DNA from: Squalus acanthias
Lineage: Eukaryota
Assembly: GCA_030390025.1 (NCBI GenBank)
Contig: CM059430.1
Coordinates: 3,968,001-4,032,000 of the forward strand
DNA: 64,000 bases
Reading direction: 5' to 3'
In this document: in pieces, positions 1-64,000 of the stretch
Layout of the letters: each line of letters opens with the position of its first letter
Numbering within the stretch: the stretch's first letter is position 1
Notes under the pieces: generated by a model
Told to the model about the DNA's origin: nothing
The model's input: only the letters and a program-made list of their open reading frames with translations
Database searches by the model: none
Translations under genes and position numbers: made by a program

Positions 1-2339
1 TCAGCCTAAGTGAATTCCACTTTGAAAGAAATCTCTAAGGGTTAAAAAGGTAATAGAATTATAAGATTTATACCATTTTGCTTCACTGTGCCAAAGAATG
101 TATAAATTAATTAGAAGCAACCCTCCTTGATAATGTCTATCCATTCCTTGTGTATGTATAAACGCTTAGAGCGTTCTAAAAGGCAACTTTTAAAAGGTAG
201 CATTTTTTTTTTAAATGTTACAATTTAAGCTGGAGGAACTCTACTGCTCAACAGTTGAAACTGAATTGATTATAACTATGAATAAACCAACTTCAGCAAA
301 TGCAGACAGCAGGAAAAGGGAGAGGGAGTACATTAGAGATTTCAACTGCGATAGGACCTACACTTGCACTCACTCTGTAACTGGCATCTGGAGCGGATTT
401 GCTACAACAGACATTGAAGAACTAGATTACATCCAGTTAACTGAGCTCTAAACTGATTATGCATGTGCCAAACTAATGGATTACATTTGCAAGAGGAAAA
501 ATAACATCCAATCAATCTCAATTACTGCAGACCACACCAGCCTAGATAAACTTGAAAGTATCCAGCAACTACCCGCAACTGCACCTCCCCTCCCCACCAA
601 TAGTTCTACATATCGGGCTTGGTACATTCAGTCAGAAACAAAAGTAGCTGATGGAGAAATACCATCACTGTGTTGCAGCAAGCAGCAAATAGGCTGTAAC
701 CCTTTCTGTGGGTTGTCTATCCCAATATTTACTAACTATAGAAAACACTGTTCTCTACGAGTTTGTGGTTTGTCTCCATCTTTTCAAGTCGCTCGCCTGT
801 GATATTGTTCACACTGTGGGGGCAAGGGGGAGGGGGGAGGAGGTGAAATTCGACTTTGGTGGGGGTATAAAGCGAGTGGCAGCAGTTTGGCTGCCCATTA
901 TACACCCCACTTGGGCGGAGTGTATAAAGGTGGCCAATCAGGTAATGACCGTTTCTTGCCACTGCCAGTTGAATCTCACCCCCAGAGCATGGGGATCAAG
1001 TGCAGTTTTCAGGTAGAGTGGGTTTAGAGGGCGGGGGAATAATTGGACGAGGCCATGCACATGTAATTCAATCCCCATTTTAAAGCCAGACATTCTATCC
1101 GCATTTTTATATTCCATTGTAAATTCCCAATGTCCACATGTATATTGGGAACTACCTATGTAAACCTGTCAGGCCGCAATTCCAGACGTCTGGCAGTCGT
1201 GGTGCAGCAATGCCTCTGCTGGCAGGAGAGTGTAATTACAGTGTTACAACTTTACACAGGAAGTTTAGAGCATGGAAAATTGACAGGAAATACTTGTAGA
1301 TGCAAGATTTTTAATATTATATGTGTCATTCTATTTGTGTTTTTGCAGAAAGGAACTATTTATAGAAGGTAGGCATAAAATTTTGGCTTAATGGAGCCTA
1401 AAGTGGCCCAAAAATTGAGGGGTTTTTAAAAAAAAAAAGAAAACAATAGGACTTTTGGAATAATAGAGCACCGAAATCCCAATCAGAGGCCCCGCGTTCA
1501 ACTCCCAGCTTCAACTTTTATGGGAACTTGCTTTCCCCTCAATGGGTGAAGATCAGCAAGTCCCAGCCAGGCCACCAGGAGGAGCACTTCGAGCTTGGAG
1601 AATGCTCTGTCCACAGGAGAGGGAAAGGGAGGAGGGGAATGGCCTTGGTGAAGCCCATATTCTAGACCGTCCCACCATCCCAGAGAATGGAGCATGTGTG
1701 CTGGAAGAAGGGAGGTGCAAGGACCTAAATGGGGAAAGTATAAATTTTAAATAGTTGAGTATTAAGAATGTCTATACGGTTAACAGTATGTAGTTTATTT
1801 ATGCATCGATACAGTATTCAGTGTAATTTATAAATCAAAATATGTAACAGTTTGTGATAAAATAAAATCAAAGTTCAGGAATAAAACATCAGCAATAAAA
1901 TTAAAGTGAACTGCATTAAGAGGCACTCTGCTGTTAGAAGCTTTCGAAGCTTCACTTTAAGTACACACACACTCACAGGATGGGGAAGAGAAAAGAATAC
2001 ACGCCGCCCTGAGTTTGGAGGGGGGAGCTCTTTGCATGTATACTGTCCTGTACCAGGAGATGACGCAGTATGAGAAAATGGGAGAACCAAGGTGGAGATG
2101 AACAGCCGTTATCTGTAAGCTTTTGCATCAGCACGGTGCCAATACTGAAGTAAAACATCAATATTCTGTAATGTTTACTGAAAGAACTGATCGACACATA
2201 GTAATAATGATGTTTTTATCACCCTCTTACTAAAATAAATCCCTCAATGTCCTTTTCTTTTGACACTCCAAACTTTAAATTGTGTCTGCTAATCCTGTTC
2301 CCAACAGAAAAATCCAAATTTTCACACTTGTAAAAAAAA

Positions 2340-2660
2340 AAATTGAAAGACCTCTATCAAGTCCCCTTCTCCAGAGAGTAAAGTCCCAGGGTAGACAACT
2401 TTTCCTCATTTCTCAGCCCTCGAGGGATCAGCTTCATAACCCTCCTCTGGACTTCATCCAATAATTCTACATCTCTCCTTTATTAAGGAGACCAAAACTG
2501 AACACCTACTCCAGGTCGGGGCTTAACTGAGGCCAGATACAATTTCAAATTCACCTCCTTGTATTTGTAACTCACACCCTAACTCTACACACTAACACTT
2601 TATTTGCTTTCTTCATCACCTGCAAACATGGTATGAACAGTTTTAATGACCTACCCACCA
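2340..2660 (-). mobile_element. Old CR1 fragment
   Basis: AAAGACCTCTATCAAGTCCCC and GGAGACCAAAACTGAACACCTACTCCAGG are the reverse complements of the GDLIEVF and LEYCVQFWSP coding segments. Confidence 0.6.
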
Positions 2661-2759
2661 ATACTCCCATTATTTCTTTTCTGTTCTGCTACCTCACAGA
2701 CCATGTAATATGTACGCTACATTCTTGCTTCTTCTATGTAATCTCCTGACTTCATATGT

Positions 2760-3065
2760 ATCTTCTGGATAAAACATCAAACCAAGGCCCTGTCTGCCTA
2801 CTTCGGTGGATGTAAAAGACCCCATGGCACTATTTGAAGAGCAGGGAAGTTGTCCAGGCCAAAGTTTATTCCTCAACCAACACCTCTAAAAACAGACTAA
2901 CTGGTCACTTGTCTCATTGCTGTTTGTTTGACATTGCTAGGCACAAATCGGCTACTGTGCTCGCCTACAAAACAACAGTGACTACACTTCAAAAGGACTT
3001 AATTAGCTGTGAAGTGCTTTCCGATGTCCTGAGGATATGAAAGATGCTCGATTAATGCAAGTTTT
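2760..3065 (+). mobile_element. Same SINE family, 5'-truncated
   Basis: GTAAAAGACCCCATGGCACTATTTGAAGAGCAGGG...TAATGCAAG. Confidence 0.65.
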
Positions 3066-3185
3066 TATCATTACACTATTTTCGACAAAAGCCATCCCCT
3101 ACAGTCTGAGTGGGCCTACTAATTACTGTTGAGTATATAGGTTTGTGCTGTGGGCCCACAACCATTGAGAATTTGGATTAGACGG

Positions 3186-3436
3186 CCCAAACTCTGCGAG
3201 GACCCTTGCTGAGCCAGAGAGAGAGCGAGAGCTACTACCCAAACTCTGCGAGGACCCTTGCTGAGCCAGAGAGAGAGCGAGAGCTACTACCCAAACTCTG
3301 CGAGGACCCTTGCTGAGCCAGAGAGAGAGAGAGAGCTACTGCCCAAACTCTGCGAGGACCCTTGTTGAGCCAGAGAGAGAGAGAGAGCTACTGCCCAAAC
3401 TCTGCGAGGACCCTTGCTGAGCCAGAGAGAGAGCTA
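3186..3436 (+). repeat. 52-bp minisatellite, about 4.8 copies, each with an internal (AG)n tract
   Basis: CCCAAACTCTGCGAGGACCCTTGCTGAGCCAGAGAGAGAG.GAGAGCTACT units start at 3186, 3238, 3290, 3342 and 3394. Confidence 0.95.
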
Positions 3437-3984
3437 TTCTGATCCCATAAATCTGGCTGGATTCAAACCCAGGTTCCGAGAGATATGAAAGAACTGGACT
3501 CCACTCTGACTCACTATATCCACCAGCCCCAGAATGCAGTTTCTTTGAAGCTGTTTTAAATAAGTTTTTCCACTAGTCATACTCACTATTGTGTTCTGAA
3601 TTATAGTCCTAGATAGACTGAGAAAAGGTGGCACAGACTCTAGTTCTGATGTGCAGTTTGGTCTTTGAGCCTTTAGTCAGATTTCTGACAGTGACTCACA
3701 AGAAAAGCAATTGAGACCAATTCACACTGTTCACACAAAGTCAGAAGGGAGCAGCCAATCATTGCGTTTGCCCTCTCGCCTTATTTTCTGGGACTGACAT
3801 CAAAATCACAAATTCCTACATATTATTCACTAATGAGTCAATCTGTTAAATGTCGGCTGATCCTGACCGATATCCTGAGTGCTGGATGACAGGAATGGTT
3901 GCCACAAGATAATATACATAGGCTGATTTCTGCCCATTCATAGTACATGGGCAAAAGACGTAGCATGATCCGTGTGTATATTAT

Positions 3985-4200
3985 GAAAGAAAAGAAAGAC
4001 TTGCATTTATATAGCGCCTTTCACCGGACGTCTCAAAGCGCTTTACAGCCAATGAAGTACTTTTGGAGTGTAGTCACTGTTGTAATGTTGGAAAGGCGGC
4101 AGCCAATTTGCGCACAGCAAGCTCCCACACACAGCAATGTGATAATGACCAGATAATCTGTTTTTGTTATGTTGGTTAAGGGATAAATATTGGCCAGGAC
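3985..4200 (-). mobile_element. Same SINE family, 3' half
   Basis: GACTTGCATTTATATAGCGCCTTTCAC...GGGATAAATATTGGCCAGGAC. Confidence 0.68.
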
Positions 4201-7200
4201 ATTATGCAACCTAGTGATGTTCCAAATACACTGGAAGTTTGTCAACGTTCTTCATGACTATAAAAGTCACATTGTGAGTGCTCACTTTGGCCTTCAAAAG
4301 TTGTCATTTACACAAAGTCCATGAAAACTAAGGGCCTGTGGAGGGGGATGAATGTATTCTTCTCACCTGGATAAACAATGAAAGGTTGACATCAACCGTT
4401 TCAGTGCTCAGACTCCACAGTTCATGCATACGGTGGTACTCATGGATTCTGGAATGAGGTGATATTCCGAGAGTAGCTGCTTGCTTACGTGCAACTAAAA
4501 TTGAACTACACTACGAACGTGAACACAACAGATTAATAAATAATTCATGTGAGTTAACTAAATCTACTCCATTTGACAGTTTAGGAAGCACCGATGCCTT
4601 TATGTAAGGGCACCATTGTTTCCACAGAAGAAGTAGCTTTTCTAACTCATTCTTGATTATTTTAAAATGCCCCTATTTCCATAAAAGCAGCCAACAAAGT
4701 CAAATTTAACAATGGTTATGGTAAAAATAAATATATATATAAAAAATATATTCAAAATCTTACGTCTTCATTCACTTCCTGTCAACTTTTGCTGCAGCAC
4801 CACCACCAGTGGGAGGGTTTAATTACAAGTTTACACAGGCAATTTTCATTATAAATGTGGACATAGTAATTTATAATGGAAATAGGAAAATTAGGGCAGA
4901 ATGTTTGACTTGAAAATTGGAACTGAATTACGTCTGTTTCCTGGCCTATGTGTCCCTCCGGCTTCGAACCATGACTGAAGGGTCAAGGAAAGTATTAGCT
5001 AAATAGAAATTTCCTCTAGATTTGCCTAAAATGTTTCACATTTAATGCCCCCTTTATGAAAGGAAGAATTTACTGTACTGGAGTATTCTTTTCCTATCCG
5101 ATCAATAATTTCTCCCTAAAACATTAATTTGCACTATTAAGTGGGGCTGCTGGAAGTCAGTATTTAGCTCTTGGATTGTCACGAGCAGTCCTATAGAATG
5201 ACATTTCGAGCATGTTACGTGACAGAGCTATGTTGTGTGGTTCTTCCTTGACACACTATGCAGTCAGACTATGCACAGAAACTGTTCCCAAAAACACAGG
5301 CTTTTCTGTGATCCTATCTTTTTTTTTAATGGAACAGCTTTACTGGCAGGAAAGCTGCACTAAAAAAAATTGTCCCAAAGCTACTGCCAAGTTGGGTTAA
5401 CTACAAGTCTGTGCCTGACATTGAGTGGAAGGTAAGTGGAATAAGGCTGGTAGATTTATGGCCATTTGTACCTGATTGTTCATACTAAAGCCATTATGGA
5501 ATGATTAGAGAAAAAGGTGAAGCTTTAAGTCCAGTGAAAATCAATACAACTGTCTACAGCAATTCAGCTGCCTGAGTCGAGTACCATTAACTGGATCTTT
5601 ATCCCGTCTTAGGTTACAGGGAGCTGGGTACAGGCTTGCTGTATGCCTACCTGAACAGTTCTTTGAAGTCAGGATGTTAAGCCATTTTTCTCCCCTTTCA
5701 TAAACCATGATTTTTGCTTTTAAAAGTTGCCACAGATTAGAAATTGCACCCAATTTTATTAAAATTGTATGAAAGCTGTTTGACAGCGACATCTTAATGT
5801 TTGCCAGCAATTTCCACTGTTCTATCTCCCCTCAATATATCACCATATGTCTCTAGCAGAACCTTCACTATACCATGGCATCATAATATTGACATCCTCT
5901 GATACCGATACCAAAAGCAAACTGAAAGTCACACTAAATATTCTCAAATAAGGTATATATATATATATTACACTTTTTAACCAGAAATATACATTTAACA
6001 AAGTGGCCCTTTTGGTTTTATGCTGCCTTTCAAATCTCTAATCATACATTTTATTTAAGCACCATCACATTTTTGGGCTTCTCTGTGTTTGAAGGTTTTA
6101 AAATACAATTTTGCTTTATTTGTACTTTATACGTGGACAATTCTCATTTCAGCAGTAAATTACTGTTCATGAGGGAAAGGAAGTTAGGAGGGAGGGAGTA
6201 AATAAGTTCTCCAAACCAGTTCCACTGAAGTCTTTTACATCCATTCTCACATTCCCTCCCCCCCCTTCCCTTTTTAAGAGAAATAATCAGCAAGTCGAAT
6301 AAAAGCACAGATCAACACCAGCACAAAAATTAAACATGGAGCAAGTTACCATCTACCCATTCATGTTTTTTAACCCTTTGAAGTTCTGTAAAAATACACA
6401 GCCTTCCACACAGCATGGTCAAGGATGTTTGTTGGTCCATTTCTAGTAACACATGCTATAAAGTAGAAATAGAGCAACTGATTCTGCAGATGAGTGGAAA
6501 CCATTTCTTAATTCATACCATGTGTGATCTTGAAAGAAGCTGAAAACAAACAGTTTGAACCTCTGGGATTTCAAGTAGGACTCTGCTCTTTTGGTCAAAA
6601 AGCTGTCTCAGACCTCAAAGTCGGAGGTATTTCTGAGAAGTCTGACCTTACATTTGCCAGAAGGATCGTCTCCAAATATGTAGTGCTGCATATTTATATA
6701 GCCAGCAACAAAAATAAATTCAACATTAGTTATCTTAGCTGAAAGCTCCAACAATTAAAACCTTTATTTCTCAAGTTCTAAAAGCTGTAACTGCAGGGCT
6801 CTAACATCTAGACACAATCAAAAATGGAATAGAATCTGCTGCAAAATCCCCACCAGAAATGCCCCCTGGCCACCCCCCCCCCACCCCATTTTATAATTCA
6901 CTTCTCAGTAAAAGCTATGTCAAATCCATTCATCAATCACAACTCTACATAAAGGACATTAAATAATAGAGTATAACACATTGAATTTTATGGTAAGTAT
7001 CATAAGAATTAGACATTTTTGTGTAAGGAAGAGAAATAAATCTTGATTAATGGCATCAGATCAATTTTAAATTGTGCTCATTGGGCCAAGTTGATAGGCC
7101 TCATTTTTCTTAAAATTAAAAACATTAGTTTGTTGATTTCAAATACAATGACGCAACCACCCAAATTCACACAGAGACACGCTTACGGATGGGGTACAGT

Positions 7201-7267
7201 AATAGTGGTGAGGCTTTTATGTTTCAACAATAATAGGTCAACAAGTTCAACAGTAGTATATGATGAT

Positions 7268-7500
7268 GATGGCCACGTTCGTGTGACTGGAGTCACATAT
7301 AGGCCAGACTGGGAAAGGACGGCAGGTTTCATTCCCTGAAGGATATTAGTGAACCAGTTGGGTTTTTACAACAATCCGACAGCTTCATGGTCACTTTTAC
7401 TGCAACCAGCTTATTTTTTTTCCAGACTTTATTTCAAACTGAATTCAAATTCTCAACTGCCATGGTGGGATTTGAACTCACATTCTCTGGATTATTCTGA
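7268..7500 (-). mobile_element. Second tRNA-derived SINE family (related fragment at about 22455-22660)
   Basis: Minus-strand B-box GTTCAAATCCCACCATGGCAG; GACTGGAGTC.CAT..AGGCCAGA..GG.AAGGA.GGCAGGTT shared with 22607-22652. Confidence 0.6.
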
Positions 7501-7889
7501 AGCATGCAGGATGACTAAAAGAATCAGCAGTCATGAAATGAGGGTGGAAAAATCAGCATCAGTCAGGGGAGTAGGATCAGAGGCATGGAGCATACAGAAT
7601 GGAGTGATATGGATTGGGAGGAGAGGATCAACAGCATGGAGCTAGTAGAATATGACGTTGAACAAGAAATTTCTGAGCTATGCAGCATGTTAAGTGCTAT
7701 GGAGCGCTCTCGGTCATACCCAAAGATTTAAAAGTATTGGGCGGGGGAATGGATCAGATGTAGTGTGGCAGATGTCAGAGATTCAGAAGTACTGTATGCA
7801 GCAGGTGGAATTATTGGTTGAAAGTGAAAGAAGCAGCAAGAATGATTTAGGGGTATGATGTTGGGCTAGGCAGATAGGTGCTGGGGTTC

Positions 7890-8730
7890 CTGGTCTACAC
7901 AAAAACCTGGATTCAGAAACACAATATACGTTGGTCAAATTTGCAGATGATGATAAACTGGGGGCTGGGGTGGGGGGAGTCGTGTCTGATATAGCAGCCA
8001 AGAAATTACAGAAGGTCCTAGACGGTAGTTGCAAGTGGGCAGGACTATGGCAGATAAAATTCAATAAAGACAAGTACAAGGTCTTACACATTGGAGGAAT
8101 AAATGTGGGACATATTAATGAATAAGCTAGGGAAGAGGGTGAAAGAGATTGTGGATTGATAGACTCAACAATGGCCATGTCCAGTCATGGCAGAGCTGCC
8201 ATTAACAAAACAAGTAGAATTCGGAGCAATATTGCCAAATCAGTAGCCTATGGGTTTGAAGCCATCATGATAAAGCTGTGATCAAGCTGCACCTTCCGCA
8301 TTCAGTCCTGGTCTCCAAGGGAAATATCCAAAGCCCGGAAGTGCTGCAGAGAAGGGTCAAAGGGCAGATCTCTGAATCCAGATAACTGAGTTATAAGGAA
8401 AAGCTGGAAAACATAGACTCTTCAGACTGGAAAGGAGGCAAATAGGAGGGGACCTTCTCGAAATATATGGCACTAAGTGGAATACAAAAGGTAAATCCTG
8501 AGCACTATTTCAAACTAAACTGTGACTGCAGGACAAGTGGATATGGGAATATGGGAGACAAAGAAGTTCACAGCTGATGTCAGGAAACATTTCTTCTTAG
8601 AAAGAGTGGTTGGCACCAGGAATAGTGGAGGTAAAAACATAAGTCATTCAAGAGGCAGTTAGATGTATGGAGCAAGGTTATAGGTTTCTATGGAAGAATG
8701 AGCTAGATGGGCCAAATGACCTCTGTGATC
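7890..8730 (+). mobile_element. Old degenerate CR1 fragment
   Basis: VKFADDDKLG...WQIKFNKDKYKVLHIG; 3' end GATGGGCCAAATGACCT. Confidence 0.75.
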
Positions 8731-9617
8731 TCTACTTTTCTTTATGGACTTTGTATAGCGTGACGGAGTGTGTTGAGAGAGGCATGAAGCATGTGGATTA
8801 GACTGATATTGTGTAATCAGTAGGAGTGAGAGAAGTATGAGTGAAAAAGGAGGATCAGAAGCATGGAGTGAGCGGGAGAAGAAAGTGATGAGTTCATAGT
8901 AATGTCTTATTTTTACCTAACAAATTTGATCCCAACATTTATGTATAGTTTTCTACAGACCCTAAGAGGTGCTGCAATGGTAGGCAACATCTGTACCTCA
9001 GGTTTTAATTATTGGCTAAAATGGATGATGGTATTGATTATTGAGTCGGGCAGATAAGACGGGCGTTAAGTTATGTGAAACTTGTTGAGCAATTGCCTGA
9101 AGGGCCGGTCTTCAGCAAGCTTGATGTTGAACCCTGATTAAATAGGTAGGTTTTTCTTTTTAAAAAGCGAAATAATTTGTTCTCGTGACACTCCCTTACA
9201 CTAAATGCAGAATCCTCGAGTCGCCCAATAGTCTCATTGCACCATTTCAATTGACAGCAGTAAAATTAAACCTTTATTTTGTTCCCTAAACCAAAATATA
9301 TCTAACTTTAGCAATTTTTTTTCCTCATCTAAGCCCACCTCTTCTGGGACTATTGTCTTAACCAATTTTACAGCAAACTTCATTCAATACCATACACTTT
9401 AACTGCCACATTTTTGGACAATTTAAACCATATTAAACATTCTAATTGTCACTGCATTTTGGCAGGGAAGACTTATTTCAAAGGTAAAAATGACCACCAC
9501 AGAACGACCCCACAATACCAGGTATTTGTTTTGGATTTACAATATGAGGAGGATTTAATGATTGCTGTCCAGTGTGGTTAGAGAAGGTCTGCATTGAGAA
9601 GATGTTGCTTTCCTTAC

Positions 9618-10114
9618 CTTATATAGTTTCAAGCTGGCCTCATGCCTCGAGTTGACAGTGTGCAATCGCAGCTTCTCAATGCTGTTGGTGTAGTAGTCGC
9701 ATGCGTTGCATTTCAAGTGCACTGGGTTCCCAATGGCCACGCATTTCAGTCGCCACTCGTTGGCCTTGCCCCCTTCCTTGATGTGTGCCACGAGCTGGTA
9801 TTTTTGCACGTGCTTATCTGTCTTACAGTGCAACTGGAAGTTGGCCTTGAGCTGGGTGTTGTAGCGGCAGAGCTTACACTGGTAGGAGTCACCAATGACT
9901 GCTTTCCACTCCTCCTCGGGCAGGTGGCGCTCAATGTTCATGTGCAGACTGAGTGTCTCCAGGTTGTCTGTAGTGAATCGGTTGCAAACCGCACACTGAA
10001 AAAGCTTCAAAGAAGGGTCATTCGTGGTTGTGAACGTTTCGCCAAGGTTCATGAGTTCTTCTGACACCAGCTGCCCGCCTCCCAGTCGCATGTCAAGAGG
10101 AATCTCACCACCAA
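9618..10114 (-). CDS. ZFHX3: ZFHX3 second coding exon (497 bp, C2H2 zinc fingers)
   Basis: Acceptor TTTGTTTTCTGCAG|TT (G+TT = Val, phase matches the upstream exon) and donor AAG|GTAAGG. Encodes [21 protein letters not shown]...[25 protein letters not shown]...HEASLKLYK. 2653+497 = 3150 nt, an exact codon multiple. Confidence 0.96.
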
Positions 10115-11029
10115 CTGCAGAAAACAAAGAATATAAAGGAAAAATGAAATGCTTAGCAACAGCTCCAGAAAGGATGAAAAGTGATGTTCATACCCTGTAA
10201 GATGTTGACCTGATAACAAACTCGTTGATCTGACAGTCTGAATTACCAGTCTGAATTCCTCTTCTAAAGCTAACATTGACAATACTGCATCTGTTAATGA
10301 GGTCAAATCTACCCACCAATATCTGGGGATAGTATTTGCAACTTGGAAGGGCTTTATGCAAATGAAATGGCAAATCTGCTGCAATATTCAACTGCTGGAG
10401 ATGATAGTGACAGACGTATATTCATTTGATTTGTTGATAGTAAGCTGTGCATAAGAGTCTGCTTTAGGCTGATGTCCCTGAGTACAAGACTGAGATGGTC
10501 AAAACTCATTTTACTTGTGATCAGTTATTAGCCTTCAGGGACAGTGATTCCTATCAGCTAATGCCAGATTAGATTTAAACTTTAGCCTCTACAGGTTTCA
10601 AAGCTAAACATGCAGTGCGCACGTAGCAATAGAAAACATGGTCAAAACGTGGCCCATCAAGCTCAAAATGACTTGCATTTGTCTCTCCTGTGTCAGCAAT
10701 TTTAATAGTTGCACCATTTTAGAATGCAGTTTTAAAAATAAGATCCATTATTCATTTTAATTACTGTCAGCACCCAGGTATATTGATGATGGTGACCATT
10801 TTGGTGTCAGCTTAAAAAGGGGTTTGCAGTAGATAATGATCCTGTCCTGGAATCTAACACTTTTACAATTAACTGGGCTCCATGATACAGCTCCTGTCAA
10901 AATCAATTCAAACACATAACTTTTTTATCCCACCACAGCAGGTACTTTATATACCTAGAATTTTCTACATATTCCCCATTTTGTTGAGGACTGCAAGATT
11001 TCCCCAATGTATTAGTGATGATGAGGCCT

Positions 11030-11240
11030 AAATAAAATGCTGAAAGTACACTCCAAGTCAACCAGCAGCTGGAAGAGGAATGACAGGTTCACACTTTTAG
11101 TAAAGACCCTTTTAATGAACTGCTAACTGATGGTCTCATTCCGAAACATTAAACCGTTTCTCTATTCAGTTACTGACAGAACTATTGGGTGTTTCGAGCA
11201 CTTTGTTTTTTATTTCAGATATTCACCATTTGCAATTTTT
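11030..11240. mobile_element. Heavily decayed family B-related palindrome
   Basis: Begins AAATAAAATGCTGAAAGTACACTC, contains CCGAAACATTAAAC, and ends GAGCACTTTGTTTTTTATTTCAGATATTCACCATTTGCA, following the arm/arm/tail order of 60147-60382. Confidence 0.45.
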
Positions 11241-13232
11241 CATTTTTATCTGCAAATGTAATGCTGTAAATGTACAATAAGGGCTTTTCTGGCCAACACA
11301 AAGTATAGAAATGGTAACTCAAAGCTGGTCCTAGTCTGTTGATTGGCGTAGACACAGGAGAAAGAATAACATTCTTAATGATTTCAGCTACGAGATGAAA
11401 AATAGGAAGCTTGGGAAAAAGGAGCCAAGTTACAAAAATATACTCGATACACAAAGCAGTTTTAAATAGCTGTAGTGAAACTTGTGTTATGTTTCAGCAA
11501 CGGCAGAGAGGTAGAGCTAATTATCCCATTACTGCGTCAATACATCCATTTAACAGAGTTGTGTCAGTGCCAGTGCGATGGGTGATCTCATCAGTGGAAG
11601 GTGAAAACCTCTGTGCTGTACAGATCTGTCTAATGCCTCTTACTACACAATCTTTAATACATCATTGACCAGACAAAACCAAGAGCTGACCTTGTCCAAC
11701 TTACAGTAAATTAATAACAACAAGCTCTTTATTTATAGCATAAAAGCTCTATAACTGTGAATGACACTTCCCAATTTCATAAAATTCAGTTCTTAGGAAG
11801 AATTAACTTTAAATCCAGGAAACAGTTTTGCAATCTTTTTTTTTAAAAAGTAAGACTTATTATGTGCTCCCTCCCTGCTCCCCCCACCCCACTTTTCAGG
11901 TTTTCTTTCCCCCAGAAATGAAGTTCTGCTACCGTGTAATGCTCCATCTGGTGGTCTGGCTGAGAACTGGGTGAACCCATCCAAAGAAAGCATGTGGAAT
12001 TTTGAATAACTGTCACAGTTAGGATTCAGACTCCCAGTGCAACTATTGGGCCACTTGGTCCGACCAGAATTCTGTCAAACCCTGGTTAACATAAACTCAA
12101 ATTTGTCAGTGGAAACAGCCGTATAAAATTATCTTTTCCAGAGGATTTTTAAAAAAAAACCTCAGGTAGTAAAAAAGGGCCCGAAGCCCAATATCATCAG
12201 GACTTCTGGCTTGCAAGGTAAAAACTTTTATTGCTGAAGAGAGAAGTCAAGTCAGTTTGAATCAAAGACGGCAGTAAAACGCAGCTTTGCAACGTTGTTT
12301 ATGATCAAGTACTATTCCCTCTTCAAAGGAGCAGGAGGTGACCTGTCACTAGGTCTCCACCAATTTTGCTCTTCAGCTAACTGCTAGAAAGTGCAACAGA
12401 GGCGAAGGGACAAGGGGTGATTCCCATTTGGGAAGCACCTGGTCTCAAGACAGCTTGAGCAAGTTCAGGAGCTCATTGTGCAACTATCATAGGGAGAAAT
12501 CCACTTCCTAGCCCTTTATGGCACAGTGCCATCATGCCTCTACCAAAGGTTGCACTCGTACTGCTATACAAACAAACGTGCACTCTGCCACCACAACTTT
12601 TGGCTGTTCTAAGCCAACACTATGACTGAGGCAATCGCCAAGCCTTCTCCAAGCTGGCCCCATAAACTTTCTCCACAACACTGGTTTCAGGACTTATTGC
12701 CTTTAAAATTGAATCATCATGTTGGCTTTCTACATATTAATCCGCGCACAATAAAATTTATTTAAATCTAAACATAGCCTAATACTACAGCTAAGTGAAG
12801 ATTTTGGCTTCAGTTCTCTTCGAGTACAGTTTATGAGAGTTGTGATGGTCCTGTCATCAAACATTGAGTCTTGCTTTTGGCCATCTCCATCGATGTTGAA
12901 GAACTTCAATAAAAAGTGTCATTTCATGTATTGTTGGCTGTGCATTGATCTGCTGATTAAAATGCACCTGCTATTTGGTTGCTCTTTCCATGAGCTTTCA
13001 GCCAAGTTAATGCATTTTGTATGTGACAGACACTTAATATATCTATCTATAATATATTTTGTAGCAGGTAACACAGTGGGACCTGCAGCAATTTCTTCCC
13101 CCACCCCTTCCGACTCTCATTTCACTATCTTGCTGTATGCACATGTGAGAGAATTGGTGGGAGTCACAATGGAACCCCCAGCTGAAAGCAGCACTGGCAA
13201 ATGCCTGGGAACAGATTTCCCTGCCATCTCAT

Positions 13233-14020
13233 AGTTACATCAAGTCTACAGCAGAGAAACAGGCCATTCGGCCCAACTGGTCTATGCCCATGTTTATGCT
13301 GCACATGAGCTTCTTCCCACCTCTCTTCATCTAACCCTCAGTATATCCTTCTATTCCTTTCTCCCTCATGTGCTTATCTAACCTCCTCTTAAATACATGT
13401 ATGCTATTCGCTTCAACTACACCTTGTGGTAGTGAGTTCCACATTCTTACCACTCTTTGGGTGAAGACATTTCTCCTGAATTCCCCATTAGATTTATTAG
13501 TGACTATCTTATATTTATGGCCCCTAGTTCTGGTCTCCACCGCAGTGGAAACACTTTCTCTAACGTCTACCCTGACAAATCCTTTCATAACCTTAAAGAC
13601 CTCTATCAAGTCACCCCTCAGTCTATTCTTTTCCAGAGAAAAAGCCTGTTCAGCCTTTCCTGATGGGTATACCCTCTCAGTTCTAGTATCATTCTTGTGA
13701 ATCCTTTTTTCACCTTCTCCAGAGCCTCTATATCCTTTTTATAATATGAAGATCAGAACTGTGCAGAGTGCTCCAAGTGTGGTCCAACCAAAGTTCTATA
13801 CAAGTTTCATATAACCTCTCTGCTTTTAAATTCTATCCCTCTAGAAATGAACCCTAGTGCTTGGTTTGCTATTTTTATGCCCTTAGTAACCTGTGTCGCT
13901 ACTTTTAATGATTTGTGTGTCTGTACCCCTAGACCCCTTTGCTTCTTTACCCCATTTAGACTCTCATCAAAGCAGTAGTGGCCTCCTTATTCTTCCAACC
14001 AAAATGCACCACCTCACACT
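13233..14020 (-). mobile_element. CR1 3' fragment
   Basis: IEVFKVMKG...TRTRGHKYK...FTQRVVRMWNSLP; 3' UTR hairpin TTGGGCCGAATGGCCTGTTTC. Confidence 0.88.
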
Positions 14021-14296
14021 CCATGGCCATAGTTGGCGCATGACCCAAGAATAAAACATAAATGTGAGCACAAAGGCAAAAGAGAGTTACAACAGCACAG
14101 AGCAACTGATTCAGTTCACACTAAAGTTAAGGCAATTTTGAGCCTTAAACCTTAGACTTGAAACTGTCTTCTGCAGTCAACATATTCAGTCAACAGAATG
14201 AATGATGAGGCAGGGAAAAATTTTCAATATCTAAATGAACAATGAAATTCTGTACTTTTACAGCCAAGGTCTGTCTGAAAGTATCTCCAATATGAA

Positions 14297-15818
14297 GCAT
14301 AGAAGATAGGAGCAGGAGTAGGCCATTCGGCCCCTCGAGCCTGCTCCACCATTTAATGAGATCATGGCTGATCATCCAAATTCAGTACCCTGTCCCTGCC
14401 TTCTCCCCATATCCCTTAATCCCTTTAGCCTTAAGAAATATATCTATCTCCTTCTTGAATATATTTAATGAATTGGCCTCAACTGCCTTCTGTGGTAGAG
14501 AATTCCACAGGTTCACCACTCTCTGGGTGAAGAAATTCCTCCTCATCTCAGTCCTAAATGGCTTACCACTTATCCTTAGACTGTGACCTCTGGTTCTGGA
14601 CTCCCCCGCCATCGGGAACATCCTTCCTGCATCTAGTCTGTCTAGTCCTGTTAGAATTTTATAAGTTTCAATGAGATTCCCTCTCATTCTTCTAAACTCC
14701 AGCGAATACAAGCCTAATCGACCCAATCTCTCTTCATACGTCATTCCTGCCATCCCAGGTATCAGTCTGGTGAATCTTCGCTGCACTCCCTCCATGGCAA
14801 GAACATCCTTCCTCAGATAAGGCGACCAAAACTGCACACAATACTCAAGGTGTGGTCTCACCAAGGCCTTGTACAACTGCAGCAAGACATCCTTGCTCCT
14901 GTACTCGAATCCTCTCGCTATGAAGGCCAACATACCATTTGCCTTCTTAACCGCCTGCTGCATCTGCATGCTTACCTTCAGCGACTGGTGCACAAGGACT
15001 CGCAGATCTCGTTGCACTTCCCCTTTTCCCAATCTATTCCCGTTCAGATAATAATCTGTCTTCCTGTTTTTGCCACCAAAGTGGATAACCTCGCATTTAT
15101 CCACATTATACTGCATCTGCCATGCATCTGCCCAATCACCCAAGCTGTCCAAATCATACTGGAGTTTCTCTGCATCCTCCTCACAGCACACACGCCCACC
15201 CAGCTTTGTGTCGTCTGCAAACCTAGAGATATTACGTCTAGTTCCCTCGTCTAGATCATTAATATATATTGTGAATAGCTGGGGTCCTAGCACCGATCCC
15301 TGCGGTACTCCACTAGTCACTGCCTGCCACTCGGAAAAAGACCCGTTTATTCCAACTCTTTGCTTCCTGTCTGCCAACCAGTTCTCTATCCAAATCAGTA
15401 CCTTACCCCCAATCCCATGTGCTTTAGCTTTGCACGCTAATCTCTTATGCGGGACCTTATCGAAAGCCTTCTGAAAGTCCAAATACATCACATCCACTGG
15501 TTCTCCCTTATCTATTCTACCAGTTACATCCTCAAAAAATTCCAGTAGATTAGTCAAGCATGATTTACCTTTTGTAAATCCATGTTGACTTTGTCCGATC
15601 CTGTCACTGTTTTCCAAGTGCTCTGCTATTACATCTTTTATAATGGACTCTAGCATTTTCCCCACAACCGATGTCAGGCTTACTGGTCTATAATTCCCCG
15701 TTTTCTCTCTCCCACCTTTTTTAAACAGTGGGGTTACATTAGCTACCCTCCAATCCATGGGAACTGTTCCAGAGTCTATAGAATTTTGAAAGATGACCAG
15801 CAATGCATCTACTATTTC
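14297..15818 (-). mobile_element. Young 5'-truncated CR1 LINE with uninterrupted ORF2 RT and C-terminus
   Basis: ORF to stop at 14382 with [63 protein letters not shown]. 3' UTR ends CTCCTATCTTCTATG. Possible TSD TATGAA (14291-14296 and 15819-15824). Confidence 0.95.
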
Positions 15819-17444
15819 TATGAATTTGATTAAAAAAAACTTTATGAACTCTGCAATGTTTCTACGTATTAAATTGAATACATTGAAATTGCTAAAATAC
15901 AAGCAACTCAACATGCAAATGATAAATAAAATTAAGCAATACTTTTTGAAAGACACACACACACAAATAAACGAAAGATGGGGTGCTGCAACTTTCCATG
16001 ACAGAACAAGAAAAGAAAAAGTGAAATGGAAGCAGAAGAAGAGACTAAACACAGGCAGAGATTCATTTGCTGGCATATTTTACGAGAGAAGTATTTATAA
16101 ATGACAGGTTGTCTAGAAATCTAAAAAATTTGCAGTATTTCCAAACATTCAAGACACTCTAATATTATACATTTGTTAAAGGTATACAATTTCTATCTGT
16201 ATTGGTTTATTTCACTTGGTTTATATAAAAGACTCAAAATTTGTTTTACTTTGTGCGGTTCAACCACTATTATAGTAACAATGAAAGATTTGTATGCGAG
16301 GGGAAGGGACAGTTTGAGGCATATGTTACAAATATCAACATATTGTGGATCTTTGAACCTAACTTTCCAAAATTCTTCCCCCCATCTCCGATCAATAATT
16401 GTCAACATATAAGAGCAGGCACAAATGGAGTCTGAGGTTTGAAACATTTGTTCATGTGGTGCCTTCAGTGACTCACAAGCCACAAAGTTACTAAGAATAG
16501 GCTTTGATTTTTATTATTACAGGTATGGAAAGGCAGAACAAAGGAAGAATTCCTGTGGCCATTATGTGTAGCGGCATCAAAATAGCATTGAGAAAGAACT
16601 AGATTATAATTTGGTTACACGCAACAACTAGAGCAATTCTTACCCCATGGTTATCAATAGATGTAAAGAAAGCTCTCTGAGGAATCTAATGGCACATTGT
16701 TGGCAGTCTGTATGGGTTTCCCACAAAGCCTTAGCTTTAACATATATATATTCTCCCTAGATCAAATGTGGTCAACAGCTCTTGCTTTACTATTTTTATA
16801 CCATGGGATATGTACTCAATTTGCAGAGAACTATTTTCATTCCATATATGGACAGAACAGGATATGCTTTACCATTTACAATCTCAATAGCCATTTTTCT
16901 TTCACCCACTCATTAGAAACAATTGGTAAATAATGTTCCCTTAGTAACTACCTTATCACCAGTGAACTAAATTAACCTTGCAGTCACAGAGATGACAAAA
17001 GAACAAATCCCTTTTTTTGTTTTTAGAAGCCATTATGATTCACCAGCTCCTTACTTTTATTCTTACTTTCTAACTTACCCTAAGTTAAACTAAAATCGAA
17101 TTATTTTTGTTGTATTAACTTTGTGACTTGAGTTATTTGATCATGTTTGGCCATAAAGTAATCATCATATCAAATGGGGCCCTAACATGTATATCAACCT
17201 CTTCATGTTCTTTCCTTTGTAGCCTTCTAGGCCATACACCTGGCATCATATCTGAGAGGGAAGGGAAATAAGGCAACTTCATGGACACTGCAATGTTGCC
17301 CTCTGTCTAGCCATTGGGAGGTGCTGAAGTTTAACTTGTGATGAATGAATCTTGCAGTTTTTTCTTCACCCACTCCCCCACCCCCCCGCCCCAACCCTGC
17401 CTAAGCACCTCCATTTTTGCTTGAATTAAGGGAGATTGCTTTAT

Positions 17445-18134
17445 TGGGCCAAAACTTGCAGTTGGCGGCGTACCTCCGGAGTACGCAGCTGACCTGCGAA
17501 AAGAATACGCTGAAAATACCTACCTGATGGCAGCCCTCCTGCATAAGCCTGCGCTCTGACGCTGCGTGATGGAGGGCAGCGTAATGGCCCACGGATCCCA
17601 GGGACGCAGCCTGTGCGGAAATGTACCTGGGATCACGTGGGCCTGGTCCGCCAATCAGAAAACAGATCGTCTTTTATTCATTTAAATTACTACATACTTC
17701 ATTACTACAGCCTTTAAAATACGTACAGATTTAGCTTTTATCGTGGGAATCCAATTCATTACTGATAATTCCCATTCTAAACAAATACTGTACGTTGTGC
17801 AGAAAGTTATGAAATATTTTATAAAAACCTGCAGCTTTAACATACACTAGGATTGCTTTTCATTAAAGCTTTTAAGCCATTTAATTTTTTTTTTAAAGCA
17901 TTTGTTTCATTTCGGATATCCCCTTACTCTGTGGAAACAGACCCTGCGCCTGTTTTCACCAGCCGTAAAATTTTCGTACGTGATTGCTGGGCAGTTGGTG
18001 GGCAAATAGCCCAACTCTGCGCCGGCAATTAGGTTTACGGAGGCCGAGCGAATCGGGATTTAGCACATGCGCTTCAAAGGCGGCATGACGGCATACTCAG
18101 AGTACGCTCTCGTACCCACCACAAAATCCGGGCC
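17445..18134. mobile_element. MITE-like non-autonomous DNA element
   Basis: GC-rich ends with imperfect inverted repeats (GGGCCAAAACTTGCAGT / ACCACAAAATCCGGGCC) and an AT-rich centre; termini related to 30077-30697. Confidence 0.5.
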
Positions 18135-18428
18135 ATTATGTACGCAGTTTGCTTCCAGCCAATAAGACCATTTACAGCAATCTAAGTGTTTGGAGCAGCG
18201 ACATTGTGAGCTTCATGCACCATAGTGATTCTCAGTGTAAGTGCTGGAACCAAACTGAAAAGAGTTTTAAATTTCCAAGCTGACCATATAGAGTGCATTG
18301 TAAAGGGTGTGTAACGTGCTTTGAGATATCCACACTGTGCACTAACATGTATCAGTAAGAAGAAAAAAATGTTTTCAATTAAAGATACCCCTGTCAAGTC
18401 AGCAGGGTATCAATGATGAAGCAGCATT

Positions 18429-18720
18429 GGAGCCTGGATAGTGCAATGGGTTAGACACTGGCTTTTTAGCTTTAGGAGCTAGATTAAAATCTATATTGGA
18501 CTAATGAGATGAAAGTCTTCAGGCTGTGGGAGGACTACATGAAATGAGTTGGGACAGTTTCAATCTAGTTCCTAGTGAGCTCACAGCACGAAAAGGGCCT
18601 AATCTGGCAACAATTGCTAATTTCACTCTGATCAACCACAAGATGGCTACTGTGAGAAACGGTAAGGGCACTAAGATTGGGACTGAGGCACATTGTTTGG
18701 GCAAGGTTTAACTTTTCATC
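18429..18720 (+). mobile_element. LF-SINE-like element
   Basis: tRNA-like head CTGGATAGTGCAATGGGTTA and core TGAAATGAGTTGG...CAATCTAGTTCCTAGTG...ACAATTG, resembling the LF-SINE core as recalled. The 3' boundary is uncertain. Confidence 0.55.
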
Positions 18721-21045
18721 TCACTGTGCTATACATGTCCTGAAGTGCTCCATTCCTCTGTGCCGACATTCCTCACCTTGAGGTACAAAATTCAGAAAAA
18801 AATAACAATGTTCTGAAGGATGATAAAGCAGGAGGTGGGGCCCACGGATTCACAGAGATCTGAAACCGACGGGATTATCCTCTACCATTCTGGTTACTGT
18901 ATACTTTAAGCTTAACACTGGTGACCCCAGTGACCCTACTGATTAAGGAATTGGATACATGAATGAAGTCTAAATCTGCCAAGATTTTAAACGCTAACCA
19001 CAGAACTGCAAGATATGACAGCAAAACTTGCTGTTTCTGAAAGAGTTTGACAACTGTAGGCACAACATAGCCTTGGAGACTGCTTCAGGATAAGTTCCAA
19101 TGAACTGGGAATGACATTATATAAAGGGCTTACTGGTATTACACATCTTAGAATGTAAGCATTCTAATTCATATGAGAATTAAACAGATGGTAAAAATTA
19201 GTTACAGCGATCAATTTTTAATTGTTGCGAAATAGCTCAGGTTAAACAAGCCTGTACAAAAACACATTGGCACTTATCAAGCAAACTACTGTAGGTGTCT
19301 ACAATACAATATCATTAACTCTTTGTGTTCTAGCCAATAACATTTATTGCGGCAATTCAGAAAACCATTGAAAAAGCTCCCAACAATTTCAATTATTATT
19401 TTGACAAAATATGTACGAGGCAATAAATCACAGTACGCAGTTAGGATTTAAAAACCACGCAGGCATTAAACGGTTAAAAAAGGGTAAATTCTACATGGAA
19501 GCAATATAAATACAAGTAATTGTATTTCAGCTATTAGCCCAATTATAATTTTGGTTACTTCTTATCTGAACATCTATATTACTGTATAATTTTTAATTTA
19601 TTCCTAATTAAACTAAGGACCACCTGAGCCCAATTTTGCAACCTCTTCTAGCTTTCTTTCCCCCTACTTTGGCAATCTGCCATCATTACCACCGGGGACC
19701 CAGTAAACCCAACAAGCACTGTTGGTCCTATTACCAAGAGGTCCTATTACCAAGAGGTTCTTTCTAACAATATTACTGAAAAAATAGCTGAGACTCCAGA
19801 TCCCACTGCATGAGCTCAATGACAGATGTCATAAGATTCAGCACAATGTGTTAAAATATGCTAGGGCACTCTGATCTTTTTTAATCACTTTGCAGGAGAT
19901 TACATTTAATATATTATAATGTGCTCTGGCAGAAATCCAAGTCCAATATTCTTGCAAGAACATGCTACTGTTAATAATACAGGAATATGGCAGATTCCCC
20001 CCCCCCCCCCCCCCCCCCACTGAGAGCTACTGTATCAACTGACAAAATTCTGCCAGAATCAGGGGGAAAAATAAAAAAACTATCGTGAAAACTGAAAAGA
20101 TGCATCATTCTCAGTGTGTTATAATGGGGGAAAGGGGGTTGAGATGGAGGCGGAGGGGGGGGGGGCGGTGGTGGAGCTGTGGTTTAAATAGTTTTTTGGG
20201 TTGAATTATAATAAATTGAGGGTTTTTTGCATGAAACCTTGTCCAAAGTCTAACCTCTGTCATCAGACCAGGACCACTATAGATTGATTCTTAATTGCAT
20301 GATTCTGTTGATAAGGTGTGCAGTACTTGGAAGCATTTATTTTCTGTTCTCTATTAAATACAACATTAATGCTGTAGTCACCAACTAAGGACAAACTTTA
20401 ACTGCATCTTGGTTAAAGTTTAAAAAAATAGCAAACCAACAGGAACTCGAGTGACAAGACCAACGGTATACAGCCAGTTTGTAAGACAAGTTTCTCCTGG
20501 ATTGTCTCTGATTCTTGAGATAGTGGCAATATATTGTTGGGTGTATTATTCAAAATACAGGTACCAGCTTTCCAATACTAACTTGATTAGAATGAAGGGC
20601 GGTAGCAAATTGTATAGCCTAAGATATAGCTAAAAGAATTGCTCAGGCTTTCACAACAAATATTTTAACCGTAAACATTCAAGCATCCCACAGCAATATT
20701 TTTTGTTTAATATTTATTGAACACTTAGCAAACTTTCTACAACAGATCTCCAACCCAAGGTTAAACTACAATACTTTGTGCCATATATTAGGACTCCATA
20801 TTATATAGTGATTATGGCTCCATAGCTCTAGCATTGCAGCGCCAGACATTCAATTAGCGACCTGAGTTTGAATCCTAGCCTGAATGTGTTTGACTGGTCC
20901 TCAGCCAAGCTCCTTGATGGTACATCATACTGTCTTATAGTACATAGTGCTCCATCCTGGGAGAGATGATAGGAACAATTTGTCAGGGTAATGCTTCAGC
21001 GTAAACTGCCTTCCCTCCAGTTAGCCAAGGCACTGGCAGCAGCCA

Positions 21046-22275
21046 GGTGTGGTCTCACCAAGGCCTTATCTTCTACTCAAATCCTCTTGTAATAAAGGCC
21101 AACATACCATTTGTTTTCCTAATTGCTTGCTGTACCTGCATGCTCACTTTTTGTGATTTGTGTACAAGGACACCCAGGTCCCTCTGAATACCAACATTTC
21201 CCAATCTCTCAACATTTAATAAATATTCTGCTTTTCTAGTTTTCCTACCAAAGTGGATAACTTCACATTTCTCCACATTATATTCCATCTGCCATGTTCT
21301 TGCCCACTCACTTAACCTGTCTATATCCCTAGCAGCCTCTTTGTGTCGTCAGCAAACTTGGATACATTACTCTCGGTCCCCTCATCTAAGTCATTGATAT
21401 AGATTGTGAATAGCTGAGGCCCAAGCACTGATCCTTGCGGCACCCCACTAGTTACAGCCTGCCAACCCGAAACTGACCCGTTTATTCCTACTCTATGTTT
21501 TCTGTCCGTTAACCAATCCTCAATCCATGCTAGTATATTGTCCGCAATCCCAAGAGCCCTAATTTTGTATAATAACCTCTTGTGTGGCACCTCATCGAAT
21601 GCTTTTTGAAAATCCAAATACACTACGTCCACTGGTTCCCCCTTATTTACCCTGCTAGATACAACCTCAAAAAACTCTAACAAATTTGTCAAACATGATT
21701 TCCCTTTCATAAATCCGTGTTGACTCTGCCCAATCATATGATTTTTTAAGTGCCCTGTTACCCTAATAATAGATTCTAGCATTTTCCCGACTACTGATGT
21801 CAGTTTAACTGGTCTATAGTTCCCTGTTTTCGTTCTCCCTCCTTTCTTGAATAGTGGGATTACATTTACTACCTTCCAATCTGTGGGGACCGTTCTAGAA
21901 TATAGGAAATTCTGGAAGATCAAAACCAATGCATCCACTATCTCTGTAGTCACCTCTTTTAAAACCCTAGGATGTAGGCCATCAGGTCCAGTGGATTTGT
22001 CAGCTTTTAGTCCTATTAATTTCACCAGTACTATTTTTTTACTAATACTAATTTCTTTAGTTTCCTCATTTTCACTACACCCTTTATTCCCCACTATTTC
22101 TGGATTGCTTTTTGTGTCTTCTTCCACAAAGACAGATGCAAAGTATTTGTTTAACGTCTCTGCCATTTCCTTATTCCCCATTATAATTTCTCCTGTCTCT
22201 GCCTGTATGAGACCCACGTTTACTTTTGCTAATCTCTTCCTTTTTACATACTTATGGAAGCTTTTACAATCTGTT
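21046..22275 (-). mobile_element. CR1 LINE internal fragment (same subfamily as 27888-29919)
   Basis: ORFs 21321-22217 and 21073-21288 with [40 protein letters not shown]. Small deletion after FADDTK; no 3' end. Confidence 0.93.
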
Positions 22276-24930
22276 ATGATGCCTCTTGCTAGTTTGAGCT
22301 TATATTTTTTTATTAAAAACTGTATATGGTCTCTCCCCCCCCCCCACCGTAAAATATTGATAAAAAATGACCAGTTTGAGTAATATTTACATCAGCAATA
22401 AATGCTTATTTTTCTTGAAGATGGCTAAAGTCTGTACTTAAACAGAAACTCTTAGGATTTGGGCAATGCTGGCAAGGTTGCATTTATTGCCCATTCCTAC
22501 TTGCCCTGGTTGTGGTGGTGGATCCTCAGAGCAATTGTTTGTACAACTGCTTGCTTGGCTTGCTTGGCCAATTCAGAGGGCATTAAGAGTCAACTATGTA
22601 GTGTGGGACTGGAGTCCCATTCAGGCCAGATATGGTAAGGATGGCAGGTTCCCATTGCTGAAATTTAATTTTAAACAACCTAAAAAACAGTGATAGAGAG
22701 CTCTCCCAAAAATTATAATGAAACTAACTGACAGATTTGTAAGGAGTTCACCCCAGATACTCATGACATGCCCAACTCTGGATAAGAACTTTCTAAACTC
22801 TGTGGGGGAAAAAAAGCCTTTCTTCCAATTTTTAGGGGGGGACATGCATTGAAGATTTCTTTTTCTCATTATTACTAAATGTACTTAGACAAGATACAAG
22901 GATTTGGATACAATACATTATTGAACTTCTTATTGCCATGATATTGAGGCTCTAGTAGAGTTCAGAACAAGGAATAAGCCTATCGTGGTAACTTGATATC
23001 TTAAGTTACTAGGATAGGCTTAGAGAATTAGGGTTAATTGTTTTGGAGAAACATAGGCTACGGGGAAATACCATTCAGATTTAAAAATTTATAATAAAAG
23101 GGCTGGTGCAGTAGATTTGGAGAAGATATTCAAAATGATTATGATAATAGGACTCATCGAGAAAATACATGAGCAAAAGAAAACCCCTCAGATGTTATTT
23201 CTTCTCTCAAATTGCCGCTCTGGAACAGGCTACCAGCACACGGGGCAAGTACAGATGCCCTGCAATTCTTTCAGAAGAGATTTGTAAAGTTCCTTCATGA
23301 GATGAACACTAACATTACAAGGAGGGCAGAGGTATGTGTTAAGTAAGATTGCGCAGTACTGCATCGTGAGCTATGGTCTAATGGAACTTGCTCAATTACC
23401 ATATGGAATTGGGGATGAATTACCCAGAGTTTCTTCTGAAAATGTTTCCCTTTTTTTTTTGCCTACCCATGAAGATACTATTCTTAAAGGTTAGGAAGAT
23501 GGTGAGTTGAGTTCTGCAAATGGAGCAGGCACTGGTGGACCGGAAAGTCTTTTCACATCCTTTTTTTTGATAGCCTGACTTAGCTTACATGTGAGCATTT
23601 TACTGACTCACAGGTTAATACTAACTCTTCTCACCTATTCAGAAATGTTGGGGAATACTGAAGGGCAGTGATGCACCATCTCACTATTTTTCAAATAAGC
23701 CTAAAGGTTTTGTTTGATCCTTCTAAGTCAGACTTTTGAGCAAGATATTCAAATGAAACTGCCATTATCCAATCAGGCTTGCTTTAGACTGAGGCCTACT
23801 AACTGGTGGGTGTAGTGTCACCCAAGAAAAGCCTTTGTATGACATCAATTACTCTGTCTTGTGTCATAAATTATTCAAATTCAAATTATCGAGCATTGTA
23901 AAATTGGATTAGGTCCTGTAGATCAGGTTCATCTCAGACTTTTAGGGTTAGGATTGTTTGCTCAAGGCCAGAATCTAAACAGGCCAACGTTACAAATGGA
24001 TCCGGAACAGAACTATTACTGTTTTTCGTGATGCATCAATATTCTTCCGTTACTAACTCATTCTATATTTTATGATACTTATGTAGTTGATACTTTTACC
24101 TACTAGTTAGCAACTTCCCCTCTCCCTTTGCTGGTTACTGGGGGAACTCTCCTCCAAACTTATCAAGTGAAGCTTGAAAATTGTTTTTTAAATAATAAAG
24201 AAAATGCAGCGTCATACAGTCTCATAACAAAATCAAATTTCACATTAAAATTAATGGGAAACTTGTTGATAATGGTGAAACAGCCAAATACACTGGAGAC
24301 ATTCTGGATGAAAATCTCAGTTAAACTATAAAAAGCTGGTCCAACATTCTTTTTAATTCAATTGCGTTTGATCTAGTCTTACTTTAAAACATGGTAAACT
24401 TTTTCTGAATACCCTCGTTACTGTTCACTTTATGTATTGTCTGTCTATCTGGGGACAAGTACGCCCGGCTGATTTACAGTTAACAGTTAAACTGTATAAT
24501 AGAGGTCATCATATCCCTTTATAATGCAAACCTCAATTTACATCACTGCTATTTATTCAAAGACTATAAAATCTAGTCTTTTTATGAGAAGTTTAACATT
24601 TCACATTCAGTTTTAATATTTTTTTTTATATATAAGTGCTATCATGGACATGCTCCAGGGCAATTATCACAAAAAAAACTTTTGAAACCCACCCAATTCA
24701 AGGACAAACGATTATCAGGCAGCCTATTAGACTGAGTGGTCATTTCTCAGTGCAGGGTTCCACTGGAATCAACCCTTTTATAAGCTTATATTTCCTGTAA
24801 CTTGTAAACATGTATGTTAGTTTGCATGGCATTTTGTAGCCTTCGGAAATATATGCATCAATGTATTGCACAGTAGTTAAGGAGAACTATGTGGAAAATA
24901 TTTGAAATTAATAAAGTTATTATCTATTAC

Positions 24931-27583
24931 CTAGTGCAGGTGCAAGCGCTGATACTGCATTTGTTGGGTCCAGTTGGAATCCACCCAGCATAAACTGTGT
25001 GTCGGTTGCATTTTCCAGCTTCAGGCCAGGGAGGTTCATGTTCTGGGCCAGGTAGTACTGGTAAAGCTCAGCCTCTGCAGGTGCCAAGTTGCTGAGGCCT
25101 AAGTGTCTGTTGTGCTGAATCTGGTTCATGTTCTGCTGGAGCAGCATCATGTTGTGCATGTGCTTCTCGCTGGTCATATGAATGCGCAGGTTCCTGGCTA
25201 CATTCGTTTCGTAGTCGCACACCTCGCACCGCCAAGTGGGTTTGGTTTTTGGTTTGGTGGGCGAGGAGGCCCCGCAGGTGCTCATACTGGCGGCGGCGGC
25301 GGCAGCGGCCGCCACAGCCGCTCCAGCAGTGTGGCTGAAAACTTGATCGCCCCCGCCGTTCTGTAGGTTCTGCATGTTATTGAGATGCTTGTCAGACTGC
25401 ATATGAATACTGAGATTGCCTTTGGTTGTAGTGGAGTAGTTACACACCTCACATCGGAAAGGCTTGTAACCACATGTATAGCTCTCGCCCCGGGCCAACC
25501 GCGGGTGAGGTTGCCCAGATTTGCAATACACACATGAGCCACCGGATTCGGGGTGTTTTTCCTTCATGTGGGCCTCCAGCGTCTGCTGGTACTTGTAGTG
25601 CCAGTTACACTTTGGACACTTCAAGGTCTTGCATGAGTTCCGAGAATGCATCATGGTCATGTGCCCACCAAGGGAGCGGGAGGAGCCCAGGACCGTGTCA
25701 CACTTCGGACACTCAACGCTGCTTCCGGATGAGCATTCCCCACCCCCCAGGTCGCAGGGAGTGCTGGTATGCTGGTGATGGGAGGTATAGATTCCTTCCT
25801 CGCCATCGACAGGTTCATTTGGTTCAGGAGCTGTGGCACTGTCTTTATTGGCACTTTCATCTACAAAGTCCGTCCTATTACTCTCAGTATTACCGACACT
25901 GCTGTCGCCGCTTGCACTGTCGCTTGACAAGCTCACTGCATTCCTCCCGTTTGCACCATCGAAAACAACAAAGGAAGAAGTAGAAGAAGAAGAGGTGCCC
26001 CTTGGAGAAGGGTTCAGCACATTAGGCATTAAAGGAGATTTAGAAATGCTTTGGTTTGAGAGAGCGAGTTCCTTGCTGCTACATGCATCACCCTCAGGGT
26101 CTTCCTGGGGCTCATCATCATCATCCTCATCCGACTCGTTTGGGAACAGTTCTTTGCACTCCTCATCTTCCTCTGCTTGTTCAGCAGAGTCCGCCTTTTC
26201 TATGAGGCTACTGTCAGCGCTAAACTCTCCACTGGCTTTTTTCTTCTCAATTTCCATCCCCAAATCCTTGCTCTCTGACATTTTGGTAGGCCCGGAAGCA
26301 AGGTGGCCCAGAGGGACTGAGGTAATTGGGGTCTTTAGGGCTGAGCTCGTCAACCCTCCAAGGTTCAACAGAGCACTTTGTGCCAGCGGGATTGAATGAG
26401 GCTGCTCAGCTGCACTTGTGTTACCTTCAGAGTCTTTTAATAAAGCCAAACCGGCCTGGACAGCCTCATCACCATCAACATGGATTCCACTAAAAGTACC
26501 GTAGAAGTTCTGACCAGGGCCAATGAGGTTAGCTGTGGAAACTAAAGGGTGTTGAAAGTTTTTGTTTTTTGGTTCCAGAAAGCTTATAAGAGGTTCCTTG
26601 TCTTTGCCTATCCCTTGGATGATAGCAGACACGTTCTTATTACTTAAGAGCTTGTGCTCCTCTTCACTAAGGGTCATTCGGTGGTCATGCACAGCATGCG
26701 TTACAAATGACCTCACATATCCAAAAGACAACTTGCACAAAAAACACATTAAAATCGGCTTTCGTTTGCCATAGAGCACGAAACTGTCAAACTTAGACAA
26801 GTCCACATTGTTAGGGACATCTTTGGATACACAAGAGTTTTTGGCAGAGCCATCACTGTTCAGGTAATCCTTGTTGCTTTTGTGTCGCACATCAAAAACA
26901 CGGAAAGTGTGCAAGACAGGACTGATGCCTGTCAGTGCTGAGGTATTTGGGAATGCCTGGTCAGAACCAAACCACTTCCCAAAAGATGAGGCTATGTGAA
27001 AAGTGTTGATGATCTGTGGGTAGACAGAGACGGATGCTGCGGAGGTGGACTCCCCTTGCTTATTCCCAGCGTTGGACATAGAGTTCATGAACAATGCTGG
27101 GAGAACACTACTGCCACTGGGCCCTCCAGACTGGATACTTTGCATTAGCTGGTTCACATTCTCTACGATGTAGGCAGAGCCATCTGGCTGATAGACGATC
27201 TCCCCAGCCAGGTTCTCCACATCGCTTTCCTCTGCCTCGCTCATTTCACTGTCACTTTCCTCCTGGAGGATCTGAGGGTGGGAGTTCGGGCAATGGTGTT
27301 CCATGTACTTTTGTAAACTTGAGAATGAGGATGAGCACTCGTTGCAGCTGACCTCCTTCGTGGACAATGAGCTGTGTGAAACAACAGCCGCTGCAGCAGT
27401 CTCTGAGCTGCACTCGTTGAAGGGTGCCCTTAGGTTCTCACACGGGACGCAGTTCTCTCGTGCAGACTCCATTGAACCAGCTTTATCAGAGACCTGGGGG
27501 TTGGATTCAGTCCATTCCTGATGCTGGGAGGTGCTGCACCCATCCTCTTGCCCAGTGATGGTAGGGGAGTCACAGGTTTCCAT
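24931..27583 (-). CDS. ZFHX3: ZFHX3/ATBF1 first coding exon (codons 1-884 plus 1 nt; N-terminal C2H2 zinc fingers, acidic and Ser-rich tracts, poly-Ala)
   Basis: 887-aa ORF with ZFHX3-type segments ([100 protein letters not shown]). Donor CTAG|GTAATA after 24931 (phase 1). The last residues of the ORF (GNR*) are intronic read-through. Confidence 0.95.
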
Positions 27584-27629
27584 AGTGATGGCTACATGAG
27601 CGTTTCATTGCATCCAGTCCGGCAGGGGC
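27584..27629 (-). other. ZFHX3: 5' UTR portion of the first coding exon of ZFHX3
   Basis: On the minus strand a pyrimidine-rich acceptor TTTCTTTTATGTTTCAATTTTTAG| (AG at 27631-27630) lies 46 nt upstream of the ATG. Confidence 0.85.
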
Positions 27630-28955
27630 CTAAAAATTGAAACATAAAAGAAATAAATAAATGCATTATACATAGAAATAAACTCTAACATCTGACATAC
27701 TGCTACCAAATACTTTAGGATAAATTGGCCCTTAGAGTAATATATTCCTTCTATATTTTACGGAAAACTGAGTATCTACAAGATTAACATTCCATAAAAT
27801 TCTAAAGCCTGAATTACTCTTGGCAATATAAGTGGACAAAGGCTCAACTCTCTGCCCACTATTTTAGCAGGAGTATTAGCTCATTTCAAATAAATCGGTT
27901 AATCCCTTACAGGCAGAGACAGGAGAAATTATAACGGGGAATAAGGAAATGGCAGAGACATTTCATCTGTCTTCACGGAAGAAGACACAAAAAACATTCC
28001 GGAAATAGTGGGCAGCCAAGGGTCCAGTGAGAATGAGGAACTTAAAGAAATTATTATTAGTAAATAATTAGTACTGGAGAAATTAATGGGACTAAAAGCC
28101 AAAGAAATCCCCTGGACCTGATGGCCTACATCCGAGGGTTTAAAAACAGGTAGCTACAGAGATAGTGGATGCATTGGTTTTGATCTTCCAGAATTTCCTA
28201 TATTCTAGAATGGTCCCCGTGGATTGGAAGGTAGCAAATTCAAGAAAGGAGGGAGAGAGAAAACAGGGAACTATAGACCAGTTAGCCTGACAACAGTAGT
28301 AGGGAAAATGCTAGAATGTACTGTTAGGGATGTGGTAGCAGTGCACTTAGAAAATCATGATATGATTAGGCAGAGTCAGCATAGATTTATGAAAAGGAAA
28401 TCTTGTTTAACAAATCTGTTTGAGATTTTTGAGGTTGTAACTAGCAGGGTAGTTAAGGGGGAACCAGTGGATGTAGTGTATTTGGATTTTCAAAAAGCAT
28501 TCGATAAGGTGCCTCACAAGAGGTTATTACACAAAATTAGGACCCATGGGATTGGGGGTAATATACTAGCATGGATTGAGGATTGGTTAATGGACAGAAA
28601 ACAGAGAGTAGGAATAAACAGGTCATTTTCAGGTTGGCAGGCTGTAACTAGTGGGGTACCACAAGGATCAGTGCTTGGGCCTCAGCTATTCACAATCTAT
28701 ATCAATGACTCAGATGAGTGGACCGAGTGCAATGTATCCAAGTTTGCTGACAATACAAAGCTAGGTGGGAAAGTAAATTGTGAGGAGGACGCAAAGAGGC
28801 TGCAAAGGGATATAGACAGACTAAATGAGTGGGCAAGAACATGACAGATGGAATAAAATGTGGAGAAATGTGAAGTTATCCACTTTGGTAGGAAAACTAG
28901 AAAAGCAGAATATTTATTAAATGTTGAGAGATTGGGAAATGTTGGTATTCAAAGG

Positions 28956-29172
28956 TGGTCATGATGCGGAGATGCCGGTGTTGGACTGGGGTGGACAAAA
29001 ATGAGAAGTCGCACAACACCAGGTTATAGTCCAACAGTTTTATTTGAAATTACGAGCTTTCGGAGCGCTGCTCCTTCGTCAGGTGAAGTGAGGGAATACA
29101 AATCGGCTCCGAAAGCTCGTAATTTCAAATAAAACTGTTGGACTATAACCTGGTGTTGTGCGACTTCTCATT
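28956..29172. mobile_element. Palindromic Penelope-like pLTR insertion, family A, nested in a CR1
   Basis: 69-bp perfect inverted arms 28998-29066 and 29106-29174; tail 28956-28997. 14-bp direct repeat TTGGTATTCAAAGG at 28942-28955 and 29173-29186. CR1 ORF2 sequence resumes across the insertion. Confidence 0.85.
29050..29086 (-). ncRNA. Minimal hammerhead ribozyme motif
   Basis: Minus strand reads TCAC-CTGACGA-A-GGAGC agc GCTCC-GAA-AGCT-C-GTAA: perfect 5-bp stem II, CUC cleavage triplet, one mismatch in stem I. Confidence 0.72.
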
Positions 29173-30076
29173 TTGGTATTCAAAGGGATCTGGGTGTCCT
29201 TGTACACGAATCACTGAAAGTGAGTATGCAGGTACAGCATGCAAATAGGAAAGCAAATGGTATGTTAGCCTTTATTTCAAGGGGGTTGGAGTATAAGAGT
29301 AAAGAAGTCTTACTGCAATTATATAGGGCCTTGGTAAGACCACACCTGGAGTACTGTGTACAGTTTTGGTCTCCTTACCCAAGGAAGAATATACTTGCCA
29401 TAGAGGGAGTGCAACGAAGGTTCACCAGACTGATTCCTGGAATGGGGGGGATTGTCCTATGAGGAGAGATTGAGGAGACTAGGCCTATATTCCCTAGAGA
29501 TTAGAAAAATGAGAGGTGATCTCATTGAAATGTATAAAATTCTTAAGGGGCTTGACAGGGTAGATGCTGGAGGATGTTTCCCCTGGCTGGGGAGTCTAGA
29601 ACTCGGTGTCACAGTCTCAGAATAAGGGGTCGGCCATTTAGGACTGAGATGAGGAAAAATTTCTTCACTCAATGGGTTGTGAATCTTTGGAATTCTCTAC
29701 CCTAGAGGGCTGTGGATGCTCAGTCGTTGAGTATATTCAAGACAGATATTGATAGCTTTTTGGATACTAAGGGAACCAAGGGATATGGGGATAGTGCGGG
29801 AAGGTGGAGTTGAGGTTGAAGATCAGCCATGATCTTATTGAAGATCAGCCATGCTCTTATTGAATGGCTCGAAGGGTCGAATGGCCTGTTCCTGTTCCTA
29901 TTTCTTATGTTCTTATGTTAAAACAGCAAACAGAGGAATGTCATACAAATGTGTTCAATGGTCACCCATTAATGTTGCCAGTGATTTCTAAGCAAATAGG
30001 ACTAAAATGATCACTAAAGAAAAGGTAAATATCTCTTTCATCAGCTCTCCAACGGTCAAGAGAAACTGAACATATC

Positions 30077-30697
30077 GGCTCGGATTTTGGGTGGGTAATG
30101 ATGGCGAACTTTCAGCGTTCGCCTTCATTACCCCTCTGAAACTGACCGTAACTTCAGGATTTAGCGCATGCGCACCTAAACGCAGAAATTCTGAAGACGC
30201 TTTCAGTCATTCACTGCTCCGACACAGGCTGCGCTGTGGACCCTGCCCCCCAAATAGCCGGCAATCAGTGAAATCAGTAGAACTGACTAAAACTTGAGCT
30301 TTTCCGCACTAATATTGTTGTTAACACCCCATGAAATAGGTGTAACTGGGGTTTTAATAGCATATTGACTGCTAAACAACCATTCTGGTCCTGAAAAACT
30401 AATTTTTATATTTGTGGATTGTAAAATTTCTCCATTATGATAAAAATTACAATTTCCAAAAAAAATATTTCCTGGTGTGCTGTCTGTGAGAATTCTTCAA
30501 CGTGATTGGCTGCTTAGACAGCTTGATGATGTCACTGCTGCATCGCCATAGTAATCCCCTATTCACAGCGCTACAATCAATTACACGTTGAGAAACCTCA
30601 AGTTTTCGCCACAGAGATCTCGAGATCTCCGAGGGCAGCTTTCTACGAGGTCAATGGCGAGCGCCTTTGCTGTGCCGCTGACCGCAAATTACGGACT
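30077..30697. mobile_element. MITE-like non-autonomous DNA element
   Basis: Ends GGCTCGGATTTTGGGTGGGTA and GCCGCTGACCGCAAATTACGGAC, AT-rich centre, TA-containing flanks. Confidence 0.5.
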
Positions 30698-32034
30698 ATA
30701 GAACTTGGCCAACATTGTACACGTGCAGCAGAAACGTCAACCTCCAAGGAGCATTTATTATGACAGCAGGACTTGGGATTGCGGGCGGGGGGGGGGGCGA
30801 TGCTGAGGGGCGGGAGGAAGACACCTCACCAATGTTCCCGCTAAGCTGCGCAGCGGTCTGGAGGTCCCGCACAGGCCGCTCACCGGCTTATCAACGGAAG
30901 AGACCGCGCGTGCGTGAAAATTTGAATGGGTCACGCAGCCAGTTAAAGGGACTGCGCACAAAAAAAGAGAGGGGGACATTGCACCTCACGCATTATAATC
31001 AGCTGTTTAATGTACGTCTAACACCCGAGTTTGTGCATCTGGTGGTGTACCATAGGTTAAATCATTTTTACTCAGAATAGTTGACAACAGTCATCTGTTG
31101 TGATTTTATCAAGCTCAGGGCATCTTTGGATGCACAAGAATTTTTGGTAGCTTTTGGGCAACACATGAAAAAACAAAGTATGCAAGGCAGGGACGAAATG
31201 ATTTCTAACATGGTCCAAAAGGATAAACTGACCAACAAAGCAGAATGTATGTTTATTTACACTCACCACTCACGGGGTGAATCACAATTTTTGCTCCAAC
31301 AGTAAAAAAAAACGGAAAATTGATTTTTAAAATTGCAAGTTTTCAACTATTAACGGTTTTCCCAGAAATCCCAGAATACTGCACAGCAACAGAAGCGCTT
31401 CTGTCCTAAGTAGATATAAATCATGTAATTCTGCTTTAGTGTAATTGTATATGTTGCAAACATTACTGATTGGCAATGGGGTTGGTACTGCTGGACCCTT
31501 CTCCACCAACTGAAATGACAGTGTGATGAACTAGTGAAGCAAACATTTACTTAACCCAAGTTCAATCAATATACTTTATTCACAAAATTTCCACTCTGGA
31601 AACCGATCCAGCAGCCAACTGGCTGAAGGCTAGACAAATCCGTGGCATTCTGTGCACATCGCTCATCAAAATGAGATTATTTTTTAAAAAAACAACAAAA
31701 AGCAAGTATCTCTAATGCAATTACCAATGTTTTTTACAGTCTAAAGTGGATTGTCTGTAGTTCTACCTTGGAACAGGACTGGAACAGTAATACTGTTTGC
31801 CCACAGTGCTTTACTTTGACTGACATCTGCTCAGCTACAAGTGCCTAAACTGTCACTAATTATAAATGAGATTTATAGTGCGTGCATTCAATGCCATGTA
31901 TGACTTTGCAGCTTCACGATAGAAGGTGAATATTCTACCACCATCATTTAAATAAGGCTGCAGAAGATTTCAAAAGCATCAGCAATTTCTTTACTGATAG
32001 AGGAGAATAACATTAACCCCGTTTAACTCTAAAG

Positions 32035-32408
32035 GAAGAATGAACAAACTTGCATTTATATAGCACCTTTTATGTCCTCAAGATGTCCCAAAGCATTTGA
32101 CAGCAAATGAATTACATTTGAAATGTAGTCACTCCTGTTTTGTAGACAAACACTTCAGCCAACTTGCATGCAGCAAGATCTCACAGACAGCAATGAGATA
32201 AGAGACAAGGTAATCTATTTTCGGTGGTGTTGGTTGTGAGATGAATCTTGGCGAGGACACCAGGAGAACTCTTCTGTTCTTCAAATAGTGCCATGGGATC
32301 TTTTACAGTCATTCGAAAAGGCAGACATACTTGGTTTAATGTCTCATTCAAAAGACGGCACCTTCGACAATGTGCTCCCGTCCTGGAGTGGAGCTTGAAC
32401 CTATGAAG
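32035..32408 (-). mobile_element. Same SINE family; its 5' head continues at about 34073-34115 beyond the CR1 insertion
   Basis: AACTTGCATTTATATAGC...GCCATGGGATCTTTTAC...GGAGCTTGAACC, then GATTCAGAGGCAAAAGTGCTGCTACTGAGCC. Confidence 0.7.
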
Positions 32409-34070
32409 CATAGAATCATAGAATAGTACAGCACAGAAGGAGGCCATTCGGCCCATCGAGTCTGCACCGGCTCTTTCGAAGAGCAATGCAGCTAGTCCTA
32501 CTCCCCCGCTCTTTCCCCATATCCCTGCAATTTTTACTGCTTTGAGTATTTATCCAATTCCCTTTTGAAGGTTGCTATTGAATCTGTATCCACCACCCTA
32601 TCAGTCAGTGCATTCCAAATCCTAACCACTCGTTGTGTAAAGAAGTTTTCCTCATGTCGCCTCTGGTTCTTTTGACAATCACCTTAAATCTGTGCCCTCT
32701 CGTTATCGACCCTTCAGCCATTAGAAACAGTTTCTCTTTATTTACTCTCTCTAAGCCCTTCATGATTTTAAACACTAACAAATCTCCTCTTAGCCTTCTC
32801 TGCTCCAAGGAGAACAATCCCAGCTTCTCCAGTCTATCCATGTAACTGTAATCCCTCATCCCTGGAACCATCTCTTCTGCACCCTCTCCAAAGCCTCACG
32901 TCCTTCCTAAAATGCGGTGCTTAGAATTGGACACAATACTCCAGCTGGGGCCGAACTAGTGTTTTATAAAGGTTCAGCATAACTCCCTGGCTCTTGTACT
33001 CTATGCCTCTATTTATAAAGTCATGGATCTCCTATGCTTTATTAACTGCTCTATTGATTGCTTTATCCTGCCACCTTCAAAGATTTGTGCATAAACACCC
33101 ACAGGCCTCTCTCTTCTTGCATCCCCTTTAAAATTGTACCATTTAGCATGTATTGTCTCTCCTCATTCTTCCTACCAAAATGCATCACCTCACACTTTCC
33201 TGCATTGAATTTCATCTGCCACGTGTCTGCCAAATCCTCCAGCCTGTTTATGTCCTCTTGAAGTCTATTACTATCTTTCTCACTGTTCACTACACTTCCA
33301 AGTTTTGTGTCATCTGTAAATTTCAAAATTGTGCCCTGTACCCCCAAGTCCAAGTCATTAATGTGTATCTGAAACAGCAGTGGTCCTAGTACTGAACTCT
33401 GCGGACTCCACTGGATACCTCCCTCCAGTCTGAAAACAGCCATTCACCACAACTCTCTGTTTCTATCCTGTAGCCAATTTTGTATCCATGTTGCTACTGC
33501 CCCTTTTTATCTCATGGGCTTCAATTTTGCTAACAAGCCGAGTATGTGGTACTTTATCAAACGCCTTCTGAAATTCCATATACACCACATCAACTGCACT
33601 GCCCTCATCCACCCTCACTGTTACCTCATCAAAAAACTCAATCAAGTTAGTCAAACAGGATTTGCCCTTAACAAATCCGTGCTGGCTCTCCTTTATTAGT
33701 CCGTGCTTGTCCAAGTGGCTGTTAATTTTCTCCCAGATTATTGTTTCTAAAAGCTTCCCCACCACTGATGTTAAACTGACTGGCCTGTAATTACCAGGTT
33801 TATCCTTCTCCCCTTTTTTAACATGGGTGTGTACATTTGCAATCCTCCAGTCCTCTGGCACCACCCCTGTACTAAGGAGGATTGGAAGACTGAGGCCAGC
33901 ACCTCCGCAATTTCTACCCTTACTTCCCTCCGCAACCTCGGATGCATCTCATCTGGGCCGGATGACTTATCCACTTTAAGTACTGCCAAGCCTTCCTAGA
34001 ACCTCAACTTTATCTCCTCGTTTATTATATCTTTGGCAAAGTCCTCTTCCATGATAAATACCAATGCAAA
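32409..34070 (-). mobile_element. CR1 LINE (different subfamily) inserted into a SINE head
   Basis: RT fragments at 33463-33864, 33063-33443 and 32605-32871; 3' end TTCTATGATTCTATG on the minus strand; SINE sequence resumes at about 34073. Confidence 0.92.
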
Positions 34071-35344
34071 ATAGCACTTTTGTGATTCAGAGGCAAAAGT
34101 GCTGCTACTGAGCCCAGCTAACACTTCTAAATAAAGTAGGTTCTTTGGGCTGGATTTTCACACAGAAGAGCTGGATTGGTCACAAAAGGATTGTGAATCA
34201 ACTGCAGGGAGCACGTAATTTCGGAAAAGCGTTCCTTTTGTAAGTGACACTATCAGTAATATATATACACATGGCTTTTGCTGGTTCAAATTATTACAGT
34301 AGTTTCAGATTCTGGACCCAATTTTTTAAAGAGCTCAAAAAAAAGTCAGCGTTATTTTCATCTATTAAGTCCAATTAGTCCAATAAAAGGTCATCTTCCC
34401 ATCAGATACTGCACACAGGCTCAATAAATAAACAGTTTACAAGAAGGGTAAGTGCCAAGGTATCACAGAACTCGAGTCCACATCTCTGGATTGAAGGCCC
34501 CGAGACATGGGAATTTCCTTAAATCTTCCCCGAGGATAGGACCATGTCAGGAGGAATTGAAATCGAAGCTCAGGATGAGAAGCCCTGTTTCTTGCATCTG
34601 AAGTTGACATTCATATTTCGAGGTGTTCCAATCGTTATGAAGCTGGAAACCCTCACAAACTGTGCTAACCTGCCGTAAGCAGAGATGATGCTGCTCCAAA
34701 GTTTGAACTAATCGACACTCATGAATTGATTCTGAAATCAATGTAAACTCAAACATTTTTGAAACGTCCATTTCCCCCCCATCCAATGAAAAATATTATA
34801 CAGTCTGCTTGAAAGTGGCTCAAATTCTTGTCCAAATTAAAGTCTCACCAACATAATGGAGCTGGCACAATCATATATTAATATAAATTATTAAAGCACA
34901 TCCTCTTCATGAAGTGTGAAACTGCTACATTAAATATTTCTCTTCCTAATACACTACATGCTAACTACATTTTAATGTGCCCCTGATGTTCACCAACAGT
35001 GACCCGAAAGGCTTTAAAGCTTTTTCTTGCTACCACTCCAGTCATCTGAGAGTTAATAACCTTATTGAATAATCAATGCCATAAATGCTTCTCAATTTAC
35101 AGGAAAACGTGGTCTGCTAGGACAGCTATTGATAAACTGGCACATCTTTGATCTTGCACTGGGAACCAGTTTACTGAAACTGAGTACGGCACGTCTGAGG
35201 ATAAGCATGTATAGAATTTTACAGGGGTTAACAATTCATTCTCATCACCCCTTCCTTTTCACTGCTACTGTTTCAATTGTCAAAAATTGAAAATTTACAT
35301 TGAAAGCTGCCCCAGTGAAGGAATCTGCCTTTTTAATACAATTT

Positions 35345-35745
35345 TTAAAAATCATTCTTCCCCTATTTCTCCTCTCCTGAAGGCACTGACTCCGGCTGGG
35401 ACATGGTTCTATATGTGCTCGGCTGCCTTCAGTAGCTCATCCGAGTGCCCATTCTTCATGCTTAAAGCTGATGGTGAGTTCTCGTGGGCTATTGAACGTG
35501 GAGGGCATCACGACCGAGACGGATTTTGTGCTCATCCGACATCCACACTTCCAGTGGGGGAGGGGGGGTCACTGACAGTGAGCAGAGGCAAAAAAACCTG
35601 GATAATTCCCCTCCATAACCCACAGCACTTAAATTCAAATTTAACGGCTTTTTATGTCACCTCACCTAAAATCAGCACAAACCTGGGATCTCCTGAGCTG
35701 TCCAGCATAGCCGCTCACTGGCATAACCAACTGAGCTATTCGGGG
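35345..35745 (-). mobile_element. Unclassified old tRNA-headed SINE (related copy at about 62790-63153)
   Basis: Minus strand starts CCCCGAATAGCTCAGTTGGTT (A-box). CATTCTTCAT, CTTCCAG, TCACTG and CAGCACA.ACCTG.GATC blocks are shared with the 62.8-kb copy. Confidence 0.45.
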
Positions 35746-38700
35746 AGTTTTGAAACAGGTTTAATCACAAAAAGCATTGTAGAGACACACTTTTCACCAT
35801 CACTGAGGCAGGCAACTTATAACTCTTCCAACGATAACATGTCTGAGAATGGACTTCACCAAAAATTCTCAATGCGTTCAATTTTATTTTAAAAAGGACA
35901 ATATAAAACATAAAGGCTTCAGCTGCATGTACAAAAGATTTATTGTTGTACAGCTACTGGACAGAAGTAACTCTAATTTACTTTCTTTAAACTTCAATTT
36001 CTCTTGCTGAAGCCTGTAAAGGAAGTTTCAGCAAACCGCCCACCCTCTCGGCTACAGCTTCCAATTTGTAACCGTGCTGCACTGTGAGGATATCATCACA
36101 AAGCCTCCTTTCGCGTTGAGCGATGGGGACAAGCACTGGTGTCGAACTGCTGGAGGATAAAATTCGTGCTGCAGCAGACTGCAGCCCAAAGCACTTTGCC
36201 AACAGCCATCATAAAAAAGGCCCTTGCTCAAACTCTGCATCTCTGACTTGTCTGATGGGTGTTTCAATTCTGTCTTAATTGTAATCTTTATTTGTTCACT
36301 GAATTCCATGGTCCTTTATGAAAGAAAAATTATTCACGTACACATTTCTCCCACGTTTTCCCGCTCTCCCCGCTCGTTAAATTCCCCCAACATGCCCCGT
36401 GCTGCTGCTGGGTCTCAGCAGCTCTGAACTGGGTTATGGGGAGAGAGAGAGAGAAGAAAAGGAATAAACACAAGTTTGGCTAACTCTCTGTAAATCAACT
36501 CGCCCTCCCTCAGGCTGAGCATTATGTCATTTCCAGAATACCAGACACTGGGAACTCACTGCAAGAGAAATCAAGAAGGATGGAGCCTCTTGTCCGACCA
36601 CTTGGTAACAGTGTGCACCAATGTGCTAACACTCCTCATTCAAACTACTGCTGTATCCTGTCTGAATGCATTTCAATTCCAGTACAGCACTGAAAAGATA
36701 ATAGAGGCTTCAGTTTGAACTCATCAGGAGGCACACCTACAACATTCTTTGATTAAAAGTCAACGAGAGCATGAATGGGCTGCCACCGCACATGAGCCCT
36801 CTCAATGGGAAAAAAATGATCAAAGGCACAAATGGCATAAGTGGAGGAACTGTTTAAAAAATACAGTCTACTTCAACAATGGGATCCAAAAAGACACAAT
36901 CTAAAAACCTTTTATTCAAGAGCACACATTTTGAAAAGATTACTGCCTGCTCCAGGTCGCTAGAAATCTCTGGTAGATCACAGCTGACTTAGCACAGCAA
37001 GGAAGTAATCGCCATGATCTGCTCTCAGTCCCAGAACAGTCCGCCAGGTAATTATCTATTAAAATACACTTGCCCCATCCGGGAGGCATGTTGTTCAAAC
37101 ATCTGCATACGTTTGCGTTGAAGGGTTTAACAGCAGGACCTACCAAAGCATAAAACGTTAAAAACAAAGTAAGGTTGTAAAGTGTGTCCGTGTTATTTGT
37201 TTGTGGGAATGCCAATGCTGCATGCTGGCAGATCATGTCCGGAGGACGGGAAGATGACAGTAATGCACGGAGACTGAGAAGGAATGTAAATCAAAATGAT
37301 CATATCTGATAAAAACCATTCTGTCGCCCCAGCATGATGTCCAGTTTTCATCAAGTACAATTTATTCTAATCATCTTCCTCCATAAGACCGAGTCCCCAG
37401 TGATGAAGTTCTGTAAATGACTACTCAAGGCCAAGATGAGCTCTCGCTACCTTAATTTCCGCTCGCCAACTATTCCAACTGACTGCAGATGTAAGCAGAT
37501 GAGGATTATTGAATTGCAATGTGTGGCAGCATGAGGAGAACCTCTAGCCATTCACTTAGTTCAAACTGTTTGGCACTCCAAGTTCCAAATATATTCCAGT
37601 TATTCAAAGCTTTCAATAAGACAGACTTGAAGGTTCAAGTAGAATGTTTTTTGATGGGATAAGCTCTCATTTTTAAAGTTCAGGGCACCTGTTTACTTTC
37701 ATCACCATTTTACATCGATGGGATTTTTCTGAGAGAACTGTAAGGGGCCACTTTCCACAGTGAACAAAATTATAGCATTCCCCCCCCCGCACCCCCCGCC
37801 ATACTTTCTTTAAAAAAAGCATAATTCGCAACCAAATCTCAGTCCCTGAGTGAGGTTCATCTGCTTTAGCACAACAGGCCAGTGGAAAGGCCAAATGACT
37901 GTTCTCAGAACTCATGCTAACAGCCTTCGTAATTATGCTCTTTTTTTGCCCAGTTTGAGAGTTTTCTGCTATTCCAACTGTGTGCTGTGGGTTGTTTACA
38001 ATGTGCTGATGTAACGCTGATTCAGCAGCTGACCTATATGCTAACCACTGTATCTTAATGATGTAATGCACCAGTAAGTTGCATTGACAGTTAGCTAGAA
38101 ATTTTGTCTCACTTTCTTAAAGCAGCAGCAACCCTTCTGCACGGCAAAAACTTCTGCACATAAAAGAAAAAAGCTTTAAGCTGATGACCTGTGTAAATAA
38201 TGACAGGTTACCTTGAGGATTTACTGAAGTAAAATTTAAATACTTCTGTACGGAGGATTAGGACAGGCGCCTGTACACAGATAAAGTACATTTTTGTGTC
38301 CTGATTTCAATCTGGGTCCAAACTTCAGTTCAACTGTAGTCAAGTGTTTGCTTTGTTCAAGCTCATAATGACGCGAGTGTCATCCTCAAAGGCATTTCTA
38401 AGCCAATATATTACTAAATCTTTTAAGTTTTAAAAAGTTAATGGGGTGTAATTATTCTTTTAATGAAAAGCTGGAGCCTGCGTGTTTTTCTTCACAATGA
38501 ACGATCCATTAATAAAAATCGTATGTGCTGACGACACAGTTTTCACAAATAAAAACTCTCACTTCCATTTTTAAAAGGAATTTCACGTGTTTCTGAGAAT
38601 ACCATGAATTGAGATGTTTTCTACAGTTTAATAAATTGTCCTAACTGCACTGTATAATACTCGGCATCAGAATTTTAGATTTCTAAATACTTCACTGCTG

Positions 38701-40075
38701 AAAATTGAAGTGTATTTCGACAGGAAGATGTGAAGGACATTCAAAGACAAATTGCTTTATAAAGATGAGGGCACAAAAATGGCAAAGGACTTTCCTGTAG
38801 TTAGTGCATCAAGGGGCATTTTTAATGTGTGTGCGTGTGAGCACGTGCGCTTACAGACAGAATTTTGCTGGATTGTGTGCCTTACACTTTTGTGATGTCA
38901 TGCCATAAAGGAACTCCAGGGTAAGAATTCCTCTGGTCAATATGTGTAGTGACATTGTAAATGTGTTTGTGAAGATTTCCTCTATTTGGCATCTCGAGCA
39001 CACATTCTAAAAGGGCGTGTTTACAATTTCACTGCACAAGGTGACCACAGGAATTCTTACCCATCCAAGTTTGACAAGCTAGAGTCTGTGGCTGGTGTGG
39101 GTTTGAAGGGAAAGAGACTGGGTTCCTCGTTCCTCCCCTGACTCCACTGTACACCAGGAGGAAAAAAGTGAATTCAAAACTGTAAATGTGTACATAAACA
39201 TAATACAAAGTCAAACTCTGAAATCATTTTATTCCCTGGTGTATGTGGGATGGGGAGAAAGGAGGAAGAATGTATTCATACTCCCAGGCTGGATCAAGAG
39301 GCTCTCTCAGCTCACGCTGCGCGCTGATATTTTGTGGTGCCATTCAGATTGGGAGCGTCTGAATTGGGGAAGGCCTCTGAATAAAACTCTGAGCCCATCT
39401 GAATACTTATTTCCAGATGTTTATTTGACAAAAATCTGCTTGAAAACTTCTGTTTTTAAACAAAGAGCAATTTTTGTGACACTATCTCCTCAACTGTGCA
39501 GCCAGGAACTGTTTCTCAGAAGTTAAACACCCACAGCACAAGAAGAGACTTTCCTTTCCGTGACTCTGGGAATCAGTCATTTAGACCATTTTGACTCTGA
39601 AGTGGAATCAAACAGGATTGTAGAAGTGAGGCTGCCATGATTAGCTGCTCAAGCAACTCCATTAACATTCAGGCTATCTCACATCTCCTGCACGATCAGT
39701 CACAACAGCCACGTCATCTTTAATTAAGCATTTATCCAACAAAGGGAGTTGTTCACAGGGAAGGAAACTATCCAAGACGTTCTTACGGACACACTCCTTC
39801 ACTCTTAAAATCACATTACCACCAGGAGCAACTCCATTCACTATGGCTATTCAACCAAGGTCTGTTACATTTCCACAATTGTAAACTAGAGACACTTATA
39901 TCCAACTATGCAGATGCAAATGTCGGCCAGCTCGATGACATCCCATTTCCAGCTGTTGTTAGCCAGAGAAACCCAGTGGAAGTGAAAGAGCAACCATACC
40001 AGGCATCCACATTTGATAACCATACCTTATTAGTATAAAATCCATGGCCAGAGGGTTAATTGCACACACCAGTGG

Positions 40076-41628
40076 GCCGATACTCTCTGGAGTTTAGAAA
40101 AATGAGAGGTGATCTCATTGAAATATACAAGATTCTTAGGGGGATTGACAGGGTAGATGCTGAGAGGTGGTTTCCAAGCACATGGGATTGGGGGTAAGGT
40201 ACTGACTTGGATAGAGAACTGGTTGGCAGACAGGAAGCAAAGAGTTGGAATAAACGGGTCTTTTTCCGAGTGGCAGGCAGTGACTAGTGGGGTTCCGCAG
40301 GGATCGGTCCTAGGACCCCAGTTATTCACAATATATATTAATGATCTAGACGAGGGAACTAGATGTAATATCTCCAAGTTTGCAGACAACACAAAGCTGG
40401 GTGGGCGTGTGTGTTGTGAGGAGGATGCAGAGAAACTCCAGTATGATTTGGACAAGTTGGGTGATTGGGCAGATGCATGGCAGATGCAGTATAATGTGGA
40501 TAAATGCGAGGTTATCCACTTTGGTGGTAAAAACAAGAAGGCAGATTATTATCTGAACGGCAATAGATTGGGAAAAGGGGAAGTGCAACGAGACCTGGGA
40601 GTCCTTGTGCACCAGTCGCTGAAGGTAAGCATGCAGGTGCAGCAGGCGGTTAAGAAGGCAAATGGTATGTTGGCCTTTGTAACGAGAGGGTTCGAGTACA
40701 GGAACAAGAATGTCTTGCTGCAGTTGTACAAGGCCTTGGTGAGACCACACCTTGAGTATTGTGTGCAGTTTTGGTCGCCTTATCTGAGGAAGGATGTTCT
40801 TGCCATGGAGGGAGTGCAGCGAAGATTCACCAGACTGATACCTGGGATGGCAGGAATGACGTATGAAGAGAGATTGGGACGATTGGGCTTGTATTCGCTA
40901 GAGTTTAGAAGAATGAGAGGGGATCTCATTGAAACTTATAAAATTCTAACAGGACTAGACAGACTAGATGCAGGAAGGATGTTCCCGATGGCGGGGGAGT
41001 CCAGAACCAGGGGTCACAGTCTAAGGATAAGGGGTAAGCCATTTAGGACTGAGATGAGGAGGAATTTCTTCACCCAGAGAGTGGTGAACCTGTGGAATTC
41101 TCTACCACAGAAGGCAGTTGAGGCCAATTCATTAAATATATTCAAGAAGGAGTTAGATATATTTCTTAAGGCTAAAGGGATCAAGGGATATGGGGAGAAA
41201 GCAGGGACAGGGTACTGAATTTGGATGATCAGCCATGATCTCATTAAATGGCGGCGCAGGCTCGAGGAGCCGAATGGCCTACTCCTGCTCCTATCTTCTA
41301 TGTTTCCCCTGTCTGGAGAGTCTAGAACAAGGGGGCAGTCTCAGGATAAGGGGTCAGCCATTTAAGATGGAGATGAGGAGGAATTTCTTCACTCAGAGGG
41401 TTGTGAATCTTTGGAATTCTCTGCCCCAAAGGGTTGTGGATGCTGAGTCGTTGAGTATATTCAAGGCTGAGAGCGATAGATTTTTGGACTCTAGGGGAAT
41501 CGAGGGATATGGAGATCGGGCGGGAAAGTGGAGTTGAGGTCGAAGATCAGCCATGATCTTATTGAATGGCGGAACAGGCTCGAAGGGCCGTATGGCCTAA
41601 TCCTGCTCCTAATTCTTATGTTCTTATG
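40076..41628 (+). mobile_element. Host CR1 3' fragment (40076-40175 plus 41302-41628), split by the nested CR1
   Basis: Sequence for [20 protein letters not shown] continues after the insert as FPCLESLEQ...MRRNFFTQRVVNLWNSLP; ends TTCTTATGTTCTTATG. Confidence 0.88.
40176..41301 (+). mobile_element. Young 5'-truncated CR1 (same subfamily as 14297-15818) inserted into an older CR1
   Basis: About 16 aa differences over about 346 aa versus the 14-kb copy and a near-identical 3' UTR. GTTTCC duplicated at 40170-40175 and 41302-41307. Confidence 0.93.
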
Positions 41629-44600
41629 CTCTTAAGCAGTAAACACACAAGATTAAACTGCAATGAACTGGTCGAGAGTCTGATGGACCAATCTTGGTGA
41701 TTGGTCTGCTTCTCGTCTATGGAGGAACTGCTTACAGTAAAACTGCTAGATACTTTCACCAATCTGGATTTTCGACCACTTGAATTATCGATGCTGTGAC
41801 CCAATAATGCACAGATATTATGTCACTGCAGTACCACTGACATGAAATGTGCACCATGTGAGACCTTGTACTAAGTTTGTGATTACATAACCTGTTTGAA
41901 GCTGATTAGGTATGAAACTGGAAATCATCCAATCCTGGCCTCAGTATAAAGGGGGCACAAATGTGACTAAGAGTAGAGAGTTCTGATTGGGCCAGAGCCA
42001 CTGTAAACTTCTCTGGATTCAGTTGAATGAATTCAGCTTTGGAACATTTCATTGTTCTAAATCACAGTTGTTATGTGAAATTAAATATACATATCCTTAT
42101 ATGATCTAATGGCTATAATGAAGTCAGGAAGCGAAGATATCAGGAGTCTTACTATCTAGTGACCTTGACTTGATATTTTTACCAAAGGTTTTAAAGCATT
42201 TCACGCCATGATACCACTCTTTTTGATGCCAAGTACAAGATCTGCATTCAGCTAGTTTGAAAAGATCGGAACATTTATATGATGTGCATTGTGTCAAAGC
42301 AAATGCTTAACAGTGCACTCACTGAAGATGGTACTTTTGGTTGTACAGTAAAAGGCATAACACCAGATGTCACTGAAAAGCTTTTCAAGTTCATTAAGAG
42401 ACTCTTAGCCCCAGGCACACCTATTCCTCATTGGCACAAAGCTCTCAAAATGGCAGCAGCATCTCTACAGCTAATGCCATTCTCAGCTTATAGATTAAAA
42501 GGTTGACACTGATCAGGGTTACACTATAGACTATACAGCCTTTACACTGCTAGCACTAGCACCAAGTACATATAGAAAACCAAGTCCAGGGCCCACTTTT
42601 AGCACTCATCATCTGAGGCTCATTAAAGCCAGCATCAGAACTGTAAATTTCTCCTTTCTGCCCTCCCTCAAATGTAGTCCAGCCTTTCTAACTTATTACT
42701 GTTCAATTAATGTCCTTTTTTTGGATGCAGCACTTGATTACTTCGCACAGAAGGAAGGGGTTGTCTTCTATCACATGTTCTCTTCTGCTGTTTGAAAATT
42801 GCAATCTTTCAAACTGTTAGCACTAGTCTAATTTTTTGCATCTCAGTGAATCTTTGAGAGTATATCGAGATTCTTCCCCTGCTGAGAATGAAAGCAGGGT
42901 TTGATGCTCCTGAGAGCACTTTTTTAACAAAAACATAAAACATTTACATCCCCGCATGCAATAACCCTGCTAAGATTTCCAGGACTACACAGAAATAGAA
43001 AGGATGAATCGCTTCTAACTATACTCTGTCCTACTCATGCAGTGATGGCACAATGGTTTATTTTAAGAAATTAACAGCAGCCCATTAAAATTCTCCATTC
43101 TCAGTGTGTCTTATTTTCCCCCAGGGGTAACTTTACAGAAGAATTTCCTAAGCTGCTTCGCACTCAGGCATTTGCTGAAAACCCTCTCTTGCCTTTCAGT
43201 CAATACAGGAAAGCAGAGTCAATTCTTACTTAAGGAGGCAAAAGTCAACCTGCTGGTCGATCATTTGTACGTCTGTGAACATGGATTCCCGTAAAATCAA
43301 TGATCTTCAGTTATTGCTATCAGTCTGTTTTTAAAATAGACTGGAAACTGTTTAAGTTCATACATGCAGTCAGTGTGCCCAGGGCAACATCACTCACTTA
43401 TCTTCTATCCATCCATTCCTCCAGCTATTACAGTCTGCAAGCTCTTACTCAGACAGAGCATGAATCCATAATTTTAAGATTATACTAAATTTACTTCACA
43501 GGACGACGGCCAATTTGATTTGCGAGGGTATCTGATCTTGAAGAACTGTCATAGGTTACACTTTCAACATCATGTCTGCTGGTAACTGGGACGGTCTCAG
43601 CACACCCCTCCCACCACCCCCCCCCCCAACCCCCACCTTCGTAAGTTATTTAAGGAAAGTACGGAAGCTGTATAGTCGAATACGCTATGATTCAACCAGC
43701 CCTGTTTTCCAGAGTTACTGAACATTTTAACAAAAATTAGATCAAGCACTCTCGGGGGGAAATCTGTATACGCCTGATAATTAAAAGGAAAATGCTGAAT
43801 TTTGCAGGAGTGAACACTGCTTAACCCTTTGTGAACTGCTGCAGTAATGTTACTCCAATATATTAAGAAAAACTGTGTGCTTTACTCATCTGATACGGCA
43901 AATGTAGGCAGGTTACATACCTCTCAGCCCAACCAGGAGAATATACTGGGAAAACCTTTTGCAGTTGCACATTCAGCAGAAAAATAGGCCTTTGTTTTAA
44001 AAGATTCTGAGCATTAGATCAAAAGATTTTAAAAAGTAGAGGAAATGGAATCAATGGTCAGAAAGACAGTCCACCTGTAAAAAAGTGTTAAGAGCCTCAA
44101 GAGGCATCCAACAGAGAGAATACTGGGTAAAAAGTCAACTGTGTTTTTAATAATGTACCATTCATCTTGATACACTAATAAAGCAACTGCAGTTTCTTTT
44201 CCTGCCGTCACCCTGTGTCTCAGTGGTTTTAAATTTGCATTCCTAAACAGCTCACATATTAGGACATGTAGAAACAAGCCTACTGTATGGCTTGGACACT
44301 GAGGCTAACTGTACTGTTTTAAAGAGAGAGTGAAAAATAGAATAGAATGCAACAAAAAAACCCTTGTAAGATAGACACTGCCACTAGTGGTCATATTAAT
44401 GATCTGTTCCTGTCACATAATTTAAAGGTTTGGGCTCCAAGCAGACAAAGCAAGCTCTGTGGGATTGTGTGTCCCACTGGCATAACATGGCGGTGTCATG
44501 TAGGCCTAGACAGCTCCTCCTGAGTAAAAACATGCATAGGTTATAACTTCTAAACCCTTCCCTTCAGCAGAGTATCTTCCTTCACTGCCCCCAGCTAATT

Positions 44601-45073
44601 CAAATGCTAATCGACTATTTCAAAACAATCTCTCAGATGCATCTAATTTCAAGAGAGGAGGAAGCTCCCCGTGCTAAGCCCAGAACGGTGCGCTTCAGCG
44701 AACGGCATTTCAAAGTGACTCGTAGCATACAGCCCAGAGGAGGTGGTGCCTCCATTTCCTGTGAATTAAATATTAACAGCTTTAGTGTGTAATTTTAATC
44801 ATTAATTAGCACTGGGTTAATTACGTACGTGACTCACATGAACGCAGTAAATGTTGCTGGTGATAAACCAACATTGAAGAAAGCATGAAATTGTAACTGC
44901 ACTCCAATTAGCTGGGAGATGAAAGCAGCCCCTGTGCAGTTAACGGGCAGGCTAATAGAAAGGCCCTTTCAGGCTCTCCGCGTATCCCCCATGTTCAGAC
45001 AATATGGAAGTGCAGCCAATTCAAACAAGGATAGGGCAAAGGATGAAGAGCAAACCATGGCAAGTAAGAAAAC

Positions 45074-45324
45074 CATGGCAAGTAAGCAAGTACCTTCCTG
45101 GCTGACTTGATTAACTTTATCACACCTCGGCAGATAGTCAGGATGATTTAATTTAGTGGTCTGCAATTGTAAGGTACACATGCTTTGTTCTCTATCTATA
45201 TATGCTTTGGCGATTCTGTATCTAATTTACTTCACCTGAGGAAGGGGCAATCGATAGCTCCGAAAGCTTGTGATTTCAAATAAAACTGTTGGACTATAAC
45301 CTGGTGTTGTGCGACCTCTCAATT
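45074..45324 (+). mobile_element. Solo (non-palindromic) family A PLE pLTR fragment with hammerhead motif at 45232-45273
   Basis: 45224-45324 matches the 63-kb right arm. Motif TCAC-CTGAGGA-A-GGGGC aatcgata GCTCC-GAAAGCTT-GTGA. Direct repeat AAGTAAGAAAAC at 45062-45073 and 45325-45336. Confidence 0.78.
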
Positions 45325-48300
45325 AAGTAAGAAAACACCAAGGAACTCGAGATTCAGACTCAACTACCTTTAGTTGCTGTGGTCTCTCACCTCATGCAAG
45401 CAAACAGCCTCCCACTGCTCGGGGAGTGGCTCAATCATTTTTTTTTTAAATGGTGGGGAGGTGGGTGTTTATCATTGAGCATGTTACATATTTTAACATC
45501 ACATTGCACTCAATCACAGGTGTCCTTTACCAGTAATTCCACATCAACAACCATTGTTCAGAAGCATCTACTTTTGTGCTATAGAGAGAGGCCTTGACAT
45601 TTATCATTATTTTCATTTAAATGCTTCTGCATTATGATTTTTTTGCAACTATTATAAAAGATTCAATCCTTGGAAAGAATTTCTCTGATTTTTTTGACAG
45701 CAGTCTTCACTTCTTTCTCAGGCTACAGAACAGTCAATAAAATGTGTGGGCAGTAGTCGAGAAACTGCACCAGTAAAATGGATTATAGCACCTCCAAAGA
45801 GCCTTTAAAATATACAAAGCAAGAAGTATTCTCTTTTTTCCCCTTTCCTCGAACAAACAATCATAAAGCTTTTCTCTTTATGCTCTTCCTCTGAACTCAT
45901 AATTAATTCTGATACTGCTGTTGGGTGAATCCAGCCCAGATTTGGGGACTGATTCACAATGCTGCAAAAAGTAGCTTTTCAGTAAGTTTCAGCAAAAAAG
46001 CAGAGTCATGAATCCGAAGTACCGATTCCAAGCACCATTTTCTGATCCTTCATTCTGATGCTCGGACCCAGTTTCTTGCAGCAAACTTTGAAAAATTGGC
46101 TGCAGTGCCTGGACTGTGCATAAAGTCATCTTACAAAAGTCATCAAGTGCAGCAACTGAATGTGAATAGATGTGGAACAGCAACTTCAAGAATGTTCGGC
46201 TCTCTGGAACCAGCTCCCAAAAAAATGGCTTGTGAGCTTGCACCTCTAGGTGACTGGCTGCCTAATACACGTTCGATTTCTTACAAAAATCATTGTGATG
46301 GGAACTTGGCTGTTGAAGGCAGGTACATGGCCTTGATAAATTTTACACCTTCTTCTATGTAACACTCTCAGTCCCCCAGATTCCTGTGAGCCTGAAATTA
46401 GTCCAACCTCCGATATTCTGTTCAGTTTAATGCACCAATACTTCAATCACACACAGTAGATCAGATTAACAATCTGTATTTATATCGTGCTTTTAATATA
46501 GTAGATGCACATAGGTGTTTCATAGAGCGAAAATGGATGCCGCACAGCGACAGGAGAAATGACAGAAAGAATCGGCTAACAGAGATTTTGAGAGGATTTT
46601 ATGAAGGTGAGGAGAAGGCTAGCAAAGCCGAGGGGTTTAGGGAAAAGTAATAGCCTCAAGCAGCACAATGTAGGGATGCACTGATGTACTATCTGCATGA
46701 TGGTATAACACAGGTTTGCAACTGTGATTCTCTACCTGGAGGGAAGGTACAATGGACACATGCTCAGGGAGAGGCTCGGCACAACCTGGGCCACCAGGCT
46801 CAGGCACCAACTCCAACTGGGAGGAGCCTGGAAGCAGGGCACCTGCCTAACCTCTCAGCACAGCAATTCTGTGTTGAGCAGGGAGCTGCAGTGAGGAGGA
46901 GGAGGAAATAATACATTAAACAAAACAAAAAATGCCACTGTTAGCAGTTAAACTGCAAAACCGAGTCAGATTTTGATGCAAGCCTACTGAGTGCAGGGTT
47001 TTTCATGGAAGCTGGTTGGGGACTGGAGGCAATGCTCACTTAAACCACAGCCAAGTTTTTTTTTAAATATAAACTTCCTTAGACTAAAGTGGAAGTGAAA
47101 TATGCTAGGCTTGTCATATTTAGTTGTTCAGTGCAAAAACACTACTGTAAGCCTGGGACTTTCATTTGAAAAGCTCAATGCCTCTATATTATAGATGATC
47201 ATCAGTTGTCCTGTTCGCTTGGCAAAAGGGTGCCAGTGTTGGCAGCATGTCAACACAAACAAGCTTTGCTTTGCACACACTGATTAAAAAGACCAGGCGC
47301 TTTCGACACTAATGAGTTTATTAGCATAAACAGCTTCACAAGCAGCAGGAAGCCAGCAAACTCCTAGTCTAAACAAAGTAGGAGTGACAATCGAAGCTGC
47401 TCGTAAGTACAGTGAGAAAAGCAGCTCATCACAACTCAACTTTCTCCACAGACAGGCTTTTCACTCCTCCAACACCAGAGAATACACAGAAATAGAGACT
47501 GAAGTCTGCTGCAGCTGCGTCTGGCATTTGGTAATCACTACTTTTAATCTGGAAAAGTGACATTGTTCAACTGATCTGACAATACGTTGATGCTTAGGCC
47601 TAGTGCTGCTTAGGGCTCACCCATCAGTCAATGCTGATATGTAATTAGGCCTTATAATATATACAAACAGTAGGTGACTACAAGGGGGCCCAGTGTCAGG
47701 AGATTGATTAATGTTGCTCAACACAAAGGCTTCCATTCACACCGTACCTTTTCCCAGTTCAACAATTAAAAGGCATGGTACTTTTACTGATGGGTTGAAA
47801 GAATGCCAAGTGGAATTTTCACTGTAATTTGCCAATGAATCATTCCCAAAGTTATTGCACTGTGCAGGGAAGGGAAGAGCACAAATGTGAAGAGCAGACA
47901 TATGGAATAAACCTGTTCCAAAAATGGAAAATGGGGTGGGGGGGGGGCGGTTGGTGGAGGAGATGGAAATCAAGACCAAAGGGCTGCTGGCTTCAGGTAC
48001 TTTGAACATAGAAAAAAAATATGAAAGCTGGCAAGCTAAAAAGGTCACTTAAAAAGAGAAAAAGAAGAGAGAACAGGGATGAATACGGTGGAGCATGGCA
48101 GTGAACTGAATGCACTCAATTAAGCTCATTTGAGATAGCTGCCATTTTTTTTAGGTGAAGTGGGACTCAACTAATGTGCACTTCAGATGCTAGAATTAAA
48201 AAAGTAATTAAAGTGCATTTTAAAAAGCTATTTCTGTGCTCAAATTGGTCAGATGAATAGGGCTAACATTACTGTCTTTTCAGTGGCACGGTACAGGTTT

Positions 48301-48869
48301 CCCATGTCACTCAAATATATATAATGGCCTTGTTAGGATCTAAACGAATAGTTTTCTGGCAAAAAAGAGAAGGCAGCTCAGAAATACTGGCAGCAATATG
48401 AAGCTCTGACTGTCACTGTGCTCCTGCAAAGTAGGCTGCATTTTCTTTCAAATTATAATAGTAGTCATGGGAGAAGGGCAAGGACAGAGCAGCGAAAGCA
48501 AATCCCCCCCCCCCCCCCCCCCCCCCCATCCCCTTTATTCAATTCTGTCCCCAGGTTCCATTAGTGATGTGTACGTTATATCCTACATTGTTCTATTCAA
48601 CACACAAAAACATGAGCTCACAGTTCTAATTCTGATCTGGTTTGGCTCTATCTCCGGGGGTGTGAAGACCATATTCTAACTCACTACATCACCAATTCCA
48701 CTTTTAGTACAAAAGCAAAATTCTGCAGTGCAAAGGAATGACTACATTTTATTTATCTTTCAAATGAAGCTCAACGGAAGCGCGAGGAACGGCGCCTCAT
48801 CTTTCGGTTAGGCACTTTACAGCCTTCCAGACTCAATGTTGAGTTGAAACCGTTTCAGATCATAAGTAA

Positions 48870-49296
48870 CTTCAGTTACGTGGATGGACTGGAGAAGCTG
48901 GGGTTGCTCTCCTTAGAGCAGAGAAGGTTGAGAGGAGATTTGATAGAGGTGTTCAAAATCATGAGGGGTCTGGACAGAGTAGATAGAGAGAAACTGTTCT
49001 CATTGGCGGAAGGGTCGAGAACCAGAGGACACAGATTTAAGGTGATTGGCAGAAGAACCAAAGGCAACATGAGGAAAAACTTTTTTATGCAGTGAGCGGT
49101 CAGGATCTGGAATTCACTGCCTGATTGGGTGGTGGAGGCAGACTCAATTGTGGCTTTCAAAAGGGAGTTGGATAAGTACCTGAAGGAAAAAAATTTGCAG
49201 GGCTACGGGGAAAGGGCGGGAGAGTGGGACTAGCTGAAGTGCTCTTGCAGAGAGCCGGCACGGGCTCCTTCTGTGCTGTAACCATTCTATGATTCT
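48870..49296 (+). mobile_element. CR1 3' fragment
   Basis: LEKLGLLSLEQRRLRGDLIEVFKIM...RTRGHRFK; ends ACCATTCTATGATTCT. Confidence 0.88.
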
Positions 49297-49299
49297 GTA

Positions 49300-49645
49300 A
49301 CCACTGCTCCCATTTCTTCAGATAGCAGTAATGATTCTGCTTTTGTCATTTTCAGCTCTCTAGACCCATCTTTTGTTTCTTTTATTGTCCCATTACCATC
49401 TCCTTTTTGCCTTGTACCATCATCCCTTTTGTCATTTAATCTCTCCTGCCTTTCACCCTATCACAGACCTTCCCTTTTGTTCTTTCCTCCACCCCACCTT
49501 TCCCTGCCTCTGTACTTGCTTAAAATCTGTTACAACTCTAACTTTTTCCAGTTCTGTTCAAAGGTCATTGACCTGAAATGTTAACTCTGTTTCTCTCTCC
49601 ACAGATGCTGCCTGACCTGATGAGCATTTCCAGCATTTTTCACTT
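49300..49645 (+). mobile_element. Family B pLTR fragment with pyrimidine-rich upstream part; hammerhead core mutated
   Basis: CAGTTCTGTTCAAAGGTCATTGACCTGAAATGTTAACTCTGTTTCTCTCTCCACAGATGCTGCC (from about 49549) matches family B. The 5' boundary is approximate. Confidence 0.65.
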
Positions 49646-49669
49646 CTATGACACGGTTATATAACTGCT

Positions 49670-49798
49670 AAACACATGAGGGAGAAAGGAATAGAAGGAT
49701 ATGTTGATGAGGAGGGTGGAAGGAGACTTGTGTGGAACATAAACACCGGCATAGACCTGTTGAGCCAATGGCCTGTTTCTGTGTTGTACATTCTATCT
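49670..49798 (+). mobile_element. CR1 3' UTR fragment (13233-type)
   Basis: CACATGAGGGAGAAAGGAATAGAAGGATA...GCCAATGGCCTGTTTCTGTGTTGTA matches the reverse complement of 13245-13375. Confidence 0.75.
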
Positions 49799-50020
49799 AA
49801 CTGTACCAGGTACCATGAGTTTCGGCAGTCGTGAATTTGCAAATATTGAATCAGTGGAGCTACAAATGATTCATCTATAAATTGAAGAGGAAAACCTCTT
49901 TACTTCAAAAGTTGCCGGGGGGACACCCCTCCGTTCTGGATGATTTTCTTCTGCTACAGTGCGCGGTGCAAAGGAACGACTAAATTTTACTCATGTTTCA
50001 CGCTATCATTTTCTTTCCTC

Positions 50021-50125
50021 AAGTTCTGAAGGGTCTCGTCCAAAACATTAACTTTACCGTCTCTTTCAGGTGTTCACTGACCAAACTGAGCAGTTCCAGA
50101 ATTTTCTGTTTTTATTTCAAATTTA
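50021..50125 (+). mobile_element. Old family B-related pLTR fragment
   Basis: AGTTCTGAAGGGTCTCGTCCAAAACATTAAC...CTGAGCAGTTCCAGAATTTTCTGTTTTTATTTCA shows degenerate similarity to family B. Confidence 0.5.
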
Positions 50126-51534
50126 TCACTTTTTTGCATCAATTTCCTTTCTGCCTCCCGATACTTCCATGACTCATCTCAAAGTTCCTTAAAAATAAAA
50201 ATGCTAGTATTTCAAGGCCACAAGTTGCAACTTCTGTAACTTGCTGAATGCCTCTGCTTTGCCTGGTGGGTAAGGTGAAGAATGAGAATCAAACAGTGTC
50301 GTTGTTCACGGTTTAATCTGAGTAACCGGGACGCACGGCATTCTGAAATCCGTGCAGATGTGAATTGCAGACGCACGCCCCATAAAAACATGCACAGGCG
50401 AGTAAGCCGTTTGTGCATTTTTTTTAAAGTTTGATAGCTCCGTGATTAAATTCCTTTAATTACTGGGTCCCGATCAGAGATCTTTTTCCAGGTGATTTAG
50501 CTTTGCTACAGGAGCCGCTTCAGTCATGACACCATTTGTAAATCACCCTAGTGTAGAGAGGGCCCACCATTTGGGAATTTGGACTGCAAGAAACTGGTAG
50601 GTTCTTGGAGAAGCAAAACTGGAGGTTTGAGATGATTTCTGTACAGCTGTGAAAGAAAACCACATCTAAAAAATGTGACGGTTTTCCTGTTGCAGTAATA
50701 TGTGCTTCAGCACAGTGATTGTGCATTACTGTACTTTCACTCTGCCAAAGCCCACTGTAACATTACTAAAGTACCTCCCAGTAATGTTACTGTGTTAATG
50801 GGGTATTATATTCATGAAAAAGCATTTGGCAAACTTTCTTTTGTTAGGGGAGGGAGAAGGAGCAGAACAGCATGCATCATTTTTGCCAGAATGAGATAAT
50901 GCAAAGTATTACGACATACTTCAGTGCAATTTATAGCATTATTTACAAATGCAAGTGGGAAAAGGTCTGCCATCACTCTTTCATAAATACGGTGCACGTA
51001 CTGCAATATTAATGTGTTGGAGCATCTCGCTGTAATGTTAATATTTTAAACACCTTAGTTTAAGTTTCTAGCACTGAAGCAGCTTATGGTAAAATTTAAT
51101 GTTTGTCATAAAATACCTAATTTTAACTTTACTGTAATATTATATATCTCATGCTGTGGTCCTGTTAACATTCACTAAAATAAAGCTCATTGTTACTGCA
51201 GTTCAAACCACATAACACTTTAGTTCATGTGATAGGATTCAATCACAGGACCCAACCATAACATATGGCACCAATCGAAATCTCACACTGAATGAAAGAA
51301 TAAAAGGCTTTAATGTGATTCAGGGATGTTACATCTCAGGATTTGATGACGTCAATAGCTTTGCATTTGCCATTTAAGACATTAAATGAACTCCTTGATG
51401 TGCTACTGCCCTGTAAAGCATTAAAATTGAGTGAAGCAAATTATTGTGACGTTAGTATGTGCTAATAATACACATCAGTACTATATTTGTTGCTCTTAAA
51501 TTAGTTAACATTTTGCTTTTTGAGTGGAGACTTT

Positions 51535-51810
51535 ATTGAACTCTGCTGCCCGTATCCTAACTTGCGTCAAGTCCCATTTATCCATCACCCCTGTGCTCGC
51601 CGACCTACATTGGCCCCAGGTCCAACAAGGTCTTGAATTTAAAATTCTCATCCATGTGTTCAAATCCCTCCATGGCTTCGCTCCTCCCCATCTCTGTAAT
51701 ATCCTCTAGCCCCACAACCCTCCGAGAACTCTGTGTTCCTCCAATTTTGGACTTTTGTGCATTCCCCGACTTCCTTCCTTCAGGGGGGAGAAGAAGCTTT
51801 CGCCCCAACA
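51535..51810 (+). mobile_element. L2-clade LINE ORF2 C-terminal fragment
   Basis: NSAARILT...SITPVLADLHW...FKILIHVFKSLHG.APP.L is typical of the L2 C-terminus. Confidence 0.75.
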
Positions 51811-53664
51811 ACTCCCTGTGTCACAGATCACAGTAGTGTTTAAACTGCATAAGTTAAATTAAATACATTGTGATGTAAAATAAAACTAGTTACATGACAT
51901 AAAACAGATAATATTTAGAAGGAAAATGTGGTCAAATGAGGCTGAAGAAAATGTGTGTTACTACCAGCAGTGAAATAGTTAAGTCACATTACAAACTTAC
52001 TGGAACCTCCACCAGGGAAACACTCAGACTCTGTCTAGTCACAATGAGCAGCTGATGAACTAAAGCAATTTAATTTTCATTGATCAGAAATGTAGATTGC
52101 TGGCTTGTAATGATGGGAAATTCCATTAAAAAGCCACATACAGTGCTTGTATGCAAGTATTTTGAATTCTTAATGCTGTTCTGAAATGTGTGAAAGAAGT
52201 TTCAAAGTGGTGGGCTTTTTAATGAAAAATCAACATTGTTTATGGATAATAAAAAAAGTTAAACCAAAGTGATTTCAATCATTGTCTCCCCCTAGCCCCC
52301 TCCCGACCCCTCACCCCAGCAAATTCTAGGGTTAGATTTTTTATTCATTTTATTCCGATCACGCTATAGACAGGCTCCAATATAAGATTTTTTTCTCTCA
52401 AAAAAATGCATTTATTATTTAATATTCTAAATCATTTACATAATGTCTGACCAATGAGGGGTCTTTCTCGGATGGTTGGGAGATGCCTGGAATGTGCACA
52501 TTGGGCTGCAACATGGCCTCTGCCTCAACCAACCAGGAAGAATCGTGCAGTTGGCGTCCAGCCACCATTTCATCTCTGGATAATGACTGAGCTCAGGCGT
52601 CACTGCAGTCCCTTGCAGTCAGTTCTACTGTCAGTAAGCAGTAACGCACAAAATTACTATTCATATTTTCTTAATAAAGGACGACCTTCTTATTTTTGTA
52701 CTTTTCTTTTTTTTTAAAGCTGCGTTTACAAAAAGGTTGCACCGACAGTTGGAAGTACTTATCTTTGTCTCAAGATCTTCTCCTGCACAAAGCTACTCAT
52801 CTAATGCTTCACAAATCTACTGTGTGGGAGTGTCTCAACATTACATTCTCCAAATGCAGCCAAGTACCTCCAGCCGTCACTATAAATAGAAAGCAATAGC
52901 TACACAAGACAGTAATAATACATCTTGGGGTTCAGGTGATACTGCAAACTATAAGAGCAATCTTTCAACAGCTTATGAACACAGTCTGAGCCTTGAAAGG
53001 AGTTAGCCTTGAGAACTACTGCTTAGTACTTATACTCTACAAAACTTGCATGTTATGAAAAAAAACCCGATCTTATATTGGAGGAGAATGTAACTGACAG
53101 TATAGGAACTGACAGGAAGAACCAACTGCATGATGGAGTTGTAGAGGATTGGCTGGTAACTTCGTAACCAAAACAGCACAAGACTGGACTCATACACGGA
53201 GATATTTATCTTCCCAACATTTCTGGTTTATTTCAAAATGATGGGTGTCAGTACTATGATAAGGAATACTCACCTAGTGTAGGCATTAAGCACTCTCAGG
53301 GCAAGGATAGCAAGGTCAGATGCAGAATAAAACTCTACAGGGGTCAATGTATGAGTTTGCGCTGCCTGAGAGGAGCCTCAGCCACCAGCAGATTATAATG
53401 GCAATTTTGGGCACGCAAAATCTCAGCTTAGTTCAATTGGTCACATTTTCCCCTCCGAATCAGAAGGTTGTGGGTTGAAGCTCCACCCCAGGACTTGGAA
53501 ACATAATTCAGGCTGACACTTCAGTGCAATACTGAACGAGTGCTGCTTTGTCAAATCTGCCATCCTTGGGATAAGATGCTGGACTGAGACCCCGCCTGCC
53601 TGTTCGGGTAAATATTAAGGATCCCAAAAACAGGTCAATCAGCTCACTACATTAAAGAAACAAA

Positions 53665-54060
53665 GAATGAAAGACTTGCATTTACAACCTCAGGACATCC
53701 CAAAGCAATTTACAGCCAATTAAGTACTTTTTGAATTGTAGTCTCTGTTGTAATGTAGGAAATGTGGCAGCCAGTTTGCATACAACAAGATCCCACAAAC
53801 AGCAATGTGATAATGATCAGATAATCTGTAATTTTTAGAGATGTTGGTTGAGGGATAAATATTGGCTAGGTCACCGAGGAGATCTCCCCTGCTCTTCTTC
53901 GAAATAGTGCCATGGGATCTTTTACGTCCACCTGAGAGGCAGACAGGGCTTTGGTTTAACATCTGATCCAAAAGACGACACCTCCGACAGTGCAGCACTC
54001 CCTCACTACTGCGCTGGAGTGTCAGCCTCAATTTTGTGCTCAAGTCCTTGAACCCACAAC
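53665..54060 (-). mobile_element. Same SINE family; an inverted partial copy lies immediately upstream at about 53425-53650 (+)
   Basis: GACTTGCATTTA...GCCATGGGATCTTTTAC...TGGAGTGTCAGCCT...CTTGAACCCACAACC. Confidence 0.7.
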
Positions 54061-56054
54061 CTGCCTTTGCCCCATTGCTGTCAAAACCCTAATCCATTCC
54101 TGTATCACTTCAAGACTGGACTTCCCTAAAGCTCTCCTAACCCACCTTCATCTTTTACAAATTACAACTCATTTACAATGGAGTAAAGTGACTTGGGACT
54201 CTTCCTGTACATGGTGAATGCTACAGAAATGTAAGCTGTTGTCGTGCCATTGTATTGTGTAAGATTAAACAAAAAAAAAGTTGGTCAATGACTTTTCAAT
54301 TTGATGAAGACAATTTAAAACACTTCACTTCTTTGGCCACATGCAGTAAATAGCCAAATTATGACAAATGTTACCCCTCAATTTTGGGAAGAACAGTTTC
54401 GAAATATTCAGTGCTGCCGTGTGGATGCATTTAGTGAAATAACTCTGCACAATACAGAATCCGAGACATCCAAAACAGCGCCTCAACAAATCTGCATATT
54501 TATCTTCATATACCACTTCTGCAATGTAATCAAAGCTGCTCACAACACTGCAAAGTGCTGCAGTAAAAAGCTGCTATCTTTCCTTAGTGGGTCTGTAAAA
54601 ACAAATTGCTCAGTGACAATTTGAAACCATTGCACAGAATTATGCAAACACCGCTAAGACAGCAGAGGTATGAGAAAACCAATATAGAGTGGACTGCATG
54701 GAGAAAATGGCTCTCCCTCAATACTGTAAAGCACTAGCTCCAGTAGCTCAGTTTATTGTTCCTAGGTTTCGGGGAAAAGAAGAGTTCTTTCCTACTCATT
54801 GTGGGAAGAAAGCTTGAAAACAAATACCCTAGCTATGACAGTATGTCACACCTGGTTAAACAATGCAAAAAATGAACACTTGCAACTAACTGAATTTCCA
54901 TTCGAAATCAGATAGTCTGGTCACTGCACAATATACCCCTCCCCCCGCCCCCCACTTCTCTGTCCACCCCTCCACATAAAAGCCACACTGACTACACGCT
55001 TCATTGAAAAACTCCTGCAAAAGTGATTAGGGAGAGGCATGATCTCATCAAGTTTGGAAGATAATGTGAAGATGAATACCGTGTTTACTGCTGTGTTAAG
55101 TCACTAGAAAGAAAGGGTGGTGAATGGGAGAGAAAGAGGCGAAAGCCACTCTTTTGTTTCTCGAGCTGCAGGTTCTCTCAGGCTTTGTTTTACCACAATG
55201 AGCTCCTGAAAACTAATTTTGCACAACCTTTTGAAGAGAGAGGTTACTTAATCTTCTTGATCGTAGATGCAAAGCCATGAGGGTGGAGGGCTCTGCTGGC
55301 ATGGCATCTTCACATTCCACTTTGACCTTTGCACTTAAAAATTCAAGCAGGGTTTATTTTCTGTGGCGTTTTAAACTTCTGTATGTTTCACTAACAACAG
55401 CATCTAAAATACTAGCTGTTACATGATCTTAATGTGTTTGAAAATACTTTAACTGGATACCTATTAAAGAGGACAGATTTCCTTTTGTCTGACCTACTTT
55501 GGTTGCATTTGTCACCCATCAGAACCAAAACTAACATTGTGCTCTTACTAACAGATAATATCTGTCCTCCATTATCCAAGAAATTCCTCCAATTTCAACT
55601 GGGACAATGACATTTGCCATCACAGTTTTTGTTTTGAACACATGCAGCTATATTTTACAGTTGTTCTGATTCATAGCCTTGGAAATGTCCAAAATCAGAC
55701 AGAAATTTGAAGAAATAAATTGTGTGTGAAAAGAAATAAAAGTAGACAGTGTAGGCAGGGACAGCAAAACCCATTCATCTCCCTCAGCCAAAGTTTACAC
55801 CCCTGGTTACCCTGAATCCTACACCCCAGGTTGGATATATGGTAAATGTTATTGTTTCATTCACTCCTTCAAATTCAGAACAGAAGCCCCAAAATTCCTG
55901 GTGAATTGTCAGCTAGTGCAAGGGCAGAACATTCACCTGCCCAAGCCCAGAGGCCTGAACTCCATCCCAAAACCCAGGGACAAGATCATTCTATGTCTGG
56001 GGCAGGCCACTGGTGCCTGCAAGGGCAGACCATCAGCTCCCACCCCAATCCATT

Positions 56055-56480
56055 CTAATTGTGGGTTCAAGCTCCACTGCAGAACTTAAGCACCTAATCT
56101 AGGCTGACACTTCAGTACAGTACGGAGTGTTGCATAATGTGGGCGGGGGCGTGGAAGAGGTGTCATCTTTCAGCTGGGACATTAAACCGAGGCCCCATCT
56201 ACCTGCTCGCTAGGGCGTAAAAGATCCAATGGTGCTATTTGAGGAAAAGCAGTGAGTTATCCTGATGTCCTGGTCAACACATCCCTCCATCAACACCAAG
56301 AAAAATGGAATAACTAGTCAGTCACCTCAAAGCTGTTTATAGGACCTTGCTGTGTGCAGTTGACTACAGTTGTTGCTGACAAAACAACAGTGGCTACTCC
56401 AAAAATAATTCATTGGCTGTGAAGCGCTTTGAAACATTCTGAAAACGTAAAAGGGGCTATATAAATGCAAGTTCTTTCTT
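56055..56480 (+). mobile_element. tRNA-derived SINE with L2-like tail (SacSINE1/DeuSINE-like)
   Basis: B-box GGTTCAAGCTCC, TCTAGGCTGACACTTCAGT, GTAAAAGATCC..TGG..CTATTTGA core, and 3' GCTATATAAATGCAAG. Family name from recall. Confidence 0.7.
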
Positions 56481-57774
56481 CCCTTGTAAGGCAGAGCGGC
56501 CCGGAGCTGCTCCACCTAAGGCCCTAAGGGCTGAAGAAAAGATGTTAACTTTTTGGAGTCTTTGGCTCCAGAAAAAAAAACATTTTGCCTCAAGACAAAG
56601 TAATAAATCCCATCCAAGATCAAAGTTAAGCTATAGGCCTCAAAGCGACTCAGGCCAGCTCTTACCTACGTGAGTTCCACTGAGACCTTTTAAGGGCTTA
56701 AAGTGCGGAACTCCCAGGGTAGCCAAGCAACTCTTCCTCACCCCCACCTACCCATGCCCCCTTGACAATGGTGTCACGGGCGGAGTAAGTGCCCACTTCA
56801 TCCCTTGACATAACTTAAAGGACCGGTAAAAATAGGGTGGAATCTCAGTGTAACTGGGTTCTGCCACAAACTTCTGGTTCTCCAGGACACAAATCAGACT
56901 CTCCATCCTCTCCAGTCCTAGAAATCTTGGTATCAGAGCCTCTATTGCCTCGTGCCTTCCCCTCTGGTTAACGGGGGGTTATCGAAATCCAGGCTTCAAT
57001 CATCAGTGGAGGCCACTGAAAAATCGATCACTGTGACTTGTAAAATGATCCTTTGTTGTACAAAGTGCCCAGCTTTCTAGATTTCAAACAGTCACAGTCA
57101 AACAAAAACAAGAAACAAACAAACAAATGGGACGTTCCCTTCTGCTCGCTTTTCAAACATTGTTTTCTGACAGAAAAATGTGCTGAGTGCTCTTTACAAG
57201 ATGATAGACCGTTAGCCACAGAAAGCAGAAAAAAAAACTGAACTGTATAAACTGCACTCTTTCATTAGAGTGCTGCAGCTACCAAGGCAACACTCCTCGT
57301 ACTCTCCATCCCCCTCACTGAAGACAGAACAAGTAAAACAAAAATATTTCTAATCAAACAAAAATGGCCATTTCAACGTACAATCACCCAGCAATCAAAA
57401 TTATTTTATCAATATAAACAAAAATAAGAACTATCCAACACAGAAAACTTTGTGAGAAAAGGCTGAGCCAATCATATTGCTCACTGTGTTAGGAAACTAT
57501 ATGAAATTCTGATTTGTTTTCATAAGTTACCTGAAAAAGGTCAAATTGTCTCTGTGTAAAACAAGGAGGCTCTCTCTCTTGAACTACTGTCCATGCAGCA
57601 CAGCAGCAAGTGGTAAAATCCCGTTTTATCTGTTCACTGGCACACCCTTGGGATCAGCTCATGCCTAAATAAATTTCCTCTGTAAACTACGAACTGCTTT
57701 AACTATATAATCGATAGGCAACATACTGTAAACCAAAAGCCTGACAACAATGCAAATAAATGACTGCATCATTA

Positions 57775-58375
57775 CATTTGGTTTGAGTGAAGAATTTCAT
57801 TTGGCCCATCAAGCCTGCTTTTTCCACAAATTATTTATTATTTAACCTACTGTGGACTCTACCATACCAACTTAATCTCCTCAGAGCAAATTCTGCATAA
57901 ATACTCCTCAATCCACAAAGCAAATCAAGCAAACTTCCAGAATGTTCTTCCAACCTCACCTCTCCAAGATTAAACCTGAGCCTGCTGTAGGCCACTCTCC
58001 CTTGACCCCAATCATGGAGTACCGTAGTGTCCCATGGCCTGTTCGATCATCACAGTCTGCAACAACCCCTTCAATTTTATCAGCCAGATATATTTTTTGA
58101 AGTTAAGAAACACTGCATCAACTACTTTTGTTGGGGGTCTGTTCAACATATCTACTACTACTGTGTGGGAAAAAACATTCTTGTAATCTCAACTATCAAT
58201 TGATACTAGTTAATTTTAAACTCCTGCACTCACAATCCAAGTGAAAATAACCTCTTGAATCTACATCATCAAATCCTCACTACATTTTAAAGACCTGGAT
58301 CATATCTCCCTTCAATCTTCTTAACTCCAATGAAAAGATCAACTCTGCAAGTTGTTCCTCAGTTCCAGAATCAAC
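57775..58375 (-). mobile_element. Old CR1 3' fragment
   Basis: CATTTGGCCCATCAAGCC 3' hairpin and TTTTAAAGACCTGGATCATATCTCCCTTCAATCTTCTTAACTCC (reverse complement of a RRLRGDMIQVFK-like segment). Confidence 0.5.
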
Positions 58376-58762
58376 CATATTGTTGTTTACTGGGATCCTG
58401 GGTTACTTAATGAGAGGTCGCTTTCATGGTGAGGGCCTGAATCTCAATCAGAGCTGTTTGTGAGATAAAGTGGGACTGACCTAACAGTGACAACGAACAA
58501 CATGGTTAAGTTCCCTTGTCTCAGTTGGAGCTGTCTATAGGAGACACGGAATGGAGGCAAAAGGCTTCTCTGAGGAACTGAGGAGAGGGAGAAGACGAAA
58601 AAAAGGAAAACACACCATGGACACAAGTATTGCTCATGTGCACCTCCCAGCATCTGGCTGCAAGGCTACATTTAATGCTTGTACTCATTTAGGGACAAAA
58701 GCCACAGATAACCACTGAGAAACTGAGACCTAGAACAAGAGGAATGGACTGAGAAATGTTAA

Positions 58763-58854
58763 AGCCAGTTCTGACGCAGCGTCATCGACCTGAAACCTAA
58801 CTCCTCAGATGCTGCCTAACCTGCTGAGTATTTCCAGCTTTTTCTGTTTTTATT
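58763..58854 (+). mobile_element. Solo decayed family B pLTR fragment
   Basis: CCAGTTCTGACGCAGCGTCATCGACCTGAAACCTAACTC...GATGCTGCCTAACCTGCTGAGTATTTCCAGC matches the 60-kb arm. 13-bp direct repeat TGAGAAATGTTAA at 58750-58762 and 58855-58867. Confidence 0.75.
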
Positions 58855-60146
58855 TGAGAAATGTTAACGCCTGGGATATTTTGATCAGGTAACATCTTGT
58901 GTAATACAATTACAACAGGAGAGAGTAAAAATTCCTGTCGGCAAATTTTACGCAACAGCACTTAACATGCTCATACCACATTCCTGTATGTTCTGTACTT
59001 ATGCAAGTATTAACATAAATGGGTTAACACCTGCACAAGAACGTCACACACAAAATGTAACACAAACACATTAAGCAGTCATATGTAAAATTTGATCAGA
59101 ATTTCTAATCTAATATCTACTAATAAACAATTTACTATGTTTACAGCAGTGACAGAAATAGCCTCAAAGTTATTAGCCAATAGGGAAAATATTTCTTTTC
59201 CAGCAACTTTGGTAAGTAAAGCCACCCTTTGTCAGCCCTTTAAAGATAAGTTTGACAGTAATTCTTCATGCTTCATATTCATCTTATGAGTCGATCTTCA
59301 CATTCCACGTCGATTACAGCCATCAACTGGCATGTATTCTATATCTAAAAACAGTTAAAAGCTGTCATTAAATAAATTTAAGAGTTCAGTTGTAAAAAGA
59401 TGTTCTTATATAAACTAATGCCTCGTGTCTGCTCATCTGGCAGAAGATAAGTACCTTCCTCCTAAATTGGCAGTGAATGAGTTTTAAAAATTTGTTACAA
59501 CACCTGCAAAATATAAATCATCAGAGTGTTGTGGCTAGCAAGTCAGGAATTAAGTGAAGCATCACTCGAGAAAATTCAGTACACATAAAGTACAGCATTT
59601 TACTAAACCGCAGCATACCAGGGCCGACCCAAGGATTTTTCCTTTCTATCTCTTCTCTTCAGACTTGCTGCAATGTGTCCTGCAGATGTTGCCGTTAATT
59701 CATCAGTCCAACTCCTGGAGGAGTTATTGCAAAGCTGAGCACGCAGCACAGTTATGTACAGACAAACCCACAAAGACACACAAATACAACAGTTTGTGTG
59801 TACGCTGACAAACACACACTCATTTAGTTTACCCACAAACATGATTAAAGGTTTACAGCTTAGCACGCATTTAGCAGAAAATAATAACGGCAACAAATTT
59901 GATAATGAAAGGGTTGCCTTGTATGGTGGGTTGAGAACAAGGAACGGCTTTGGGACAGCACAAGACTCAAGCCGGGAAATGATAACCCCCTCACCCAATT
60001 CCCATCAACTTCCCACACCTACACAGCCCTCCTTGGACAATCTAAGTCTCCATGGACGTCAATAATGCTCTTCCTTGTCTGACCTACCAGGAGATTCACT
60101 TAACCATGGGAACCGGTGCCTAGCCAGTCAACTCTTGTGGTATTCA

Positions 60147-60382
60147 AAATAACAACAGAAAACGCTGGAAAAACTCAGCAGGCCAGGCAGCATCCGTGGA
60201 GAGAGAAAGAGAGTTAACGTTTCAGGTCGATGACCTTTCATCAGAACTGTTCTGACGAAAGGTCATTGACCTGAAACGTTAACTCTCTTTCTCTCTCCAC
60301 GGATGCTGCCTGGCCTGCTGAGTTTTTCCAGCGTTTTCTGTTGTTATTTCAGATTTCCAGCATCCGCAGTATTTTGCTATCG
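60147..60382. mobile_element. Palindromic Penelope-like pLTR insertion, family B (101-bp arms plus 33-nt tail)
   Basis: Arms 60147-60247 and 60249-60349 with 2 mismatches and a 1-nt centre. Tail 60350-60382. 14-bp direct repeat TCTTGTGGTATTCA at 60133-60146 and 60383-60396. Confidence 0.85.
60249..60283 (+). ncRNA. Minimal hammerhead ribozyme motif, family B (mirror copy on - strand at 60212-60248)
   Basis: GTT-CTGACGA-A-AGGTC att GACCT-GAA-ACGT-T-AAC. The minus-strand copy reads AGTT-CTGATGA-A-AGGTC atc GACCT-GAAACGTT-AACT. Confidence 0.7.
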
Positions 60383-62654
60383 TCTTGTGGTATTCATCTT
60401 GAATCAGGAGTCTAAGAACCCAGTATTGCAGCTAATGGGCCAATGGGCAGTAACTATTTTTTTTAAAGAACAAATCCTCTTAATACTTCAAATTCAACAA
60501 GAATTCTAATATTTATTTCACACTGGTTTTTTTTCTCCAAAATGTATACTAACCATTTTTTTTTCCTGTAACACCAATTGGCTGCATAAGGACTGTGGAG
60601 TTACTCTTTCATCTAAAATATTGGGAGCTGACAAGGGCAATAAACACAAGGAAAGATGTAGTTTTCCTGCCCTCTGGCTCTTCTATTGTTTCCAATAGGA
60701 GAAGAAAAAATATAGGTCTAATTATAAACTGCAGTAAAAGACCAATGCAGTTAAACTCCTGACTTCAGCACCCAAGCAGCTGGTCTTAAATACCTAGCTA
60801 TTTTTAGATAATAGATATATTTTTTCTTAAACTAAATGCAGCCCAGGAATAACAAAGAGTTAATTCAGTTTGGAGGTTGTTTTAAATAAAAATAAAACTT
60901 CAGAAGCTGTAAAAGCAAAATATTTTTTCAACACTTAAGCAAACTCATTTTGTGTAATATCCCCTGACAGTATAAAAGAACTTTTCAAATTGCTTTATAT
61001 AAATAATAAACCCAAAGATCACTTCACTTATTGCCTTATTTCCTCATCATCATTTTTTAAAGTAAATCCTATTCAGTTACGTGCAACATTTACACTCGTT
61101 TCTCTGTAGATAAAGTGAAAGGGTAGGAGAGTGGGGGGTGGGGGGGGAGATGATTTTCTCAGTCCTGTGAGTTCTTCACACTGCATAATAGGGGTTCAAA
61201 TCTCTTGTAACTTGCAGAAAACTTCTGAGAATACACACACTCTTAAGGCTTTCTCTAGTTGTAAGCCACAACACACCAGGCAATGCTGGAATATCAAATG
61301 TGATGGCCCCCTGCTTTGTTTAGGGAGAGCTCTGTAATAGCAACCTTTTAATCTTGGTGGTTTTGTTTAGGTGCTGCATATTCATTTCAAGGATTTCTCT
61401 CTCTTTTTACTACTCTATACATATGGTTCAACCAGGATGACAAGCGACACTAGCTCCTTTTATATTGGTTTCTATTGCGCTTGTGCTGCTGGTTCCTGAG
61501 GTGCCGGTCTTGCCCAACCGACAGCAACCCCAGAGTGAACTTGTTGGATTTGCTGAAGACCGGGGGTGGGGGGAAAAAACTGGTCACCCTGCGTCAACGA
61601 ACCCAGCAAGCTTACTTTGGATTGCTGCCCCAAGACTCGCATGTCGGGAGCCAGTGGCACTCGCACAGCACAAAAACAACCACCAGCTGTTGTCCTGTAC
61701 ACTTTAGGAGTGCAGCCAGAGGCAGAAACAAGGTTCGCCCGCCGTTGGCTGCAGTCCTGTGAGTGAGCAAGCCGAGGTTTGTAGACTCACAGAATTACGG
61801 TTCGATAAAGCTTACAGGTTAAGTAGCGGTTTCAGTGAAATAAACCTGAGGAGATGGTCCTGTGTCCCTGCACACCGTGGGGTACAATTTCAGGCAAGCC
61901 CACCACCCACTCGACGGAAGTGGTTGGAGTCCCAAACCATTCTCATGCTCGGGCTGCACTTAAATATAATCGGCGTGCTGCTGGTGTTAAGTGAGAGCTG
62001 ATAGGCAATTTGACGATTGGAGCAGGCGGGGGGGGGTGGGGGGGGGGGCGGGGGGAGGAAATCCAGAGCCTCTTCTGCGGAGCCAAGCTAGCCGCAGTAA
62101 GTAAAAGGTGATTACGGGGATGGGAGTTAGACTGTTGATCATGCAATGGGAAGAGTTGATTTTTGTGGGGCCAGAGCCTTTTTTTAAAAACTCGATACGC
62201 CCATTGGTAGCTCAAAATTACATCGGGGTGCTGTTACTATCACATGGGCTGTTGCGGCGCCTGCCTGTTTCTGGTGGCACCCGGGTCCGCCATTTTAAGG
62301 TCCCCGCCAAAATGGCGGCAGCAGGAACGGGGCAGGCAAGTGCCATGCCACTTTTTTTTTTAAACGGTGAGAGTGTAGTGCATGAAGTTCACTCTCCAGA
62401 AACAGGATCTCAGAGTGAGTGAAAACCATCACCTGTGAATGACGAGTATCTTTGAGGTCGCCACAGTTTTCCCATTACCATGAAAAGGTCCGACTGCAAC
62501 AACATGCTCAGCCTTTCAGTACAATCGTGAATGTTTCAAATGCAAGTTCAAGTTAAAAAAAAAGCTCAGAGAGATGGCGTAGCTTTGCGTTCAAGGTGTG
62601 GACAGAATGTCACATTACAGTAGAATTTGGTCACAATTGACCAGACTAATTAAT

Positions 62655-62742
62655 GAATCATAGAAATTTACAGCACAGAAGGAGGCCATTCAGCCCATCA
62701 TGTCTGTGCTGGCCGAAAAAGAGCTATCCAGCCTAATCCCAC
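62655..62742 (-). mobile_element. CR1 3' tail fragment
   Basis: GAATCATAGAAATTTACAGCACAGAAGGAGGCCATTCAGCCCATC matches the end of the 32409 element. Confidence 0.7.
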
Positions 62743-63166
62743 GGATGGCACAAAGAGGAAAGTGAAATAATGTGGGTTCTACTGTAGAGCAATTTTCCTC
62801 ACAATTTCTTTTTTTCCCCCCTCTTTGCCTCCTGAACTCTCAATGCTGGAGTATGATTTCGCAGTCCCCAGCAACTTCCCCACCCCCGTATCACACTCAA
62901 GTGATCATTCTTCATCAGTGGGCCTGGTGTTGATGGGAGTCATAGCCCGGCCTAATTCTGTCTTCACCCAACATCTACAAGTGCACTTTCCAGCAGGGTG
63001 TCACTGGATGGTGATCAATGGTGGGAATCTCGGCTAATTTTCATTCGTCCTTAGTTCAGGAACATTGAGACCAGTTGTGGTGGCCCACCGCTGCCCAATG
63101 TGAGATCAGCAATCTCAGCACAGACCTGTGATCAACCCAGGAATCTTCCTGGTGGAGATGTTTTCA

Positions 63167-63391
63167 AAATTGAGAGGTCGCACAACACCAGGTTATAGTC
63201 CAACAGTTTTATTTGAAATCACAAGCTTTCGGAACTATCGCTCCTTCCTCAGGTGAAGTCCAATTTACTTCACCTGAGGAAGGAGCGATAGTTCCGAAAG
63301 CTTGTGATTTCAAATAAAACTGTTGGACTATAACCTGGTGTTGTGCGACCTCTCAATTTTGTCCACCCCAGTCCAACACCGGCATCTCCGC
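63167..63391. mobile_element. Palindromic Penelope-like pLTR insertion, family A (95-bp perfect inverted arms plus 30-nt tail)
   Basis: 63165-63259 is the exact reverse complement of 63267-63361, with a 7-nt loop. Tail 63362-63391. Direct repeat GAGATGTTTTCA at 63155-63166 and 63392-63403. PLE assignment rests on the hammerhead motif and the inverted-arm-plus-tail architecture. Confidence 0.85.
63270..63307 (+). ncRNA. Minimal hammerhead ribozyme motif (mirror copy on - strand at 63219-63256)
   Basis: TCAC-CTGAGGA-A-GGAGC gata GTTCC-GAA-AGCT-T-GTGA: stem I, conserved core, stem II, and palindromic AGCT in place of helix III. Confidence 0.75.
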
Positions 63392-64000
63392 GAGATGTTT
63401 TCAGCAGAGAAACCTTTACGATGACTCATTATGCAATGAGCCACAATTCAATAAGCCAGTCACTTTCTTCAGTAACTGTTACTGCAGGTTAGTGGGGTTT
63501 CGATTAGATCAGTCATTTAGAGGGCGGTGTGAATACTCTCACCTAATGGACAAGAAGATAATAAAGTGGTTTAGTATTGGGAGATGACGTGTGAACTGTG
63601 ATAATGGACTGGGGCTGATTTTTTAAAAAGTAACCATCAGATAGCAAGTACATGGAGAGGGAAAAATTGGGAATTATAAATAATGGGGATGACTTTCATC
63701 TCATTACCTCCTCCTGGTGTACACTGAAAAATGGGAGGTACTGATGCAAAGATAAAGCAGCTGCTAGCCCCGCCCAATTTACCGCTGCTTTTATATAGTC
63801 TGATTTTTGGGTGGGAAGGAACTTCATGCGTAAATCTTTATTTCATACCAATCGCAGAGACTCACCAACTTCTATCATTGAATCAGATATCCTCAGCAGC
63901 ATGCTAAACGGTGACTTGAAGTAAATAGGATTACAGCCAATCATGCTCAGAGGTGAAGCTGCGAGCAAAATTAAGCGAGCAGATATCCCCCAATGGCACA

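Follow-up and report, generated by a model that had tools for sequence, protein, structure and literature searches.

The insert at 60133..60396 of the window (the whole stretch of 64,000 nucleotides from Squalus acanthias that was analyzed here) is a 236-base mirror image, bounded by a target-site duplication and in which the end of a Penelope-type element that carries the ribozyme is present twice, back to back. Its arm is almost certainly the pseudo-LTR plus tail of an autonomous Penelope-like element (PLE) of ~3.2 kb with Neptune-type motifs, and the insert as a whole is probably a single, extremely 5'-truncated head-to-head insertion, in which both nicked target strands would likely have primed on one uncleaved RNA.

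Anatomy of the insert

The features of the insert are given in Table 1, with unit position 1 set at 60249. The dimensions in the preliminary description of this DNA proved exact: the 101-nt arms (60147-60247 and 60249-60349) differ by just two mismatches, the tail is 33 nt long, and the 14-mer of the target-site duplication, present at 60133-60146 and again at 60383-60396, has no further occurrence on either strand of the window. The proposed core, CUGA(C/U)GA-A-AGGUC/GACCU-GAAA-CGU-U, was also found on both the + strand (C3 at 60252) and the - strand (C3 at 60244). In each arm, CUGANGA and the extra A are followed by stem II (5 bp, closed by a loop of 3 nt) and then by GAAA, CGU and U, the whole being flanked by the two strands of stem I, (A)GUU/AAC(U). 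In the right arm, the extra A is located at 60259, stem II at 60260-60272 and GAAA at 60273-60276, and the predicted cut falls after 60280; stem I is just 3 bp here because this copy begins at unit position 1. The left-arm motif has U at N7, AGUU/AACU as its stem I and a predicted cut after 60216. We noticed that the left arm truly extends to 60249 (unit position -1), and therefore the 'spacer' between the arms has a template, with one G shared by both arms. As had been stated, the two arm mismatches are located at N7 (60240/60256) and in loop II (60229/60267), and both are CpG transitions; for this reason, their placement at tolerant positions is uninformative on selection, being explained by CpG decay and providing no evidence of selection.

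Table 1. Features of the insert, numbered from the first base of the window
Feature	Position	Strand	Basis
Target-site duplication, left copy, 14 bp	60133..60146	+	13-16 bp duplications in 26/40 same-centre palindromes
Untailed arm (inverted pseudo-LTR, unit -1 to 101)	60147..60249	-	99% identity over 103 nt to L118
Left-arm minimal type I hammerhead motif	60212..60248	-	Sequence and pair counts in copies
Tailed arm (direct pseudo-LTR, unit 1 to 101)	60249..60349	+	96% identity over 138 nt (tail included) to L118
Right-arm minimal type I hammerhead motif	60249..60284	+	Sequence and pair counts in copies
Tail, 33 nt	60350..60382	+	Continues into the reading-frame start in the full element
Target-site duplication, right copy, 14 bp	60383..60396	+	Same 14-mer as 60133-60146

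The parent element and its copy number

Most of the first 30 core matches in the genome turned out to be 3' ends of a longer element rather than palindromes, with an RT containing YIDD, a CX4CXXC linker and a GIY-YIG domain lying upstream of the core matches. A pattern running from the tail into the reading frame (588 matches) led us to a head-to-tail array (L118-L120) with a period of 3,198 bp, including two intact 971-codon RT + GIY-YIG frames (L118); tandem copies forming pseudo-LTRs are present in this array, and the unit of our insert is the junction of the 3' end with the next reading frame in the 3,198-bp tandem element. Another locus, L031, has an intact 943-codon frame, whose 5' end adjoins a tailed copy in inverted orientation (unit 43-134). 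The combination expected of EN+ PLEs, namely an inverted 5'-truncated copy beside the 5' end, a tail of 30-40 nt at one end and a target duplication, was found in this family.

The parent protein has RT followed by a C-terminal GIY-YIG in one frame, as in EN+ PLEs; the Pfam hits to RVT_1 and GIY-YIG each fall below the curated cut-off, and the motifs DKG, YIDD and GIY-YIG are present. The translated frame also harbors a CCHH motif, two cysteines of which are located within GIY-YIG (VYCIRCSRC...YIG, then two histidines), as well as a CX2-5CXXC linker between RT and endonuclease at residues 837-845. In the available text of PMC8557442, this linker is described for Neptune and Nematis and given as absent from Penelope/Poseidon. 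A homologue search with the parent protein returned 1,488 proteins at E<=1e-50; the Atlas and homologue searches yield RT proteins of the same architecture, and the closest named relative is a shark protein (71% over 65% of length).

With respect to the start of the long frame, both the ATG inside the core (where N7 = U) and the ATG at position 55 are in frame with it. Eight of the nine recurrent variant sites in unit 37-107 lie at first or second codon positions, however, and 5 of 39 copies of the unit have a 2-nt deletion in common. Based on this codon-position pattern and the deletion, a later ATG (MPTLKK) is more likely to be the true start, as judged from the letters of the copies. Protein-coding constraint on the unit, considered separately, is opposed by the same two observations.

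Copies of the unit were counted in the 3.7-Gb genome with sequence patterns. The 32-nt core pattern gave 14,541 exact matches vs. 0 for a reversed control, and the hammerhead core pattern is therefore not due to chance; a looser core pattern gave 39,819 matches and a tail pattern 37,338. Another hammerhead palindrome, which the preliminary description had treated as family A (the present family being B), was represented by 12,512 pattern matches. A GUC subfamily of family B, with 3,289 matches and the intact tandem array among its members, softens the earlier caveat that the GUU triplet is suboptimal for cleavage.

Palindromes as an outcome of insertion

The palindrome had been considered the design of the family, a view that we could not sustain: centres and arm lengths vary, most copies are non-palindromic and the unit is the end of a 3.2-kb element. 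Among 69 tail-selected loci (the first 30 on contig C1 plus 39 of the next 70 listed, which is not a random draw), 40 had no adjacent inverted arm and 29 carried one directly upstream, or 25 when a shorter reference was used. We also examined all 40 loci with the exact centre of our insert. Here, the tail was found on one arm in 39, on both arms in 0 and on neither in 1; the duplications measured 13-16 bp in 26 and 9-12 bp in 10, with none found in 4; and the central base was T, A, C or G. Untailed arms end anywhere from 19 to about 104, and palindromes occur in old and young subfamilies alike. Genome-wide, cores positioned head to head with 0-30 nt between them gave 872 and 864 strand matches, the first 100 of which displayed, by eye, spacers of 0 to 30 nt with many different centres and often untemplated letters. 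The varying centres and arm lengths, the several subfamilies involved and the variants private to the arms of one locus thus point to a frequent outcome of insertion rather than a lineage, with palindromes appearing to be rebuilt at each insertion. Copies with a fixed centre and fixed ends that descend from one another, as in an independent palindromic family, were not found among these loci.

One can argue that the palindrome is itself a non-autonomous unit, retrozyme-like or MITE-like, which is transcribed, self-cleaving and copied whole. The identical centre at 40 loci would fit this proposal, as would the roughly 870 strand matches per orientation with head-to-head cores within 30 nt and the many solo 134-nt units with target duplications of their own. 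However, these 40 loci belong to different subfamilies and differ in central base and arm ends, and the arms of each pair match each other rather than other palindromes; in addition, each strand has a single sense hammerhead buried in a hairpin, whereas animal retrozymes, as defined in bioRxiv 10.64898/2026.07.22.740005, require tandem direct hammerheads. A unit of this type is largely refuted and, in our estimate, highly improbable.

The hammerhead motif and the two families

Conservation of the motif was assessed in 39 copies that had been selected by their tail and not by their core. A conserved core was confirmed insofar as the majority sequence keeps 11/11 core bases, but the core, while more constant than the tolerant positions and the upstream flank, exceeds the downstream flank only slightly: the share of non-majority letters was 3.3% for the core and 5.3% for the stems, as compared with 6.2% for the downstream flank, 17% for the upstream flank and 20% for tolerant positions, and U4C was found in 5 of the 39 copies. 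The CUGANGA + GAAA core, a UH triplet, stems I and II, the extra base after A9 and the palindromic 15-16 are all present. The G10.1-C11.1 pair, a feature that is conserved and not invariant in minimal hammerheads, is not the rule in family B, in which pair 10.1-11.1 is A-U in 20, G-U in 15 and G-C in 1 of the 39 copies. Within family B, no pair was changed on both sides, and variation was confined to A-U/G-U at 10.1-11.1 plus U-A/U-G at 2.1-1.1. A single comparison, of family A with family B, showed two-sided changes with pairing retained for 8 of 11 stem pairs, the core being kept, and in family A itself a pair of stem I is C-G in 17 of 30 copies and U-A in 11; these pair counts were hand-registered, with stems II and III of family A fixed by the search pattern. 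Position 53 and the tail, in a predicted helix of 52-60 with 110-118, showed no compensatory change (Fisher p = 0.50).

For the entire insert, the predicted folding energy is -191.8 kcal/mol; imposing the hammerhead on it is penalized by 48.5 kcal/mol, as compared with 3.1 in the solo unit. Each strand of the palindrome carries one sense motif, so there can be no double hammerhead in cis; because this sole motif is buried in the 101-bp hairpin, the hammerhead in this copy is, according to the predicted folds, likely inert. In the RNA of the parent element, the hammerhead would be a genuine motif that travels as a passenger, and tandem copies there could pair as a double hammerhead.

Several observations would be in line with a core that is a chance look-alike or a DNA hairpin signal and not a ribozyme: 1) Rfam returned no hammerhead at E<=1 on the insert, just microRNA matches below the gathering score that are driven by the hairpin, a warning to annotators that such hairpins score as microRNA precursors; 2) conservation of the downstream flank comes close to that of the core, and U4C recurs as described above; 3) the monomer is predicted to misfold; 4) minimal hammerheads cleave poorly alone in vitro (PMC4209133) and 8/9 frog dimers remained uncleaved (bioRxiv 10.64898/2026.07.22.740005), as far as the available portions of these two sources show. 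Against a look-alike stand the stem pairs that differ on both sides between families A and B with the core kept, the C-G and U-A forms of the stem I pair in family A, and the choice of A or G opposite U at position 10.1 in family B. The same motif has also been described at the same place across PLEs (PMC4209133, in the text available), and that of the anole element cleaves with the help of protein (PMC11167929). Given these data, we regard a look-alike as very unlikely.

Families A and B had been called unrelated in sequence, and this is true for DNA, with similarity at the level of shuffles, but not for the proteins, which are homologous. The DNA local score of A vs. B is 20 (shuffles 17.1 +/- 2.9, with 79/500 as high) and, outside the core, 14 vs. 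a shuffle value of 14.7 (359/500 as high), while the two proteins share 31.5% identity over 883 residues. The unit of family A lies behind a frame with CX4CXXC (residues 780-788 of its protein) and GIY-YIG, with a tandem copy. Families A and B are therefore the ends of two Penelope-like elements with Neptune-type motifs, and both have the minimal type I hammerhead, the extra base before stem II and the palindromic 15-16 tetramer that had been noted for them. On this basis, the suggestion that a common replication mechanism underlies both is retained, since both are ends of such elements, with the qualification that the palindrome is not a design of the family itself; the shared design is instead the known insertion pattern of their class.

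5' ends and the position of the centre

Among 5' ends between -60 and +100, 24 of 65 fall at -5 to +6 and 4 of 65 near the predicted cut at 32/33; these are alignment ends against one young reference, a few of them inflated for old subfamilies (e.g. L096). For several of the solo copies that begin at -5 to +6, the 5' end is fixed by the target duplication of the copy itself. With 4/65 ends near the cut, hammerhead cleavage was ruled out as the source of the 5' ends, and the template RNA was likely uncleaved. The sequence at the pile-up of ends is CCAGTTC, which we take to fit the initiator consensus YYANWYY. An initiator-like motif is also described in the pseudo-LTR of rotifer elements in the available part of PMC3846280. 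We infer that this site may represent the 5' end of the RNA, which would explain why the centre of the palindrome lies beside the hammerhead; an alternative for the pile-up is an RT stop at a structure.

Junctions and the route of insertion

Concordance between the two arms of the 40 same-centre palindromes was far above that of shuffled pairs at eight diagnostic sites (e.g. 38/39 vs. 23.4, 33/36 vs. 17.0 and, at N7, 32/40 vs. 21.3). Rare alleles were found 18 times on both arms (10 loci) and 54 times on one arm alone. This concordance points to one template for both arms, as far as can be read from the copies, and rules out two independent RNAs drawn at random from the family. Private variants in common could also be produced by later gene conversion, by hairpin repair or by two RNAs of one source locus.

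The ends of the arms were likewise informative. Of the 29 inverted loci, 22 have an untailed arm that extends beyond the tailed arm on the upstream side (p = 0.008) and 7 show the reverse; the excess of the untailed arm amounts to 600-700 nt at both L085 and L069, and to about 3 kb at L031. The untailed arm is therefore not always a fold-back copy of the tailed strand. The tail, in turn, is without template in the untailed strand. The two end sites, about 99-104 and 133-139, recur in solo copies, which have no inversion, and untailed arms end at or before about position 104, like solo untailed copies. Of the 20 young palindromes scored (7 further young loci were unscored and old-subfamily loci left out), 15 overlap the target by 1-4 nt at their tailed end and 11 do so at their untailed end. 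Some centres contain palindromic untemplated letters, a fold-back signature judged by eye, and certain untailed arms stop well before 100 (19-82). In vitro, both target strands are cleaved and extended by the protein of the anole element, which begins synthesis at two internal sites, one at each boundary of the tail, and for which uncleaved RNA serves as template (PMC11167929).

Based on the one-sided tail, the longer untailed arm, the two end sites of solo copies, the overlaps with the target and the anole in vitro data, we infer two primers on one RNA, a route toward which we lean on balance. The nicks made by the endonuclease in the two strands would lie about 14 bases from each other; priming would then occur from one 3' end near position 100-104, at the start of the tail, and from the other near 133-139, at its end, positions that would match the pair of internal start sites of the anole element. 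From there, synthesis would run to the 5' end of the RNA, at the initiator-like CCAGTTC just before hammerhead stem I, and the products would be joined head to head via cDNA fold-back or short annealing, with repair filling the remainder. On the other side, the tailed arm is the longer one upstream in the 7/29 loci mentioned, the short untailed arms (19-82) fit a plain fold-back equally, and the palindromic untemplated centres fit a plain fold-back as well.

A single primer would be the obvious alternative, with the cDNA or an antisense RNA template folding back to yield the mirror arm and the endonuclease trimming one end to leave a one-sided tail. In addition to the private variants that the arms have in common and the palindromic untemplated centres, this proposal has published readings in its favor in the available text of two papers, i.e. 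self-priming on an antisense template for rotifer Penelopes (PMC3846280) and EN-mediated resolution for the tail (PMC8557442). With a sense template, however, fold-back of a tailed cDNA cannot make an untailed arm that is longer upstream (22/29; L031). Moreover, solo copies end at the same two places without inversion, and both tail boundaries are RT start sites in vitro for the anole element (PMC11167929). We consider fold-back from one primer the less likely route. Its antisense-template version is compatible with the junction data.

Extending the two-primer route beyond this locus, we tentatively propose that PLEs may integrate, unlike LINEs, by a two-ended reaction, in which both target strands prime the same uncleaved RNA at the ends of the tail, the pseudo-LTR being the stretch from transcription start (hammerhead stem I) to the priming sites. 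If true, this reaction would be recorded naturally in the thousands of young insertions of this genome, and it would account for the tail, the inversion and the 14-bp duplication together. The origin of inverted copies and one-sided tails of PLEs is called an open question in the literature consulted; this genome supplies tens of thousands of junctions and two parallel families for addressing it, and intact tandem copies with a GUC hammerhead are suited to the published anole in vitro assay (PMC11167929). Our literature search, which had subscription papers and supplements outside its scope, found no paper proposing twin priming or such a model for PLE inversions; the search for a paper on a shark PLE hammerhead family, with Repbase and Dfam outside its scope as well, found none. 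The mechanistic reading drawn from the junctions may be the new part of this work.

Comparison with known systems

The parent element resembles the Neptune clade, as described in the available text of PMC8557442, in having a single frame with RT then GIY-YIG, DKG, the CX2-5CXXC linker and two cysteines in GIY-YIG; this likely assignment is set by motifs, and Nematis also has the linker. It differs from that clade in that no microsatellite targeting was seen in the duplications listed (31% G+C).

As for the hammerhead, the minimal hammerheads of metazoan PLEs, in the part of PMC4209133 available, are likewise of type I with a short stem I, an extra base between 9 and 10.1, a palindromic 15.2-16.2 and no loop III, and are mostly solitary with some opposite-strand pairs. 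By comparison, stem II is 5 bp in family B, and 10.1-11.1 is A-U or G-U in family B in place of the conserved G-C, which is found in family A. Poseidon_Ac (PAc) of Anolis (PMC11167929) also has its hammerhead at the junction of pseudo-LTR and frame, intact in inserts, with the tail about 100-135 nt downstream and genomic ends at two sites; it belongs to another clade, and inverted insertions are not addressed in the main text of that paper. Animal non-LTR retrozymes, to the extent covered by the available text of bioRxiv 10.64898/2026.07.22.740005, are similarly short, non-coding, hammerhead-bearing and related to PLE pseudo-LTRs, but they are head-to-tail and able to cleave as dimers, whereas the two copies in our insert are head to head and each strand has a single sense motif; at least two head-to-tail hammerhead units, as in retrozymes, were not found at this locus, where the motifs lie on opposite strands.

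A close match is Pen2a_Av of Adineta vaga (PMC3846280; scheme in PMC8557442), in which, according to the accessible parts of both papers, an inverted shorter pseudo-LTR lies head to head with a direct copy. Pen2a_Av and other EN+ PLE insertions share with our insert the tail of 30-40 nt at one end, the target duplication, a pseudo-LTR plus tail that overlaps the start of the frame, an initiator-like motif and tandem copies. They differ in that the present insert consists of two pseudo-LTR copies alone, with no coding part, in that duplications are 14-15 bp here vs. 8-10 bp, and in the tens of thousands of copies found here. The layout of the insert is one that has already been described, that of a stub insertion of a Neptune-type Penelope-like element, and as a sequence feature it is ordinary, another footprint of a known class.

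Discussion

Analysis of the family B Penelope-like element (PLE), from which the palindrome at window 60133..60396 derives, located two intact PLE frames in a head-to-tail array at locus L118, with a PLE length of 3,198 bp in the array. In the hammerhead core of this subfamily, A6-U7-G8 constitutes an ATG whose reading frame is that of the entire protein, and the GUC triplet is also present in the same hammerhead. The PLE of the L118 array is a promising candidate for an active element. Among the four older family B fragments in the window, one originated from the endonuclease end of the family B frame. For family A, a second PLE, the element at locus L156 is the parent of the window copies at 28949-29177, 45229-45324 and 63165-63391.

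Location of intact frames and of other repeats
Feature	Location	Remarks
Intact frame of family A, 919 codons between stops	L156:817-3576 (genome G000, contig C1, about 5.495-5.500 Mb)	partial tandem
Two intact 971-codon PLE frames	L118:705-3620 and 3903-6818 (G000, contig C4, about 15.713-15.726 Mb)	head-to-tail array
Older non-palindromic family B fragments	window 49469-49639, 58765-58859, 50086-50124, 48751-48865	75-88% identity
Two LINE 3' fragments	window 14294-15424 and 40176-41306	opposite orientations; 1.13 kb each, 97% identical
Minisatellite, period about 52 bp	window 3134-3445	

Folding predictions for both families pair the tail with the pseudo-LTR body, and in the window copy of family B (60249-60382) unit positions 52-60 face 110-118; if this pairing forms, both putative priming sites, near unit 100-104 and 133-139, would sit around one helix. 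Covariation supporting the 52-60/110-118 helix was sought in family B and none was found. CGG is frequent at the pseudo-LTR/tail boundary in the young subfamily. At this boundary in the window (60335-60352), a pyrimidine tract leading into TTTCAG resembles a splice acceptor.

As gauged with an exact-match finder in a small sample of tail-selected loci (L068-L195), target duplications of palindromes had a mode of 14-15 bp vs. an apparently shorter 10-12 bp or so in solo copies starting at the hot spot of 5' ends (L080, L083, L086, L160, L172). A subfamily combining U4C in the hammerhead core with a shortened stem II/loop II accounted for 5 of 39 copies, including L069 and L086.

The LINE represented by the two window fragments, which we take to be CR1-like, has an open 346-codon RT end. 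As for the PLE, each of five organisms (runs X1-X8, X14-X19) contained 55-82% of sampled words from the element junction; several species thus carry near-identical copies.

Follow-up and report, generated by a model that had tools for sequence, protein, structure and literature searches.

How a Penelope-like element (PLE) chooses its RNA template, and what gives its insertions a tail on one side and an inverted arm, are two questions of retroelement biology. A 64,000-nucleotide stretch of Squalus acanthias DNA (the window) contains two palindromic insertions that bear on both. In each, part of the tail is the complement of a segment of the arm downstream of a predicted hammerhead ribozyme. The question treated here is what this complement is for. 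The elements, their tails and their palindromic form are already known; the helix that the complement could form is a testable addition.

Two PLE families with tailed, inverted insertions

Both features of the window are 5'-truncated, inverted insertions of two Neptune-type PLE families, called A and B. The palindromic family A insertion (63155-63403) is bounded by a 12-bp TSD, with its copies at 63155-63166 and 63392-63403 on the plus strand. A tail-less inverted short arm (63167-63259, minus strand; inverted repeat I18, 100%) is followed by a direct arm (63267-63359, plus strand), which is the pLTR end up to the short end, and by a tail (63360-63391, plus strand). The family B insertion (60133-60396), also palindromic, has a 14-bp TSD (60133-60146 and 60383-60396, plus strand), a tail-less inverted short arm (60147-60247, minus strand; inverted repeat I16, 98%), a direct arm up to the short end (60249-60349, plus strand) and a tail (60350-60382, plus strand). 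A second two-armed, tailed family A insertion lies at 28966-29177 on the minus strand.

The direct arms carry predicted minimal hammerheads on the plus strand. That of family A (63270-63307) is a descriptor match with its core from 63274 and a predicted cut after 63303. The family B hammerhead (60249-60283; core from 60252, predicted cut after 60280) was read from the sequence, as it scores under the cut-off of the descriptor script, which other B copies matched. The descriptor gave 89 A and 24 B matches in 1.05 Mb of fetched genome DNA, and an Rfam scan of the 64-kb window gave no match at the gathering score, hammerheads included. Both predicted ribozymes resemble the minimal metazoan PLE ribozymes of Cervera and De la Pena (2014, PMC4209133) in their core, short stem I, extra base before stem II and palindromic positions 15.2-16.2. 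The published descriptor stops at stem I, and the putative helix lies downstream, outside it.

The two families number tens of thousands of copies, with 100,328 exact matches to a family A 22-mer and 32,256 to a family B tail 27-mer in the 3.7-Gb genome. The window copies have no ORF. Full-length relatives have a single frame, of 966 aa in L112 and 905 aa in L162, both with an RVT_1 domain. A GIY-YIG match in L112 (E 6e-4) falls just under the Pfam cut-off, and the VVY and YIG motifs align in both proteins. The A and B proteins are 31% identical, and the named proteins closest to them come from sharks. Both contain a CX4CxxC linker and an internal cysteine pair between GIY and YIG. The Neptune clade is marked by a CX2-5CxxC linker ahead of the endonuclease and by a pair of cysteines between GIY and YIG (PMC8557442); the assignment of A and B was made by these linker motifs, which are common to Nematis as well. 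No PLE family beyond A and B was found in the 1.05 Mb of fetched DNA, and neither a metagenome scan with a single protein nor a scan of viral contigs gave a match. Run X17, labelled as an echinoderm metagenome, contained 0.78 of the sampled family A words, for which contamination or diet is a possible source.

Full-length copies have the order ribozyme, arm, tail, ORF, and the tail is thus the RNA that joins the upstream pLTR to the ORF. It measures 32-33 nt in the window, with a median of about 36-38 nt, and in full-length family A copies it ends at the ATG of the ORF. The long ends of family A (L161, L162, L167) cluster at this start codon, and most tailed copies stop a few bases from it. 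The pLTRs occur in direct tandem or inverted arrangements (L111, L112, L161, L162, L167 and the inverted repeats of the window). Canonical EN+ PLE insertions have an inverted pLTR, an optional 30-40-bp tail at one end and a short TSD (PMC3846280; PMC8557442). The A and B insertions share this form, being 5'-truncated with an adjoining inverted copy, a one-sided tail that leads into the ORF and a short TSD. The portions of those two accounts covered here give neither an RNA structure for the tail nor counts of long and short arms. A reading of the palindromes as a DNA transposon or MITE was rejected because the arms are of unequal length and are the ends of elements that encode RT.

Several other features of the surroundings were seen. 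Long exons with zinc fingers (24920-27604 and 9555-10187, minus strand) belong to a host gene that we take to be similar to ZFHX3, and the PLE insertions are either upstream of this gene on its strand or intronic. Fragments of CR1-type LINE RT occupy 14382-16079, 21321-22391, 28209-28844 and 40157-41218, and two CR1 copies of the window, in inverted orientation, share 97% identity across 1,131 nt. The same few codons of the CR1 RT have been entered by several independent insertions of family A (L003/L004, L007/L008, L013/L014, L021, L025, L296); this site matches 3 of 43 tail flanks and is a possible target hotspot.

Predicted pairing between arm and tail

In family A, AGTCCAACA (63370-63378, within the tail) is the exact reverse complement of TGTTGGACT (63321-63329); in family B, CAGCATCCG (60358-60366, within the tail) is that of CGGATGCTG (60300-60308). 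All four predicted helix strands are on the plus strand, and neither 9-bp complement gains another Watson-Crick pair at its ends. The original prediction of perfect 9-nt complements is thus exact for both window copies, and several subfamilies depart from it, as described below. It also named an alternative in family A, and the two segments concerned are indeed present: CAACACC (63374-63380) can pair with GGTGTTG (63337-63343, plus strand). This is the minor register, with a predicted pair probability of about 0.11 as compared with about 0.88 for the main one. In one full-length A copy a competing register wins. Family B has in addition a 5-bp inner hairpin (60316-60333, plus strand) whose outer pair is U-A or U.G.

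The length of the perfect stem exceeds chance. When the longest perfect stem with a 20-60-nt loop was sought in the region past the ribozyme cut, 9 bp was reached in 0.3% (A, P 0.003) and 0.15% (B, P 0.0015) of 2,000 dinucleotide shuffles, so the complement does better than the shuffled controls that had been suggested as a check. Stems of 9 bp occurred in 2 of 265 windows of surrounding genome; for the two ORFs the counts were 2 of 70 and none of 72. The thermodynamic test is weaker, giving for long-range pairs a non-significant P of 0.06 (A) and 0.09 (B) with 100 shuffles, and MFE z values of -0.5 and -2.2.

Copies of A and B were fetched by motif and protein searches, and the following counts are therefore not fractions of the genome. 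Among copies with a tail, 22 of the 47 from A and 16 of the 56 from B have all nine pairs as Watson-Crick; with G.U allowed, 47/47 and 42/56 are fully paired. Eight of the pairs are invariant among the 47 A copies, and the outer pair is U-A (22 copies) or U.G (25 copies); no two-sided change was seen in this set. The 62 ungapped B copies fall into four subfamilies. B1 is paired at 9/9, young B has U.G in place of C-G at pair 7, B2 is mismatched at pair 2 (A.C) in 14 of 18 copies, and B3 is compensated, with G-C replaced by A-U at pair 2 in 7/7 copies. One B2 73-mer has at least 1,873 identical copies genome-wide and one B3 87-mer has 65, while a 73-mer from L043, examined for the compensated B form and carrying private changes, has a single match. 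Pairing is present in the main subfamilies of both families. Master-lineage changes mostly keep the pairing (U-A to U.G in A, U.G in young B and A-U in B3).

At a CpG in the tail, C>T outnumbers G>A by 37:5 and 24:2 in two contexts (hand count among the first 100 matches listed). Neutral decay predicts equality, and the excess among the matches listed in the first context has P 4e-7; since C>T exceeds G>A in these matches, the T is carried by master lineages. The C>T change preserves the pair and G>A breaks it, and C>T is also synonymous in the open frame of B.

The search for compensatory changes gave a divided answer, with B3 compensated and B2 mismatched. Covariation in B was not significant, as 33-37 of 500 shuffles scored as high; this set comprised 51 of the 62 copies, leaving out two shifted B1 copies and nine near-duplicate young ones. 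RNAalifold chose another register for the same strands of B, and the linkage of arm and tail bases among copies had a Fisher P of 0.058 overall and 1.0 within the B2 context. In the diverged run X21, all 13 variant calls on A lie outside the 18 helix columns, 12 of them in the loop; the columns outside the helix are equally invariant, so the conservation may be of sequence. On B, one of nine X21 calls is in the helix (G>A at 60301, 23%), and a change in its partner is not listed. Nothing in runs X12 and X17 aligned to B, and runs X18-X20 gave only 1-4 contigs that aligned to A; all runs consisted of contigs. These data fit a 7-9-bp helix in which wobbles and a single mismatch are tolerated, and covariation does not prove it.

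The pairing could instead be a by-product. The protein would read short motifs repeated before each start site, and the tail would stem from a local duplication; its pairing with the arm would follow from a hairpin that was already there in the arm. In family B, TTTCCAGC is found before both ends, as a near-direct repeat at 60324-60333 and 60352-60362, and is a candidate protein-binding motif, used twice. The mismatch tolerated by B2, the covariation result and the competition among several registers also agree with such an origin. It is opposed by the existence of the compensated subfamily and by master changes that favour wobbles over mismatches. We give this explanation a little over one chance in four, the comparison with other families below being included.

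Insertion ends and the layout shared with PAc

The original prediction had noted a similar geometry in A and B despite their differing sequences, and measurement bears this out. Both have the cut, then 17-19 nt (17 nt in A, 19 nt in B), the helix, a loop of 40-49 nt that contains the short end, and then the long end. Short ends fall within the loop, at 6-17 nt (A) or 8-12 nt (B) ahead of the 3' strand, and long ends lie 11-23 nt (A) or 15-21 nt (B) past it. A small hairpin is predicted at 60366-60377, directly before the family B long end; its equivalent in family A is weak, with 3 bp.

Every one of 49 two-armed insertions flanked by a TSD (at least 8 bp required; target duplications of 8-16 bp) has one long, tailed arm and one short arm. 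They comprise a first set of 24 A and 9 B copies and 16 new A copies. For five of these B loci, retrieved with a tail motif, only a long+long pair could have counted as a failure. The new copies come from 20 further A pairs fetched by the arm motif alone, of which 17 have a TSD and are all long+short, one being a duplicate of an earlier locus; the three pairs without a TSD are long+short, full-length+short and short+short. The two arms of a family A insertion differ by a mean of 0.55 positions, versus 4.7 between insertions, and are without any difference over 60 nt in 12 of 20 insertions, versus 10% of between-insertion pairs. Family B is noisier in this respect. The centre of the palindrome differs in every copy, with 80-3,845 nt between anchors.

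These ends bear on two suggested functions. The edge of the helix had been proposed to define the fixed boundary of the arm, which it does not, since short ends lie within the loop. The tail had also been proposed to fold back and prime synthesis of the inverted arm. Self-priming has been put forward for PLE palindromes, but on a template of antisense strand and at the junction of the inverted copy (PMC3846280). The helix could not prime the inverted arm here, because its 3' strand is followed by 11-23 more nucleotides of the element and because the palindrome has no fixed centre: its position changes between copies, and in those of the window it is at least 55 nt upstream of the helix. Instead, the inverted arm starts at the loop site, adjoining the TSD. 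The junction map thus contradicts fold-back priming, which we regard as highly improbable.

In L1 twin priming, both nicked strands prime cDNA and an inverted piece results inside one TSD. In L1 the internal site at which the second primer anneals is variable, and the inverted segment is a different one, whereas in A and B both cDNAs would copy the same segment from two fixed sites.

A closer parallel is PAc (Poseidon_Ac) of the green anole, for which Frangieh et al. (2024, PMC11167929) described nicking and extension of both DNA strands in vitro. RT starts internally at two measured sites, and the interval between them is the genomic tail. The same start sites are used by both strands. The protein is predicted to be a dimer, and RNA to +172 is required, well past the helix. 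By hand count on the printed template, CAUGGCC at +50-56 complements GGCCAUG at +94-100 (7 bp), the cut follows +29, the 5' strand lies 20 nt on, and RT starts at +111-118, 11-18 nt past the helix. PAc therefore has the layout of A and B: its complement is spaced alike, and its two start sites lie on either side of the tail. It is also alike in having a short region after the ribozyme, AT-rich targets and extension of both strands. PAc belongs to the Poseidon clade, while A and B carry the Neptune/Nematis linker, and the finding of one layout in three families of unrelated sequence argues against a by-product. With at least seven pairs required in position bands that were set after the PAc numbers were known, such a layout was seen in 6-9 of 1,055 windows of genomic DNA and in 0-2 of some 240 windows from ORFs, a background near 1%.

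The 'AC-rich stem loop' named at +111-118 in that work fits, in our reading, a small local hairpin at the long site and not the long-range helix; the small hairpin before the family B long end resembles it. The letters of Fig. S1B (+30 to +125) cover the complement, and the figure may draw the long helix too. The part of the text covered does not propose the helix as general. Genomic copies and in vitro products differ in one respect: the PAc start sites were used without a strand difference, whereas the TSD-flanked shark copies are long+short in 49/49 cases. This rule is a constraint for any model, and the published in vitro data do not reproduce it.

Cleavage by the PAc ribozyme needs protein and is dispensable for insertion in vitro (PMC11167929). 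The phrase 'after the cleavage site' in the original prediction accordingly holds as a position and not as a requirement, given that PAc inserts in vitro without need of cleavage. In the youngest B subfamily (L081-L117), the endonuclease is 100% identical in more than 110 matches, and CCGA replaces the hammerhead core CUGA with the helix retained, which fits the PAc result.

The protein dependence of cleavage is also in keeping with a helix that acts in the 5' leader of the mRNA, on translation or on the folding of the ribozyme, and not in reverse transcription. The tail doubles as this leader; the first in-frame ATG of the long family B ORF is in the 5' strand of the helix (60300-60308) in full-length copies, and the A tail ends at an ATG. 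The position of the ATG relative to the helix differs among A, B and PAc, however, and the insertion ends keep register with the helix. The second methionine of B, 40 codons past the first, suits the alignment to the A protein better. As the first 40 codons of B do not align to that protein and vary between subfamilies mostly by amino-acid changes (by eye), the second methionine may be the real start. Control of the leader is unlikely on this evidence, at perhaps one chance in eight.

Alternatively, the relevant fold could form at the DNA level, either in extruded DNA or in the cDNA made first, and would there make the short-end position accessible to the second target strand for joining. The antisense DNA is predicted to form this helix as well, with whole-strand energies of -11.8 and -12.6 kcal/mol, and the strict long+short rule needs an ordered process. 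Against this, the G.U pairs of the RNA (pair 1 of A and pair 7 of young B) become A.C mismatches in cDNA, and in PAc the RT starts at these sites were mapped on the RNA itself. A fold in DNA is quite unlikely for these reasons.

Among more distant PLEs, 80 metagenomic loci yielded 15 sense-strand ribozymes with at least 100 nt downstream. At least seven Watson-Crick pairs were present in 4 of the 15 (1.3 expected), and summed over the set there was no excess over shuffles (P 0.29; thermodynamic P 0.79), although 10 of the 15 may lack the tail. The other five run into a long frame and surely include the tail, and one of them has a 7-bp stem. After one metagenomic PLE ribozyme (L189, minus strand near 524) comes a TA repeat enclosed in a long, imperfect hairpin. 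The absence of an excess in distant PLEs is in line with a by-product, as is the statement in PMC11167929, which cites earlier work, that the D. virilis tail was needed for recognition of DNA by the endonuclease. A general, perfectly paired PLE feature is not supported, given the B2 mismatch, the non-significant covariation and the lack of excess in these 15 metagenomic PLEs, a small set. No statement of an arm/tail helix as a general PLE feature was found in the literature covered, subscription papers lying outside it, and the part of PMC2377424 covered holds nothing relevant to such a helix. The complement is real, better than chance and partly anticipated by PAc.

A possible scaffold for two RT start sites

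A role in RT recognition is the best surviving of the suggested functions, because the pairing is present in the main subfamilies, beats shuffles and recurs as a layout in the unrelated PAc; the covariation result leaves it short of proof. We judge at about even weight that the arm/tail complement forms an RNA helix and that this helix is part of a scaffold for the choice of RT start sites. The PLE protein would bind the RNA structure that contains the helix, and this would set two RT start sites, one inside the loop and the other 11-23 nt past the helix. The analysis shows directly what the elements are, where their ends cluster and that one long and one short arm go together. Internal initiation at two sites, known in vitro for PAc, is suggested for A and B by their genomic ends. 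The protein, a dimer in PAc by prediction, would nick both target strands 12-14 bp apart. One 3'-OH would prime at the distal site and give the tailed arm, and the other would prime in the loop and give the inverted, tail-less arm. Both cDNAs would stop early and then join head to head. The helix, whose formation in RNA and role we infer, would keep the loop site and the distal site together, for which 7-9 bp with wobbles would suffice.

It is possible, though doubtful, that the Neptune and Poseidon PLEs of vertebrates have a single cis-acting RNA architecture in common. Its helix, 7-9 bp long and starting about 20 nt past the cut, would close a loop of 37-49 nt and present two start sites to the subunits of an RT-endonuclease dimer, one site for each nicked strand. 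As an in vitro system already works for one PLE, PAc, the helix is precisely testable. If the shared architecture is true, a single structure would account for the tail, for the inverted arm and for the rule of one long and one short arm.

Follow-up and report, generated by a model that had tools for sequence, protein, structure and literature searches.

We analysed a 64,000-nucleotide stretch of the Squalus acanthias genome (the window; contig CM059430.1, positions 3,968,001 to 4,032,000 of the forward strand). It carries large minus-strand exons of a ZFHX3-like zinc-finger gene (24923-27604 and 9558-10187; PF24056) and a palindromic insertion that lies upstream of the larger exon by about 36 kb (Table 1; window coordinates throughout). 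The two arms of the palindrome (63165-63259 and 63267-63361, 95 nt each) are 100% complementary and separated by a 7-nt spacer, and the 12-bp direct repeat GAGATGTTTTCA flanks the hairpin at 63155-63166 and 63392-63403. A first-pass annotation, made from the sequence by itself, had described mismatch-free 95-bp arms, a 7-nt loop, a 30-nt tail, and a 12-bp target-site duplication, and we found all of these in place. The inserted DNA is 63167-63391 (225 bp), and a comparison of empty-site contigs with the window demonstrated that no target DNA was deleted; the proposal of an ORF-less 225-bp inverted pLTR plus tail was upheld. Because the 12-mer occurs once at the empty site, the left arm owes its outermost 2 bp to the target, which has 2 nt of microhomology with the element there, and the element-derived part of this arm is 93 bp. 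Counting from the CUGA of the hammerhead core described below, the tailed arm reaches -15 and is joined to the other arm via 1 nt of microhomology, while the element 5′ end of the left arm falls at -7, which is likely the transcription start. The predicted RNA fold of the hairpin has an energy of -187.5 kcal/mol (z = -31; 0/200 shuffles were equally stable). We additionally observed, at 63154-63160 and 63384-63397, that the first bases of the target are complementary to the tail end, so that a small 6-bp hairpin spans the right junction; this may be chance or may have guided priming.

Table 1. Features of the insertion, in window coordinates.
Feature	Position	Strand	Basis
Left copy of the 12-bp target-site duplication, its last 2 nt extending the left arm (microhomology)	63155..63166	+	Repeat search; single copy in empty-site contigs
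Inverted tail-less pLTR arm; element 5′ end at -7 from CUGA, the modal arm end	63167..63259	-	
Minimal type I hammerhead motif, minus-strand copy; core C 63252, mirror of 63270-63307	63219..63256	-	Descriptor scan
"Loop", ordinary pLTR sequence found only in the tailed arm	63260..63266	+	
Direct pLTR arm	63267..63361	+	100% identical to the pLTRs of L291
Minimal type I hammerhead motif, plus-strand copy; predicted cut after 63303	63270..63307	+	Descriptor scan, fold, alignment
PLE "tail", ending 3 nt before the parent ORF start codon	63362..63391	+	Comparison with L291
Right copy of the 12-bp target-site duplication	63392..63403	+	

The insertion is recent and not fixed, because the site is empty in 4/4 runs (X1, X5, X6, and X9; 18 runs were listed), which bears out the recency claimed in the first-pass annotation. 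Each run yielded one contig that bridges both flanks with one 12-mer; when the flanks were aligned to the contigs separately, the left-flank alignment ended at 63166 and the right-flank alignment began at 63392, the two sharing 12 bases of the contig. X1 is possibly the source sample and so would not be independent, X5 is another sample under the same organism label, and X6 and X9 come from other organisms. The filled junction was absent among the contig pieces listed in any of the four runs, and contigs drop alleles; the likeliest candidate reading of this absence is a heterozygous or private insertion. Of the adjoining DNA, the unique flank 63404-64000 is kept at roughly 94-97% in contigs of two other organisms and has GC-box, CCAAT, and TATA-like words near 63770-63940, making it possibly a candidate regulatory stretch. 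No RNA dataset was listed as containing this right flank, a result that carries no information on expression.

The parent of the insertion was traced by extending the tail outwards to copies that continue into an ORF. We found that loop, right arm, and tail (63260-63391) are identical at 132/132 positions to three pLTRs of one locus, L291, which lie 3,139 bp apart and flank two 892-aa ORFs without stops. The subfamily of the focal copy forms tandem arrays with a 3.14-kb period, and 892-aa ORFs are intact in four of the six subfamily loci examined (L289-L291 and L294), with early stops in the other two. In Pfam searches, the 892-aa ORF matched RVT_1 with 35.1 bits against a cut-off of 29.6, and GIY-YIG with 22.8 bits against 22.6, the latter a narrow pass over the C-terminal part only. 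In an older subfamily, pLTRs that are 90-92% like the focal arm enclose an intact 891-aa ORF. The parent ORF had no match among solved structures in the PDB. A CX4CxxC linker and core cysteines are visible in the parent ORFs; the linker is given as a criterion for the Neptune or Nematis type in the available part of PMC8557442 and points to a parent of one of these types. Together, these loci and their copies display a single ORF with reverse transcriptase and GIY-YIG domains, matching tandem pLTRs, an inverted 5′-truncated copy, a tail at one end, and a target-site duplication of variable length.

We conclude, with near certainty, that the focal insertion is the product of an endonuclease-bearing Penelope-like element (PLE) and a new example of a published layout. 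The PLE origin suggested in the first-pass annotation is thereby borne out by an intact parent with an identical pLTR. An assembly artefact, or a non-autonomous DNA transposon of the MITE type whose terminal inverted repeats are long, would share the palindromic shape and the target duplication, and the lack of a filled junction among the listed contig pieces is compatible with the same pair of readings. However, the sequence matches the pLTR of an element with reverse transcriptase and GIY-YIG domains, the ends are asymmetric with a tail on one side, the duplication ranges over 10-15 bp, and the centres vary, in place of the symmetric inverted repeats and fixed duplication length of a transposon; nor would an artefact be accompanied by a duplication of 12 bp, the modal length in the family. 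The identity to the L291 pLTRs refutes the MITE reading, and we give the pair almost no credence.

A tandem parent of the L291 type is apparently active. L289 (G000:C2:211213566-211223009), L290, and L291 are tandem arrays of up to at least 4 units with near-identical intact 892-aa ORFs, and are candidate active source loci of this retrotransposon family. At L076, a locus of the older subfamily, 44 nt of the 3′ UTR just past the ORF stop are 82% like the arm of the second hammerhead family described below (E 4e-8) and are preceded by an apparently decayed hammerhead; this stretch is possibly a relic of an older pLTR.

Genome-wide counts were made with exact sequence patterns in the 3.7-Gb genome, whose repeats may be of a cartilaginous-fish kind. 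At least 2,043 head-to-head junctions have both arms reaching the 5′ side of the hammerhead, and a 27-mer of the focal subfamily has 2,431 matches, many of them as inverted pairs separated by tens of bases to more than 2 kb. A hammerhead-core pattern, covering sequence only and without a stem check, matched 127,883 times, compared with 508 for the reversed pattern. This is about one match per 29 kb, and among 100 matches listed nearly all fall into two sequence groups. The focal insertion does not stand apart as an element of its own kind: inverted PLE insertions, with thousands of copies, grade continuously in length, and it belongs at the short extreme. Other copies lie in the same window. 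A hammerhead hairpin of the second family at 60133-60396 has 101-nt arms (60147-60247 and 60249-60349, 98%), a tail to 60382, a 14-bp duplication, and a motif that uses ACGU and different stems. About 8/10 truncated copies of this second family also begin just before the core, as judged by eye. The focal family is represented by an older hairpin at 28966-29177 (-), lying within another repeat, whose arms are unequal and whose duplication measures about 13 bp, and by a single tail-less arm at 45221-45324 (+).

The hammerhead motif that had been noted on each strand is present on both (Table 1). The plus-strand motif has a 4-bp stem I (63270-63273/63304-63307), CTGAGGA at 63274-63280 with an extra A at 63281, a 5-bp stem II including one G-U pair (63282-63286/63291-63295), GAA, and AGCT at 63299-63302. 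Scanned with a minimal-hammerhead descriptor, the window contained 5 motifs, and its reversed sequence contained 0. An Rfam search of the hairpin gave no hammerhead match at E<=10, as expected for a motif without helix III; Rfam miRNA-hairpin models were rejected as shape matches, with scores below their gathering thresholds. Across 17 chosen motifs from two families, the core was invariant and 96.3% of stem cells were paired, compared with 21-47% in slid controls. Stem I/II covariation, whose absence the first-pass annotation had named as a refuting result, was observed in this alignment as changes on both sides in 8/11 stem pairs, including AGCU versus ACGU, although these represent few inherited events, mainly between the two families. 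The reading of the motif as a minimal hammerhead with a palindromic AGCU is thus supported by covariation across families. Both AGCU and ACGU are self-complementary, and helix III of the focal motif would be possible only in trans, via AGCU. The AGCU duplex contributes only -2.5 kcal/mol, and the predicted dimer of minimum free energy is not the active form.

The first-pass annotation had further proposed that the product of transcription in either direction could act as a co-transcriptional switch, a reading that we weighed for a ribozyme in transcripts of the host. In its favour, neither strand has lost the core, and the position of the insertion upstream of the large ZFHX3-like minus-strand exon makes read-through possible. 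However, the arms are head to head, so that read-through on either strand makes the antisense arm before the motif, and among the prefixes long enough to form stem II, 7 per strand, none gave it a probability as high as 1e-15 (a calculation of equilibrium rather than kinetics). An isolated arm, by comparison, folds stems I and II with a stem II probability of 0.99. In published assays, as far as the available text of each report goes, metazoan minimal hammerheads were not cleaved as monomers and only weakly as dimers (PMC4209133), and the hammerhead of an Anolis PLE cleaved only with the protein of the element, whose insertion does not need cleavage (PMC11167929). The empty site in 4/4 runs, moreover, gives no sign of conservation. 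The order of the arms, the blocked prefixes, and the published assays together make the switch very improbable, and this part of the original proposal was not supported. We instead predict from the folding models that the hammerhead is locked in the hairpin as an inert passenger on either strand.

To what extent the hairpin records its own formation is best seen across copies. Exact direct repeats of at least 9 nt were found in the own flanks of 43/50 hairpins (mode 12 bp, range 10-15 bp), compared with 0-2 when flanks were swapped; these lengths are from exact repeats, and mismatch-tolerant lengths ran about 1 nt long. A tail is present on exactly one arm in 73/77 head-to-head pairs, and the ends of insertions fall into two clusters separated by about 40 nt. 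The 5′ ends of arms, counted with a reference panel filtered of inverted arms, lie within -12..+5 of CUGA in 39/53 arms of a tail-selected sample (mode -7) and in 16/56 arms of a core-selected sample. None of 42 copies continuing into the ORF ends in this zone, and longer arms dominate in the focal copy's own subfamily. Position -7 is 30-32 nt after the TATA-like TATATATG in 29/29 arms examined and has initiator-like sequence. We consider the pile-up of arm ends likely to be run-off of cDNA at the 5′ end of the RNA, with the start site placed from motifs only. Evidence against run-off comes from the ORF-continuing copies, from the longer arms, and from the internal, TATA-less promoter of Drosophila virilis Penelope (PMC2377424). 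Arms starting at the ribozyme cut site were rejected as the main class because only 2/53 arm ends are near the cut; likewise, 50 listed of 855 very short hairpins had no clear end pile-up there, by eye.

The same start-like bases raise the alternative that the hairpin is itself a small divergent promoter, from whose centre, given an internal promoter, RNA would run outward on both strands with a foldable hammerhead and tail and could be remobilised in the manner of a SINE. The internal, TATA-less promoter of Drosophila virilis Penelope, as described in PMC2377424, is a precedent, the initiator-like bases at -7 are kept in both arms, and a lone arm folds stem II readily. What makes this reading improbable is that the focal hairpin lacks the TATA-like box which longer copies in several subfamilies retain at about -31 relative to the start, and that junctions vary from copy to copy, so hairpins are not copied as units.

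The remaining question is how the second arm arises, and we weighed an account in which the two arms are primed separately, their RNA templates having one source or closely related sources, against a fold-back (self-primed) copy of the first arm with later gene conversion, hot-spot mutation, or central deletion. Fold-back has been proposed in print for inverted Penelope junctions of Adineta vaga (PMC3846280, available text). Many junctions in our data are perfect or near-perfect palindromes, as fold-back would produce, and the focal copy fits it, with identical arms and the tailed arm the longer. For this reason the focal copy alone cannot tell separate priming from fold-back, and the discrimination comes from other copies. 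Among 95 scored pairs (99 were found, 4 were dropped for not having one tail, and the sample pools differently selected loci), the tail-less arm lies at least 5 nt further upstream in 19, by up to 664 nt, the tailed arm lies further upstream in 23, and the two are within 4 nt in 53. In the 19 pairs with the longer tail-less arm, neither arm contains the other. Neither can then have been copied from the other, barring a subsequent loss of the centre, and such a loss from a palindrome could account for unequal arm ends as well.

The alleles carried by the two arms bear on the same question. In the older subfamily, the arms differ at one non-CpG family allele in 491 hairpins, compared with 2,404 that are concordant G/G, whereas one-arm transitions at neighbouring control sites (one control site each) number 17 and 6. 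The tail is on either allele (14 versus 11 of 26 scored, from 30). The young subfamily of the focal copy (24 pairs, 48 arms) has the same sequence context without the G allele, so the site is no A-to-G hot spot there, a point against fold-back. Arms are nonetheless mostly concordant, as fold-back would have it. Discordance was below that of random family draws (8/77 observed versus 36.8 expected), and in the young subfamily only 1/24 pairs differ in loop 2, though several variants exist. Among hairpins discordant at one site, a second polymorphic site was discordant in 2/14 scoreable cases, indicating that the templates are not independent draws. We also considered that discordance could trace back to a single parent whose 5′ and 3′ pLTRs differ, and rejected this because no parent locus examined, in a small sample, had the A/G difference between its tandem pLTRs. 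Taken together, the 19 non-containing pairs and the 491 discordant hairpins favour separate priming over fold-back. We lean modestly toward two separately primed arms and regard fold-back as the less probable account, though a serious one. Our confidence in the statement as a whole, that this is a recent ORF-less PLE pLTR insertion with separately primed arms and inert hammerheads, is likewise only a little better than even.

Separate priming would proceed as follows. The endonuclease of the element would make cuts 12 bp apart in the two target strands, and each of the resulting ends would prime its own short cDNA on element RNA. The start of one cDNA would be the end of the tail and that of the other a point about 35-40 nt further upstream, which would match the two internal starts described for the Anolis element. 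Each cDNA would run off near the 5′ end of the RNA, about 31 nt after the TATA-like box, and the two would then be joined by 0-4 nt of microhomology or by short filler. The product in a read-through transcript would be a 93-95-bp double-stranded RNA stem and no ribozyme. The Anolis PLE protein, modelled as a dimer, is reported to cut and extend both strands and to start at two internal sites that bound the tail (PMC11167929, available part), and the two clusters of insertion ends about 40 nt apart match these two in vitro initiation sites. Short repeated or templated filler, such as repeated GAAGGT-like units, is visible at the junctions of L001, L004, L126, and L147; its sequence suggests template slippage at the RNA end.

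Extending separate priming to the group, we tentatively propose, at somewhat less than even confidence, that PLEs integrate by double-ended priming. A dimeric particle would make one cDNA per target end, each started at its own boundary of the tail and sometimes from two different RNA copies, and run-off resembling strong-stop synthesis would make a 90-100 bp hairpin the commonest product. A still-active family could in this way have seeded the genome with thousands of perfect double-stranded RNA stems and more than 100,000 hammerhead cores.

The layout and the motif are already published (PMC3846280, PMC8557442, PMC4209133), and we did not find the arm-allele and arm-end statistics in the available portions of the literature. 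Nor did we find a published two-template model for PLE hairpins, or shark PLE hammerheads, in a search confined largely to openly accessible articles. As far as their available text goes, the inverted-pLTR-plus-tail insertions of Arkhipova et al. 2013 (PMC3846280) and Craig et al. 2021 (PMC8557442) share with ours a 5′-truncated copy next to an inverted one, a tail of 30-40 bp confined to one end, a target-site duplication round the whole unit, tandem parents, and TATA- and initiator-like motifs in the pLTR. In contrast to those insertions, the focal unit is shrunk to 225 bp without ORF sequence, and such minimal units number in the thousands. Our copy statistics also differ from the self-priming proposal for Adineta (PMC3846280) in favouring separate priming.

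The hammerheads resemble the metazoan PLE minimal type I motifs of Cervera and de la Pena 2014 (PMC4209133). As described in the available part of that paper, they share the core, an extra nucleotide between 9 and 10.1, G10.1-C11.1, a short helix I, a missing helix III, and palindromic 15-16 positions; the focal motif differs in its stem II of 5 bp with one G-U. The same source notes opposite-strand hammerhead pairs 100-700 bp apart and gives 4,000 motifs for coelacanth and 9,000 for Xenopus, numbers far below the 127,883 core matches here, although the descriptors differ and the comparison is not like for like. The Poseidon element PAc of Anolis carolinensis (Frangieh et al. 2024, PMC11167929, in the part available) shares the two internal reverse-transcription start sites that bound the tail, the use of both target strands, and insertion without need for the hammerhead. 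The PAc hammerhead overlaps the start codon, with initiation 111-118 nt inside the ORF, whereas the focal family has its hammerhead about 90-125 nt before the ATG and a tail that stops at about that codon; the focal parent also has the CX4CxxC linker, unlike Penelope/Poseidon. Non-LTR retrozymes (bioRxiv 10.64898/2026.07.22.740005, available text) are likewise non-coding, hammerhead-bearing derivatives of PLE pLTRs. They are tandem direct repeats with a hammerhead per unit, while the focal unit is an inverted pair and unable to form a tandem dimer, and we do not assign it to that class.

The locus itself is ordinary, and its value is as a handle on the open origin of inverted PLE structures. 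Craig et al. 2021 (PMC8557442), in the available part, describe as undefined how PLE structures of the tandem and inverted types arise. With an intact parent identical to an unfixed insertion, and with thousands of minimal products in the same genome, separate priming versus fold-back becomes directly testable in this family. Hypothetically, perfect hairpins of this kind could also supply double-stranded RNA in host transcripts.
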